Assembly: GCA_051362555.1 (NCBI GenBank)
Contig: CM120646.1
Location: 868,001 to 932,000, forward strand
DNA from: Lingula anatina
Taxonomy: Eukaryota; Animalia; Brachiopoda
DNA: 64,000 nucleotides
Direction of reading: 5' to 3'
A model generated the notes under the pieces. It was not told where the DNA came from, made no database searches, and saw only the letters and a program-made list of their open reading frames with translations. A program made the position numbers and the translations under genes. Positions 1 through 64,000 of the stretch are shown here, one piece after another. How positions within the stretch are numbered: position 1 is the first letter of the stretch; each line of letters opens with the position of its first letter.

Positions 1-654
1 AGTTGTTCCTGAAGATGACTCTTACCAATCGAAGCATTGTTTGCTGTAGAATGTTTCTGTAGGAATCCTGGATGAGGTTGCCTCCTAGAAAAACCAACTG
101 GTTCTGGGCACCAACATGAAATGCTCCCCAAACAGAGACGTTACCATCCCCTGCTTGCACCCTAGGCAGTACACAATCATCGGTTTATGTCCCTCGTACA
201 CGTCGGTGGACACGAATTCGACGATCAACCCTAAAAAATCCATATCTGGCCTCATCACTGAAAACGACGTGATTCCAGTGTTTTGGCTGCAAACGCACGT
301 GGTCCCCAGCCCATTGCAGACGTCGCTGTATATGACCTCCTGTTAACAGTGGTTTCCCTACTGGCCTTTGTGCAAAATAACCGGCTTGCAGTAATCTCTT
401 GTTCACGAGGGACCTTGAAACGGGCGTTTGAATGACATTCTGCCTCTCTTTTCTGAGGACACTGTTTGTCTTTGTACGACCAGCACGGCGTCCTCTAGGG
501 AGAAGGCGATCCTGTCTTCTTGGTGTGATACGCGGACACCCTGGTCGAGGTATTGGAGTAGGTGCCCCTGTTGCAGCAATTCTTTGGAGGACTTCACAAA
601 CGGTTCCTTTATAAATGTTGAATTACCTGGCAATGGCTGTCCGTTTCTGGCCAT
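1..654 (-). pseudogene. Degenerate Tc1-family transposase remnant, truncated by the window start
   Basis: ORF 185..406 reads KPLLT..HIQRRLQWA....HWNHVVFSDEARY (Tc1 DNA-binding region plus first catalytic D). Reading through the in-frame TAA at 185-187 gives GDGNVSVWGAF...LVFLGGNL...YRNILQQ, the Tc1 GGxVMVWG/Y..IL block. The upstream part (403..654) is in another frame. Confidence 0.85.
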
Positions 655-1030
655 TTTCTCTTAGAGCAAGAATCCCATAGTAAGCTGCGTTGCTTAGCTG
701 TCGAACCATATCTTCACTAATGTACCTGCCAAGTTTCAGAGCGATCCCTTTGTTGCTTCTCTAAACACACTCCAAAGATTGACCACACCCATGCGTTTTT
801 ATACAAGGGCAGAAATTGCCGAAAAGACCACCCCTCACATTTCTGACCACAGAACATGCAACTGCATGCATCAATTGTTTCGAGAGTTGTGTGGTAATTA
901 GGTAACACACCTGGCTACACATGGAGTGACACCTCAGCTTTGGATTTAAAGTAGTTAGAGAGAAATTAAATATTTTGTAGAAAATTTACTCGCCAAAAAA
1001 TAATATTCCATATTAAGTGGTAACCCTGTA
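1..1030 (-). mobile_element. Tc1/mariner element remnant; possible terminus TA|CAGGGTTACC on the minus strand near 1030
   Basis: Transposase remnant plus a TA-CAG-type end typical of Tc1/mariner. The partner TIR is outside the window, so the boundary is tentative. Confidence 0.45.
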
Positions 1031-1135
1031 GCTACGTATATATTCTTGCTCCAGAAACATCGTGCGTTTTTACACTGCCATTGCTTTTCACATTTGTGAT
1101 AAGACTGAACTCGGTAAAATAACGCCATGACCTGT

Positions 1136-1378
1136 TTGGTGGTGGTGGGTGGCAGAGGGGGGGGGGGGGGGAGGGGACACCCTGTACGGTGGTAGTTGGG
1201 GGGCATCCTGTGTAATGGTGGAGGGGGGCACAATGTGTGGTTGGGGGGACACCCTGTGAAATGATGGCAGACGCCCTTTGTGGAGGGCGGGGGGACACCC
1301 TATGAGGTGGTGGTGGGGGGGGGGGGGGCACCTAGTGTGGTGATGGGGGGGGGGGGCGGCACCTAGTGTGGTGGGGAA
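1136..1378 (+). repeat. G-rich imperfect minisatellite (unit approximately GTGGTGG-Gn-ACACCCTGT), G-quadruplex-prone
   Basis: About six recurrences of G runs followed by acaccctgt/catcctgt/cacctagt. It produces the poly-Pro pseudo-ORFs on the minus strand. Confidence 0.8.
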
Positions 1379-1454
1379 GAAATTAGCCTGTCTGGTGGTC
1401 ATGTTCAATCTGAAACTCGATCTCGTGTGCATAACTAGCTAGAACTATTATATG

Positions 1455-1492
1455 ATGTGTGTGTGAGTGTGTGTTTGTGTGTGTGTGTGTGT
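1455..1492. repeat. (GT)n microsatellite
   Basis: Direct reading. Confidence 0.95.
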
Positions 1493-1504
1493 CAGAACCC
1501 TTAC

Positions 1505-1882
1505 CTGGTCATAAAACTTGAGACTCTGTGGCACGCTGTGAAACCCAAAATACGGTCTGGCATGTTTATCCTTCTGACCATTATAAGGAGGGACGACCGG
1601 TCCCACCTTGGGGTTGGCCTTAGCATAGTCCCCGGCTATACTTCCACACGCTATATTGTCCCGTATGAACCCCTTCTCCATGGCCAGCATTTCCTCGGGT
1701 GGGGGGGTCGGGGGTGTGCGGTAGATTTTGTTGGCACGCGACTTCCTCGGCGAGCGAGGAGAGCGGGGCGCTGATGCCACGCTGTGTCGGGGACTGTCCC
1801 GTCTCGGGCTGCTTTGACGGGGGCTTTCAGCGGGCTTAGGACTCCCTGCCGTTGGACTTCCTGGGTTTTCCTCGTCTGCCAT
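1505..1882 (-). CDS. C17orf98: First coding exon of a C17orf98/SPMAP1 (DUF4542) family ciliary/sperm microtubule protein with a Ser-Pro-Arg-rich N-terminal extension
   Basis: MEKGFIRDNIA...DYAKANPKVGPVVPPYNGQKDKHARPYF....VPQSLKFYDQ matches the family pattern as I recall it (EKGFILDGVA...PK....IPPYNAQQDYHARSYF...VPPLL..TDQ). ATG at 1882, phase-0 donor CAG|GTAAGG at 1505/1504, 126 codons. Later exons lie outside the window. Confidence 0.88.
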
Positions 1883-2132
1883 GTTTACTGTATGTCACGT
1901 ACCACAGCTAGATTGACGAACAAATTGAATGGTTTTGTCCCGTATTATCTTCCTGGGGCTGTTTAATTACTCGGTTCTTTAGCTAAAACAGTGCCAATAT
2001 CCAAACGTGATCCTAGAAGACGCGCAAAAGGATCAAAGTGCTGCTTTGTCCCAATTTCAGCGTCCTACTCCGAGGAAGGTATCAAGTCCTAGTACTGCAC
2101 TGTGTTAATGCACGCACTCGCATTCTGTGACG

Positions 2133-2146
2133 GTTGCTATGTAGGG
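2133..2146. promoter_or_regulatory. RFX X-box half-site (GTTGCTAT) about 250 bp upstream of the C17orf98-like ATG
   Basis: GTTGCTATGTAGGG in a locally CpG-richer stretch. X-boxes are typical of ciliary gene promoters. Confidence 0.45.
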
Positions 2147-2621
2147 GCGCGAGGTCAGGTCCCCATTATACTGCCATTGATCATTAAATAAATAAAGAAT
2201 GCAGGCGGGGGACTGAACTAGGACATATTTAACCTGTTGGGTCCATATTTCACATTATGTGTGACTTATGTGTAAATTTTAATGATGGCCGTATTATAAT
2301 TTTCTATAGGTTGAGGGCAATTGGACCATGAATACATGGGCAAATAATTATTGTCCAAAAAGACAATTTATTTATCTGATTTACAACTTTTGTGTGCTGG
2401 CCTGATTAGCTATATATTTGGAGTGTCCCATGTATATATAGACTCTAAAATTTTAATTTTAAAAAACATTTACTCTCTTAAATCTTTAAGTCGGTATAAG
2501 AAAGGTATAAATAAAGATTTGTTCTGAAGAGAATATTTCAAATCATGTCTCTTAGCGTTACACACAAAGCCCCCTGAAGCTTGGTACGTCATGCATTTTT
2601 GAATCGGATAATCCCTTTTAA

Positions 2622-2802
2622 CTGGCAGTATAACGTATCGTGTTTCCCCGCCTGGATCAATGTGGCCCATCCGCCGCGATAATGGCGTCTAGTTGCTATG
2701 GCACCACGTGACCTGTGTTACTTTCGCCCCAAGAATCAGCTGATGACTATACTTATAAACGATATTGCTTACTATTTACGTTTGTGTACCTGTATACTGC
2801 CT
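2622..2802. mobile_element. Short TTAA-flanked non-autonomous DNA element (Kolobok-like) containing an X-box-like motif at 2692-2705
   Basis: TTAA-ctGGCAGTATA ... TATACTGCCt-TTAA inverted ends; internal GTTGCTATGGCACC. Confidence 0.5.
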
Positions 2803-3074
2803 TTAAAGATCGTTAAGACTATGATCCTTCCATTATTTAGAATAATGAGTTGCACCAGATTAATTATAATAATAATAATTTATTCGAGCATTAAATGTGG
2901 CAGTTACATTTGTTAGCCCTCTATACTACAAATATATAACTAAATAAAAGTTATACATCACTATGGATTACTACTAATACAGTGTTTAAGATTATTAATT
3001 ACAGTGTATACGTTGTTTAAAATACTTATTACAATTGTAAATAGTTCAATACACTGAGGGAATTAAACAGCAAG

Positions 3075-3361
3075 AAATTTATTTTACTGCTCATGACGTC
3101 ACCCCTATACTCTAGATCCGATACTTCAAAAGCAATCATTTTTAAAGAAAAACAAAACATCCATTACCCAGACAACATTTTATAAATATTAAATCAATAT
3201 TATATGATAAATATTGGTAATATGATTTTGTATAGCTTTGATATATATTTGTCTTAATTTAATTTATAAAGATAATAACCTTTTTCTATAATATCTCACA
3301 AATGGCATTTTGACAGACATATGAAAATTGCATTAGTTGTGCTGTAGTACCGTGTACAGGT
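3075..3361 (+). promoter_or_regulatory. U3 copy 1 upstream region: CRE-like TCATGACGTCAC (~3091) and PSE-position block (~3297-3345)
   Basis: Both blocks recur at the same distances upstream of copy 2 (about -270 and -65 to -20). Confidence 0.6.
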
Positions 3362-3583
3362 AAGATCATACTTTTAGGGATCATTTCTATAGTATGTATC
3401 GCCGGGACGTCAGGTAAAACTGATACCGGACTGTACACTCTGATGACGAGGTGCAGCATCCCCTTCTGAGCGCGAAGCGGGCTCCAGATGCTACTTCCGG
3501 GTAGCTGGTCTGGGGTCATTGATGACCGTTCCGCTCTTCCATAAGTGGAGAGTTGGAGGAGGGGGATGCATTCAGAGGAGTGT
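3362..3583 (+). ncRNA. U3: U3 snoRNA gene, copy 1
   Basis: 5' AAGATCATACTTTTAGGGATCATTTCTATAG (boxes A'/A), box C' GATGACGA, box B GAGCGCGAAGC, box C TGATGA, box D variant CAGA, terminal stem ACACTC/GAGTGT. Length 222 nt; followed by a GTTT..AAAGAAAGA 3'-box-like sequence. Confidence 0.95.
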
Positions 3584-4184
3584 TTTTTTATAAAGAAAGA
3601 AAAAATAGAAGCCAAGGAACTTTCATTCTCTCTAACATCTCCTGTACGCTGGCAGCGTCCGTTCAGCGTTCTTTGTTCCCATGAAACTGGCAATTCTAGG
3701 TTGTGGAAAGAAGGTACAAGCATTGATACAAGTATAGTTGCAGAATGAATGCCAATGATCGGCCAGTTGTCGCCACGTTAAGATTTTTTTTACTCTCAAA
3801 CGGGGCCGTACTACGTCACGCTGAAAGAACGCCGTCAACTGTAAAGGGGCTTGAAAAACGAAGGTGAATTAGGAGGAGAGAGGGGGGGGGGTGGACGGCG
3901 GAGACACCAATATTTTTGACCACTGGTGACACCAACGACACCCAATGTCGTTAGTATAGACTGCAGAATATGGCAGAACTATTTCAACAATTGCAGTAAA
4001 CATTATTACTAATGTCAGTAAGCCATTAATTATCTGCTGGAAAGGGACTTCCTTCGAAGTATTAAAGATTGGTGATGAAAAGAAAACAAATTGAATCATG
4101 TACTGCCTGTTAAGATCACTTAGACCTTGGTCCGACCATTATATTTGATAGCGAGAGGCATCAGAAGAAATAAAACGGCAAAAG

Positions 4185-4466
4185 TTTTACCACACCGTTC
4201 ATGACGTCACTCCTAGACTTCAAAGCCGATATTTCAAAAAACAAACAATTTTATAAGAAAAATCAATAATAAGGCTAGGGTGGTTCTTAAAAATTATATT
4301 AATAATATAAAAGTAATTTAACTATTATGATGTTATATAGTACATTGGTAAACATTTCATGGCTTAATTAATAAAGATAATTATTTTTTCCTATAACATT
4401 TCAACAAAGGCATTTTGACAGACATATGAAAATTGCATTAGTCGTGCTGTAGTTCGTTAAACAGGC
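4185..4466 (+). promoter_or_regulatory. U3 copy 2 upstream region (TCATGACGTCAC ~4199; PSE-position block ~4401-4450)
   Basis: Shares GGCATTTTGACAGACATATGAAAATTGCATTAGT exactly with the copy 1 upstream region. Confidence 0.6.
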
Positions 4467-4688
4467 AAGATCATACTTTAAGGGATCATTTCTATAGTAG
4501 GTATCGCCGGGACGTCAGGTAAAACTGATACTGGACTGTACACTCTGATGACGAGGTGCAGCATCCCCTTCTGAGCGCGAAGCGGGCTCCAGGTGCTACT
4601 TCCGGGTAGCTGGCCTGGGGTCATTGATGACCGTTCCGCTCTTCCATAAGTGGAGAGTTGGAGGAGGGAGATGCATTCAGAGGAGAGT
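4467..4688 (+). ncRNA. U3: U3 snoRNA gene, copy 2
   Basis: Colinear with copy 1 (offset 1105 bp), about seven substitutions, all boxes retained. Followed by A26 at 4691-4716. Confidence 0.93.
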
Positions 4689-4719
<31 letters not shown>

Positions 4720-5087
4720 GAACAGAAAACACGAGCCAAATACTATCTTCTACCACGGCGACATCTTGATTTTTCACCAGATATTGATTTTCACCAGATG
4801 GCTAAATGTGGCCAATCTTCTAAATGCGAACCAAATGACCGTCTATTTGACCGTCTAATGATTTCAAGATGGCCGACAGCTGCAGTCACCTGTAAGTGCT
4901 CTGTGAAACTATGGCCTAAAGCACCGTAACCAAAAAGTTATTTCTTATCCAAAGGTGTAAGATAGACATTTAAAGATACAAAGAGAAGATTCCCTAAAAG
5001 TTTATAAGGAGAAATAGAGGAACAGGTAGGAAAAACTACACTTAACCTGTGGACCAGGGAAATCTCAAACAAACAAAGGAAGACAAG

Positions 5088-7253
5088 ATGGAGGACTATT
5101 ACAGCATCCTTGGTGTTCAACCTGAAGCAAGCACAGATGAGATAAGGGATGCGTTCACATCCAAAGTAAGCAAAATTACTGTACTTAATGATGGAAAACT
5201 ACAAGCAGACTCTGTTGCATATTTCACACTCATGAACCCAGTCACCAGACAGAAATATGATAAAGCAAGAGGATTGGATAATAGTGTCTCCTACACAACT
5301 GATCAGTATTTTGGGCCAAATGTGGAAGCTGTACAGCACAATAGTCAGTGTGCTATAGTCAGTATTAGCACAGTGAACCTAGTAAAAAGGTGGACTGAAG
5401 CCAGTAAACAATACCACAAACCAGACACTGAAAATGAAGTTAATGATGGCAGCGGGTACCAGCTGAAATTTCAGTATAAAGGCCCCAGTGGAATCAGTCT
5501 AGGTGCAATATCATTGACATTCTATCACACCGCCAAATCCAAGAAGATCCACGTACAGGGAGCTCCATACATACTATGGCTAGCATTTGATTATCCAAAG
5601 ATAGCCATGATTGTTTCATCCCCCAAAATGATACAGCAACCATCTATGTCAACATCCAAAGAAACTACAGAAGAAGAGGGAGATTGTGAATCGCCTATTC
5701 GCAGCAGTCAAACATCAGTGAAGAGATCAAGGAGAAACTCACAGACAGGATTCAGATCTAAACTGGGCACAAACTTTAAAGAAAGCCGTACGGAGAGAGA
5801 AGTGGGGAAGATGCAAGAGACCCTGCAAGCAGTGGAAGCAGGTTATGCTGAACTACTGTTTAAAACCACAGATATGAAAAGAAATGACACAAAAACAAAT
5901 GATCTTCTGGCCAGTCAAATAAATACTCTGAGTGAAAATGTGGGACACTTATCAGTTAAGTCAGCCAGTGACCACCAGGAATTGTTGAGACTCTTAACAC
6001 AGCTTTCAGACAAATTAACTAAGTTAACGGAAGAAGTGGATAATATGCGCCAACAAAAACAAGCCCCAAAACAACTGAACATTGCTGTTGATAAAAGCAC
6101 ACAGAGTGAGACCAGTGAACCAGCTGGAGACAAAGGCACTCAGTGTGAACTCACTGTGACTGCAAACAAAAGCACACAGTGTACTCAGTGCGAGGACAAA
6201 GGACTTCCCCTAATTACAGATAACAGGGAGATACAGCCCCAGGACTCTGCACCGCCCACACTTTCCACCATCCTAACACCATCAACAATTGCTATGGAGA
6301 TGTTACAACCCACCTCACAATTAACTTCTGAAGAAAAGAGAAGTGTTATTCATTCCACTCCAGTGGAGGAGCCCACGGAAAAAAGCACAAAGGAAAACAC
6401 AAAACATCCACACCCACCTTCCGCAAATGCTGATCATGAACCTGGACAATTGACACATGTGGAACCAGCACAAAACATACCTGTGCTACCTGATGAAAAA
6501 GAGCTGTCACAAGAGGGAGTACTGATAAACTCAAGCGAAAACACAGTTAGTCATGAGAATATTGTAATAGCAAGTTCCATTGGGAAAGGACTATCGGCCA
6601 ATAGACTCTTTCCACGCACAAGAAGTAAATGCTTTGTACTAAGTGGGAAGAAAATCACAGATGCAATGGAATTAATCAGAGAAAAAGATTTCGGCAAGCC
6701 TAAGACAATCACTGTAATCATGGGATCAAACAACATCAGTGAAGGGCAACACCCACAAAGTGTTGCTGACCAAACAATGACCCTTTTAGACAGCATTGAA
6801 CAAAAATACCCAGAAACTCAAATTATCCTTAGCAACATCTTGCCGAGATGGGGAAACCACAATTTCAACAGAGCTGCTGTACAAACCAACAGGCAAGTAC
6901 AGCAACTCTGCCGCTCACATACCAAGGTCCAATACATGGACAACATCAACCTCACCGGCAGAAGGGAACTGTTCAAATGGGATGGTGTCCACCTCACCCC
7001 ACGTGGGACCAGTACTCTAGCGCGCAACATAAAGGATGCCACCAGGCAACCAAATCCACTTCACACAGCACCAACAAGTAGCCACAGCCCCATTGCTACT
7101 AAAGCCCATCAGCAACAACACCATGGGGATCATCGCAAATGGAAACATTCACCTCATCAGTGGAACCCACCCAACATCAAGGGTAACTCTATTGAGATTG
7201 AACTAAAACTCCTACGTGAGTGTTTGAGCAAACTGGAAACTAAAATTCGCTAA
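5088..7253 (+). CDS. LINE ORF1p (721 aa): J-like domain, TBP-like motif domain, coiled coil, KxTQ repeats, SGNH/GDSL esterase
   Basis: First ATG at 5088 in AAGATGG context, with an in-frame TAA at 5043. DYYSILGV..AS.DEIR.AF...AY.TL.NP..RQKYD (J-fold). SGNH blocks VIASSI, SG, GSNN, DGVHL at about 6555-7040. Confidence 0.9.
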   Translation: MEDYYSILGVQPEASTDEIRDAFTSKVSKITVLNDGKLQADSVAYFTLMNPVTRQKYDKARGLDNSVSYTTDQYFGPNVEAVQHNSQCAIVSISTVNLVKRWTEASKQYHKPDTENEVNDGSGYQLKFQYKGPSGISLGAISLTFYHTAKSKKIHVQGAPYILWLAFDYPKIAMIVSSPKMIQQPSMSTSKETTEEEGDCESPIRSSQTSVKRSRRNSQTGFRSKLGTNFKESRTEREVGKMQETLQAVEAGYAELLFKTTDMKRNDTKTNDLLASQINTLSENVGHLSVKSASDHQELLRLLTQLSDKLTKLTEEVDNMRQQKQAPKQLNIAVDKSTQSETSEPAGDKGTQCELTVTANKSTQCTQCEDKGLPLITDNREIQPQDSAPPTLSTILTPSTIAMEMLQPTSQLTSEEKRSVIHSTPVEEPTEKSTKENTKHPHPPSANADHEPGQLTHVEPAQNIPVLPDEKELSQEGVLINSSENTVSHENIVIASSIGKGLSANRLFPRTRSKCFVLSGKKITDAMELIREKDFGKPKTITVIMGSNNISEGQHPQSVADQTMTLLDSIEQKYPETQIILSNILPRWGNHNFNRAAVQTNRQVQQLCRSHTKVQYMDNINLTGRRELFKWDGVHLTPRGTSTLARNIKDATRQPNPLHTAPTSSHSPIATKAHQQQHHGDHRKWKHSPHQWNPPNIKGNSIEIELKLLRECLSKLETKIR

Positions 7254-7372
7254 ATGACAAACAGAAAGTCTGCCTTGAAACACAACAATAGTAACACAGG
7301 ACTGTTTACACCAATTTAAAGCCAAGTAGGTGTCTTTAGTACAATAAGAGAAGCCAAAATGTAAGTACGCCT

Positions 7373-7373
<1 letters not shown>

Positions 7374-7419
<46 letters not shown>
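7374..7419 (+). repeat. T46 homopolymer in the inter-ORF spacer
   Basis: Direct reading. Preceded by GTAAGT (7361) and followed by ACAG. Confidence 0.95.
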
Positions 7420-7422
<3 letters not shown>

Positions 7423-7821
7423 GATAAAATCATGCTGCATGCTGTACATAATTTTCAGATGTGCATTATATAAACTGTATCACAGTACATGTTATCTACA
7501 ATTACTTAGTTTATAAATGAAGTTCAATCTTTTTCCATATTTTATCATGGCAATATGAATATAGTTAGTAAATGAAAAGCACTGTAACAGTGTAGTATGG
7601 AAGATACCATATCATATCAGTGATGGATAATTTACTGAGTGTGGAGAGGTACAAGCATGTATTTATCTATTTATTTAAAGGTTGATAACATGATTAAGAA
7701 GAGAAACTGCCAAAAGTTACATCTTGTTATAAAAAGTATAATAATTTTATGGTTATATATTGTATGTTAGGTGCTTAAGGTAATAGTTTCACTGTATGAA
7801 AGAATATAAGACAGTTTTGTC

Positions 7822-10800
7822 ATGGAAGACATGTTACGTATAGGTATGCGCAACATAAGAGGTCTAGCAAACAAGCTTAATGATGAAAACTTTATCTCCA
7901 CTGTGGAAAGTTATGATATTTTTGTATGTGTGGAAACTTTTTCAACTGAAAGGTCAAAAGTTGTCTTGCCTACTGGCTCACATGCCCACTTCCTTAAAGT
8001 TAGAAGAAAAAAGAAAGTTAGAGGTAGACCTTCAGGTGGAATTGTGATATACTATAAGAAAGAGTTCCGAGATGCAATCAAGATGTTTAATAGTAAGAGT
8101 GAGAACTTGTTGTGGATTAGACTGTCTGGTAAACATTTTGGACTGCAAAATGATATATTTCTCTGTGCAGTATACATAAAACCAAGCAATTCTCCATCTG
8201 ATGAAGCAACTTTTGATATACTAGAGGAAGAAATTGCACAGTTTAAAGCCCTGGGCTCAGTTTGCTTGTTAGGTGACTTTAATGCCAGAACAGGGATGTT
8301 GCAAGACTTTGTGAAAGATGATAATATGATTGGTCCTATGCCTGACAGCCGCATCAGTGACAGGAACTTAAAGCCTAGAAATAACCTAGACAGTGTGGTG
8401 AATCCCCAGGGAAGAACCCTACTAGAACTGTGCATTAGTAGTAACTTGTGTATTCTAAATGGTAGAATACGAGGCAATTCTTTAGGATATTTCACCTGTT
8501 ACAACACAAAGGGTTGCAGCACAGTAGATTACGCTATTGTTAGTGATGGGCTTTTGAGCAAAATCAAATATTTTACAGTACATCCAATAGATTACTTATC
8601 AGATCACTGCAGGTTAGATCTGACATTACAAATAACAGGTTTCAAACAGTCTGCACAAACACAGCAAGTAAAGGGATTCAGTGACCGCTACATTTGGGAG
8701 TCAAACTCACGTGAAAAGTTCATAGAGGCCCTAGAAAATGAGACAATGATGAATGACATTTGCTCCCTGCAACTTACCAATTTCCCTGCTACAAAAGAAG
8801 GTGTGCACAATGCATGCAATTCACTTACAAACATCTTGGAAAAGGCTGCTAAATCATCCTTGCGTATTAAGAAGCGAACTGAAAATAAGCCTAAAAAAAG
8901 ACCTAATAGAACGAGAAAACAACCGTGGTTTGACGGCACTTGTGCTGAAATACGACGAAATGTAAAGTACCTAGGCAAACTTCTTCATAATAACCCAAAA
9001 AATAACTTCATTTCTTGCACATACCATGAAGTTGCAAAAAAGTATAAACAAGTAATTAAACAAAAGAAACATAACCACAAAAATGCACTCTTAAATGACC
9101 TGTTAAACCTTGAAGAAAATAACCCCAAAGCATTTTGGCAAACCCTTAAAAAACTAAACCATGATAAAGAACAGCAAAACTTAATTAGCCCAGATACATG
9201 GTTTAGCCACTTCTACCATTTGTGTGGGATCCCTCCTGAAGGTGACCATGCCTTAGATAATGAAATTAAATCTTATGAAAGCCTACCAGGTGAAGCAGTA
9301 CTTGACAAACCTATTACAGTGAAAGAGGTTAAAAATGCCATTAAATATCTAAAAAATGGGAAATCACCTGGGGAAGACAAGGTGAGAAATGAAATGTTGA
9401 AAGCTGGAGCACAGTATTTTGCAGTTGTGCTCACAAAACTATTTAACATGGTGCTAAATACATCTGAAATCCCTGAATCTTGGAACCTAGGAATTATAAT
9501 CCCGCTTTTTAAATCAGGAGAACATATGAACCCTGAAAACTATAGAGGCCTCTGCATAACTAGTTGCTTAGGGAAATTATTTAATTCAGTTTTAGCACAC
9601 AGGCTCATCCAACATATTAACAATGAAAACAAATTAAGTGAAGAACAAGCAGGCTTCAGGCCAGGTTATAGAACAACAGATCATATCTTTACTTTGAAAT
9701 CACTAGTCAACAGGTATCTCAATCAAAACAAAAAGCTGTATGCCTGTTTCATTGACATGAGAAAAGCCTTTGATTCAGTATGGCACAAGGGACTATTACT
9801 GAAATTACTTAAACTCGGGATTAGGGGGAAATTCTACCGTGTCATAAAAAGCATGTATAGTAACACCAGATTAGGCATCTCGGTAGGTTTAGGTTACACT
9901 ACCCCATTTCTATCAAGATTAGGAATCCGCCAAGGAGATAACCTTAGTCCCACTCTCTTTAATTTATACATGGATGACCTCAAGGAGGCTTTCCTTTCTT
10001 GCAACCAGCCCGGTGCAATTAATGGACTGAATCACATCTTGTATGCTGACGACCTTGTCCTAATATCGGCATCCAGAGATGGTCTACAAAATAAACTAAC
10101 GACACTGCAAGCTTACTGTAAAAAGTGGAAACTAAACATAAATGAAAAAAAGTCCAAGATCATGATATTTAATAAAAAAGGAAAATTAGACTCTGCAACA
10201 TCATTTACAATAAATAATATAGCCATTGAATCAGTAAAAGAGTACAATTATCTGGGTTTAACCTTTACAAATACAGGTTCAATGAAAAAAGCAATTGAAA
10301 ATTTAAAGAAAAAGGCTCTAAAAGCAACTTTTGCTCTTAAAACAGCCCTGTCCTCAAACAAGATAACATCTCCCACACTCAACTTAAAACTTTTTGACAA
10401 AACCATCAAGCCCATCTTACTATATGGATGTGAAGTTTGGTCTGAAGAAATATTCAAGGAAAAACAAATGTCTCTTACAAAACTAAATAAATTTCCTTTT
10501 GAACAACTACATCTAAAAATGTGCAAATGGGCACTAGGTGTACGAAAAAATGCTATGAACAATGCCTGTAGAGCTGAATTTGGAAGATTTCCACTCTATT
10601 CTGATATTGCAAAACAGACACAGAGATACAGCGCCAGACTCAAAGAGCTACCTTCCAGCAGATTGGTCAAAAACATTTATGAACAGGAGCAAAAAGAAAA
10701 AGGACCCTGTTGGTCTGAATCAATAAGAACATTTATACAGTGTTGGGGTCTGGGTCATAAAACTGATACACAAACACTAGATAACTTTGAAAACCTAAGA

Positions 10801-11250
10801 GATGCTATCAACAATAAAATTGAGGAACTATTTTGGAAAGACCTGGAAAGTGATAACTACAGTAAACTCAGGACATACAGACTACTTAAAAAAACTTACA
10901 CCCCTGAAAAATATCTGTCAATGAAAGTCACCCCATCAGAAATGAAGACTATTGCAAAAATGCGGATTAGTGACCACGAATTAGAAATTGAACGTGGCCG
11001 CTATACATCCCCTAAAACCCCTACTGAAAATCGCAAGTGCCCCCACTGTAATGAAATTGAAACGGAGATCCACTTTTTACTGAAATGTGAAGAACATAGT
11101 GTCAGAAGAATTAGATTAATGATACCTCCTGAGCAGAAAACAGATCATGAAAAAATTCAGTGGCTGCTCAGTCCAAAAAGTGAATTGTGTTTGAGAACAT
11201 TATATCTATATATAACTGAAAGTTTGAAAAAACGACACACCCACCAATAG
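7822..11250 (+). CDS. LINE ORF2p (1142 aa): APE-like endonuclease, reverse transcriptase, C-terminal CCHC-type motif
   Basis: APE motifs NIRGL, VET, GGIVIY, LGDFNAR, TVDY, SDH. RT motifs KSPGED, NYRG, QAGFR, KAFDSV, GIRQGDNLSP, YADD, YLG. C-terminus ISDHELEIERGRY...CPHC....E.HFLLKC. No stops or frameshifts. Confidence 0.97.
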   Translation: MEDMLRIGMRNIRGLANKLNDENFISTVESYDIFVCVETFSTERSKVVLPTGSHAHFLKVRRKKKVRGRPSGGIVIYYKKEFRDAIKMFNSKSENLLWIRLSGKHFGLQNDIFLCAVYIKPSNSPSDEATFDILEEEIAQFKALGSVCLLGDFNARTGMLQDFVKDDNMIGPMPDSRISDRNLKPRNNLDSVVNPQGRTLLELCISSNLCILNGRIRGNSLGYFTCYNTKGCSTVDYAIVSDGLLSKIKYFTVHPIDYLSDHCRLDLTLQITGFKQSAQTQQVKGFSDRYIWESNSREKFIEALENETMMNDICSLQLTNFPATKEGVHNACNSLTNILEKAAKSSLRIKKRTENKPKKRPNRTRKQPWFDGTCAEIRRNVKYLGKLLHNNPKNNFISCTYHEVAKKYKQVIKQKKHNHKNALLNDLLNLEENNPKAFWQTLKKLNHDKEQQNLISPDTWFSHFYHLCGIPPEGDHALDNEIKSYESLPGEAVLDKPITVKEVKNAIKYLKNGKSPGEDKVRNEMLKAGAQYFAVVLTKLFNMVLNTSEIPESWNLGIIIPLFKSGEHMNPENYRGLCITSCLGKLFNSVLAHRLIQHINNENKLSEEQAGFRPGYRTTDHIFTLKSLVNRYLNQNKKLYACFIDMRKAFDSVWHKGLLLKLLKLGIRGKFYRVIKSMYSNTRLGISVGLGYTTPFLSRLGIRQGDNLSPTLFNLYMDDLKEAFLSCNQPGAINGLNHILYADDLVLISASRDGLQNKLTTLQAYCKKWKLNINEKKSKIMIFNKKGKLDSATSFTINNIAIESVKEYNYLGLTFTNTGSMKKAIENLKKKALKATFALKTALSSNKITSPTLNLKLFDKTIKPILLYGCEVWSEEIFKEKQMSLTKLNKFPFEQLHLKMCKWALGVRKNAMNNACRAEFGRFPLYSDIAKQTQRYSARLKELPSSRLVKNIYEQEQKEKGPCWSESIRTFIQCWGLGHKTDTQTLDNFENLRDAINNKIEELFWKDLESDNYSKLRTYRLLKKTYTPEKYLSMKVTPSEMKTIAKMRISDHELEIERGRYTSPKTPTENRKCPHCNEIETEIHFLLKCEEHSVRRIRLMIPPEQKTDHEKIQWLLSPKSELCLRTLYLYITESLKKRHTHQ

Positions 11251-11497
11251 CAATAGTCGTTTTATTCTGTGCTGCTTCCCAGTAATCATTCAATAAGTAT
11301 TGTATAGCTTTGTATAATTGTTGCTAAGTTGTTATGACTAGTGTAGAGAGCCTGTAAAATGTAATATGTATGCATTTTAGTGCTCAATAAAGATTATATA
11401 TATTTATTTTAAGACATATATGTGAATATCTTGTGAAAAAACAATCTGTGACCCTAGTAGAAGGTATTAAACCAAATATTATGTAGGCAGGCCACAG

Positions 11498-11717
11498 ATG
11501 AATTATTGTGAGGGTAAGGGGGTCAACAACAGGTTCTACCACTAGTGACACCTAGCGACGTCACTGTAAACTGAAGAATACGTCAGATCTATATCAACAC
11601 TTTTAAAACCGAAACACTATATTATTAAAATGAAAAATCCATTAATTATCAGCTTGAATATGGTTTCGTTTGAAGTCTTAAAGGTTAGCAATACGGAAGG
11701 AAAACAAAAATGAATTT
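11498..11717 (+). repeat. Diverged paralog of the U3 spacer segment 3864-4098 (rest of U3 repeat unit 2)
   Basis: Colinear blocks: ACCACT(G/A)GTGACACC; ACTG(C/A)AGAATA..(G/T)CAGA(A/T)CTAT(T/A)TCAACA; CCATTAATTATC(T/A)GCT; GAAGT(A/C)TTAAAG; GAAAACAAA..GAAT. Confidence 0.8.
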
Positions 11718-12170
11718 GTCACAAGGTCGTGCAAATATCTGTTGTTGATCTCACTATATTTTTCTCATGCAAGTTTTAAATGTCATTACCAGGCATTGTT
11801 TACAGAAGAACTTTGTACGAATTCAAATTCTCAGTTACCAGCAGGTGATCCAGGACCTCAGCTATATTAAAACATTTCCATGTTTATACCCAATAAACCT
11901 TGTGAAACTGACGTCTGTGTACTTCAGTCAACAACCAATTCATCAACTACAAAATAAGTAAAATATAATGTGTACACTGTATGTAGAATCATCATGCGAG
12001 ACCAATGGGACCCTTATGTGATTTAAACGAGTACTACAAGTAATGTGTTGAAACATTGTACTAGTATGTGTACAGTTAGTACATAAGAGAGCACGAGAGT
12101 GTGATTTTAATACTGCGCCAATATGCCCGTGGTGTATTTTTTTTTTATTCTTCATAATAAAATGAAAATG

Positions 12171-12171
<1 letters not shown>

Positions 12172-12213
<42 letters not shown>

Positions 12214-12452
12214 CCTTACTAGTTCGAGGGTCAAACGTGTCCGACCCACTTGTTTATTTCCCCATGGGGAATCTATTCAGCGTCTATTAGCGGATTAGAC
12301 GGCAAGCTTTTTAGTGGGTAGCCATATTTGACCCGTGGGGTAGTTAGTCCATTGCTCTGAATGCGGCCTCTCTGTCACTCCCTCTCTCATTCTCTCTCTC
12401 TCTCCCCCTCTCTCTTTCTCTCTCTCTCCCTCTCTCTTTCTCTCTCTCTCTC
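12172..12452. repeat. (CT)n tracts flanking a MITE
   Basis: (CT)n at 12172-12210 and an interrupted (CT)n at ~12368-12452. Confidence 0.9.
12212..12368 (-). mobile_element. Harbinger/Tourist-like MITE, family A (degraded; opposite orientation to 43014-43190)
   Basis: Interior ATCTATTCAG..TATTAGCGGATTAGACGGCAA is the reverse complement of the interior of the 43014 copy. Confidence 0.75.
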
Positions 12453-12694
12453 AGGCTAAATATACGCATTTATCATAATCATTCACAAAGAGTGGCTAGC
12501 CATTGATGAACTCTTAACTCTGTACAAGAAGACTATTGCAATTATTTGTTTTATTATTATTTAATACTGTAACAGCCAGAGAAGACCTCATGCAGGCAGA
12601 GGTGTCCTTTAATTCTGCTGTCTGAAATACTGGTATCGCCTCGTCCATGCGTATCTCGATCTGTTCACAGTGCACAGTGCTCAAGCTACTATTT

Positions 12695-12870
12695 CTGCAC
12701 GCACAGCAATTTCTAGGGAATTATGATGCTTGGATTTTGTCTTAACTAGTCGTGTCATAATCAAAGAAATCCGGCTCACTCGCTGCCTGCACACCAATTT
12801 CTAGGGAATTATTTTTCTTGGATTTTGTCTTAAGTGATCGTTTCATAACCAAAGACATCCGGCTCATCGG
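12695..12870. repeat. Two-copy tandem duplication, unit about 90 bp
   Basis: CAATTTCTAGGGAATTAT...CTTGGATTTTGTCTTAA...ATCCGGCTCA occurs twice. Confidence 0.85.
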
Positions 12871-15800
12871 CGGTACTTATTATCAACACAGTCGGCGTCA
12901 TCTAGTGGAGACAATAATTAGCCAAGACAGGTGCGACTGGTTTTTGTATAAACTAGAGAATAAGAAAGGAGACTTTTTATTGTGTTTTTCTCATAGCAAG
13001 CAGACCTCTAGGAAGACAAAATAAGACCAATAGGAGATGAAAACCAAGAGCATTGAATGTAAGTAAAGGTCATGGGTTTTGCTATGACATTAAAGGGTTG
13101 TTGGTGCTGTTGGTGGTGGTGATTTGGGGGGGGGGGGGAGGGGGAGGGGGGGTTAAAACCCCCTTAGAGTGAATGAAAGGACGCTAGAATAAGATATTTT
13201 ACAATCGAGTGGGGTAGTGGAGAGGAGCTTGAACTGGGGTGAAAATAATTCCCCCGTCCTTTACATGTAGACAACTGTCTCACAGGACTAATCTGACTTA
13301 TCAAATGCGTGTAAGAGCGGATGAAGATTTGGACGGATTCTCTTGAGGACTGCTGTTATGCGCACTTTATTTTCTCTCCTGGGTAACGCTGAACAATTAA
13401 CCTGCCCCAGAAGCCGCCCAGAACAGCCAGTTGGCTCCGGAGTTCTGTTAATAGATTACTTCGGCAACCTGAGTCACATGTCTACGAGACAAGGAAAATC
13501 AGGCAAATTGAATTTTAACTGGCTCTTTTGTATTTTGAGATTTCCGAGTAAAACCTTGGCGTGGAGGTAAGGAGCCCAAAGGGACACTTTGCACTCAGGT
13601 GCTTCCGATTCTAAATTGAAGGTAATTGCACAAGGAAGATAAATATATAAATTATCGCACAATAACGTATCATTAAGGTAGCTATTATTCCTTTTCATAC
13701 TCAGAAAATAAACTGTTTAATACCTCTTAATAAATAAATAAATAAACCCAAGCACGCATACTCAACGCTCTAGAATCCAAGAAATAAGTGATAAAACGGC
13801 TATTTAGTAACTCGTTTCTCTTTTAAGACTTATTCTTTATTTAATGAGCATCCTCCTCTTCCGTGTTTTTAATTACATAATTCATAACAAACACTCTCCT
13901 GTATATGTGACAGAAATGGTGTTTCTGAAATATGAGAGAGCTTCCTTAAATGAAAGCATTGGTCTGCTTCATACAATTTATCGAATATTATTGCTATTAC
14001 TTTGCTATGACTTGTTTCAGGGTTGCCTAGCGCATTTGAAAAAGAGAGATTAAACATCATAAAAGTAATTCTATCTTTGATATACCTTTTTATCAGTAAA
14101 CAACGGAAGACAAGTGCACTGAATGAGAGCGTTGTGCTGGCCTACTTGTATCAATATTTCATATCATGTCATTGAACATCATTACCTGCTGAACTGTTGT
14201 CTCAAATGTGAATCAAACATTATAAATATAGCTGCCGTTTTAAGTCTCCATAATTTATTATCTATAACACATAAACGGCAAAATTAATGCAAGCCTGCAG
14301 GTGTTTTAAAACTATCACCAGCTGAACCAGCGTTTCGCAATGTTGTGAGTAAATATGCGTTGTCAGCCATTTGTAGCTTAAATCCATTCAACAAAATCTA
14401 AGCACATGTCAAATACCGTTCAATAAATGACCGAAGAAGAAAATGTTCCCAAATGAGATCTAAAACCGAATCAGGTTCATAAGGGACCAATAAAGCAAAG
14501 CGAATTTCCCACCAGAACCAATAGGCGCCAAATTATCTTTGTTGGCCAAAATCCAAAATGGCCGCCAACCTACGCAGTGATGCACATCAGTATATCACCG
14601 GTTTACATGCAAAGAATGTGTAATTTCCAATAGACAAAAATATGTCCATTCATGCGGAGAAGATTTTGTAACTACAGAGATAAAGGTCGTATGAAGACAC
14701 AGAATTGAACCAAAATAGCTTCTGTACCTACCGGATCATCGCACCGGTTACTGTATTTTTACTGAAATGCCATTTCCGAATTTTCTAGCTTTTATCGAGC
14801 AATCAATACTTTAAATTAAATTTTGACTATACCGCTTAACTGAAATGGCAAAGTCAAATCTGCCTACAGAAGTTCAACATTTAGACTTATAAAGACCCCC
14901 CTTAAGGCGCATTTGAACATTAAAAAACACTTGAGATAAACTGTCGCCCAGGGATATGACGCAAAAGTAATGGTCATATTGAAAAGCAGTATTGAAAAAA
15001 AAAACAATAAGAATTGAATAGAAATGGTGTCTTTTTAAGTCTTCTTGTACTAAAGTTAATATTTATACCGAGTTCAGATATCTTAGAATGGGCGTTTTAG
15101 TATTTAGATACGAGTTAGAACATTGGCAACTATATAAGGTTCAGTTGGGCAATCGTTTTTACTATACACTTCGGTCACTCTGCGCTTCAGATTACTTAAT
15201 GTCAATTTTAGTATGCATTGAAAGATTCACCAGATCGGGTCATAAGTTCACCAGCTGAACACAGTTGTTTATAGGAGTTGCTATTAAATTTTAACAAGCT
15301 CCTGGTGTTGTTATAGCCGTACTCGTATATCAAGTTATTCAGCCTTGAATCAGTCAACAACTCGTTATTTGAGTTAATTAGACCAGAGGGCAATGAACCT
15401 TGCATGTTACAGTGCCTCGAGAAGATATTTCTGTCTGTAAAGCGTTAACAGAAGAAACCAAGGACACAATTTCCCTTGGCGCTCACTTCTCGTGCTGATC
15501 GAAGTGGTTCCCACGGTTCCCACAAACTTATTGCATTTCCCGTTAATAAGATTATGTACCCTGTTAGACAAAATCGGGCTAAATACGACTTTCACAATAC
15601 TGAAGATATTATAATGCTCATTTGTCTTCAGCAAAATGTATTCACTTGATTGACGACCTCATTCTTTGCAGAGGTTACGGAGCAATCCCCTACATGCTTC
15701 GTGGTATTTCAACAGGTAAAATGGTACCTTAAGACAATGGCAGTACCATGCTGATCAGCATAAGCGTTAAAGGTGATGCATTCCAGGATATATAACCTTA

Positions 15801-16911
15801 AACTGTTTTGGTCTTAAATATGACCGTTAGTCAAATAATAAACAGATGATATTTGTCATAAGCCACCCTTTTGTCAGGGGTGTGTTGAGAGTGGCCCTTC
15901 AAAGATGCACTTTAAGACCTTTTGTTTTTGTCCATTTGTCAACTGAGAACTGGAATTTAACTAAGTCCAAGTAAAGAATGCCGAACTTGGTTTTGCAAGG
16001 CAATAAGTTCCACGCAAAGTCAACTCGGCGACACTTGTGAGATCCTCCTTGTTTCCAACGTGCAAGTTTTATTGACAGCTTTTTTTTTTTTTTTTGGTAT
16101 TCTACTCAATGCGTTAATCTGTGAATCTGATTGCATTCAGCGAGAGTGCCCTCGGAGTAAGATCGAACTACCTGGTACGCTAGTTTCACTGTGAACGCAC
16201 CCCATTGTCGAGGACACGAACTTTGCAGCTACACGACTACACGATGTTTGCGGTAAACTATTCATTCACTGTTCGTGTTAATGTTAGTTATGTGACGAGG
16301 CTGTCTGTTACCCGATAAACTTTTTGCAAAACCGAGTGAATTTGATATTGTTGGTAATGTAAACGTGAGATGACATATAGTAAAACGCAACTTTTTAGAA
16401 CTTTTTAAAGATCTCAGTCACATAATGTGGTGTGACAGCGAAGTAATTTCGTGCTGACAGGCTCGACTTTGATTTATTTCTCCGTGGAGAATGTAGAATA
16501 TAATTTTTAAGATAAATGGCTTTCTCAGAAGCAGAGAAACTATGGTTAGGCGAATAACGTCAACAAATCACGCGAAAGGTTTATTTTTTTGCGTCATTTA
16601 TTTGTTTCTAGACAAATATAACTGGTTTTTCTTTGTGGTATGTAACCACTTTTTTACCTTTGATGAAACCATATCAAGTTTTGGTTTAAATGGTAGTGCC
16701 AAATTATTTTTATGTTATCTAACAAATTATGTATTTGTAAAAACTACTTTTCCGATCTTCACTGCTTGCAGTTAAATTGAAAGGAAATACTAAATGGGAT
16801 CCTTTGATCTTCGATCAAAATGTCCATCGCGGGAGATCATTTTAATCATTGTTGAGTTAGGCAACTTTCTAAGAAGCTAATTACAAGATGATACCTTAGC
16901 GGCGTCACAGA

Positions 16912-17185
16912 ACGAATATATTCCCCTACATAATCCTCTTACTGATTGGAGTTTATTCCCCTACATAATCCTCTAGCTGATTGGTCACTAGCTACGCACA
17001 TTGCTGTCCTGTTAGATTTCCTTCACGTCATTATTCCCCTGGTCTCAGGTATATGAAGTCCCCAACGTCATAGAACGAGTTTATTTCCCTACATAATCCT
17101 CTTGTTGACTGGTCACTAGCTGTGAACATTGCTGCCCTGTGAGGATTCCTTCACGTCATCACTCTCCTGGTCTCAGGTATATGAT
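16912..17185. repeat. Imperfect tandem repeat (two ~130 bp units plus a partial unit)
   Basis: CCCTACATAATCCTCT three times; GGTCACTAGCT...CCTTCACGTCAT...CCTGGTCTCAGGTATATGA twice. Confidence 0.85.
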
Positions 17186-20100
17186 GTAATGGTGTGGCCA
17201 AAATTGGAGACATCTTCCCGATGTCTGGTTTGTTTTAGTTAGTACGGACAGAGCAGCAATAGAAGATTTGATTTATCATTGTCAAAATTAAACTAGATCT
17301 TTTGTCATTGATTAGCAATGTGTAATTTGGATATGCTTAGATGTGTTAAAGAACTTTGAGGTTATTTACTGTAGTAAGAGACGACGGCAGTAAGCTTAGG
17401 ACTCATTCCCGATAAAACTGTCATTCTATGTAGATCAGTCCAACTCCACGGGAACCCTCGCTTAATGGAGTCAGATTAAACCACAGCTTCTTGTAGTCTT
17501 TAAGGTGTCTCTCAATATCGTTTCAAAACATTTCCATTTTTGCTAGTGTAATTTCTGTTTATAGATTTTCTTAAAGGAAGTATAAAAATAAATTTTGAAG
17601 ACCGTTAACCACACTAAATGTACCAAATTTTCCTAAGTCGTCAGTAACAAGCACAACTTTTTGTCTTTCGGAACAATATAATATTTAACCGCGAAACCCA
17701 TTTGGGTGAAATGCTTGGAACGAACGTAAAAGTGAAAGTTGACACTGTGGTTAAAGGTTAAAGGTTTTAAAACTTTTTGAAAACTTCTCACAAGTACAAG
17801 TTCTTCCTGAGATCGGGAGGATTTATCTGGCACTTGCTAGATGAGGTGTTTGGGGTGAGCAGGGTGCGACCTTTAAGTCACAGCATGAGAACACATTTAT
17901 GTTGGACGTCAGGGGCAGTTTAGAGTTATTTCTGGGTGGCTTTATTGGTATAAATAGGACAGTTTACCTTTACAAGATACAAATGACTGATAGCTAAGGA
18001 CTAAATATCCCGAACTAATTTTGATAAATAGCCGCATTAAAGGATGTCCTCAATGTTTACGATGATCGAAACATTTACATGAAACCGAATCTTGCTTATG
18101 AGCACTTTGGATATTGCTGTTATATGAGCATTAATCTGAAATTGCAAAATGGAAGTCTGATGCATGCGCTTCTATGGTAGTATTGTCCTATCGGTATGTA
18201 AGTGAAGTATATATATATTTTAATTATTAAAAATAGATAGGTGATTAATTAAAGAGGGGGTTCCACATTGTTTTCCTTTAAAATTCAGTGCAGAGCAACA
18301 TGCACGATTGCCTCCAATGGGATCTACTGTCACAAAAGTAAAGTTTAAAGAAAGCAAGAAAGTGGTCTAAGGGAATGTTTATACCTTAGCATTTTTAAAA
18401 GTCTGAATTAATTGATTGTCGTTAAGTTAAAGGAAACGACAGAAAACTTAAGAATATAGACATATGGTGTCTTTTGTTTCTGCATTAATAATTACTTCGA
18501 ACGGCTTCTCTAATCCGAACTTTCAAATGATAGACCATCATTATCGTTAGTGCAGCTATAATACAATATTGTTTGATGAAATACCACCCAATGTAATAAA
18601 GCAGATAACTAAGATAATTTCATTCTTCCTGTTTCAATCTAGGTCTCTCCTTTTTATCGCTACAACTTTGTTAATATCCACAGAACGCCCAAGGCTAAAA
18701 ACTTAATAATTTTTCCCTGTGCTTATTTCGCAAGACTACGTCAAGGTCATCACAGGCCTTTGACAACTGGATCAGTCAATATCATTTTTCTATCAAAGGC
18801 TATGGCCACTTGCCTCTGGTGCGACGACGTCTCATACAAAATTATCGATTGTCCGCCCTGAGACTTGATGGGCAAGCCACGAGCAACAGTGAAACAGTCT
18901 TTGAAATGATGATATATCTACTCATAATATTTTCCCAGTAATTGTCCTTTATGAATAATCACCTTAATATTTATTTAACTGTTTTCCTTTCCACCCCAGA
19001 GAAATACCTATCTCTGGACCTCCGTCAGAGCGAAGACGGCGTCGTCTCTCTTTTATCTCCGGTATAAGAAAGAAGCACTTCGGAAGAAGAAGTCATTACA
19101 AATTAAGATCGATTATCGTTTCATTTCTGATACCAAAGGATGCATGAATGCTACCGATATATCACTGTAGGTGATCCATCAAGACCGTATGAAATTGAGA
19201 GCAGTGAGGCCTTCAAACCAAAGAGCAACGGTGCCTGTATTGGTAATGATTTGGTATCTTTTACTGAACTGGGAATTTTTTAGAAGAATAATTGTTTTTC
19301 TTTTTTAAAAAATTCCCTTCTATTATTTTTTTTTTTTGGGGGGGGGGGGGGGAGCACAAAGATCTGGATACCTGATCGGTGATCGAAGGATAGGGATCTA
19401 TAACACCACCCAAATATATCTTTTTCTCCCTAGGGAGGAACCTTAATTGGCATTTCTGCTAAACGGAGTTTACAGCCCCGCTTCAGAAATTCTTGTACCT
19501 CTAATTCCCAAATCACTCCACTTATTCAGTAATTGCCGGAGCTCTGTCCCAAACATCCACCACCCCGGGGATCTCGGTGACGAGGCTAGATCACAAGAGT
19601 ATTCGAGGTCACCGTGAGAACTCCCGCTTCTGTGGTACCCAAGCCAGTCTGTCGTTATCTGACCTAAGATGACCCGAGCCGCCATTGTGCAGGACTCCCA
19701 TCAGGTCACTCTGAGATAATTTAAGACCGAAAATGTAATTTCAACCCGGAGGAGTTAGTGGTAGTTTTAGTAGAAGGCCTGTAATGAGGACGTGCGGAAA
19801 TTGGAGCTGCTTCCCAAAGGTAAAACAATAATGCAAGTGTTTCATGCAGCCCAACATTTATTTGATTACTTTAATATGAGTTGACTACTGAATCGCAGTA
19901 CATGTAGACTACCGTATATTGTTTGTAATTAAGGTTTACATTTAGAGCTTGACCTTTACACAGTGAAAACATTATTGTTCTGGATGTTTCAAAAGTTCAA
20001 CTGTAAACGCCAGGGTATTCCATATTCAAAATCGTTCATAAAGTTCACGGATGAAGTCTGGGTAGACGCCGAAATATTGAAATACTTGTAATTACTGAGT

Positions 20101-20395
20101 TGTTCGAAGAATCTGTTTTTGATAGATAGACGGATAGATAAATAGCTGGAGATTTTTTTACTTTCAGTTTCGTGACACGATCAATAATTTTGATTTTTAC
20201 CGATTGGTTGAGAAACAATGAAAGCAATAATTCCTATGATCCGACCTGTTAGTCAACTCACTCCGCCATCTTGGGTTTCCATTGCCCCTATATGCGCAAG
20301 ATACATTATGAAGAAGTTCTCAGCCTTTCTAATTTATTTTCAATTTACTTAAAAATCCGTGATCTTGGCACAAAGCAGTTTTTTTCCTTTGTGCA

Positions 20396-20537
20396 TTTTG
20401 CAGCAAATTTGCTGCAATATGGTTGAAGATCAGCAGCAATAATAGTCTTGCAAACTCTTGCAAACTCGTTGCCGCAAAATTTCATTTGCAGCAATATTGG
20501 GGCAGTGCTGCTACAAACGTTTCATTTTGCTAAGGGT
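20396..20537. mobile_element. TTGC(A)/GCAAA-rich repeat remnant ending TTTTCATTTTGCTAAGGG; same family as 25460-25700
   Basis: Shared terminus and internal TTGCAAAC/GCAGCAAA units; resembles the subterminal-repeat-rich end of a DNA transposon. Confidence 0.55.
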
Positions 20538-20657
20538 TATCAGTTTCAGTCACATTATGCATTCTGTGAACTTTCAACGACTGGTTTTTCTAACAAGTGA
20601 CACGTTTTGTTTATCTTCTCTTACTTAAGTATGCGCATTCTTTGATATAGATGCTAA

Positions 20658-20992
20658 AGAACAAAGTACATTTGAAATTCCCTTGGCACTTTATCTGATA
20701 TAGTTTCATGTATGTGGGGAATTTGCTGATAAAGTACAAAAATGTGTAAGCGAGCACAACATGTAAAATTACTATAGAACAATGTACGTTTGGATTTCCT
20801 TTGGCACTTTATCTGATATAGTTTCATGTATGTGGGAAATTGGCTGATTGAGTACAAAAATGTGTAAGCGAGCACAACATGTAAAATTACTATAGAACAA
20901 TGTACGTTTGGATTTCCTTGGGCACTTTATCTGATATAGTTTCATGTATGTGGGAATTGGCGGATTGAGTACAAAAAATGTATAAGCGAGCA
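20658..20992. repeat. 118-bp minisatellite, about 2.9 copies
   Basis: AGAACAA.GTAC begins at 20658, 20776 and 20894; units are highly similar. Confidence 0.92.
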
Positions 20993-23900
20993 TTTTCGTT
21001 GGACTTATTGTCTGGTTTGCATCACCCATCATATACTAGTACTTGTATGCGTTGTATGGAAACAACATCTTGTCATATCCGTTATTGGATCGCACTTTTA
21101 AGCGTGTATAAAGTATGTACGCTATTGTATATCAATGAATGCAATGCGTCAAATACATGTCGAGAGCTTGGCAGCGATTCTGGACAGTATATACAATACA
21201 CGTCCATTGTATTTCTGGATCCAGCGATAATAAACCTTTGCAACAACTGGGCACCGCTTGACTAACATTGTGAAGTTTAGTAGAGTAGAGGTAGCGAAAG
21301 GGAAGGGGGTATAATTAACAGTTTCAGAATGGATTGAAGTTTTAAAAATCTAATCTATTTTATTATTTTCACAAGAAAACGGCAGCGGTATTTCTTTTAT
21401 AACATTTCTGACAAGGGCTTACGAGGTTTTGTTTCATAAATCAAACCAAGTATCATGCGAAAAATGAAAAATAAAAATCGAAAAATAAGACACCTTGTGT
21501 TATTTACTTTACTTATAGTTTCACTTTCGTTAAAATACCCAAAGAGAAGTTTGCCGTGTCCATATACCAGTAAGTTTGAGAAATGCTTTAAAGTACCAAT
21601 TTCCCTTCCTTGAGTTTGGTACTAGCTGAATAAATCTGACAGTCGGATGAAGCAGGAGATTGGTAAGTAGAAGGTTTAGACATCTGGGGGGCTAGGGTAC
21701 TGTACAATGCCCTTCCAACTGCACGGACTACTGCTCACTAATTGTTCCTTTAACTTATCGTTAATTCTTATCACATTTGGCACAGCGAATACCATTAACT
21801 TAAGAGATCAATGGTACAGTTAAGCGTTTAAAATTGTTATTAAGCCAGCATAGCGAATGGTAATTGTAAGAGTGTGTGTGTGTGTGTGTGTGTGTGTTTG
21901 CGCGTGAGCGCGTTGGCGTTTAAAAGAACATAAATCGAAGCCGTTCCACTTATACGTGTTTAATAAGGAAGCAATTACGAGTGTAGTGCTACAATCCATA
22001 GGTTCCGCCTTCTGGAAAAGCTACATAATTGACTGTAATCATTGATCCCGGTGCTTAATGAATTAGACACGAGTCTTTCTGTTACGGGACATTACAGTGA
22101 TTGGTTTTCATTGATCTATGTGTCTTATACTCTCGTGGGTTTTGTACTTTAAGGTTCGTTGCTGTCGTCTTTCTATACATTTTCAGCCTCTGCCTTTTCA
22201 AGGTTTTTGTTCTTAATAGTGCACAAATGACAGTTACGGATATCTCTATTATTGAAAAAACTCAAGGTGTTGTTTATCCTTCAGTTGGAAAGCCAGAAAT
22301 AGAAGGAACGTGCTTCCCATTAGATGATCAGTATACAACTGTTCGAATCCATCGTATCTGCAATGCCAAGCGAGTTTGCTTAATGGCTGATGGACTTTTA
22401 GGACATCATGAGGTTTTTGTGCTACTTATATAATAAATGAATTAATTAATCAAATTGGGACCCGTTTGCTACCAGTGGACAAAACCTCCTAACAAAGAAA
22501 TAATAATAATAATAAAAACCCTATACCAGTCCATACATGTATTAAGGAATGAATAATAAATCATATACTAGTAGATAGAAGACGTGGCCAGGCCGTCTCT
22601 ACAGGTTACTCTGGCGTTGAAACTGATTGCCAGAGTGTTGGCAATAAGAGTCGAAGTGTCTCAGAAGGTTCCATGTGACATTGAATGGGTGTGACATCTT
22701 TTCCATCTCATATCCGCTGGTGGTGTAGGTTTGAGGCCTCAGGTGTATTTGGTACTGAAATGAGCAATAAACTTTGGAATGATAGCGAATCCCTCTGGTG
22801 AAAGATCTACAAGTCTATGACAGAGGACAAGATGGAGCTTTCCCGTCTTTGTTGGTTTATTTACTGTAACTGCTTATAATTGGCAGATATTCGATGCAAG
22901 GAAAATGCAGTGTTGGGCGAAATCGAAAGTTATTACCCAGGATAACAAATAGTTCAATAATTTTTTACTATAAGTACCTTAAAAGCGAAATGATGAACTT
23001 TTGAAGAACTATACAATTATACAAAATGATTGGCTAAGACAAAGTAAAATGCAATGATCACCTCAGAGAGAGAGAGAGAGAGAGAGTTTTGTGTCTTGAA
23101 ACTAGGACTAATTACCACAGAAATGAACGATGCTGCAGTATGACGCTTTATTTTCACCTTAGTGCCATTTGCAAGGTGACATTTGCACGCAGATGACGTT
23201 CCATGCGATTCGATGTGAAAATGTGAAAACAGCACGCAAATGGCAAATCTTTCTCACAACCAATCATATATGAACGTGAAAATCGATAGCTAATCAGAGA
23301 CAGTTACAGATCAAAGATGTAAACCTTTTCAGTTAATGACCTCAGAAGCCAGAAGTATCATAGGACGTTGATTTCATTTGTTAGGCAATTCCGTTAACAG
23401 ATTTCATAACACTAGGTAATAACATTAACGAACTGGCAAGTCGGTCTTATTTGTCAAAACCCTATCTAACACGTTCTTCCTTTCTAGGTTCAAAAGTTTT
23501 CACAGTAGAAATGGCCAAACATTGGACTATTTGCATTAAAAAATCGAAATTTTTGAAAACCTGTATCTTCAATTTAAAAAAAAAAGATTTTGTTATGAGA
23601 CTGTATTCTCCATGACACATGTAAAGGGCTCTTATTATCCTTCTTATTTAATTACATACAGTTTTATAAATATAGCAGTAGTTTTGCTGCATTGTGTTTA
23701 AAAGTGTTAGGAAATGACATATCTATTGCGTATATCTGGGGAAAGATACACATAAATTACATCTGCAATTATGGTAATGGTTTGAAACAACACCTTACAG
23801 ACTATTACAGCGCCGGATGGATATCACTTATCTATTACATTGCAAACTGGAAGAGTTATTTAAATGGCGATAGCACAGAATCGGTCAAAGCTCAGATAAT

Positions 23901-24554
23901 ACAATCGACGCCAAACATTTGACTATGCTGTGTTCAGGAAATTTATCTTCCGCCCCTCATCGTTTATCTTGTGAAATATCACTTTATTTGACCTCATTTA
24001 AGGTTCAGGACAGTTTTATTTACTTTTGAATTAAGTGTATGTTCTTTATGACAGCATTTGTCGCAAAGCGTATGTTGCTAAGAGAAAGTGACACTTACTT
24101 TCCTGCAAAACAGTTTCATAATGTGATAAGTCTATACGAATTACCGTCTAAGATTGAAAACAGCGTCTCCAAGGAATGAGCGCTTATTATTTTGCATTTC
24201 AGATTATAGTTCTGGTAAAAGATCGCAATTGTGTTTTGTCCCTCAGAGAAAACAAAAGGAAATTAAAACCTGGGTTTGTCTTGGGATTGACATTTTGCTT
24301 TTATTTTAGGCAGCTTTGGCTCCCCTGGTTATTATACAAGAGTGCGTACGGCAGCAGGTGCGATTTTTGAAAAATGGCATCAAATACATATTTTTGTTGA
24401 AACATTTTGACCAGAGTATATGGAATTCGTGTATGATGTTGATACTGCATAGAATAACAATGGAAACGTTTGCTAAAAAAGAATAACGACGGAGACTTTT
24501 GTTAAAAACATGTTAAAGTGAACGATGCGTTCGGTGTCAGGGGACTGTTTTTGA

Positions 24555-24558
<4 letters not shown>

Positions 24559-24630
<72 letters not shown>
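24559..24630. repeat. (AT)n microsatellite
   Basis: Direct reading. Confidence 0.95.
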
Positions 24631-24632
<2 letters not shown>

Positions 24633-25080
24633 CCATCAGAAGTGGGTGCTTGTAAAGCGAACAAAAGCACTGAGGTGGAAGCTGAGATGAAGCATATTTT
24701 GGTGAGTATCCATTTCACATTTTATCTTCGTACCACGCCACACATCTGATGATTACATCTAGAGTCTTGTACGAATTAAGTGACCTTTATTCTCTACTCC
24801 ATTTAGGCTAAAAGATATTATTCAGTGGTTATATATATATTTTATATTTTAAGGCAGCAGCTTCTACGTTCATTGAAAGTTCATGGTTGACATTACTCTT
24901 TACTTACTTTTATTGAAATGGGATGATAAGGATAAAGATACAAAGACAACATGAATACTGTGAAAGACGTCAGTCCATTACGTAATTGTCCTTCAAAGGA
25001 ATTTCTCCGGTTTGAATAGAGAAATATGATAGATTGACTAAAAGCCTATGCGTTTCATGTTCGTCCTTAACGCGGCACAC

Positions 25081-25379
25081 TTAAAGGCAGTCTAACCCAT
25101 AACGCCCACTACCCAGAGGGGGTAACGACCCACAAGCCTAATTAAAAAATCGTGTTAGTAACCGAGGAAACAGACCAAAATGGCCTTTCCCTGCTTCAAT
25201 CTTACTGGTATTTGGTGCGGGGGCAGCGTGCACGTCGCTGACTTCTAAATGTTTCTAACTACAAACGCTACAATAGTAACGGAACTTTTATATTGATGCA
25301 GAATAAGTTTGTTTCCTCGTTGCTCAAAGGGGAAGATGGGAAAAGAGTAGGCTTGGGCTTATGGCATTATTATACTGCC
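25081..25379. mobile_element. Decayed Kolobok-like short element
   Basis: Left end TTAA-AGGCAGTCTAA-CCCATAACGCCCA. Right end reverse complement GGCAGTATAATAATGCCATAAGCCCA. The GGCAGT(A/C)TA end resembles 2622-2802. Confidence 0.45.
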
Positions 25380-25459
25380 GATCACGTCGCCATCTGTCGG
25401 TTGCAACTAATCTAAACCATCGAAAAAATAACAAATTTTATGTCCAAGTCTAAACTAAC

Positions 25460-25700
25460 TCTCTCGCAAATTTGATACAAATTCGCTGCTAATTTACACG
25501 ACGTTTTTGCAAGTTTGCCGCTTATTTGCTACTAATTTGTCACGCATTTGCAGCAAATTTGCAAGAATATGAATACTTTCTTGCAAACTTATTGCAAACT
25601 TGAGATGTTCTTGCAAATTTGTTGCAAATTAGCAGCAATACAAGTTTTTCTTGCAAACACCTGTAAACTGATTGCTTCAACCTTTTCATTTTGCTAAAGG
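25460..25700. mobile_element. Second TTGC(A)/GCAAA-rich repeat remnant
   Basis: Many TTGCAAA/GCAGCAAA units, ending TTTTCATTTTGCTAAAGG. Confidence 0.55.
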
Positions 25701-28700
25701 AATCTCAACTAATTTTTTTCCGTGAATTGTTGACGATTGAGACTGCCGGGAGACAATATGGTTTCAAAATGAAACCCCAGAGTGCGATAAGAAGTATTTA
25801 TTACAACTTGTGCAACCGATGTATTTTCTTTACTGTGAGTTACTGTTGGATGTAATAAAAAAAAAAACCCTGCGAAACAGAACAGCAGTAAGTGCTTTAA
25901 ACGTTGCTGATTTTCGAATAGTTTCGGCTGCTATGATACCAGGTTACTTATATTTAGACATGATCAACTGTCAAGCGGCTGACATTAGCAGTAAGCGACG
26001 TGAACGCTGTTTTATGCTGTAACGTGTGGGCTGCTTCTTCATCCTGGCATCTAGCCAAGGCGACACAGACCATAAACACGTCTACATGCAGACGCTTTCG
26101 CAATCTGTTACTTTCACTGACGCTGGGAAAGAAACTTGCACGTCTATACTGAGCTATTTTCTTCTTCGTAGTGTCTCTCTGTTTGCCCGCGGAGAGATAG
26201 ACGGGTTGGAATCGATCCACTGAAATTGCTGCCATTTCCAAAGGAAATCTAGCCAGTAGTATCACTTTGTGCGCTACCAGTTTGGTGGTTCTATCAACCA
26301 CAAGGGGAATAACACCTTGAGATGAAACAACAGAATACCGACCTTTAAAGAAATCGTTTCTGCCTGCGATCATACTTAGGTCGAGAAAAAATATCATTGA
26401 GGGAACAAAAAGATGATTGCAAACTCTTAAGGCCAAGATTATTCAGCCAGTTTTCTGTTTAGGCGGCGTGGCATGAAGGTGCAGTTAAAGACCAGTTGTA
26501 GAGCGAAGTGGGTTCTGACAGAAGATAAAAAAGCTACCTCGTGGTTTAGCAAATGACACGGAGTGTAAATATAGGTTGTCATAATACGACTTTTTGTATT
26601 TTATAATCAGTTAATGCAACGACAAAGGAGTGACGGACTAGAGAGAAAGTGACCCTGAGAGGAAAGTTGCGTTTCTGCACAGCCAAGGTAGGTTTGTTAT
26701 TATATTTCACAAATGAGGAAAAGGCTGTGAGAGAAAAGAATTCAGCATTGATTATTATTTGTAGATAATAAACGTCGTATTTCAGCACGAAACATAAAAT
26801 CTTTTTTTTTAAATTGTGGTTCACCGTTGGTTATAGTCGAAGTATGATGGAAAATACTGACGGAATGAACATGCAAACAAATGCTTTCTGCAGTTATCAT
26901 CGGCGTTTGAAACACTTGGCAAGCCGCAGTTTTAGAGGACTTCAGGGCTAACCTTTAGTTGGTTCACAAGATTTATTTAAGATGAAACCGCTAAACATTT
27001 GACCAGCCCTTGAGAAGAAGTCTTTCTATTACTTTATAAGTCTTGTCGCGTTTGTAAAAGAACATGCTTGCTATATATCCTAGTGAGACATGTGACAAAT
27101 GTAGTGAGATGCAAACAAAACATAGCAATCATATTTTCATACACTTCACGATAACAACTTAGTTCTGTAATGTGCATTTTCATAGTTTAGGTGTCAGCAA
27201 ATTGAAAAGAAATTCGCAGAAATACCATAGAATTCCATTTAGTTTTACTTGGATTAAGGCGAATCTTGTCGATTTCATGCACTTAGGGCTATGTTACTTG
27301 GTATTCTTCTTTTTCTCCTCTTTTCTTTTCTTTTTCTTTTCAACTCGTGGTTATTTTTAACGTTTAATCTTCGGTAAAGTAATGTCATTTACCGCCACAG
27401 GAAAAGCTGGACCTTTCGCCCTTTTACCCGACTGAGCCATTACATTAAGACATTATTTATAGATTTATAGATGACACAGAATGTCAAAGAAGTTAAGGTG
27501 GAATTTGGTGTGACAGCGTTATTGCAGAAACACACGGGTTTCTTTTATCTTTTCCCTCCCCTGCGAGACAGACACAGCAGTTTAAAACCGGGTAGGGCAA
27601 CACCCCATACCCCCCCCCCCCCCCAAAACAAAAAAAAGCAATGTTGCGAAGGAAAGATGACAAACCAAGTAAATTTCAAAGTGCATAGCTTTTTTTTTTT
27701 TTTTTTTTGGGGGGGGGGGGGTTTAATAATTCAATTATTTTTCTGACTTAAATGTCAGTCGTTTCCATCCCAAAGTCTGCTTCCCATGTGTCTGTTATAT
27801 ACTGAGGACTGTACTGACTGACCCAGGCGCCATCTGTTGGCACAAAACAGGTGTGGTGTGCCTATTATTTCTCCACAGACGGATGGAATGACACTTTTTC
27901 AAATGGCGCATTGATGCTTCCAACAAGGTACTTATGTAGGTCTAATCCTTATAAGACTATTTTATTGGACATTTAATGAAAGGCAATTAAAGCGTCATTG
28001 CAGTAGGTTTATTTCCTAACACGAAAAGGGTTTGTCTTGCTTTATTGAAATACTATTAATTTCTCTGATGACTGTGTAGGATGCAGCTGATGTACACATG
28101 TACAGCTGAAAATGCGGGACTTTTAAGCACAAGATATTAGCCTGATCCGGGCACCTGTATCAAAACAAGACAATCTTTCACATTAGTTACCACATAAAAG
28201 TCGACTAGCCAAGTCTGCTAAATCTTGATATCCGACTTCGTGAAGTCGATTTGATGTTAGCTGTCATAGACCTATAAACAAGTAAATTAGCACACTTAGA
28301 TCTATATCATTTAGTTTACTTTCGGTAAAAATAGACCAAACGTCTCACTGTTGCAAACAACAAAGTTAAGGACCATTGCCGTCTTTTTTTTACTTAATGT
28401 AAAAAACGCCTTTCTTGCGGTAATATGTGCCGTTTTTTTTAGTTTTGACATATTTTTTAACCCATCATGACTTCCACATTGTTGTTAGCCAACGGGATAT
28501 TAAAGAATATCATGACTTTAGTTCACAATCAATAGTCTTGTACATAAAAATCGCATGCTGGTGTGCTATTTAGCAATTAGGATCGTGCAGTCTGTAGGCG
28601 TCCAGCTAGATCAGAAACCTAGAAGCAGCTAACGGTGTCAGAGAAAAACTCGGTCCCTTGCAATATCTCGATCATCTCTCTATTTCATGATCTTGTTCTA

Positions 28701-31351
28701 AATTTTGCTGTGACTTATATGGGCTCGAGGTCCACAGACGAGAATAAACAGAACGGGCTATATAATGAAAGTTGTAAACCTAGAAGAGAGATCCTAGTGT
28801 TATTCCGTTAGATGCCCATGTTGTGCAAATGCATGGCGTTTATCTGTATGTATGTACGAGTATATTTCATGCCGTTAACACGAGATTCACAAAGGTCCCT
28901 CTTTTAAATCAATTTTTCAGTTTTGTAGGATTTTCAGACTCGCATTTCAGACCTAAAATAGGTCTAACTCGAGTCAGCAGACAACCAGAAGGCATACTGC
29001 CACGAGGACTATTCAAATGATGCGGCAGAACTATATACACTGTAAAAAAAACCTGACTGTGCTGAAAGTTGATTTTGTGGTTATGGTAACGTTAGAGACT
29101 TGTAAATATTTTAGTCAAAATGGAAAGAAAGCACCAATTAAGCAAACGCGGTGCCTATAGCAAATAATGCAAATTATCCGTTTTATGATGTTTAGACATC
29201 CTGCAATGAAGTAAGTTCGGTAATGTTTTGTTAACGAGGCACTAATGAGGGTTTATTCATAGACTGTGACGTACTTCGTTAGAACATGTTATGCATTTGT
29301 GAGTATATGTTATAATGGACTTTGACGATCATGGCGATTTTTGCTTCAAATTACGCCAATTCATTGCTAAAATCTCTGTCTCTCTTATAGGAGAGGGCAC
29401 AATAACATTGCGAAAGGTAAATCTTATCTGGCGCTTGAAAACCAAACCTCAACATTCCATCCGACAGGTAATTGGACTTTTATAGTGTGATGTTTGATAA
29501 AACTGAACTTTCTTTGTGAAATATCCTTCATAACGCCACGAGGCATGGCGATGTCATTGACCTTACTCAACAATCTGGCAGCTATAGACAGGAGTGTGAT
29601 CAATGAAACCAAGCATTCAATTCCTTGTCTTCATTACGGCATTTATCATCATGTAAGAAAGGCACTTTATGGCCTATTGGGTACATGGCATACGCACACA
29701 ATGTATGTTATAATGGAATCGTAAATATTCTGAACCATATGTGATGAATAGGATGAATAGTGTCAATTGAGATAACGAGGTCATTCCTGACATAAGTTGA
29801 CTGAGACATCAAGGCAGTAAATAGAGGGACGTTAGTCATGATGGTGATTGCTGATTTGTGGTGGAAAATTGTTGAAGACCACTTAGAAAACTGATCAAAA
29901 TTATTTCTGTCTTCTTCTGATTCTTACCAATTCGAATTGCCATTACTGCCTGTCCAAGGATAGAATGCTTTCTTAGCCGTATTGTATTGTATGCTTAGCT
30001 TGATAAGGTAAGTACTGTGTAAGATGTGCTGACTTCATTATTTAGAACAGCTTTTCAATTTTGGAATACTACATGAAGCATTTCGGTATATGCATTGTTG
30101 TTTTATGTTAGCATTAAAATGACTCAGTAAATTGTATTTTGTAAATCAGCAGCAATAGGTAAGTTGCTTTACATCGAATTTCACAAAAGAGTTTCTGTCC
30201 TATCTTCATGAAGACACTTGTAGCAATGTTCCTGGTATAAAGTTACGTTTCTATTGGGCAGAGAAACTAATAACAGAAGGCAAACTCGGGACTGGTAACA
30301 ATCAAACGTTTTATTCCTCTCAGTAACAATGATACCCGTTTTGTTGAAACCTATTTGAACGCGGTCTGTGTAAGTGAATGTCCGGTTCTAAAAGACTATG
30401 TTCTGAGATAAGTTTTTATGTGTCCCTTGGGTAGTGATGGCGAAAAAAATCTCATTTCAAGAGACAAAACACGTGTTCTTAACGCTTCCGTTTTTACCGC
30501 CTTTCATCATAGGTAAAAAAGTTCACTTTTATTCCTTTTAGAAACGATAATTTGAACCAGTTCTCCTAAATTGTTTGCATAGCTGCCGCGCAACTAAACG
30601 AGAATTCTACATTAAGCAAAGCACTCGGTGCCATTTGGCCGGCATTACTTGAAAGCATTGGGAATATTCAACCTTTTCAATTGTTTGGAGATTTCATTAC
30701 AAGGTATGTCCTCGAGTGAAAAGACGCATCCTTGCCAGTGAAGGCCACTCCACCAAATCGAGGTAGTTCACGCGTACATGTGTATGATATAAACAGTTTT
30801 TTTGCAACCATTTTGGTATTTCAATTAGTACCCCAGTATACCTCAGGTGAAACTATGATTGAATTAGGGTACCTCAGCTGAAACATCACGGGATATTAAC
30901 TCTGTGAAACTGCGTGCAAACGAGTAGAATCCCACCGTTTATTTAATTAGGGGCTGAATTGGAAAAATGGCCAAGGAGATCGAAGCAAAAATACTGGGTA
31001 AGATCAAAGACTTTGACAATCATCATGGTTTGTTCTGGGAATCATCTGTAAAGCAGTTTTTGAGTACAAAGCAGCAGTTGGTAAGATAAGACAGATAGAG
31101 TACATGCAAACCAACTACTGAATGATGAGTGCAAAGATACCTTACTAAAAGATCTAGAGGCTGTGTTTTAAACTGATAAATATCCTTTAAGCATTGAAAT
31201 ATGGTAAGCTTAGAAGGCCCTGTAGGTTTTGATGTTGCTTTAGTTTTCCAGGTGGACTTTTCAGACACGCCACAAAGTCATTTGTCAATTACAGAAACTC
31301 GAATCAATGTGAAGGTTAGTGCAGGATTCGTAATAATTGAGGCCACTTACT

Positions 31352-31492
31352 CCAATGCACCTTTCCACAGAAAATGACGCGCATGCGCAATTAGCCTATT
31401 TTTGCTGGTCGTGTGCGGTCGCGCATGCGGCACCGGAAATAGCTATGCACTCACGACCAGCGGGCACGGGTTTGTGTGGAAAGGTGAATGGC
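31352..31492. mobile_element. Small MITE with TIR core CACCTTTCCACA/TGTGGAAAGGTG
   Basis: 12-bp perfect inverted core, plus an internal GCTGGTCGTG/CACGACCAGC inverted pair. Confidence 0.65.
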
Positions 31493-31577
31493 TAGATACC
31501 ATGCTGGTTATTAAATAATGAATAATATAAATACATGCACCGCTGAAATAGAATGGAATAAGAAGAAAAGAATTAAT

Positions 31578-31648
31578 GCCCATGGTTGATTCGAACCAAG
31601 GACGCCCTTGCTAGAACAGAAAGTGGGCCTTGCTCACTGCACTATTAC
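31578..31648 (-). pseudogene. tRNA-derived relic (SINE head or tRNA pseudogene)
   Basis: Minus strand has an A-box-like TAGTGCAGTGAG and a B-box GGTTCGAATC at tRNA-like spacing. A cloverleaf cannot be recovered. Confidence 0.5.
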
Positions 31649-33564
31649 GTCTCTAGCTTTAGAAATAGTGTGAAAATAAATGGTTTGTAATTAATTTGGA
31701 CAGCGCTAGATCATAATTAAACAAACTAGTGCACAGAAAAAAGTGAGTAAAATGATGATCGCAACGTAGCCCTATCAGGCAAGTGCAAAATGAAACGTAC
31801 CGAGTGAGCATTTGAACTGATTTAACCTTATAGGCCTAGTAGGCCTATTTAACACATGTCACAATCGCATATCACGAAAAACTGGGAGAGAAAAGAAAAA
31901 TGTGGACACAGATGTGGATACAGAAAACATGACAATATTGAAATGTCCACGCACAAAAGAAAGAGGTAAGTGGTAACCTAGTGGATAAGCGGCGTGAACG
32001 GAGTGATTTAAAAGGCGTCGTTAATAACGCACAAGCATGTAAAGACAGCTAGTCGCAGAAGAAGGCGTTTGGCAAATTGAGTGCAACACAATATTGCGAC
32101 AGGTACTTATCAAAAGGAAATATTAACCCACTCTTTGTAAGGCATCAAACACAATGGATTGGGAAATAGAAGGCGATGAAGTGATTATAAGAGTAATAGA
32201 GGTGTGGATGATACGCGTGTACGAACGGTAAATTAAAGGTAGTGAAAGGTTAGTTGGCAATCATTCAGATCATTTAAAACGTAGTGGGAATATTACCATG
32301 AATGAAGTTTAAGGGCCTTGGCACAACACAGTAATTAACTCAAAACTGATAGTGTTTCGTGCCTAGTTTATGAACAGGGCTAAGTGCCTCATGTTAGAGT
32401 AATAATAAGTGATAAGTGATAAGGAACTCTTTAAATGCTCGAAGGAGGCCTATGGTTTATATTAGTTCAAGGTCAAAGCAAAAAAAAAAGGGAAAAAAAC
32501 TGCAAACACTGGCTGCATGAAGGTGGAGGGGCGGGGGGAGGGGCGGGGGGAATGGACGAAGTGTGTAACGATAAGTCCCAAGACACCCTGAGTTTTACAG
32601 ACCACCGTGATCCCCCCAAATCCCTAACCCCACACTATCACCCTGTTTCTGTCATTCCCAAAAAGCCATCAGATCACTGCGCACTTAGTGGAAGTAAAAT
32701 ATTACAGTAGCGTTTACCGTATCTAATTGACACAGTTTTGCATAGAGGATAAACACAGGCAAGTGCAGGATCAACAGATAGAGAGAAAATAAAGATCAAT
32801 GTATACCATTTGTCTGTGCGGATAATGTCGTCTGCTTAGCGAACCGTATGACTTGGATAAAATGGACTTATAAGGGCGTTGCTGTTTGTCTTCACGCCAG
32901 GACGCGCTTCTGTTCTGTACAGTGTGGTGGTGGTTGCACGTGAGAACTGAAACTGGTAATTAACCGAGGAAAGCAAAACTCATGGCAGAAGGCGATTCAT
33001 CAGATAAATGCATGAAAAGCGGTGATCCGTTATGTTGAAGCACGAGAAATAGTGATACATTAGAAGAACAGACGGCAAAAATTCGATTGAATAAATAAAT
33101 GTATGCCTACAGTGCTTCGAAAGATAAGCACATGAAAAATGTAAATCAGCAGAAGAATGGGAGACTTACCGAGACGTGACGAAATTCTGGTGTCATATGA
33201 CGGAACATGATGAGTAAAATCTCTCCATCATTTTTCCAAACAGTTCGGGTCAGGTCACAAATCCGTGCTAATTAAGAGCTTTAGAGACGTAACATGCAAT
33301 GGTGCAATTTAGAGATGATATTATCACTGTGGAAAGTGTCCCAGATGTTTTTAATGACTCCAATTGATCAAGATGTGATGGAAGCCACTAATGGAAGCAA
33401 TGTACGCAAGACTGAGGTATTAATTAGCTCACAGAACAAGTCATTCTGACTGAACTCCTTGTTACATCTGGTTTGCGAACCCTTGGAAAGCTAATTTTGG
33501 CCCATGCTCACAATGTGAAATAGACTGTTGTGTGCTGTTGTTTCGCAGAACCAATTTTTATTTA

Positions 33565-33567
<3 letters not shown>

Positions 33568-33637
<70 letters not shown>

Positions 33638-33640
33638 AGA
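33568..33640. repeat. Compound (GT)n(GA)n microsatellite
   Basis: Direct reading. Confidence 0.95.
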
Positions 33641-33796
33641 GGGAAGTGTTATTAAATAGAAAGCATCTTGTTCAATTCATAGGTATAGTAAGAGATAGTA
33701 CACTTGCCTGCAATGGGTGTGTGAATTAAAGCAGCAACGCATTAGCATCAGTGCGCGCTATCCACGTCATCAATGCCATAGCACAAGAATACCTAA

Positions 33797-34010
33797 GACC
33801 CCGTTTCTTGCAGTATCGATCCATCTCCGAGGGATTCATTGCTAAATTACATTCAGCTTAAGCGGCTCTGATGTCCGACACGCCCACTGAAGCTGTTTGG
33901 GCGTAATGAACTATCGTTTAGCAGCTTCAGTAGGCGTGCTAGACATTTAAACCGCTTGATCTGAAGATGGACCGATCCTGCTAGATCGATCTAGGTATGG
34001 GAATGGGGCC
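33797..34010. mobile_element. Palindromic Harbinger/Tourist-like MITE related to family B
   Basis: Ends GACCCCGTTTC / GGGAATGGGGCC with TAA/TTA flanks. Internal inverted pair ACGCCCACTGAAGCTG / CAGCTTCAGTAGGCGT. Confidence 0.7.
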
Positions 34011-36185
34011 TTAATCGTTAATGTAAAATACTGAATGATTCTAGCCAAATCATTTTCTCCAAGTAACGTATGGTACATATCTCGGAAATTACCTCGAGAC
34101 ATGCATATTATTAAGGGAGGCGTGTACGGGCTCAGGAAATTAGCTCCAGATTTGCACAAATTAAGTTGTTTGAAAACCCAAATTACTTTTAATAGCGTCC
34201 CCAGTGTGCGCGCAACATGTAACTTTCGCAATTAATTATCTAATTATTTATTGTATCTCTCGTAATGGTTTTTATCTTCCATATGTTTCCTTGAATTGTG
34301 CCTTGTCAGTTTAGGTATGAATTATGTGCAGACCTTATATAAAGCTGGTGTTGGTTTTTTGGAGGTTGAACCATTCGAGCTGGTTTGTCTTTCTCGGGTA
34401 TAACCTATAACCAAAATCGGAGACTGTGAGTTGGACCAAAAACTTTTATAAGAGCCTAATATGATTTCCCATCAAACACAGAATGTTAATAGAACGTTAC
34501 CACAACGTTTGTACAACCAAAAACAAATAAGTTATTATAATGTATATATATCAGTATGGTATCGTGACAAAACAGTTTTCGGTGAAGAGATGTTGGCGCA
34601 GTCGCACTTCGTACTTTCCGTACCCAAGATTACCCACAGCCAAGACAAAATGTTCTACTGGGAACGCAGCTTGTTTTATTGAATACCTTGCCAAAGCTTG
34701 ACAGCCCGCTTGACGCACAGCCATCTAGGATCTGGCAGGACTTTTATGTAATGGTTTGAAACTAAATAGATAATGAAATTGTGATTGAATTGATTGTGGT
34801 GATTAGTTGTCGTAGATGCAGTGATACATCAGACATTGTCTATTATAGAGTTGTATAAATTAGCCATTTGTTTTTCTTGGGACTGAATTATTTTAAGCGT
34901 AAATTGATAGTCATGTTGTTGTAGATATTAGTTCATATCTCAGAGAACTTCAATTTGGAATGGGTCGTGTTTCGGGCAAAACCAACTACATGTAAAAATC
35001 GAAACGCGCTATATTTCGGCGTGCAAGTTTTATTCAGAATAAACCAACATTACCCAAGCTCAAGCTCAGGTTTCATTTAGATAATGTTGTAGACAGTACA
35101 CATAAGTTTATCAAAAGGTCATGTTGCATTATTCCGTGAATTATAAAGCTTAGACGCAGAGCTCACGGACGTGACACCGTATATAAAGGTTCACCCCAAT
35201 ATTTATGTATTGAGTTTATTGTACATTAACATTATCAGTTTGAGGTGTGTGTGTGTGTGTGCGTGTGTGTGTGCGTGCGCGCGCGTGGGTTTGTGTGTTG
35301 GCGAGGGGGGGGGGGCAAGTGGATTCCAGTCAAAAAGGCATTAACTGCGTTGAAAGAATAGCCTACACTGAAACAGTTGATTTTAAACAGATGCCGCATT
35401 TAGAGTAATTTGCTTTATTTTCGTCCTATTCGAAATCGCTGGACTTATTTCTTGCATCATATCTTGCTGGTAGTGGCCCCGCAATATCAACATATACGGA
35501 TTTTACGGTCTTGCAATATAACAGTACATACTGTAGTAGAATTTTAGCCGGCGAAGAGCTGGTACATTTGTGCGGATCGTCTTTTGTTTATTAGATATTG
35601 TTGAAAATAATTAATTCTGTTTACGTCATCACGTTAGTTGCACAGGAAACATTTTAATTATTGGGTCGTTATCTAATAGCGTAAAATGATAAGTTGGTCG
35701 ATGTTACATTAGTGAAATCGGAAATCTAGACCAGGCATGGCTTATTCGGTTAGAATAGCTAATTGAGCTGTGTCAATGACATTTCATGCTGTTTTCCAAT
35801 CTATATTTAGCTCAGGAAGACCGTGAAATTGGACAAATGATTTGCAATCAGTGATATTATGTGATCAATGCAAATGAACTGGGTAACTGTTTGATGGTCA
35901 AATATCCATAAGGGAAAACAGATATGTGCAAACAGAAGACGACCACGGAAAAAATGAGCACAATTGTTGGTTGCGGAGGTTCCTTTGTATTCCGACCCTT
36001 TATGCGTTATTGTTAAAAAAAATCGACCAAAGGTTCATTCAAAATTTATGTCCTAGAGATAGTTATCCATCAAAATTAAAATCATTATAGAAGAAATAAC
36101 ATCTGGGTGACAGACGCAATGTAATGAACCGAAAATCACCTGCTATGGAAACAGCCCAAGATTCAAAAGGTCAGCTTCATTTATT

Positions 36186-36422
36186 AACTAGAAAAGCACT
36201 CCGAGAGCGCAGATCTCCGCCAAGGCAGCGATTTTTGATTATTATTGATTGATTAATTGATCCGGATCACCACCAAAAACTAATCACTTCTAAGTTAACC
36301 CATTTCCCACTAACCCTGAAAATTTCATCAAAATCGGTCCATAACTTTTTGAGTTATGTTGATGACAAACAGACAGACAGACAAACAGGGGTGAAAACAT
36401 AACCTCCTTGGCGGATGTAAAA
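36186..36422 (+). mobile_element. Helentron-type non-autonomous element (HINE/DINE-1-like), copy 1
   Basis: AACTAG start, subterminal IRs CTCCGCCAAGG / CCTTGGCGGA, internal (GACA)n tract, terminal stem-loop. Closely similar to the reverse complement of 41231-41473. Confidence 0.82.
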
Positions 36423-37905
36423 ATCCTTCTCTTTCTACCCGTCGTTTTTTTCATTCTTTGCTCAATTTGGTATCACTAGAAAACATACTCTATGTATGCA
36501 ACAATAGTCAGACCTATCAGCGTGCCAACTTTAAGGCCAATTAAATGTCGAGGGGAATGACTCTCACGTTACATACCTGTGGAAGAAGTAAACTGAAAAA
36601 ATCAGTTCATTTGTATTTGGTTCGATATACCTTGCAACAACAATTGGAAAAATTCACACCGTTTCAGTTTTGTGTATTTAATAAAAGACACACATGTGTC
36701 TGGTTATTTTATTAGGGGACCTTAGGTGAGAACCAGCAGTGAGAAAACCACGTCCCTCTGCAAGATTCTTTCAAGCTAATGGTGAACGACTAAAGGGCGT
36801 ATACAACATGATGTTCTTAATTCCTCTGCTTGTTCCATCTCTCTTGGCAAATCACTTGCATCGTTTAGTCTGAAAGGCATGTGGATACAGTCTTCTTGCA
36901 CTTAAAGTACAAGCGGCCCTCACGCCGATTTGAACAAATGGAATAATGGCGGTTAATTTCAGGAAAGCACTTGACTGCCTTTCCCTCGAAGAAACCCATC
37001 AGCCGTCCCTTCCATTGCTCTTGTATTGTCCGCGTACAGCGTAGGTGATAGTCAAAAGGTTTTGTCCCGCCGGGGCTTTGAAAAAAATGTTTTTTTTTTC
37101 TGAAAACTGATGATTAAACGGCATTTTTGCTTTCTTCCCTTGAAGTGAAAAACGAATACCACTTAACTTGTATTAGCATGTCAGAGTTTTCGAGATAAGA
37201 GGTTTGACGACAAAACACCAATTAGTAATTGAAAAGGCTCAATCAGATAGAAAAACTAGAGGAAATGTGTCTTTTTTTTGTTATTCTAGCAGGGTAGCCT
37301 TCGACTGCAAAAGTGTAATTTGTTTCAAGCGCAGCTTTCTCGTAGGTGTTTTTCTATTGCAACGAAAAAGAGGACCTGCCGTGAATTGAATTGAACAAAA
37401 TTGCTTTCGGGGGTACAGTTTAAATGTCGTAAAGTTTTTATCAACGTTTAAAGAAAATTAAAGCCCACTGGAACCTTTCCATGGGCTGTGTTATGTATTT
37501 GTTAAGTACGTGTAACTGTTTAGGGCTTTGGCCTTCGATGACATGTAGATACACAAATATTTGTGGTAATTTACTGTTAAATTCATCAGACCGACAGTTG
37601 AATCACGTGTAGCGACGCACTTATGCTATCAGGAGGTTAATCGAATGATACAGCGAAATGTCACCAGACAGACGCCGTGGTCTACTTATAAAGTATGTGA
37701 GGTCAAGGCCCTAAGGAGTTGAAGTACTTCACAAAATACTTTGCCATCCGTTGTTAACTAGCACCTTTTGTACTGAAATGGTTTAGATATGCTGTAAGTT
37801 TCAGAATATTTTATGAGCGTACTGGCGAAATTCACCATTAAAATCGATATGAATTCATTGTTGACTAAAATCTGTTTTGGTAGACTAAGTGAACGAGAAC
37901 ATTAA

Positions 37906-38139
37906 GACCCCATTCAGATTCACACATCGCACTAGCTGGGTCGGTCCAAATCAATTTGGGAATCTCGCTGAAGTACCGTCAGTGGAATCGGCTTAATCAG
38001 CACACGAAAGTTTTTTCCCCAACCAGCTCGGGGAGCTGTGTCAGACAAGTAAGCTGATTCCACTGTTTGCACTTTAGCGAGAATTCCTTGTAGAGTTGGA
38101 GCGACCCAGCTAGTACGATCTGTGACTCTGAATGCGTTC
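37906..38139. mobile_element. Fold-back MITE (Harbinger-like ends), nearly whole-length imperfect hairpin
   Basis: CATTCAGA.TCACA.ATCG.ACTAGCTGGGTCG.TCCAA is present on both arms; inner pair CAGTGGAATC.GCTTA / TAAGCTGATTCCACTG; TTAA on both flanks. Confidence 0.8.
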
Positions 38140-40400
38140 TTAAGCCCGCGGGACAATACCATTTATCCACAGAGGGAATTTCCCTCAAATGTTAGGTTGC
38201 TTCCAATTTCAACACAATTGGTTATTCATACGCTGTGTCAGAAAATACATTCAATTTTCGAAACCCCATAAAAGTCTGTCTCCCCAGGGCGCTTGCCTGG
38301 ACGCTTACTAGATGGGAAGAAACAAATAAAAGTCAAATTTTTGTACTGAAATAATTACAGACTGTTGTTTGTGTCATAAAGGAAGAGCAATACATCTCGA
38401 GGATGGGAGTTATCGATGTCGAATGTTAAAGGTATTGACTGAACTGAAGCAGAGTGAGACATTTTTGTGATCTTTGATGAAGTACTGTCAATTTCCTGTT
38501 GACGCAACATTAATGAGGTTTTGATGAGTGCAGATCACCCTGACTTGTGCATCGTTTTGCAACAATTCGCAACAATGTAAATTTAATGACATTAATGATT
38601 GTTTCTCCTGAATCTGAAACCGAATCCAGATAAACTATTGTAAACAATTCTAGCCGAGTTCCTTCCATTAGCGCTGTGCGGTGATAATGTCAGATCGTCC
38701 TCCATACCTGCATGTACGAGTATCACAGTAATCAAATATAACATACAGTCCATGTAGGTCTCCACTACATTAGCCTAACACACCCACCTCCTCGACCATT
38801 TCATAATGCAACCGCCCATTACATTCTTGATACACAAGCCAGAAATTGTACAACAGTTGAAAGTCTGCGTACAAAGACACCTGTTTGGAAAGTAGAAATT
38901 AGTATAATTTCATTGGATACAACCTGGCGGATTGGAAACAAAGAATCAGATACATGTGTCTTTTACTTCCGGTAAATATTAATTTCATCAGAATTCTCAA
39001 CAGCATTCGACTCCTTTATTAAATGAAAATAAAGACAGTATGTATAGATACTTAAGTTGTGGTGATAAGATTTCTACTGCCCACACTCATCGAGCAGGAA
39101 ATTCTATTTGTATCTGTAAAAATTGCTTGACCTAGAAAAAAGTGTAAATGTCTACAATTTGTAAAATACCTTGGTTAATTAACCTGATCTTTTTCTTCTG
39201 TGTAAAAAACAATCAGCCAATATTCACAGTGGTTAGGAATGGAACCCCTACAGGTAGGTTCGTTTTCGCGCAGTGGCGTTAAGGCGGTAGGCGATGCAAG
39301 GCATGATAAAAAAAAAACTCAATGGTACTCATTTTTCAAACGATTCAAGTAACGATATACCATTCAAAATCAGATTTCTGCTACACCTTTAACAAATTTC
39401 ACTCAAGGGGGAGAACTGAAGCTTCTGTCCAATCCCGTGCCAAAACGGTTTAGTATTGTCCCACAATTCAGACCAAGAAGTCTGCGTGTGTTACGCATTG
39501 AGCTCTATTTCCCAAGATTAGATGGTTTTCGGAAATTGCCAAGAATTGGGCCTACCACAAAAGTAGAGGATCACAAAGGTTTATATCCGATTTCTTCTTT
39601 TCATTTCGGTTTGAAAGCAAGACTGTGACAGGGACACGGGTTTTTTACTGTAGTGACCGTATTTGTCCTTGATTAATTAGTCAAACATTTCTGTTTTTTG
39701 TATCTGGGGTCCATGGGACCTTACGGATTTTTTAATTATTACCTCGGGACCGACCATTTATGGAGTTTTTATGACGAGATTTTATGTAATCATCATGCAC
39801 CCATATCACATGTTCTTTGCAGAGAAATGCGTACATTTATGTTTTCAGGTTTTAATAATAGACGGAGATATAAGAACTTTCGATCCCAGCAGAGGTTCAC
39901 GGGACCACCAACAGAATTACTTTACATGTGGGCGGTTTTGATTTTTTTTTTAAATTAAAATTGAATTATTTGTCGTCCTTTGACATTTGTGTGTAATGAT
40001 ATCTGGTTGCTTCCATTGGTTGGCCCTAAGATAAACCTAAAACGCCCTTTGAAAAAATGTTTCTGTACAAAAACCAAGCTACTGTTTCCCACTGTATCTA
40101 CTGACATTATCGAATCACTATCTAATCCTAAAACCCAAGGGTTTTCTACTCAAATGTTGAAAGGTTGCATAAAACTGAATTTTCAGACTCTCTTGTTGAG
40201 AAGTTATAGTCTATGGCAGCCTTTCACAGTCATCTGAGCAGTATACAATATACAAGTACCTATTGAAAAGTCAAGATGTGTCTAGATATGGTACAAAAAC
40301 TAAACGTGTAGTTCATATGGACTTGTGTAATATCTGCAATTATGCATGGTTATATTGGACAGTACACAGGAATATGAGTTTTTTGGCATGGACTGTCATA

Positions 40401-40625
40401 GACCCCATTCCCATAGATATTAGATCGATCTATCCCTGTGGGGAGTCTCACTAGATTACTGTCAGCTTTGCCGGCTTAAGCGTCTGTCCCGCCTACTAAA
40501 CGCTGTAAGGGGGTAATTAACTATGGTGCGCGCTCGGCTGACTGCAATTAAGCGTGAACCCCCAGGGAGTTAGGTCGATCTAAATCTAAATCTCTGGATC
40601 GATCTAAATCTCTGGGAATGCACCC
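40401..40625 (+). mobile_element. Harbinger/Tourist-like MITE, family B, copy 1
   Basis: TIR core CATTCCCA.AGAT.TAGATCGATC; near-identical to 40970-41195 (inverted) and 61762-61986. Confidence 0.88.
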
Positions 40626-40969
40626 TTAGATTATATATCCCTCCAACGTGCGGGTCTCATAAAGCTCGCACACGATCATTAGGGATTTGGTTTATTCTTG
40701 CATGTTACGTAATGTTAAAACCGTAACATCTGCAGCTGACAGTGAAGGGAATACGGGCAGCAGCTCGTTACTACATTCAGTCATCTCTCGTGTGTTACTC
40801 ACGTCTCGAGGTAAAACTATGCATGACGGAGCAGAAATTGCATGCCAAGATGAAAAAATTACAGGGAAACAAAATTAATAACATTCATATCAAGTTAAGT
40901 TAGGAATTGATGCCAAAGAATACTAAATTTCACTGATGTCTAACCTGTGTCTAATGCTTCGTACATTAA

Positions 40970-41195
40970 GGGTGCTTTCCCAGAGATTTAGATTGATCTA
41001 AAGATTAAGTTTTAGATCGACCTAACTCCCCGGGGGTTCACGCTAAATTGCAGTCAGCCAAGCGGGCACCATAGTTAATTACCCCCTTACAGCTTTTAGT
41101 AGGCGGGACAGACGCTTAAGCCGGTCAAGCTGACAGTAATCTAGTGAGACTCCCCACAGGGATAGATCGATCTAAAAATCTATGGGAATGGGGTG
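40970..41195 (-). mobile_element. MITE family B, copy 2, with TAA target-site duplication
   Basis: TAA at 40967-40969 and 41196-41198; reverse complement of copy 1. Confidence 0.9.
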
Positions 41196-41230
41196 TAAGA
41201 CAAACCTCAACTCACTTCTCACCCACTGTT

Positions 41231-41473
41231 TTATTATTACCTCCGCCAAGGAGGTTATGTTTTCACCCCTGTTTGTCTGTCTGTTTGTCTGTCATCAACA
41301 TAACTCAAAAAGTTATGGACCGATTTTGATGAAATTTTCAGGAACTGTCAGAAGTGGGCCAGGGAAGAGATGATAAGTTTTTGGTGGTGATCCGGATCAG
41401 TAATCAATTAATAATCAATAATAATCAAAAATGCCTTGGCGGAGGTCTGCGCTCTCGGAGTGCTTTTCTAGTT
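41231..41473 (-). mobile_element. Helentron-type non-autonomous element, copy 2
   Basis: ATTACCTCCGCCAAGGAGGT hairpin, (TGTC)n tract, CCTTGGCGGAG subterminal IR, CTAGTT end within T-rich flanks. Confidence 0.85.
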
Positions 41474-43013
41474 TTTTGTAGGCTTGGAAAAAAAGCTTTA
41501 TCCTCACATATTTCTTTGTATAACTTCTTCTTCTTACTGTTATATTCGGTTTGATTATATCTTTAAAACTTTGAAAATACAGTGGGCATTAAAGCAAACC
41601 TCAATCACACGCTTACTACACCAAACCCCAAAAGCCCTCACGCTCTCCTAGACACGGTTTCCTGTTTCATACTGCAAGTCTGTAAAGACACAAGGATAAA
41701 CACGCTGAAGACGGCGCTGTCCCCAAGACACTGCTAATCATTCCAGCGCCATTAAAAAAATTCTTGAAACCGTGTACGTCATACAATCATGTAATGTCAA
41801 CCTCTTAACCAACCCCTTTGAGCTTAATTAGTTTTACATTAGTGAAAATCTATCGTAAGACGAACTAATTAGTTCTAATGGGGATGCTGAGCAGCAATTG
41901 CGAAGAAAGCAAAGAAACACAGAAACCTTTTAAGAAGAAGTCGATCCTTATTAGGAGTTCGACAAATTCATTTTCTAGATCTTATTTTGATTTCCGGTTA
42001 GCGCAAAAAATAACGTATCATCTTTGAATTACAAGAGCATCCGTTATAAATATTGTGTTTTTTTTTGTGACAACGTTATAATCTGGCTTTGATATCGAAG
42101 CTCGATATCTTTTGCTAACGTATTATCTAGCTATTACAAACAGACTCAGAATATTCTAACACCAATGAAAACATGGAACAGGAAGGAAAGCTAGAAGACT
42201 GCAGCAGGTGCCTGGCCCTGTTCCCTCGGGCTAGGGTTGATTATCTGCGATTGCGTGACAACAGCACATTTCTGGGTCTGACATGTAATTTTTAGAGATA
42301 GCAAAATTGTCACAGCGAAATATGTTTTTTTTTGCTTGTTTAGTTTTGTCATGATGGAGATGAAAAAGTAAAATATTTTACATATAAAACATTCAACGGA
42401 TTCAACGCTTGTTTCTGCTTAAAGGTGCATGACGTTTCGTCACTAAGGTAGCTAACTTTCGGAGCTTAATCAGTATCGCGTAAAACAATTATATCCACCA
42501 TCCCCTGTCCAGCCCCGGTAGTCAGCCAATTGACACAGATTGAAAATAAAGCGGGTCACGGCGAGTCTCGCGATATCTCGAGTCATGGAATGAATGGTGT
42601 ATCTGGAAAAACTGCGCTAAAGCACGTGTTTTTATATTTTACTTTCTCCATAATTTTACAGAGCTATGGCGAGTTTCAGATAAGGAAGATTAATGGTTGG
42701 TAAGGCGGGAAGGAAATGCCGTTTACCCTGTAAAATGAGTTAAATATGAGTTTTTTTGGGAAAATCCTGGCTTGGAAGACTTGAACATGCGTTTGTCTGG
42801 ACGTCCAGTTGCCACCATAATTCGCATTATTAATCTGATCTGTAAACGGGCCAAACGACCAAACAAATGCAAAATAACGAGCGCTTTCTGCCAGAAACCT
42901 TATTCTAGGCGTAGAAACAAAGAAAGCCAATGAAATACTGCTTCTAGAATACATCATAAATTGTTACTGGAGTGAATGTCAGATAAAATCAAATCGTAAT
43001 GGAAGGAGACTTA

Positions 43014-43190
43014 GGCCCCATTCAGAGAAGGGGCTAACTAGTCCGAGGGTTAAATATGGCGACCCACTACAAAGATTGCCGTCTAATCCGCTAATAAACA
43101 CTGAATAGATATCTCGTGGAGAAGTATTCAAGTGTGTCGGCCATATTTGACCCTCGGACTAGTTAGTACCCTTTTCTGAATAATGGGGCC
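43014..43190 (+). mobile_element. Harbinger/Tourist-like MITE, family A
   Basis: About 55-bp imperfect TIRs GGCCCCATT..CAGA.AAGGG..CTAACTAGTCCGAGGGT.AAATATGGC. Confidence 0.85.
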
Positions 43191-44165
43191 TTTGTCGAGA
43201 TATTAAGAAACAGAAAGCCACGGGAACACTCCATATAGTCAGTGTGGCGTCAATCTGATATAAAAACAATATCAGATTGGTTAACACATGGGGCGTATCT
43301 CTAGGAATGGGAATATTCTACTCTATAATCCGTTTATTTATCAATGAATACAATTTCCCCTCAGATCTTCAGCTTATAATCTTATTTACTTTCCAACCTA
43401 TGGCGCTGAAAATAGGATGTTTGGAATTTAACTTGACCTTAACACGATTTAGCTTGTCACAGTCTTGGAATACATATTTGATTCGGAGAAAAAAGAAGAG
43501 TGAATTGATCAGTGTAATGTACCGTACGATATTGATTTTTCATGAAAAAACTTTTTTTGTTTTTCTGTTCTTCAATTCACAGAAAAGACACATGTCAAGC
43601 ACAGCATTGCGATTTGCAGTTTTTTTCTTGGCAGAAGCAATAGAACGGGTTATTTAGTACGAGCTTCAGGGATTGGTTTCTATTCGGATCTCGTTTTAAT
43701 CGCCTCCTCTTTCATTTAATCCCTGGTATATTAAGAGAATAGATCGAGCCAGTTACTCTAGGAGGGGGAATCAGTGCACTAGCCCCGGATTGATTTTTAG
43801 TTCGTAAATGAGTTTGTACTGACAATACATGACGTGTGTTTACTTCCAGATCGGAAGAGCGCACAGAGATTATAGATCGCCCCTTGGAATAAGCTTTGCT
43901 CCCCTCCACTAGTGCCGTCAACCAGCGATGGATCAACGGCAGTAATCCGGCGTTGCACAGGATTAGTCTAAAAGGAGGGAGAGGAGAAAAATTATCCTCG
44001 GGTGGGAAAAGTTATTGCTCTAAGGGAGTCGCATCTGGGAGGATTACTAGACTGGAAGAAAGAGGTAAAGTGCATTTTTCTCGTTGACCGTGTTTCCATA
44101 CTTACACGCGATATATGCATACTGAAAGTGAAAGCGTGCGCGTTTTCGTGTGAGTGAATTTGTAA

Positions 44166-44403
44166 AGCCTAGGTCCCAACCGAACGTACGGGCTGCTACG
44201 TGTGGTCTACGGCCAAAAAATGGGGAAAACGTGGGAGTTCGTGCGTGAGGAGCACGTCCATCGTGCGACATTTGGAAGGACGCAGACAGCACGTAGAAAC
44301 TTTTCGACATGATCAACAGCCGCTACGTGCGATCGAGCTACGTCCTAGCCGGACGCAAGGAACCTAAAAACCGTGCGCCCAAAACGCAGTTGGGACCTAG
44401 GCT
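44166..44403. mobile_element. Harbinger-like MITE with perfect 15-bp TIRs AGCCTAGGTCCCAAC and TAA TSD
   Basis: TAA|AGCCTAGGTCCCAAC ... GTTGGGACCTAGGCT|TAA; CpG-rich interior. Confidence 0.9.
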
Positions 44404-45355
44404 TAAGGGAGTGCGAATGCGCGTGCGTGTGAATGTTGGTATGCGTGTGCTTGCTTTCGTGCAGTACATGCGTGCGCAACTCAGGGCGTTAAACTCGAAA
44501 AGTACAAATGCTCTGTGCGCCTGACCTGTTACTAAATTACATAATCAAAAACAAATTACTCGGTGGCGGCAATTTCCTCAGCGTTATTTTCCTTTGACTT
44601 GTACGTACATCTATAGACCTGCTTCAAAATAACTGTAATCAAAATGAAATTAGGCATAACACATCCCTTTATAAATTGATCGAATAAAAACTACGACCCA
44701 TTAATATCATAATGGACATTACTTATTGAGTTACACATCGACAGAGGCAATGTTAAGTCGACTCTCTGAAGACTTGAAGCCGGGGGAAAGTAATAGCATT
44801 TCTTTTTAGCTTACGGTTATGTGAAGTCAGTAATTCGTTATTCTGGAAGTCATGCTAGATAAACTGGAATCGAAGTTTCAGTTGTAGTTGTGAGACCCAG
44901 TGGGAAAACAGCGTCTCGTACGTACAGCTAAAGCATCCTCTGAGCGGCGTGGCAGACACGGTAAGTTCTCCTTGAGAGGATAAGGATATTCATCTTTGAT
45001 GTTTGAACCAGGTGAATCTTGTGAAAATATGCAAATCTGATGAGTAATAAGATCGTGTTAAAAAGAAAAACAGTATGATGAAATTTATTAAAGAATGCAT
45101 TAGAAGTCAAAATTTTGCTGCAAAAGCCGACCACATGCCACCAATTTCAAATAATATGACTAAGAGAAATACAAAAGGAAATTGTTTCATATTACCCGAA
45201 AAAGTGATATTTGAACGGATATTTTCTTTGTGTGCTGTATATAACTGGGGCAGATAAGTGGGTCAGATAAACAGGTCAATTAATGACCAAAGCTTTGAAG
45301 AAGGTGCAGTTTCAGAGCTATTTTATGGCTGAATGAGTGACGAATTCGGTTCATC

Positions 45356-45508
45356 CAGGGGCAGATCCAGAGATATTTTCTGACAGTCTTCCATATTATA
45401 TTTGTTGATCCATCCTCCATTTTTTGACCGTCTTCCGACAGAAAAAAATAGATAACCGTCAATGTAAACTTGAAAATCTGACCGTCTTCCGGCCTAAATC
45501 CGCCCCTG
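45356..45508 (+). mobile_element. Short-TIR element (CAGGGGC(A/G)GAT... ends, hAT-like), family D copy 1
   Basis: CAGGGGCAGATCCAG ... CTAAATCCGCCCCTG; interior shared with 52540-52702; no clean TSD. Confidence 0.75.
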
Positions 45509-46289
45509 GGTATGTTGACTTTATTATGGGTCAGGTGTTTGAGGCCATGAGACAAAAGCTTTGTGAAATAAGACGAAACAAAGCGAAGAACAAGAGTTTT
45601 TTTTTAGTTCATAGATAGCGACAGCACCTTGGACTTTCATTTTACGTAAGAACGCTTAGGATAAGGTATAAAACCATACATCGCCTCTTGAACTTAAAAA
45701 ATGAGGTTCACTTTCATTTTCATCCACCAGCCAAGCTGCCAGTCGCACAGTTCCTCTGGATTTGATTCTGTTCATTCGTAGGTAGTCAAATGCTGCAGAT
45801 TGGTTCTTTGTTAGATTTGATGTTGGTTCTTACATAATAATGTAGTATTTATAAAAGTACAAATGCACCGTCGGTGAATGTAATCGTGTTCATTAGTAGA
45901 ACACAAGTGGTTGAATTACATCAAAAACTTGACCCACATGTAACGAGGTGCATTCATGGCTTTGATGAAGGAAGTATTACGTAAGGAATTACATACAAAG
46001 GTTTCAGACCACACGGATCAAAGCGTTAACAGATTTTTTTGAAGACAAAAATGTGTTAGCTCTTAGCTTTCATTTGCATATGATATAATACATATATATA
46101 TATAGATTCTCTGCCCATCCAGTGTTTCACTTCAGGCTGAATGTCGTTAACTCACGTTATTAAAACAGGCGACGTGCTTCTTGTCAGTTTTGATATACAT
46201 CGTGATGGAAACTAACTTTCGTTAAGGTGCTGCGTGCAGACCATGAGGAATATCAGAAAGCAGCTGCATGTACGTATTTTGTTAGTTTA

Positions 46290-46557
46290 AGAGCAAGTCT
46301 AAAGTTTTGACTGAAACTTTTTCTAAACTTTAGATCGAGAGCTAGTATAAATTTTAGACCTAGATGCAGTCTAAACTTTAGACCGAGGCTAAGTCTAAAC
46401 TTAAGATCGAGAACTAGGCTAAACTTAAGATGGAGAGCAAGTCTAAACTTTAGACCGAGAGTTAGTCTAAACGTTAGACCGATACTAAGTCTAAATTTTA
46501 AGGTTTAAATTAACTCTAAGTCTAAATTTAGACTTAGAGTTAATATAAACCTTAGAC
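46290..46557. repeat. About 24-bp tandem array of palindromic AGTCTAAACTTTAGAC units ending in a 56-bp near-perfect palindrome (46499-46554)
   Basis: About nine units with 7-8 nt variable linkers. Confidence 0.85.
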
Positions 46558-48709
46558 CGGAATCTTTTCTCCTCCTTGATCCAAGTGAAGTGCAGTCATC
46601 CACGTAAATAGAAAATAGTGCGTGTTTTATATAAAAATAGAGACAAAAGCTGGTTGCTTTATATAATGAAGAACGATTTTGTGAAGATTAGAATGATTAC
46701 CTGACTAATATAGAAATAACTGACATGTATCGCCCGTTACTCACCGTGCAGCAGTTGCTTATAGATGCTTACTTTTATGTCTAAAACAATAGAGCCAAAC
46801 TAGTGCTTCAAGACTTTCTTCGGAAGTGTATAAAAGGATTTGCAGTCATATGCACCAAAAGCAGGTGCGTGCTGAAGAATCTTTAAGAAAGCGCAATTGC
46901 CAAGTAACATCTTATTACTTATTACCGAAGATAAATTGGTTCTCCTATTGACTGATATCAGAACAGAGATTCTGACTGGCAGAATTCCAATAAGATCATT
47001 TACTAATTACCTTTTAAACCTCACATTGTCATCATACCGGTATTTAAAACTTTCAATGACAAGTGATTGAGCGTTCCAGTAGATATATGTCGTAGCAATC
47101 TGGATGAGTTGTGACTGTTGAAGCTTTGAGACATTGTCCAGAATGATTAATGTTCCGATTGCAATTTTAAATTCAAAAAGGAAAATCGCCTGTGTCACTC
47201 TGGAACATTCATCAACGCTCTCCTGAGAGACAACTAGCAAATGTTCCGATCTGGTTTACGATGGGCATTTAATTAATGGCTTATCAAAAGCACAATGACA
47301 GACAAAAATTATGGACTTCATACGTCTCAGACAGGAAATTATGATTCTAGAATCTTGCAAGATAAAACGCTTTAGATAACTGATAGATCTCAGTTATTTA
47401 GCAGAGTGGCACAGTGTTCAGTCTTTTTGTCTTCAGTCGACGGTGTTCTAAGCTGGTACACGCTCACAATGTATAGCTCTAAGCAAAGGTAATGACTCGA
47501 GGTTTCCGTATCCAATAACTATGTCTGCCTTACATGAACATTTCATAAATAAATTGGTGATCGACAGAACAGAGCACTTTGACATTTTCAATGTATGGCT
47601 TTGAAGACATAAAGCACTATGTTATTAACATTATCTGATTGTCCATGTTAACTATTATACATAATGAAAATTGATGGTGACAATGTTGAGAAGAATTTTG
47701 TAATATTGCATCAAATTGACAAAATAACATATTTTGCAAATTATTTTTTGCTTCTAAGTATTTGCATTTGACAACTTTGCCGTCTTGTTAACTTTTCGTG
47801 GTGCAACTATTTAAAAAGTATGGGGAAATTTAGGGCATTCACAAATTCTTTTTGGGTCTCAGAGCAGACCCTTTTTAAATTTTATTTTGTAGAAAATGGA
47901 TGCTGAATTTGTTGTCTGGGTAAAAAAGGGGGGGCGTGGCCTTTTTGTTCCCCTCCAGCTCCCCATGTATCAGCGTTTAGTGTTGTTCTGCAATAATATA
48001 AAGGACACGTAATCAAGAAAAAACTTTTAATCATAATTATAGATCTACCTGAGTTTATGTTACTCACATTACCAATTCCGATTTACTCAGTGTAATATTA
48101 ATTTCAGCTTGTTCTTCTGTGTAACTAGGAGATGTTGTCCTTATTGAATTTCTAATAGTTTGACGGGGCTGGGAGATCGCGGCTTCACCAGTGAATGGCA
48201 TTTGAGTGTGTGCTAGCAGTAAAAATATGAGAAACTGATACAGACAAGTGAAAAAAAATGAGATCAAATAACTCATGACTCATTAGTTGTTAACAGAGTG
48301 GATTTACACCGCTAATCATGCGTGTTACAGAGGATTCAGAAAGTGTTGTAATACAATGAAAATTCACTGAAAGAGGAGAGACAGCGGCCCAGAGTGGCTG
48401 TGTGCTATTTAAATGACATGCAGTTAAAGAGATAATTTCACCGAAACATAATTGCCGTTTTTGTTGACATTTAAGGACACAGGTGTCGAATAGCTACTGT
48501 CTGATCGATTACCGGCGTGTTGATTTAAAGTGTCGGTCTCCATCATGTTACAGAGTGTTTGGAAAGTATTGGATTACATTTCAATAACGGAGTTTTCGCA
48601 CCCACATGTATTCTCTTAAAGGCAATGTTTCAAACATTTATCAATAAAATTTACTTGTCCTGTGATGCATACTAAAATATCAGATAGATTTTCCAGCAAA
48701 TTGATCGCT

Positions 48710-48747
48710 TTGTGTATGTATGAGTGTGTGGGTTTGTCTGTGTGTCT

Positions 48748-48783
<36 letters not shown>

Positions 48784-48965
48784 TGACGTATGAGTGTGTG
48801 TGTCGTCTGTGTTGTGTGTGTATGTGTGTGTGAGTGTGTGTCGTGTGTGTGTATGTGTGTGTCGTCTGTGTTGTGTGTATATGTATGTGTGTGTGTGTGT
48901 GTGTGTCGTGTGTGTGTATGTGTGTGTCGTCTGTGTTGTGTGTTTGAGTGTGTGTAGTGTGTGTA
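48710..48965. repeat. Complex (GT)n-rich low-complexity tract
   Basis: Direct reading; recurrent GTCGTCTGTGTTGTG subunit. Confidence 0.9.
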
Positions 48966-51487
48966 CTTTTCTTCCGTATGATAATGATCAGTCCTTAAAA
49001 TAATGAGCTGGTTAGGCTTCAGAGGTGGTAGGGGTGGGGTGGTGGCGTATATCCGCCATTTTGACTTAGAAAAGGGAACTGTTCCCCTGGGCCATATTCA
49101 GTAATGGAGAGGTTGTAGCACTCACCAGACTACCGGAAATTAAACCTAATGATGTCATCGTATTAGTAGAGATTCATCAAGGAAGATAGAATTTCTCCAT
49201 TATCTCGTTTTGTGCCGCCTTTCTTTTTATAGTGCCCATACAGCGTACACAAAACTGATCAGTGACGCAAGTCAACTGTTTTGCATATCAATTTAGTAAA
49301 TTGTTTGAGGATGGCTTTTTGGCTCTATTACTCCAGATCACATCTATTTGCGAAGGAATTTACCAATTTCTATCATTTTCAGCACGTTTTTAATGTGGAA
49401 TAATCCTACTGAACGAAGTGATGCGTTGCCTTGTGATCGTTCTATAATCGGCTTTAAATATTTTAAACGTTTTCACGGCGTTCTTAATTTTTATGGCTGA
49501 AGCAGATCATTATCTCGGCTTGCCAACAGCGACATGGGCGTAATCTGAGTGCAGCAACACAAAACTCAACTGAACGAGTGGTTTTGTAGTTGATATCTGC
49601 AACGCATTTGCACTCATTTTAAAGTTTATTTGAAAGGTTGTAATAAACAAATTGCGCAATAATAACACTGTTGAATATTTGGTTTTCTTATTTTTGAAAA
49701 AAATATCGTATAAGAGTGCCACCGGACCGTGTAATTGCATGTCACCTAAGGGAAATATTATGTGACTGTTGTTGTCTATTAGTTTATATTATATTATATG
49801 ATCAATTTTTGCACGGCAATATATCTACGGAAAGAGAACCTACCTTAAAACACCGGGAAATGCTTCTCCATGTTTATAAATATTTACCATTGTATCATCA
49901 CTATTGCATTTTTATGTTTTCTGTGTTGTGATGGGCGCCTCGGATGACAGTGCATTGTTAAGTCAATAAAACGTTCTATGTTATGGTGCTATAAACGTGT
50001 TTATGCCTGGCCATCTTCTCTCACTTCTGTGCAATTTTCCCATTTGTTTTTGTTACGTTATCGATATAATACTGGTCGCACGGAACGCATGTTTATATTC
50101 AATTATCATAATTAACTTTTCGTAAAGCATAATTGAAAAATCGAAATCATGCATTTGTCTTTATTATGATTATTCCATCTATTCATCACAGAATTAATTT
50201 GGGTTACGTTTTATTATGCGTTATTGCTCAGCGACACTGTATATTTCCCACAAGGGAGCGAATTCTTAAATCAGAAATTCACTCGATTGTGTTTTTCTTT
50301 AATTATGTTTCTTGATTATCTGGAGGCTCATTTGCCAAAGATAACAATGCACCCACATGACAGTGTTTTGTAATATCCAGAGGATGACAAATTACTACGT
50401 TAATAAGTTTCTCATCAGTGAGATAATGACGATCTTTAACTCTTATTGCTTTTGAAATATGCACTTGTTCTTTTGATGTATCTTTGTGGGTAGTGCTTGA
50501 CGTCGGTGCAGAAAATGAAAGCCGCCGTTTTAGACTAATTTTATTGTGAAAAAAATTCCATAAAAACAAAGGACATTGGTTGTCATCAGTTCATATGTAA
50601 ATTAAGCAAGAAATGTTAGAATCAATTTTCCAGGAATCTAATTGTTTCCGCAGCTGAAATTTTCTTTGAATTAGTAAACCAATATGACACGTATCTCCCA
50701 GAACTTGGTGATGTTAGAACAGCACGACTAATTGGAAACGTGAGTTATATTTGGTGCTTGGTTGTCAGCCAACATCCGTGTCTCTGTTAACTTAACAACA
50801 CTGATTATACAGTGATTGTGAGGAAGTAAGCAGGCATATAAAACCTGTACATGAATAAAAACAAGAAAGATAGATAAAGAAAAACTTATAAAAGCTTTAT
50901 GCATGATGAGGCCAAGGGCCTTACCACATAGCCGACAGCGGGTGACAACATCTACTGGAATTAGTCTGACGAGGACCCCTGTCCATGTCTGCCGCGTGCT
51001 GACTGCTAGGGAAAATTCCAGCTTGTGTATATTGTGATAATCATATGATTCAACAACCAAGCTTATGAACGTTTTACTGATTAAAAAATGCTTTCACGCC
51101 GTGCCGTTACGTAAAGATAGAAGTGATTAATTAAAAGTGTTTCCCAAGAAAAAACAATAAGTGTTATCTGTCGTGTAGCTAGAGTGAATGCAAAAGGCAG
51201 ATTATAATATACCAGTCATAGCTGTTAAAACCAGATAAGGACATAATATGCGATTTTTTATTGGGAAACTGCCGGAGATCTCCTGATAAAAATGTTCAGA
51301 AATGCGTGTTAAAACGTGCCTTTGGTGCCGGGAGCGTGAAGTTAATAACGGCAGACAACTCCACGCAACAAATCTTGAAGTTGGCGTTTTTCTTTTGTTT
51401 TTCCACATCAAGGTGTAAAACTTTAGAATATTACGAATGTCTGTCAGCATTCGTTTGTTTCTTTGAATTTGGTTCCTCAAATATAAA

Positions 51488-51668
51488 CAGGCCCGTAGGC
51501 CGGGGGGGGGGGTCGAGTGTTCGAAAGAACAACCCGTTTTGCTGGGAAAAGGTCCACTCTGGGTAAAAATTGATGTATATACTTGAGAATTTTAGAATTT
51601 TATGGTAAAAAGTCCACTTTTTCATGAAAACGACCCCCCCCCCAATGAAATTTCTGGCTACGGGCCTG
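51488..51668 (+). mobile_element. Short-TIR element CAGGCCCGTAG.../...CTACGGGCCTG (hAT-like), family E copy 1
   Basis: 11-bp perfect TIR; interior AAAGGTCCACTCTGGGTAAA shared with 54884-55175. Confidence 0.8.
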
Positions 51669-51925
51669 ATAAAAGACGCCAGCGGCTGCACTTGCTACTG
51701 GAAAGCTCTGTCGTTTCTACTCAAAAATCTCAGGTGTGACCGAATAAGCAGAGGAGCTGCGCATGCGCAGAACAGTCACCAAGCAAAGGCCGCCTATTGG
51801 TCGTTACAAAGTGATACGTTCTTTCAGTATTGACACAGAAGATCCACACTCGGATAAAATAATAGAATAAATATTAATGACACTAACTGAATCTCCATTG
51901 ACTGGGTTCAGGGAAAGAGTAAAGC

Positions 51926-51926
<1 letters not shown>

Positions 51927-51990
<64 letters not shown>

Positions 51991-52088
51991 CAAGGATACG
52001 AATAAATGAGACTTATCTCTCCATTTTATTAAAAAATGCCCTACGGCCGTTTCGGAGCACTTTTTCATGGTGTATTGACTTTATTCTC

Positions 52089-52145
<57 letters not shown>
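51927..52145. repeat. Two (AT)n microsatellites bracketing a ~105-bp unique segment
   Basis: (AT)n at 51927-51985 and 52091-52145. Confidence 0.9.
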
Positions 52146-52150
<5 letters not shown>

Positions 52151-52539
52151 TTGTTTTGTTTTCTTGTCGATATCTACATGTACCATTTCTAGATTATTCT
52201 GCTTCTGTTTTCTGTTCATTGATTTATATTCCTTTACTTTCCCTCCTTTCCTTTTTTCACCGTGATTACCTGTCGTTATAAGACTTCACAGGGAGAGAGC
52301 CCACTGATTCAACCGACGACCTCCTCCTTCCTTCCTGACACCTGAAGGAATACATGAAAGATTTCAAAAGCGAGATAGAATATCTAGCGATGCTTGTGGT
52401 CGTTTGCCTCTTTATGACCTTTTAGAGATGCTAAGGATTCAAAGCATTATTTTCCACCACATCTCTTTCTTTGTTCTATCCAAAGATATTGATATCTTTG
52501 AATTTTTGTGATTTCTTTCTCCGTGGATTGGGGGGGGGG

Positions 52540-52702
52540 GGGGCGGATCCAGAGATATTTTCTGACAGTCTTCCAAATAATCTTTGTTGATCCACCCATT
52601 TTTTACCGTCTTCCGACAGAAAAAAATAGATACCCGTCAATGTAAACTTTAAAATCTGACCGTTTTCCGGAAGACCCAGAAGACGGCCTCCGTCCGCCCC
52701 TG
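52540..52702 (+). mobile_element. Family D copy 2
   Basis: GGGGCGGATCCAGAGATATTTTCTGACAGTCTTCCA ... TCCGCCCCTG. Confidence 0.75.
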
Positions 52703-54883
52703 ACTCCGTGTCAGGGCCCCGTAGGCACGCCACATGCATAGAATTTCTATCACACGCAGATTAAATGGACAGCAGTGAAAAAGACAAAATGGGCGAATAT
52801 TTGTCTCAAAGCATTGCACCAAAGAAATTCGAATTACGCAGTTCTTGTTATTAGATCTGAGCTTACGAAAGACAACTTTGCATTAAATTTGTTTTGTACT
52901 CCAATATACATCTAGATCAGAAACTGTATTGACGAAATGGAATCGGTTTCGTTTGGTTTGAACACTTGGGAGTTTCTTCTCTGCGGTGGTGAAATAACTC
53001 ATTTAATGTGAAAAGTTCACCAGTTTGCAATAAACTTAAGTACCTATAAGCGTTCATGGCACGCTATGTAACTGCATAAATAAAGTATGCAACTGGAAAT
53101 AAAATGAGAAAAACCATTTACAGCAGTTAATATGTTATCCCTAGTGCATTACTTCTGATCTAAATGACTGATATTAGAGCAGAGAGTAACTGCCCACATA
53201 TAGCGAATATTAACTTCTCATATGTCAATGGGTTTACGCACTCCATGGTGTTAAAGTATGAGGATCTTTAACAACGAAACACATAAGTATTTTTCTCCTT
53301 GCCCCAAGGGATACATCAAATTTAGACGTGGCCTGAGTATTGAATAGCCTTAGAACCACCCCACTTTTACCAGTATTAATATCTTAGAAATTGCTTCAGA
53401 GAAATTGGGCACAGAAGGAATCTGGGGACAATTTTTCGAGTGTTTGTCAGCTAATATCTAGGTTCGCTGCAACTTTCATTTCAAGTACACTTGTAAATTT
53501 TGCGAAGACAACTTGTAAGGCACTATCAATGAGTGACAGCTGCAGGGAATCAGCCCCAGAGGAGAAAAAAAAACAGTTTTACATAAAGACTTGTTAAAAA
53601 AATACGTATTCTGTTAGCATACCGCCTACGACTTGCCTCCCTTCTTTCTCTCTTTACAGAAACTTTTGTACCACCCTGTAGGCCATTAACTTGGCTTTCA
53701 ACATGGTTAAATCATTGGCTAGAAGGAAATGCGACAACCCGCAGAGAAATCTATTTTGACTATTGTATCTTCTGGGTTTAGATAACTTCCTGACGTTGGC
53801 ATACGTTTATCTGAGTCTTAGAAAGTTAAGAAGCTGTCATTTACGTGATTGCTATCAGATTTTAATCCTGCATTCCAGAATTCCCCTTGAAGAATCAGAG
53901 GAATGCATTGAAGACGTGGATGTGGCGAAGTGAAGAACCTACAAGTAAGTAAAAGTAGTCGTTTCATTTATTAATGATGGTTTTAAAGGGACGTGTGCCG
54001 ATATTTGAAATTGTATCTAAAACAGAATATACCATAAACCGCGTTAATAGACTGCTAGTCATTTATCTTGCAGAATGATTGAATATATTTTACAAAAAAG
54101 AGCTTACATCACCTTATAATAAACATCTTCACAAAAATAATAAAAGGAAAAAAGAAAAATACGTTATACTCCAATCGCTTCATTATTATTTACCGAAAAT
54201 AGTTAACATTTGAACCACTATTAATCATGCTTCACATTCCATCGACGGGTTTTCATAACGTGCATAAATCTTTTTTGCTATAATATCTTAAAGTAACCCA
54301 AGTTATCATGCCATCGTTCATTATCTGCTTTAGTAATTAATTTCTGTCACCAAAATGATCAAATTAAACCTTGCAGTATGAATGGGCGTCATGGCACGGC
54401 GTTTCTCCATGACAGAGCATCAACTGCCGCTGATAAGATTAAAGACAGTGCGGTTAATGTGGGTGCATCACATATCGTGACAACGGAGTCAATCATTTCC
54501 TTATTTGATGAAATAAAATTACAGTACTGGGCAATTGATATTATTTCAGCACTAACATGATTGCTATAAGTTCTTATGCAGTTTGCGACCAATTAGATGC
54601 ATTTGCATGGCCACTATTAGGTAGTCCCTGTCAATGGGGACAGTGATGCTTTTGAATATTTCAGATTAAAACAAACGCGATGACAATGTCAAGCTTGCAC
54701 GGTTTTGCGGATTAAGCAAGCGTTTATTTGTAAAGCGCACTGCCGCTTAAATAGCTTACCATGTCGATGATATCGCTTTTCTGCGGATGAAACTCCCATT
54801 ACAGTGTCAATCAACATCAACGATCTCGACATTATTAAATGCCTTAAATGTATTGCCTTATTCGACTGTATTACGTTACCAAC

Positions 54884-55175
54884 CAGGCCCGTAACCAGGG
54901 GGGTTCTTTCACGCGATTCTCAGAAGTTATCTGAAATTCTGAATATCTGAAGTTATCGGACCGTTTGTGCATACATGCAGATGGAGCCATCTTAAGATTA
55001 AATATTCATAATGTGAAATTCGGTGTGCGTTGAAAAAACAATAACCATTTCCCTTTTTGCTGGGGAAAGGTCCACTCTGGGTAAATTTGATCTAGGTAAA
55101 CTAAGATTTCATGATAAAAAGGTCCAATTTTCAGAAAAAGAACCCTCCCTTTTGCAATTGTTTGCTACGGGCCTA
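54884..55175 (+). mobile_element. Family E copy 2 carrying a ~140-bp internal insert
   Basis: CAGGCCCGTAACC ... GCTACGGGCCTA ends; insert 54910-55051 is similar to 55593-55706. Confidence 0.7.
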
Positions 55176-58100
55176 CTAATGTTGTCAACGGCTCGAAATA
55201 CACATACCTATAATTGTTGCGTGGGCGGGGCTCCCTGGTTCCAAAATCATGGTAAATAGACTACGATTAACTTTCATTATAAAGAACCCACCTGGTGATA
55301 GATGATAGCACTCTACACTTCCGACAATGACTGTACCATCATATGTTAGCTTGGAGTGTCGGTCGCCGCTAATTGCATTTAACAATACTGATTCAATAAC
55401 AGCACTTGGGTTTAACAAGCATACTCATCAACGATGTCAGAGCAGCTATCATAAATGTTGATATGACAAATGCGCATAGCTATGATGTATTAATGACAAT
55501 ATCTGATACCAGTTGCCTTATTTTTGATGGTCTTTGTTATCAGCTAAACTACTTGCCAGAGGTTTATTATAAAGAGGATGTTAGGAAGATAGCACGCGAT
55601 TCTCTGAAAAGAAGCCGTTTTTTGCATACATGTAGATCTAGGCATCGTAAGATTAGATCTTCTTAATGTGAAATTCAGTGTGCGTTGAAAAAGCAATAAC
55701 TATTTCTTGGAATCGCGCTCCACAATCGTCTGGGTGATATCAGCTCAGAAAGATTATTCTGCCCCTGTATACAAGTCTGGTGCTATATTTTTCTGCAAGG
55801 CAAACCCGACAGTATCAAGAATTTGCATTACTTACCGACATTAATTTTGAAGAAATGGTACTTATTCATTTGCACATTTAAGTCAGGTTACCCAACATTA
55901 TGATTTTGGTATCGAAAGCATGCATGGTCTGATAATGATGTTTCTCAGTGGTTTCCCCATCCTTATTACTCCTATAATTCGTACCTGACTGGTAACCAGA
56001 GTGTTTCTTTGTGTGTTTTGAGAAAAGCCAGTCATATTGATTTCAAACGCTGCCATCAGAACCAGAGTCCATTATCAAAGTTTGTTCCTAAAGTGTTTTC
56101 AAAATCCTAGTTATCGTTATGATAATCCTGGTGGTTAACAAGTGTTCACTCCTAACTTCTGGATGTTTTGAGAAAAGACAACATTGCTCCCAATTGTGAA
56201 TGTGGTAAGTGTTGAAAAACAAACTTAATTTGATAATGGGTACAATTTCTTCTAACCACACTGGAATTTTCTCAAAATATCCAAGGATACACGCGTGTAA
56301 CGAGTAGCCGATATGTATGCATTAAATAGCTATCAAAGATCTAAAAACGAATCAGGATAACCTTTTTTCTCTCCTTTTTTTAAAAGCAAAATGCTCTTAG
56401 CTTTTATTTGGTAAGTGGTTAAAATTCATAACTGACCCTAGGGAAACTTTATGTCGTTGTTTATATGCTCAAAAATCGCATAAACTGTGAAGCTGTCACC
56501 CTCTCCCTTTCAACCTCCTGAAAACGTAGCTGCTCTGTTCGTTAAACATAATGTTTAAAATGAAGAATTGCAATCCGTGTTTATAGAGAGTGGCTGCTTG
56601 TTTACCAAATAATCAGTTTTTTCCTCTCACATTCCTGCTGGTCACAAACTCTGTGTCAGGCAAAGAGACACCAGATAGCTGTTTTCTGACGAGACTCGAT
56701 TTGTTAAGAAGCTATCTCATCAGTAACTGCTCACGTGGACGTTATAGATGTTGTATAGTCTCGTTGTATATTTATTATATCTTTTCATAGAATGACAAAT
56801 TGTGGCAAAATATTAGCAAATCGGTTCCACGTGAATAAATGACAACTCGAGACCATGCGCCGTGAAAACAAAACTGTATTAAACACCGATGTACTAAATC
56901 AAGACGCACCGGTTTTGGATACCAGGGAAAGAATGACAGGTGTCATTTCCATCCGTGATCTTTGCTAAAACCCACGCCTTCCTGTTCCTGAGGCGAGTAA
57001 TTTACCAACAGAGTCATGCAGTCAATATCAATAAGGCTACACTCTGCACGTCATTCTCGAATTCTTTTTTTATCAACTCGGCAGGAGATTAGCAACCTTT
57101 TCCAAATAAAGATATGTCAAATCAAAGAGAAATGGTTTCACTCTACTTATCTCCTGTCTATTTGTGATGCAGCTTGCTTATTTTTAGATTATAAAAGTTT
57201 ACAATAATTGGAGAGATTTAAGACAAGAAAAAATTGTAAGATAAGCCAATCTCGTGTCAGTTTTATTGATTTTATAGATGAGTTTCAGCTAGACAGCATA
57301 TCAAGTTTTTTGTTTTGTGGCAAAGTGTAGTGATGCGATTTGCTCGGTTGGGAAGAAAAGTTTATTACTGCAACTATTGGATAAACGATTTGGTTTCATT
57401 GTTTAGAATGAACTGCTGTACTGCATCTGAGAGGTATTTGGGCGGTTTTGTGTTTAAATTAAATAACTCAAACATAACCTCAATGTGTTATGTCTATATC
57501 ACCAGCTGTATATGACAAGCATTGTGATTTTAAAAGTGATGGAAGAAAATCTGGAAAATTCAATAGTTCAATTGGGAGATGCACATCCAGGGAGCGTAAT
57601 CGAAAGTGAATTTGTTCAATGCATCTAATTGATACAATATCTTGTCCCGATGCTTCTTAGCTTTTTTTATTTTGCATGTTGACGAACTTACTCACGTATG
57701 CCCTTTGGGATGTGAAATGTCCTCATTGTGTATCGGTATTGATATTATGAGACACAGACTGCAACGATATTTAACTAGAATCTGATACGGGGAAAGGTAC
57801 AGCGTAGGCTAAATGCACAAACTAGCTCGGGACCTGGTTTACTGAGATGTCTTCCGCGTGTAATCGCATAGCAATTATCTGGTTCAATTAAACAAGCACT
57901 TGGTCCTTTTGGCCATCTTTAACGATATAAAAATAAAGCAAGAGACGTGTTCTAAAAAAGCTGGGTCTCGGATTAAATGTATAAGCCATGAGTAATGGAA
58001 GTCGCATACTGTCTCCTAAACAGTTCATGTTTTTGCCCTAAAGGAATTTTTAGCGCCGAGTACAATTTAACTTTACTGTCAGCATTAAGTGTATCCCAAT

Positions 58101-58717
58101 TCCCAAGAGATCTCTTGTTTGGTAAGTGCCACTCTTTCCTGAAAATATCATTTCGGCGTTCGTTGTTGATTGAGCTTTTTAGGGTAATGCACACCTTAAA
58201 TGGTAGACCCTTGTATAATAGCCGAATGTTGATACTTAAAAAAGCTTTTAGATTGGTATCGATTATTATTGTTTAAATGCGAAGTTGGTTTATTGTCTTT
58301 TGATGAATGGTCGACAATATTTCATATCGAATATAAAGTAAGTGCACGTCAACATGGTGTATCAGTTCATAAAGAGAACAAAGTTCTGTCGACTCATGTT
58401 ACAGGAGGGGCGATTAATCACAGCCTGGAAAAAGTTTGAGCGAAGTTTGAGCAAGCCTAGCTTGTTTGACCGTTCTGTCTTCGCACATTTATATATGCAG
58501 TCATGTTGTGCCTTCAAATGTTGTACGTTTGACCGACATTCATATTATGGTGCTGCTCTTTGACAATACAAGCAACTTTTGAACTTTTGGCGCTGTCTTG
58601 ATATTGAACTCTTGCCTCCATCAATCAAACTTATCCGTCGGTCTATTGAACGTTGCTCCTTATACACATTCATATAGAATTAGATGAAATATGTCATCAT
58701 ACTGACGTAGAAGGAAA

Positions 58718-58965
58718 CAAGGCCTGGGTGAACTCCCATTATATTGGTATAGAAAGAACATGTATATACTGGACCCAAGGCTGGATGAACGCCCATTATA
58801 CTGGTATAGAAAGAATAGATGTATACTGGACCCAAGGCCTGGATGAACACCCATTATACTGGTATAACATGTGTATACTGGATCAAAGGCTTGTGTGAGC
58901 TCCCATTATACTAGTATGAGTGTCCAAGTGTGTCCCAGCGTGTATAGTGTGCCCAAAGCCTTGAT
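58718..58965. repeat. About 57-bp minisatellite, ~4 copies decaying rightwards
   Basis: CAAGGC.TGG.TGAAC.CCCATTATA.TGGTATA...ATACTGGA is repeated. Confidence 0.88.
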
Positions 58966-61761
58966 CTTATAAAAGTTGTGTTCACGTTGCATTCGTAAAA
59001 CAAGTAAATAACCTCCAGTTCTCTGTTTACACTCATGCAGCATGGGTTAATTTGAACTCACTATTTCTCTCCCAGGCCCAGATGTATCCGTTTGATTATC
59101 TATCGATTCTGGCTCTTTTCATTACTGCAGAAAGAATCCCTTGAAATGAACTTTTTTTGACGAATCCCACTCAACACCTGGGGAAAATAATTCCTTCTCT
59201 TTTTACACACACAAACACACACACCATGCAGAAGTGGAATGCATTCGTCACACACGGCAATCTTGCAAGTTGTAAACAAACGTTTAATTGAAGTCAGTGC
59301 CTGCTTAACAGAACTCAAAGCCAAATAGACGATAGTGTGAAAAGAAAATAATTTACTTTCCTTGGGTTTCTCTCCCAATTATTATTATCAAATCGTAATT
59401 GTAATTTTAGTCATTATTATTTGACATTGAGGTAATGTACAGGAGGTGGCATAATAGGGAAACATTGAAATAAAAGTAGACATTTGATGTTTTTTTCAAA
59501 AAAAAAAAGTTCTTCGGCTTATTTAATTTTCTGAGTAAAGTACCATTTCATTGGTGTTTTAATACTTTTTAACAATCGTTTCAGTGTCTTTTTGACGCCA
59601 GTTCTTTTATTGAATTCATCAATGGAGCATTACAGAAATACATTTTTAAATTAAAAGCGGCCATTAAATGCATTGTTTAGATGTTAATATTTTCGAAATT
59701 ATCATCAGTTTAAGATTTATACACGACGCATAAGACATTCATATCAACGTTTAGAAATAGTCTGCAGCGTGTTACCTCTTGGTGCTGCTGCCAGTGCTCT
59801 CAAGGGGACTTCTTCTGATAGGTTACATTGATATTTTATCCGAGTCGGTATTCCTGGCATTAGTGCTATAGTTTATCTGAGTTGCTACAGATGTGTCTAA
59901 GGACCAGTAAACCGTTGATGTGGCGAGTTGTGATTGGCCACAGATTCTGTATGGGGTTCATATTTGAGGATCTTGGTGGCAGCGGTGGCTTCTCAACCCC
60001 TTGATTCTGCAAGTAATATGCAATTGCAAGTGTTCCGCGTGGATGGGCATGTTTAGAATTAAATTATTCCTATTGTGCTCTCTAGCAAAAAAGATGCAGC
60101 TGGTTTCAGAATATCCCTTTATTTGACGGGGATCAGGTTTATATCGATGATTACCAATGGGGTTTTGGCACCAACTAGAATTTCGCTCTTAACACAGATG
60201 CCCCGACAACCTCCAGACAATCTAGGAGCGACACCAACTTCGTTATGGGAAATTTCAGGTATTCTGCCAACTGTAATTTGACCAAATAAAATTTGAACCG
60301 CCTGGATAGGTCCAAATGCTTTTAAAGAAAATGGATTTGTGTTATGGCGCAATAAAAAATTGTAATCGAAGTCTGGGGATAATTACGTAAGTGTCTGTTT
60401 AACATGATTAGAATTTTTAGAAATTCAGGTGGCGTTTTCTGGGAGTTTATATTTTGTCTACGTAGACTCACTGCTCCTGCCAGTGCAGAGGTTGTGTTCG
60501 TCTGCTCTGGTTTGACGGAAAGATGTCCAAATGAGTAGCACCGGCGATGACACGTGAGAGTTGAAGCAAGGTAAATGTGGTAAATATTGAAATGGTGTTT
60601 CATGTTTTTTCTACGAAAATTGGGGCGTAAATCGTGTTACAAGGGAGACGTTGTCCGTGCAAAGTTCACCGGGGTCGATCCACAAACCATGTATCAAATG
60701 ACTGATTCAGTTATCTGGTACATGAAGGTGTTGCAGACAACAAATATCATTTAACATGACAAACATTCTCAACCAAAGTCTCCATATTGGCAGAAATGCG
60801 TGGACAAGTTCACTCGGTGAAAAGAATATCATGTAAAGATTGCTTCACCGTCTAACCCATCTACTTAAGTTACCGGCATTAACATCGTCTGCTTCGAGCG
60901 TATGACTTGTTCTGAAATGACATGATGGGATTGTGACGAACTGTCACTTTCGTGCGGCTTCATGGCGTTTTCTCGTCTTTTTTTTTTTGGTCATCTCAAT
61001 GTGTCATTTTGTTAATAACTCTCATCATAAGGTTTCTCACTTCAGGAAATACCTGTCGTTCATCTGGATTCCGGACCTCAGTTGCACTCAAAATTGATTT
61101 TACTAAAGCGTTTTATGTTTAACATCAGAAATAAGACGCCAAATTGCAACCGTTTGCTCAATTATCTCTCTATAATATCGTCCATTGATCGCATAATACA
61201 TGTTAATTTGAGTCAGAAGAAACATCAAGTATAGTTAATTAAGGCATCATGCCAGTGCAACCAAATACTAATGCAAATTTTAATATATCCATATCCGATA
61301 CCAATACCTTTATTGCGAAAATGTTAATCAAGTTTTGGTTAAGAAGACGGCAACGACAGTCTACTCAAAGACAAACAACGGAGAACCTGAATCGGATGAA
61401 GCCTGATTCAGCGGACCCTCAACTGTTGATTAACGGCATATGTGATAATTTTCCAAAAAAAAAAGAGGGATGTACATGTACCATTAACACTGTACCAAAA
61501 TTTGCAAGACTCGAATCTTCGAATCTGGACTTCGAAATCATGAAAACGGTTGTCTGGAGCCTTTTGTAGCATTTGGTTTTATATTAAAAAATATTCGGAA
61601 ATTTAGTTTTGTTTACAGCATCAATGAATATATACTAAGAATACCTTAACTTATGGTACTGGTCAGTGTGTATGAGTTAAAATCCACCAAACCTACTCAA
61701 TGAACATAGGGGTTGCTTGCTGTTATGGAATTATTGAATGGGCTCTTCTGTTTATGAATCT

Positions 61762-61986
61762 GATCCCATTCCCATAGATTTTAGACCGATCTATCCATGT
61801 GGGGAGTCTCACTATATTACTGTCAGCTTAGCCGACTTAAGCGTCTGTCCCGCCTACTAAAAGCTGTAAAGGGGTAATTAACTATGGTGCGCGCTCTGCT
61901 GACTGCAATTTAGCTTGAACCCCCAGGGAGTTAGGTCGATCTAAATCTAAATCTCTGGATCGATCTAAATCTCTGAGAATGCACGC
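61762..61986 (+). mobile_element. MITE family B, copy 3
   Basis: Colinear with 40401-40625, with scattered substitutions. Confidence 0.88.
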
Positions 61987-62027
61987 TACGTTAGAGACCC
62001 CTATGATATCAGGGAATACTCCAAACC

Positions 62028-62029
<2 letters not shown>

Positions 62030-62068
<39 letters not shown>

Positions 62069-62086
62069 CCATTCAAATCCATCACG
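62030..62086. repeat. (AC)n microsatellite
   Basis: Direct reading. Confidence 0.95.
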
Positions 62087-62374
62087 TAAATTATTTCAGG
62101 AAATTAGGAAATAAAGACAACCATTTAGGTACAGTTTTCCAGAAGTACTAAAGACACGGCCACTGAAAGTGCGTCAGTTTCTTAATTAAAGCGTTAATCA
62201 TTTCTTAAGTCAGCCTTTAATTATATAGAGAGGAAAGATAAAGGAAGTGTGGTTTTCTCAAACCATACCCTTTCAATATCCGCTCGATCTCCATAAAGGA
62301 TATATGATCTGTATTTGACCACTCTATTCCTTTGTACTCAAAGTTACAAGAATATGAATATGCCATGCCTTTAA

Positions 62375-62655
62375 GACATATTCAAGAGCGGACTTACTGA
62401 TTTATGGACTAAATAAAGATGATCGCACTTAATAGCAAGACGCCTAATCTCCTAATGGTCTCCCCACCATCCACACGCGCCTTTAAACGGATTAAATCTG
62501 GGCTCCGAGGTTTAATTGCTAGACCCCTGCAGGGACGGCTCGTGTGGAGGCGGGGAGACCAGCAGGGGATTAAGTCGCTATTGCTATTAAGTGGGTCGGC
62601 CATATTTGATCCGCGGATCTGTTAGTCCGTGGATCAACGAGTTCTGAATGCGCTC
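62375..62655. mobile_element. Fold-back MITE related to family A
   Basis: Arms CACTTAATAGCAA...TGGTCTCCCC.CC.TCCACACG and its complement. The right end shares GTCGGCCATATTTGA.CC with family A. Confidence 0.72.
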
Positions 62656-62776
62656 TAAGAATGTGAAAACTTGCCAATAAAAGATAGGTAGGGGACCTAT
62701 GAAGACGAGCTCAGCAGCAGACATTGCGAGGCTGTATGTAATTGGCTAACGGAATCCAAAACGAGTACACGTTTTA

Positions 62777-62968
62777 GGGACCGTTCACATGGAAAGTCTA
62801 TTTTCTAAAAATCTATCTTCTATTCGCGGTATCTTGTGATCACGGTCTGTGCCCTGAATATCCCGCGGCCTAATTACTGGCAGCGTGAGCCAGTCTCTTC
62901 CGTGATCACAAGATACCGCGAATATAAAATAGATTTTTAGAAAATAGACTTTTCATGTGAACGGTGCC
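62777..62968. mobile_element. Harbinger-like MITE with ~70-bp near-perfect TIRs and TTA TSD
   Basis: TTA|GG(G/C)ACCGTTCACATG.AAAGTCTATTTTCTAAAAATCTAT...TATTCGCGGTATCTTGTGATCACGG on both arms|TTA. Confidence 0.92.
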
Positions 62969-64000
62969 TTAGATGTTGTCACCGTGACTGCCGATAGACA
63001 AATTGCAAAATAGAACCAATGGCTACGTTATAGGTGTAGAAATGAAAACGAGAACCCGCGAGAATTTACGTTGACCAAAATCGTTCCCAGGCCCTCTGGC
63101 GGTTGACCCTCAGAGTTGAATTATCCAAATAACAACGGGGTCTACTATTGTCTTCCAACAGTAAATCTGCAAATCAATCCACCAAATCAATCCACCAAAG
63201 AGCTGTTTTACATCGACATCACATCTAATTAGTTTTACGTTTGCTCCGCTGCTGATATAGTGTTGTGCAGTACCTGCCTTAACTGAACACTACGTTTGTT
63301 TACTAAATTAAAAGCTAAATCACGGTTTTAACAGCGGCGACAGTGTCTACTGCTACCCTCTACCAGGGTGGCAGATTATACAGGGTAAAATTCGCAAAGC
63401 CAGAGTTAGTAAAATGACCGTCTATTTATCTAAAAACATATCTATGAAAATCCCGTGAAAAGTCAATCTGTGGCCCTGGTACAGGGTAGCCTGTCGATGT
63501 GAGGGACCAACGCTGCCCATCGTAACCCCCCTTTCATTATCACTGTCGGGGGCTGCGCACTTGCGCGTAAGATGTAGAAAGCGCAAGCTATTAAAGTGTA
63601 AGTTTTTGTAATGGCTACACGGTACATGTAACAACAAATTCACCTCTGTTTCATCAACGGCATACACTTTTCATGTACTAATGTACCTTTCTTGTGTTTT
63701 CTTATTTAGACTGAGGGCGATTTGGGTTTCCCTTTGGTATATCCTCAGTTGACGGGCTGATTTGAGTACAGTCTGAAGTATTGATTCCACCGTCTAAGTT
63801 ACACGCAACTTTAATATCCGTTATAAATTATTTAGAACACAGTTATTGATAGTGTGTATTCTTTTCAAATTAAAAAAGATATCTCGAAATCTTTCAATCA
63901 TTGTCAGAAATGATAAGTGATATCAAGTGGAATCTTTCCGGAACAAATGCATTGCAGTTTATCTGGTGAAAAGCGGACATGCCTTGAATTGAGAATTATT

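Follow-up and report, generated by a model that had tools for sequence, protein, structure and literature searches.

The esterase-type ORF1 proteins of LINEs are the closest described relatives of the protein reported here. According to PMC3905857, the coiled coil of the ZfL2-1 ORF1p dimerizes, its esterase binds acidic liposomes, and no RNA-binding domain was known in any ORF1p with an esterase. In Table S1 of the same paper, the elements RTEX-n_BF and RTEX-1_SK (Branchiostoma floridae and Saccoglossus) have a coiled coil that starts at residues 266-356 and an esterase that starts at residues 469-550, and amphioxus RTEX elements carry 270-350 unannotated residues ahead of the coiled coil (PMC3905857). 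The main text mentions neither DnaJ nor TBP. The excerpts of the Jockey-group ORF1 survey PMC4120745 do not mention DnaJ, and those of PMC5408684, PMC11203168, PMC9004415, PMC5753468, and PMC3747384 hold nothing on J domains. An ORF1p with a J domain or a TBP-like domain was not found in the literature searched. A strong DnaJ match would hardly escape notice, and the J domain may already be recorded in a database.

The window analysed here is a stretch of 64,000 nucleotides from Lingula anatina (contig CM120646.1, positions 868,001 to 932,000). It contains a LINE with the following features:

4844..4848, + strand, left target-site duplication TATTT
4849..11400, + strand, full-length LINE (RTEX-like), inside a copy of a dispersed repeat
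5088..7253, + strand, ORF1, 721 aa, an ATG-initiated ORF with sense RNA in one of four RNA runs
7254..7821, + strand, 568-nt spacer with T46 (7374-7419) flanked by GTAAGT and ACAG
7822..11250, + strand, ORF2, 1142 aa, with APE endonuclease, reverse transcriptase (YADD), and C-terminal Cys/His motif
11251..11400, + strand, 3' UTR with AATAAA at 11386 and a short AT-rich tail
11401..11405, + strand, right target-site duplication TATTT

An earlier note on this DNA had described an intact 721-aa ORF1 in an intact element, and this description stands: both ORFs are open and the 5-bp target duplication brackets the LINE on both ends. ORF1 and ORF2 are the only ATG-initiated ORFs of at least 150 aa in the window. 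ORF2 matches Pfam RVT_1 (E 1e-41) and Exo_endo_phos_2, and a PDB comparison of its reverse transcriptase returned only R2 and L1, with similar scores. In contigs from three of four public DNA runs, position 4848 is joined to 11417-11426 with the element skipped, a junction that represents the empty form of the dispersed repeat. DNA-run coverage of the LINE climbs steeply toward the 3' end, as expected of 5'-truncated LINE copies, and in one independent run the contigs are 98-100% identical across most of the LINE. ORF1 is covered in all four DNA runs and one independent contig matches 5074-5304 exactly. The element at 4849-11400 is intact, multi-copy, and young. The 9 bases at its 5' end duplicate flanking sequence, and the LINE may in fact begin near 4858. 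At the 3' end we found a short TA run in this copy and ATT/TAT-rich tails, seen as loose ends, on other copies; the only RTEX 3' tails described in the literature searched are algal ones. Targeting specific to U3 was considered as an explanation of the insertion site and rejected: the LINE begins 160 nt beyond the U3 gene, within the dispersed repeat.

Purifying selection acts on the copies of both ORFs. Among the best-supported variants listed from the reads, a subset beyond which lie 1018 and 175 further rows, 7/12 in ORF1 (6/7 up to codon 650) and 20/34 in ORF2 are synonymous, against an expected fraction of 0.26 in each ORF. RNA run X15, whose strandedness was judged from the U3 gene, covers 4842-7911 with reads in the same orientation as this + strand gene, which shows that ORF1 RNA of this LINE family is present in one sample. 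The signal is low (depth 1.4-5.4, one of four runs, about 6% of X15 sampled). ORF2 is almost devoid of reads in X15, and the pattern hints at ORF1-only transcripts. The other three RNA runs have reads mainly at the LINE 3' end, in both orientations.

Within ORF1 we identified six segments:

5091..5267, + strand, aa 2-60, J-fold domain with HPD absent and the helix II-III loop shortened, from Pfam, fold, and the alignment of relatives
5319..5624, + strand, aa 78-179, TBP-like / helix-grip alpha-beta domain with a conserved G..T.Y..T...QG...LW pattern
5718..5765, + strand, aa 211-226, arginine-rich patch, a candidate RNA-binding motif
5781..6077, + strand, aa about 232-330, predicted coiled coil, from Pfam and a heptad heuristic
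6087..6185, + strand, aa 334-366, three K-x-T-Q repeats, two of them good LC8-type motifs
6546..7049, + strand, aa 487-654, SGNH esterase with intact catalytic residues and net charge +10

The C-terminal segment was correctly recognised in the earlier note as an SGNH esterase. Pfam Lipase_GDSL matches residues 521-647 above its cut-off, the best PDB match is the ZfL2-1 ORF1 esterase (4c1b), and the catalytic set is complete (S497, G520, N548, D632, H635). Of the two transposon-specific positions of ZfL2-1, S228 is kept as S582 and H191 is replaced by Ile544; the His is also missing from many relatives. By the features tested (SGNH catalytic residues, a predicted coiled coil upstream, and a position as the first ORF before the APE-RT ORF) ORF1 belongs to the esterase-type (type IV) ORF1p class. 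As the earlier note had it, the protein contains no RRM, zinc knuckle, or PHD, in Pfam at E up to 1 and in our own pattern search. The same note had put the protein forward as the best candidate in the window for an undescribed system; it is instead a variant of this known class. The membrane link that the note proposed is the proposal already made for the esterase in PMC3905857.

The N-terminal J-like domain holds up on two lines of evidence. Pfam DnaJ matches residues 3-58 with an E value of 8e-6 and 26.3 bits, just below the cut-off of 27.8. When residues 1-190 were modelled from a 37-row alignment (pLDDT 89, pTM 0.80 for the two-domain model), residues 1-64 superposed on J domains with Z up to 10.3, rmsd 1.8, and 62 aligned residues. 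Foldseek against the PDB gave no match at E up to 0.001, with J proteins dominating its lists, and the ESM Atlas gave no usable match for residues 1-185. In the alignment with relatives, HPD, whose place is between helices II and III, is missing from this copy. Helix II has a net charge of 0 (0 to +4 in the HPD-bearing rows among 18 aligned), and with HPD absent this makes classical co-chaperone activity unlikely in this copy.

Directly behind the J domain, where a TBP-like motif had been noted, lies a whole domain of 100 residues (78-179), modelled at pLDDT over 90. The fold matches of residues 82-180 fall in the TBP-like/helix-grip group with middling scores (Z 5.6-7.5). The highest are Flpp3 (7.5), the KA1 domain of SAD-B (7.3), the N-domain of RNase H3 (3vn5; Z 7.0, rmsd 2.4, 69 aligned), and BamC (6.9), the RNase H3 match being tied with the other three; they are followed by the AP-2 appendage (6.1), RnlA (5.8), and METTL16 and TUT1 (5.7-5.8). 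The predicted structure supports the fold group of this domain and does not extend to its function. A PDB sequence search with the domain gave no real match, and a homodimer prediction scored 0.01, which counts neither way. Over 43 domains the net charge ranges from -11 to +10, so that the domain is not consistently basic, is often acidic, and gives no support for binding of RNA or an RNA/DNA hybrid. The arginine patch at 211-226 is the sole 15-residue basic patch detected in ORF1.

It is quite possible, though short of probable, that the TBP-like domain is a KA1-type module for binding acidic lipids or proteins and that the arginine patch alone would bind RNA. The KA1, BamC, and AP-2 appendage scores tie with that of RNase H3, and the frequent acidity of the domain points the same way, except that an acidic domain suits lipid binding no better. 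The sole sequence hints, by contrast, are weak Pfam matches to DUF3378 and RnlA_toxin, each in 3/17 members at E 0.01-0.03 (best E for DUF3378 0.027); DUF3378 does not match this protein.

The coiled coil of the earlier note is supported as a prediction by a weak Pfam coiled-coil match at 232-325 and by our own heptad heuristic (not COILS) at 290-330. The LC8-type array begins four residues after it, in a low-complexity linker. In PMC3078936, the LC8 consensus is given as [DS]-K-x-[TVI]-Q-[TV]-[DE] with no proline, and LC8 is described as binding motifs that adjoin coiled coils and as stabilizing dimers. Two of the three repeats fit 5/6 consensus positions (shuffle p 0.001), one of them with the preferred Val at -5; the third fits 3/6, and strict KxTQT has no match in the array, position +1 being S or C. 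At the DNA level the array is a 23-nt repeat spaced at 39 and 36, and the K-x-T-Q repeats evidently arose through tandem duplication. Twenty relatives hold 16 weak LC8 matches, compared with 9.4 expected (p 0.03), and only one of these fits at least 5/6 positions. The motifs of relatives are not enriched behind the coiled coil (6/1402 vs 19/7825 positions, p 0.17). The array is, by this comparison, a feature of the lineage of this copy and not of the whole family.

The family was defined by a HMMER scan with 662 matches at E up to 0.001. The best 150 of the 662, together with 3 proteins found through a domain profile, form a set of 153 relatives, in which the TBP-like domain occurs in 46/153 and is directly preceded by a J domain in 25/153. 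Nineteen of these 153 (best 150 of 662 + 3) have the full-length J, TBP-like, and esterase architecture, and another 19/153 carry the TBP-like domain and esterase with no detectable J domain, some of them maybe truncated gene calls. A PHD-like finger is present in 10/19 full-length relatives and absent from this copy. Pfam DnaJ matched all 22 relatives scanned, 21 of them above the cut-off. The relatives with J and TBP-like domains are distant, at 17-35% overall identity. HPD is found in 17/25 J-bearing relatives (a count in which P0173 and P0174, although one family, both appear), HPE and HPL in one each, and no HP motif in six; with the protein studied here, 7/26 J-bearing proteins have no HP motif. 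The named members among the six are proteins of Branchiostoma belcheri and B. lanceolatum. In 13/13 pairs compared, the HPD-less group included, the J domain (31-61% identity) is better conserved than the middle region (19-45%) and about as well as the esterase (21-65%).

The relatives appear to be LINE proteins. In P0174, which is almost identical to the HPD-bearing P0173, the J and TBP-like domains are followed in the same reading frame by an APE domain that is related to this ORF2 (E 4e-24). Linkage to ORF2 is direct for two proteins only, this ORF1 and P0174. For the others the indication is indirect and comes from dispersed, truncated cluster members: the clusters of P0104 (9 members) and P0173 (8 members) are spread over separate megabase contigs, and many of their proteins are truncated. 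A full-length profile search was swamped by ordinary DnaJ proteins, a metagenome scan returned 80 loci that all match the J region alone, and the viral contigs searched gave no match.

These relatives bear on whether the locus arose once, as a chimera that joined a host DnaJ exon to a LINE, or reflects an error of assembly. A homologue search based on words, with residues 1-180 as query, gave no match, as such a chimera might predict. Against this, J and TBP-like domains are laid out in the same way in 25/153 relatives (best 150 of 662 + 3), and the independent contig and the four DNA runs cover ORF1 as one uninterrupted frame. We give this explanation, which the earlier note had named as a refutation of its reading, almost no chance and reject it on the 25 relatives and the independent DNA-run contigs.

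Built on 66 columns from 24 family rows and 47 cellular, mostly bacterial ones, the tree of J domains lacked resolution and gives no J donor. In the tree of the TBP-like domain plus esterase (35 rows, weak backbone), a single clade of all J-bearing rows was rejected (p 0.019, with P0084 left out), while a single clade of HPD-less J domains was not (AU p 0.38). The trees give no number of J gains and losses.

The J domain might be no more than a structural partner of the TBP-like domain, the two forming one folding or RNA-binding unit with no role for Hsp70 and with HPD as a relic. It stands directly before the TBP-like domain in 25/25 cases, the two-domain model reaches pTM 0.80, and J domains that lack HPD remain conserved, all of which such a unit would explain. 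The persistence of HPD in a surface loop, exact in 17/25 relatives at 17-35% identity, is hard to obtain without selection, and the TBP-like domain occurs without J in 19 relatives. On this evidence we consider a purely structural role unlikely.

Pam16/Tim16 is a J-like protein that acts as a regulator. By analogy, an HPD-less J domain could bind Hsp70 or a genuine J protein and dampen its action, for instance so that the particle is not dissolved by host chaperones. Selection on HPD-less J domains favors this (48-61% identity in amphioxus-group pairs, compared with 23-45% in the middle region), as does the alteration of the same loop in two ways, by a deletion in this copy and by an extended helix in the amphioxus group. 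The Tim14-Tim16 fold match of the J region is nevertheless weak (Z 5.7), and independent loss of HPD does not emerge from the AU test. A regulator or decoy function appears rather improbable to us.

HPD and helix II are the parts of a J domain through which Hsp70 is stimulated. We give an even chance to a combined model in which ORF1 is an esterase-type ORF1p, likely of RTEX, whose N-terminal J domain recruits Hsp70 to the RNP, with HPD lost in this copy. In HPD-bearing members the J domain would enlist Hsp70 in cis for multimer assembly; alternatively, Hsp70 would strip ORF1p off the RNA before reverse transcription. The HPD-less J domain of this copy may dock partners without switching Hsp70 on, or offer a decoy surface. 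The coiled coil would multimerize ORF1p, the basic esterase would target it to acidic membranes by analogy with ZfL2-1, and the TBP-like domain and arginine patch would hold the element RNA. In this lineage, LC8 bound immediately after the coiled coil may stabilize the dimer. The dispensability of J and HPD in many relatives and the frequent acidity of the TBP-like domain argue against this model.

The coupling to host chaperone and LC8 systems suggested earlier gains from HPD in 17/25 relatives and loses from the absence of HPD here and of a family-wide LC8 array; the case for chaperone coupling is stronger in the family at large than in this copy. Judged by sequence comparison, this copy is a degenerate family member with a private LC8-type array, and the strongest point of the case is its HPD-bearing relatives. 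In its widest form, which we hold only tentatively, old RTEX-like LINEs would encode their own Hsp70 co-chaperone for particle assembly or uncoating, in the manner of some viruses, some lineages would carry an HPD-less decoy, and the TBP-like domain would be the RNA-binding module that esterase-type ORF1 proteins seemed to lack, neither of them described in the literature searched.

The loading of ORF1p onto LINE RNA and its removal are poorly understood. In this family two domains, both small and well folded, bring these questions and that of RNA binding within reach of experiment: the J domain, which occurs naturally with and without HPD, and the conserved TBP-like domain, which J-less members also have. 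A J domain that proved functional would give a retrotransposon its own handle on a host chaperone machine. Database entries label proteins of the family as host esterases, hypothetical proteins, or CbpA, and as a result too many J proteins are counted in amphioxus and in metagenomes.

Set beside Hsp40/DnaJ proteins, the family shares the four-helix J fold and, in 17/25 relatives, HPD. It differs in that this copy has no HPD, G/F, or client-binding domain and in that the J domain is fused to a retrotransposon RNA-coating protein. Viral J domains exist, for example in polyomavirus T antigen, and the likeness lies in a mobile element that bears its own J domain. The TBP-like domain belongs to the same alpha/beta fold group as the N-domains of RNase H3 and RnlA and the KA1 domains of SAD-B, Chk1, METTL16, and TUT1, at identities below 13%, and is a single copy, unlike the two-repeat saddle of TBP.

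As in ZfL2-1 / CR1-1_DR, a coiled coil precedes an SGNH esterase with S-G-N-D-H, there is no RRM, the esterase is basic, and an arginine-rich patch is present. The ZfL2-1 ORF1p has about 300 aa with the coiled coil first, whereas proteins of this family have a further 180 aa of folded N-terminal J and TBP-like domains and, in 10 of the 19 full-length relatives, the PHD-like finger. With its coiled coil at about 232-330 and its esterase from 487, this ORF1 has the spacing of the RTEX_BF type; J-less relatives such as P0066 fit the shorter RTEX_NV spacing. The nearest named relatives, among the best 150 of 662 + 3, are Branchiostoma proteins, and matching the boundary letters of Table S1 to the proteins of relatives gave one chance-level match. 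Compared by domain spacing alone, the architecture is very likely that of the Repbase RTEX_BF elements, and the LINE likely belongs to the RTEX clade, judged by ORF1 spacing and the nearest named relatives. The J-bearing esterase-type ORF1p is real and family-wide, and it is likely undescribed in print.

In one stranded RNA run, sense reads extend from 4842 to 7911 over ORF1 of the LINE (4849..11400, + strand) and leave ORF2 nearly bare. A transcript carrying ORF1 alone, with its 3' end close to the T46 run in the ORF1-ORF2 spacer, is possible. Both AATAAA and ATTAAA are absent from the spacer, which contains 17 ATGs. It also holds the following feature.

7361-7423, + strand: GTAAGT, then T46, then ACAG

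Judged by sequence, this arrangement looks like a splice donor followed by a pure pyrimidine tract and an acceptor, and the candidate acceptor could serve an ORF2 message, with candidate donors at 4892 or 4957.

The LINE lies within an abundant dispersed repeat that it splits, and the uninterrupted form of this repeat is present in many contigs and in RNA reads. Repeats, genes and fragments around the element are listed below.

188-622, - strand: Tc1/mariner transposase fragment (HTH_Tnp_Tc3_2)
1496-1882, - strand: probable SPMAP1-like host gene, first coding exon (Pfam E 2e-14)
3362-3581, + strand: U3 snoRNA gene, first of a tandem pair
3937-4070 and 11547-11686: second short repeat, two copies with 69% identity
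4467-4686, + strand: U3 snoRNA gene, second of the tandem pair
About 4820-4848 and 11401-11466: the dispersed repeat split by the LINE

The SPMAP1-like exon and the U3 snoRNA genes are divergently oriented. The sequence upstream of both U3 genes is duplicated (92.5% over 308 nt), and the second gene, followed by A26 at 4691-4716, lies 160 nt upstream of the LINE.

The homologue search with the ORF1 protein returned proteins of differing layout. P0005 (679 aa) has six tandem J domains, each bearing the Hsp70-activating HPD motif, and is without the TBP-like domain. In P0009, an HPD-bearing relative, residues 235-242, ahead of the coiled coil, match the LC8 consensus perfectly (6/6). P0014, a further relative, combines a J domain (HPE in place of HPD), the TBP-like domain, the esterase and C-terminal CCHC zinc knuckles. 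From its predicted domains, P0014 is an esterase ORF1p plus a classical RNA-binding knuckle; the pairing of esterase and zinc knuckle in one ORF1p is stated to be absent in PMC3905857, a paper on the esterase-type ORF1p of ZfL2-1.
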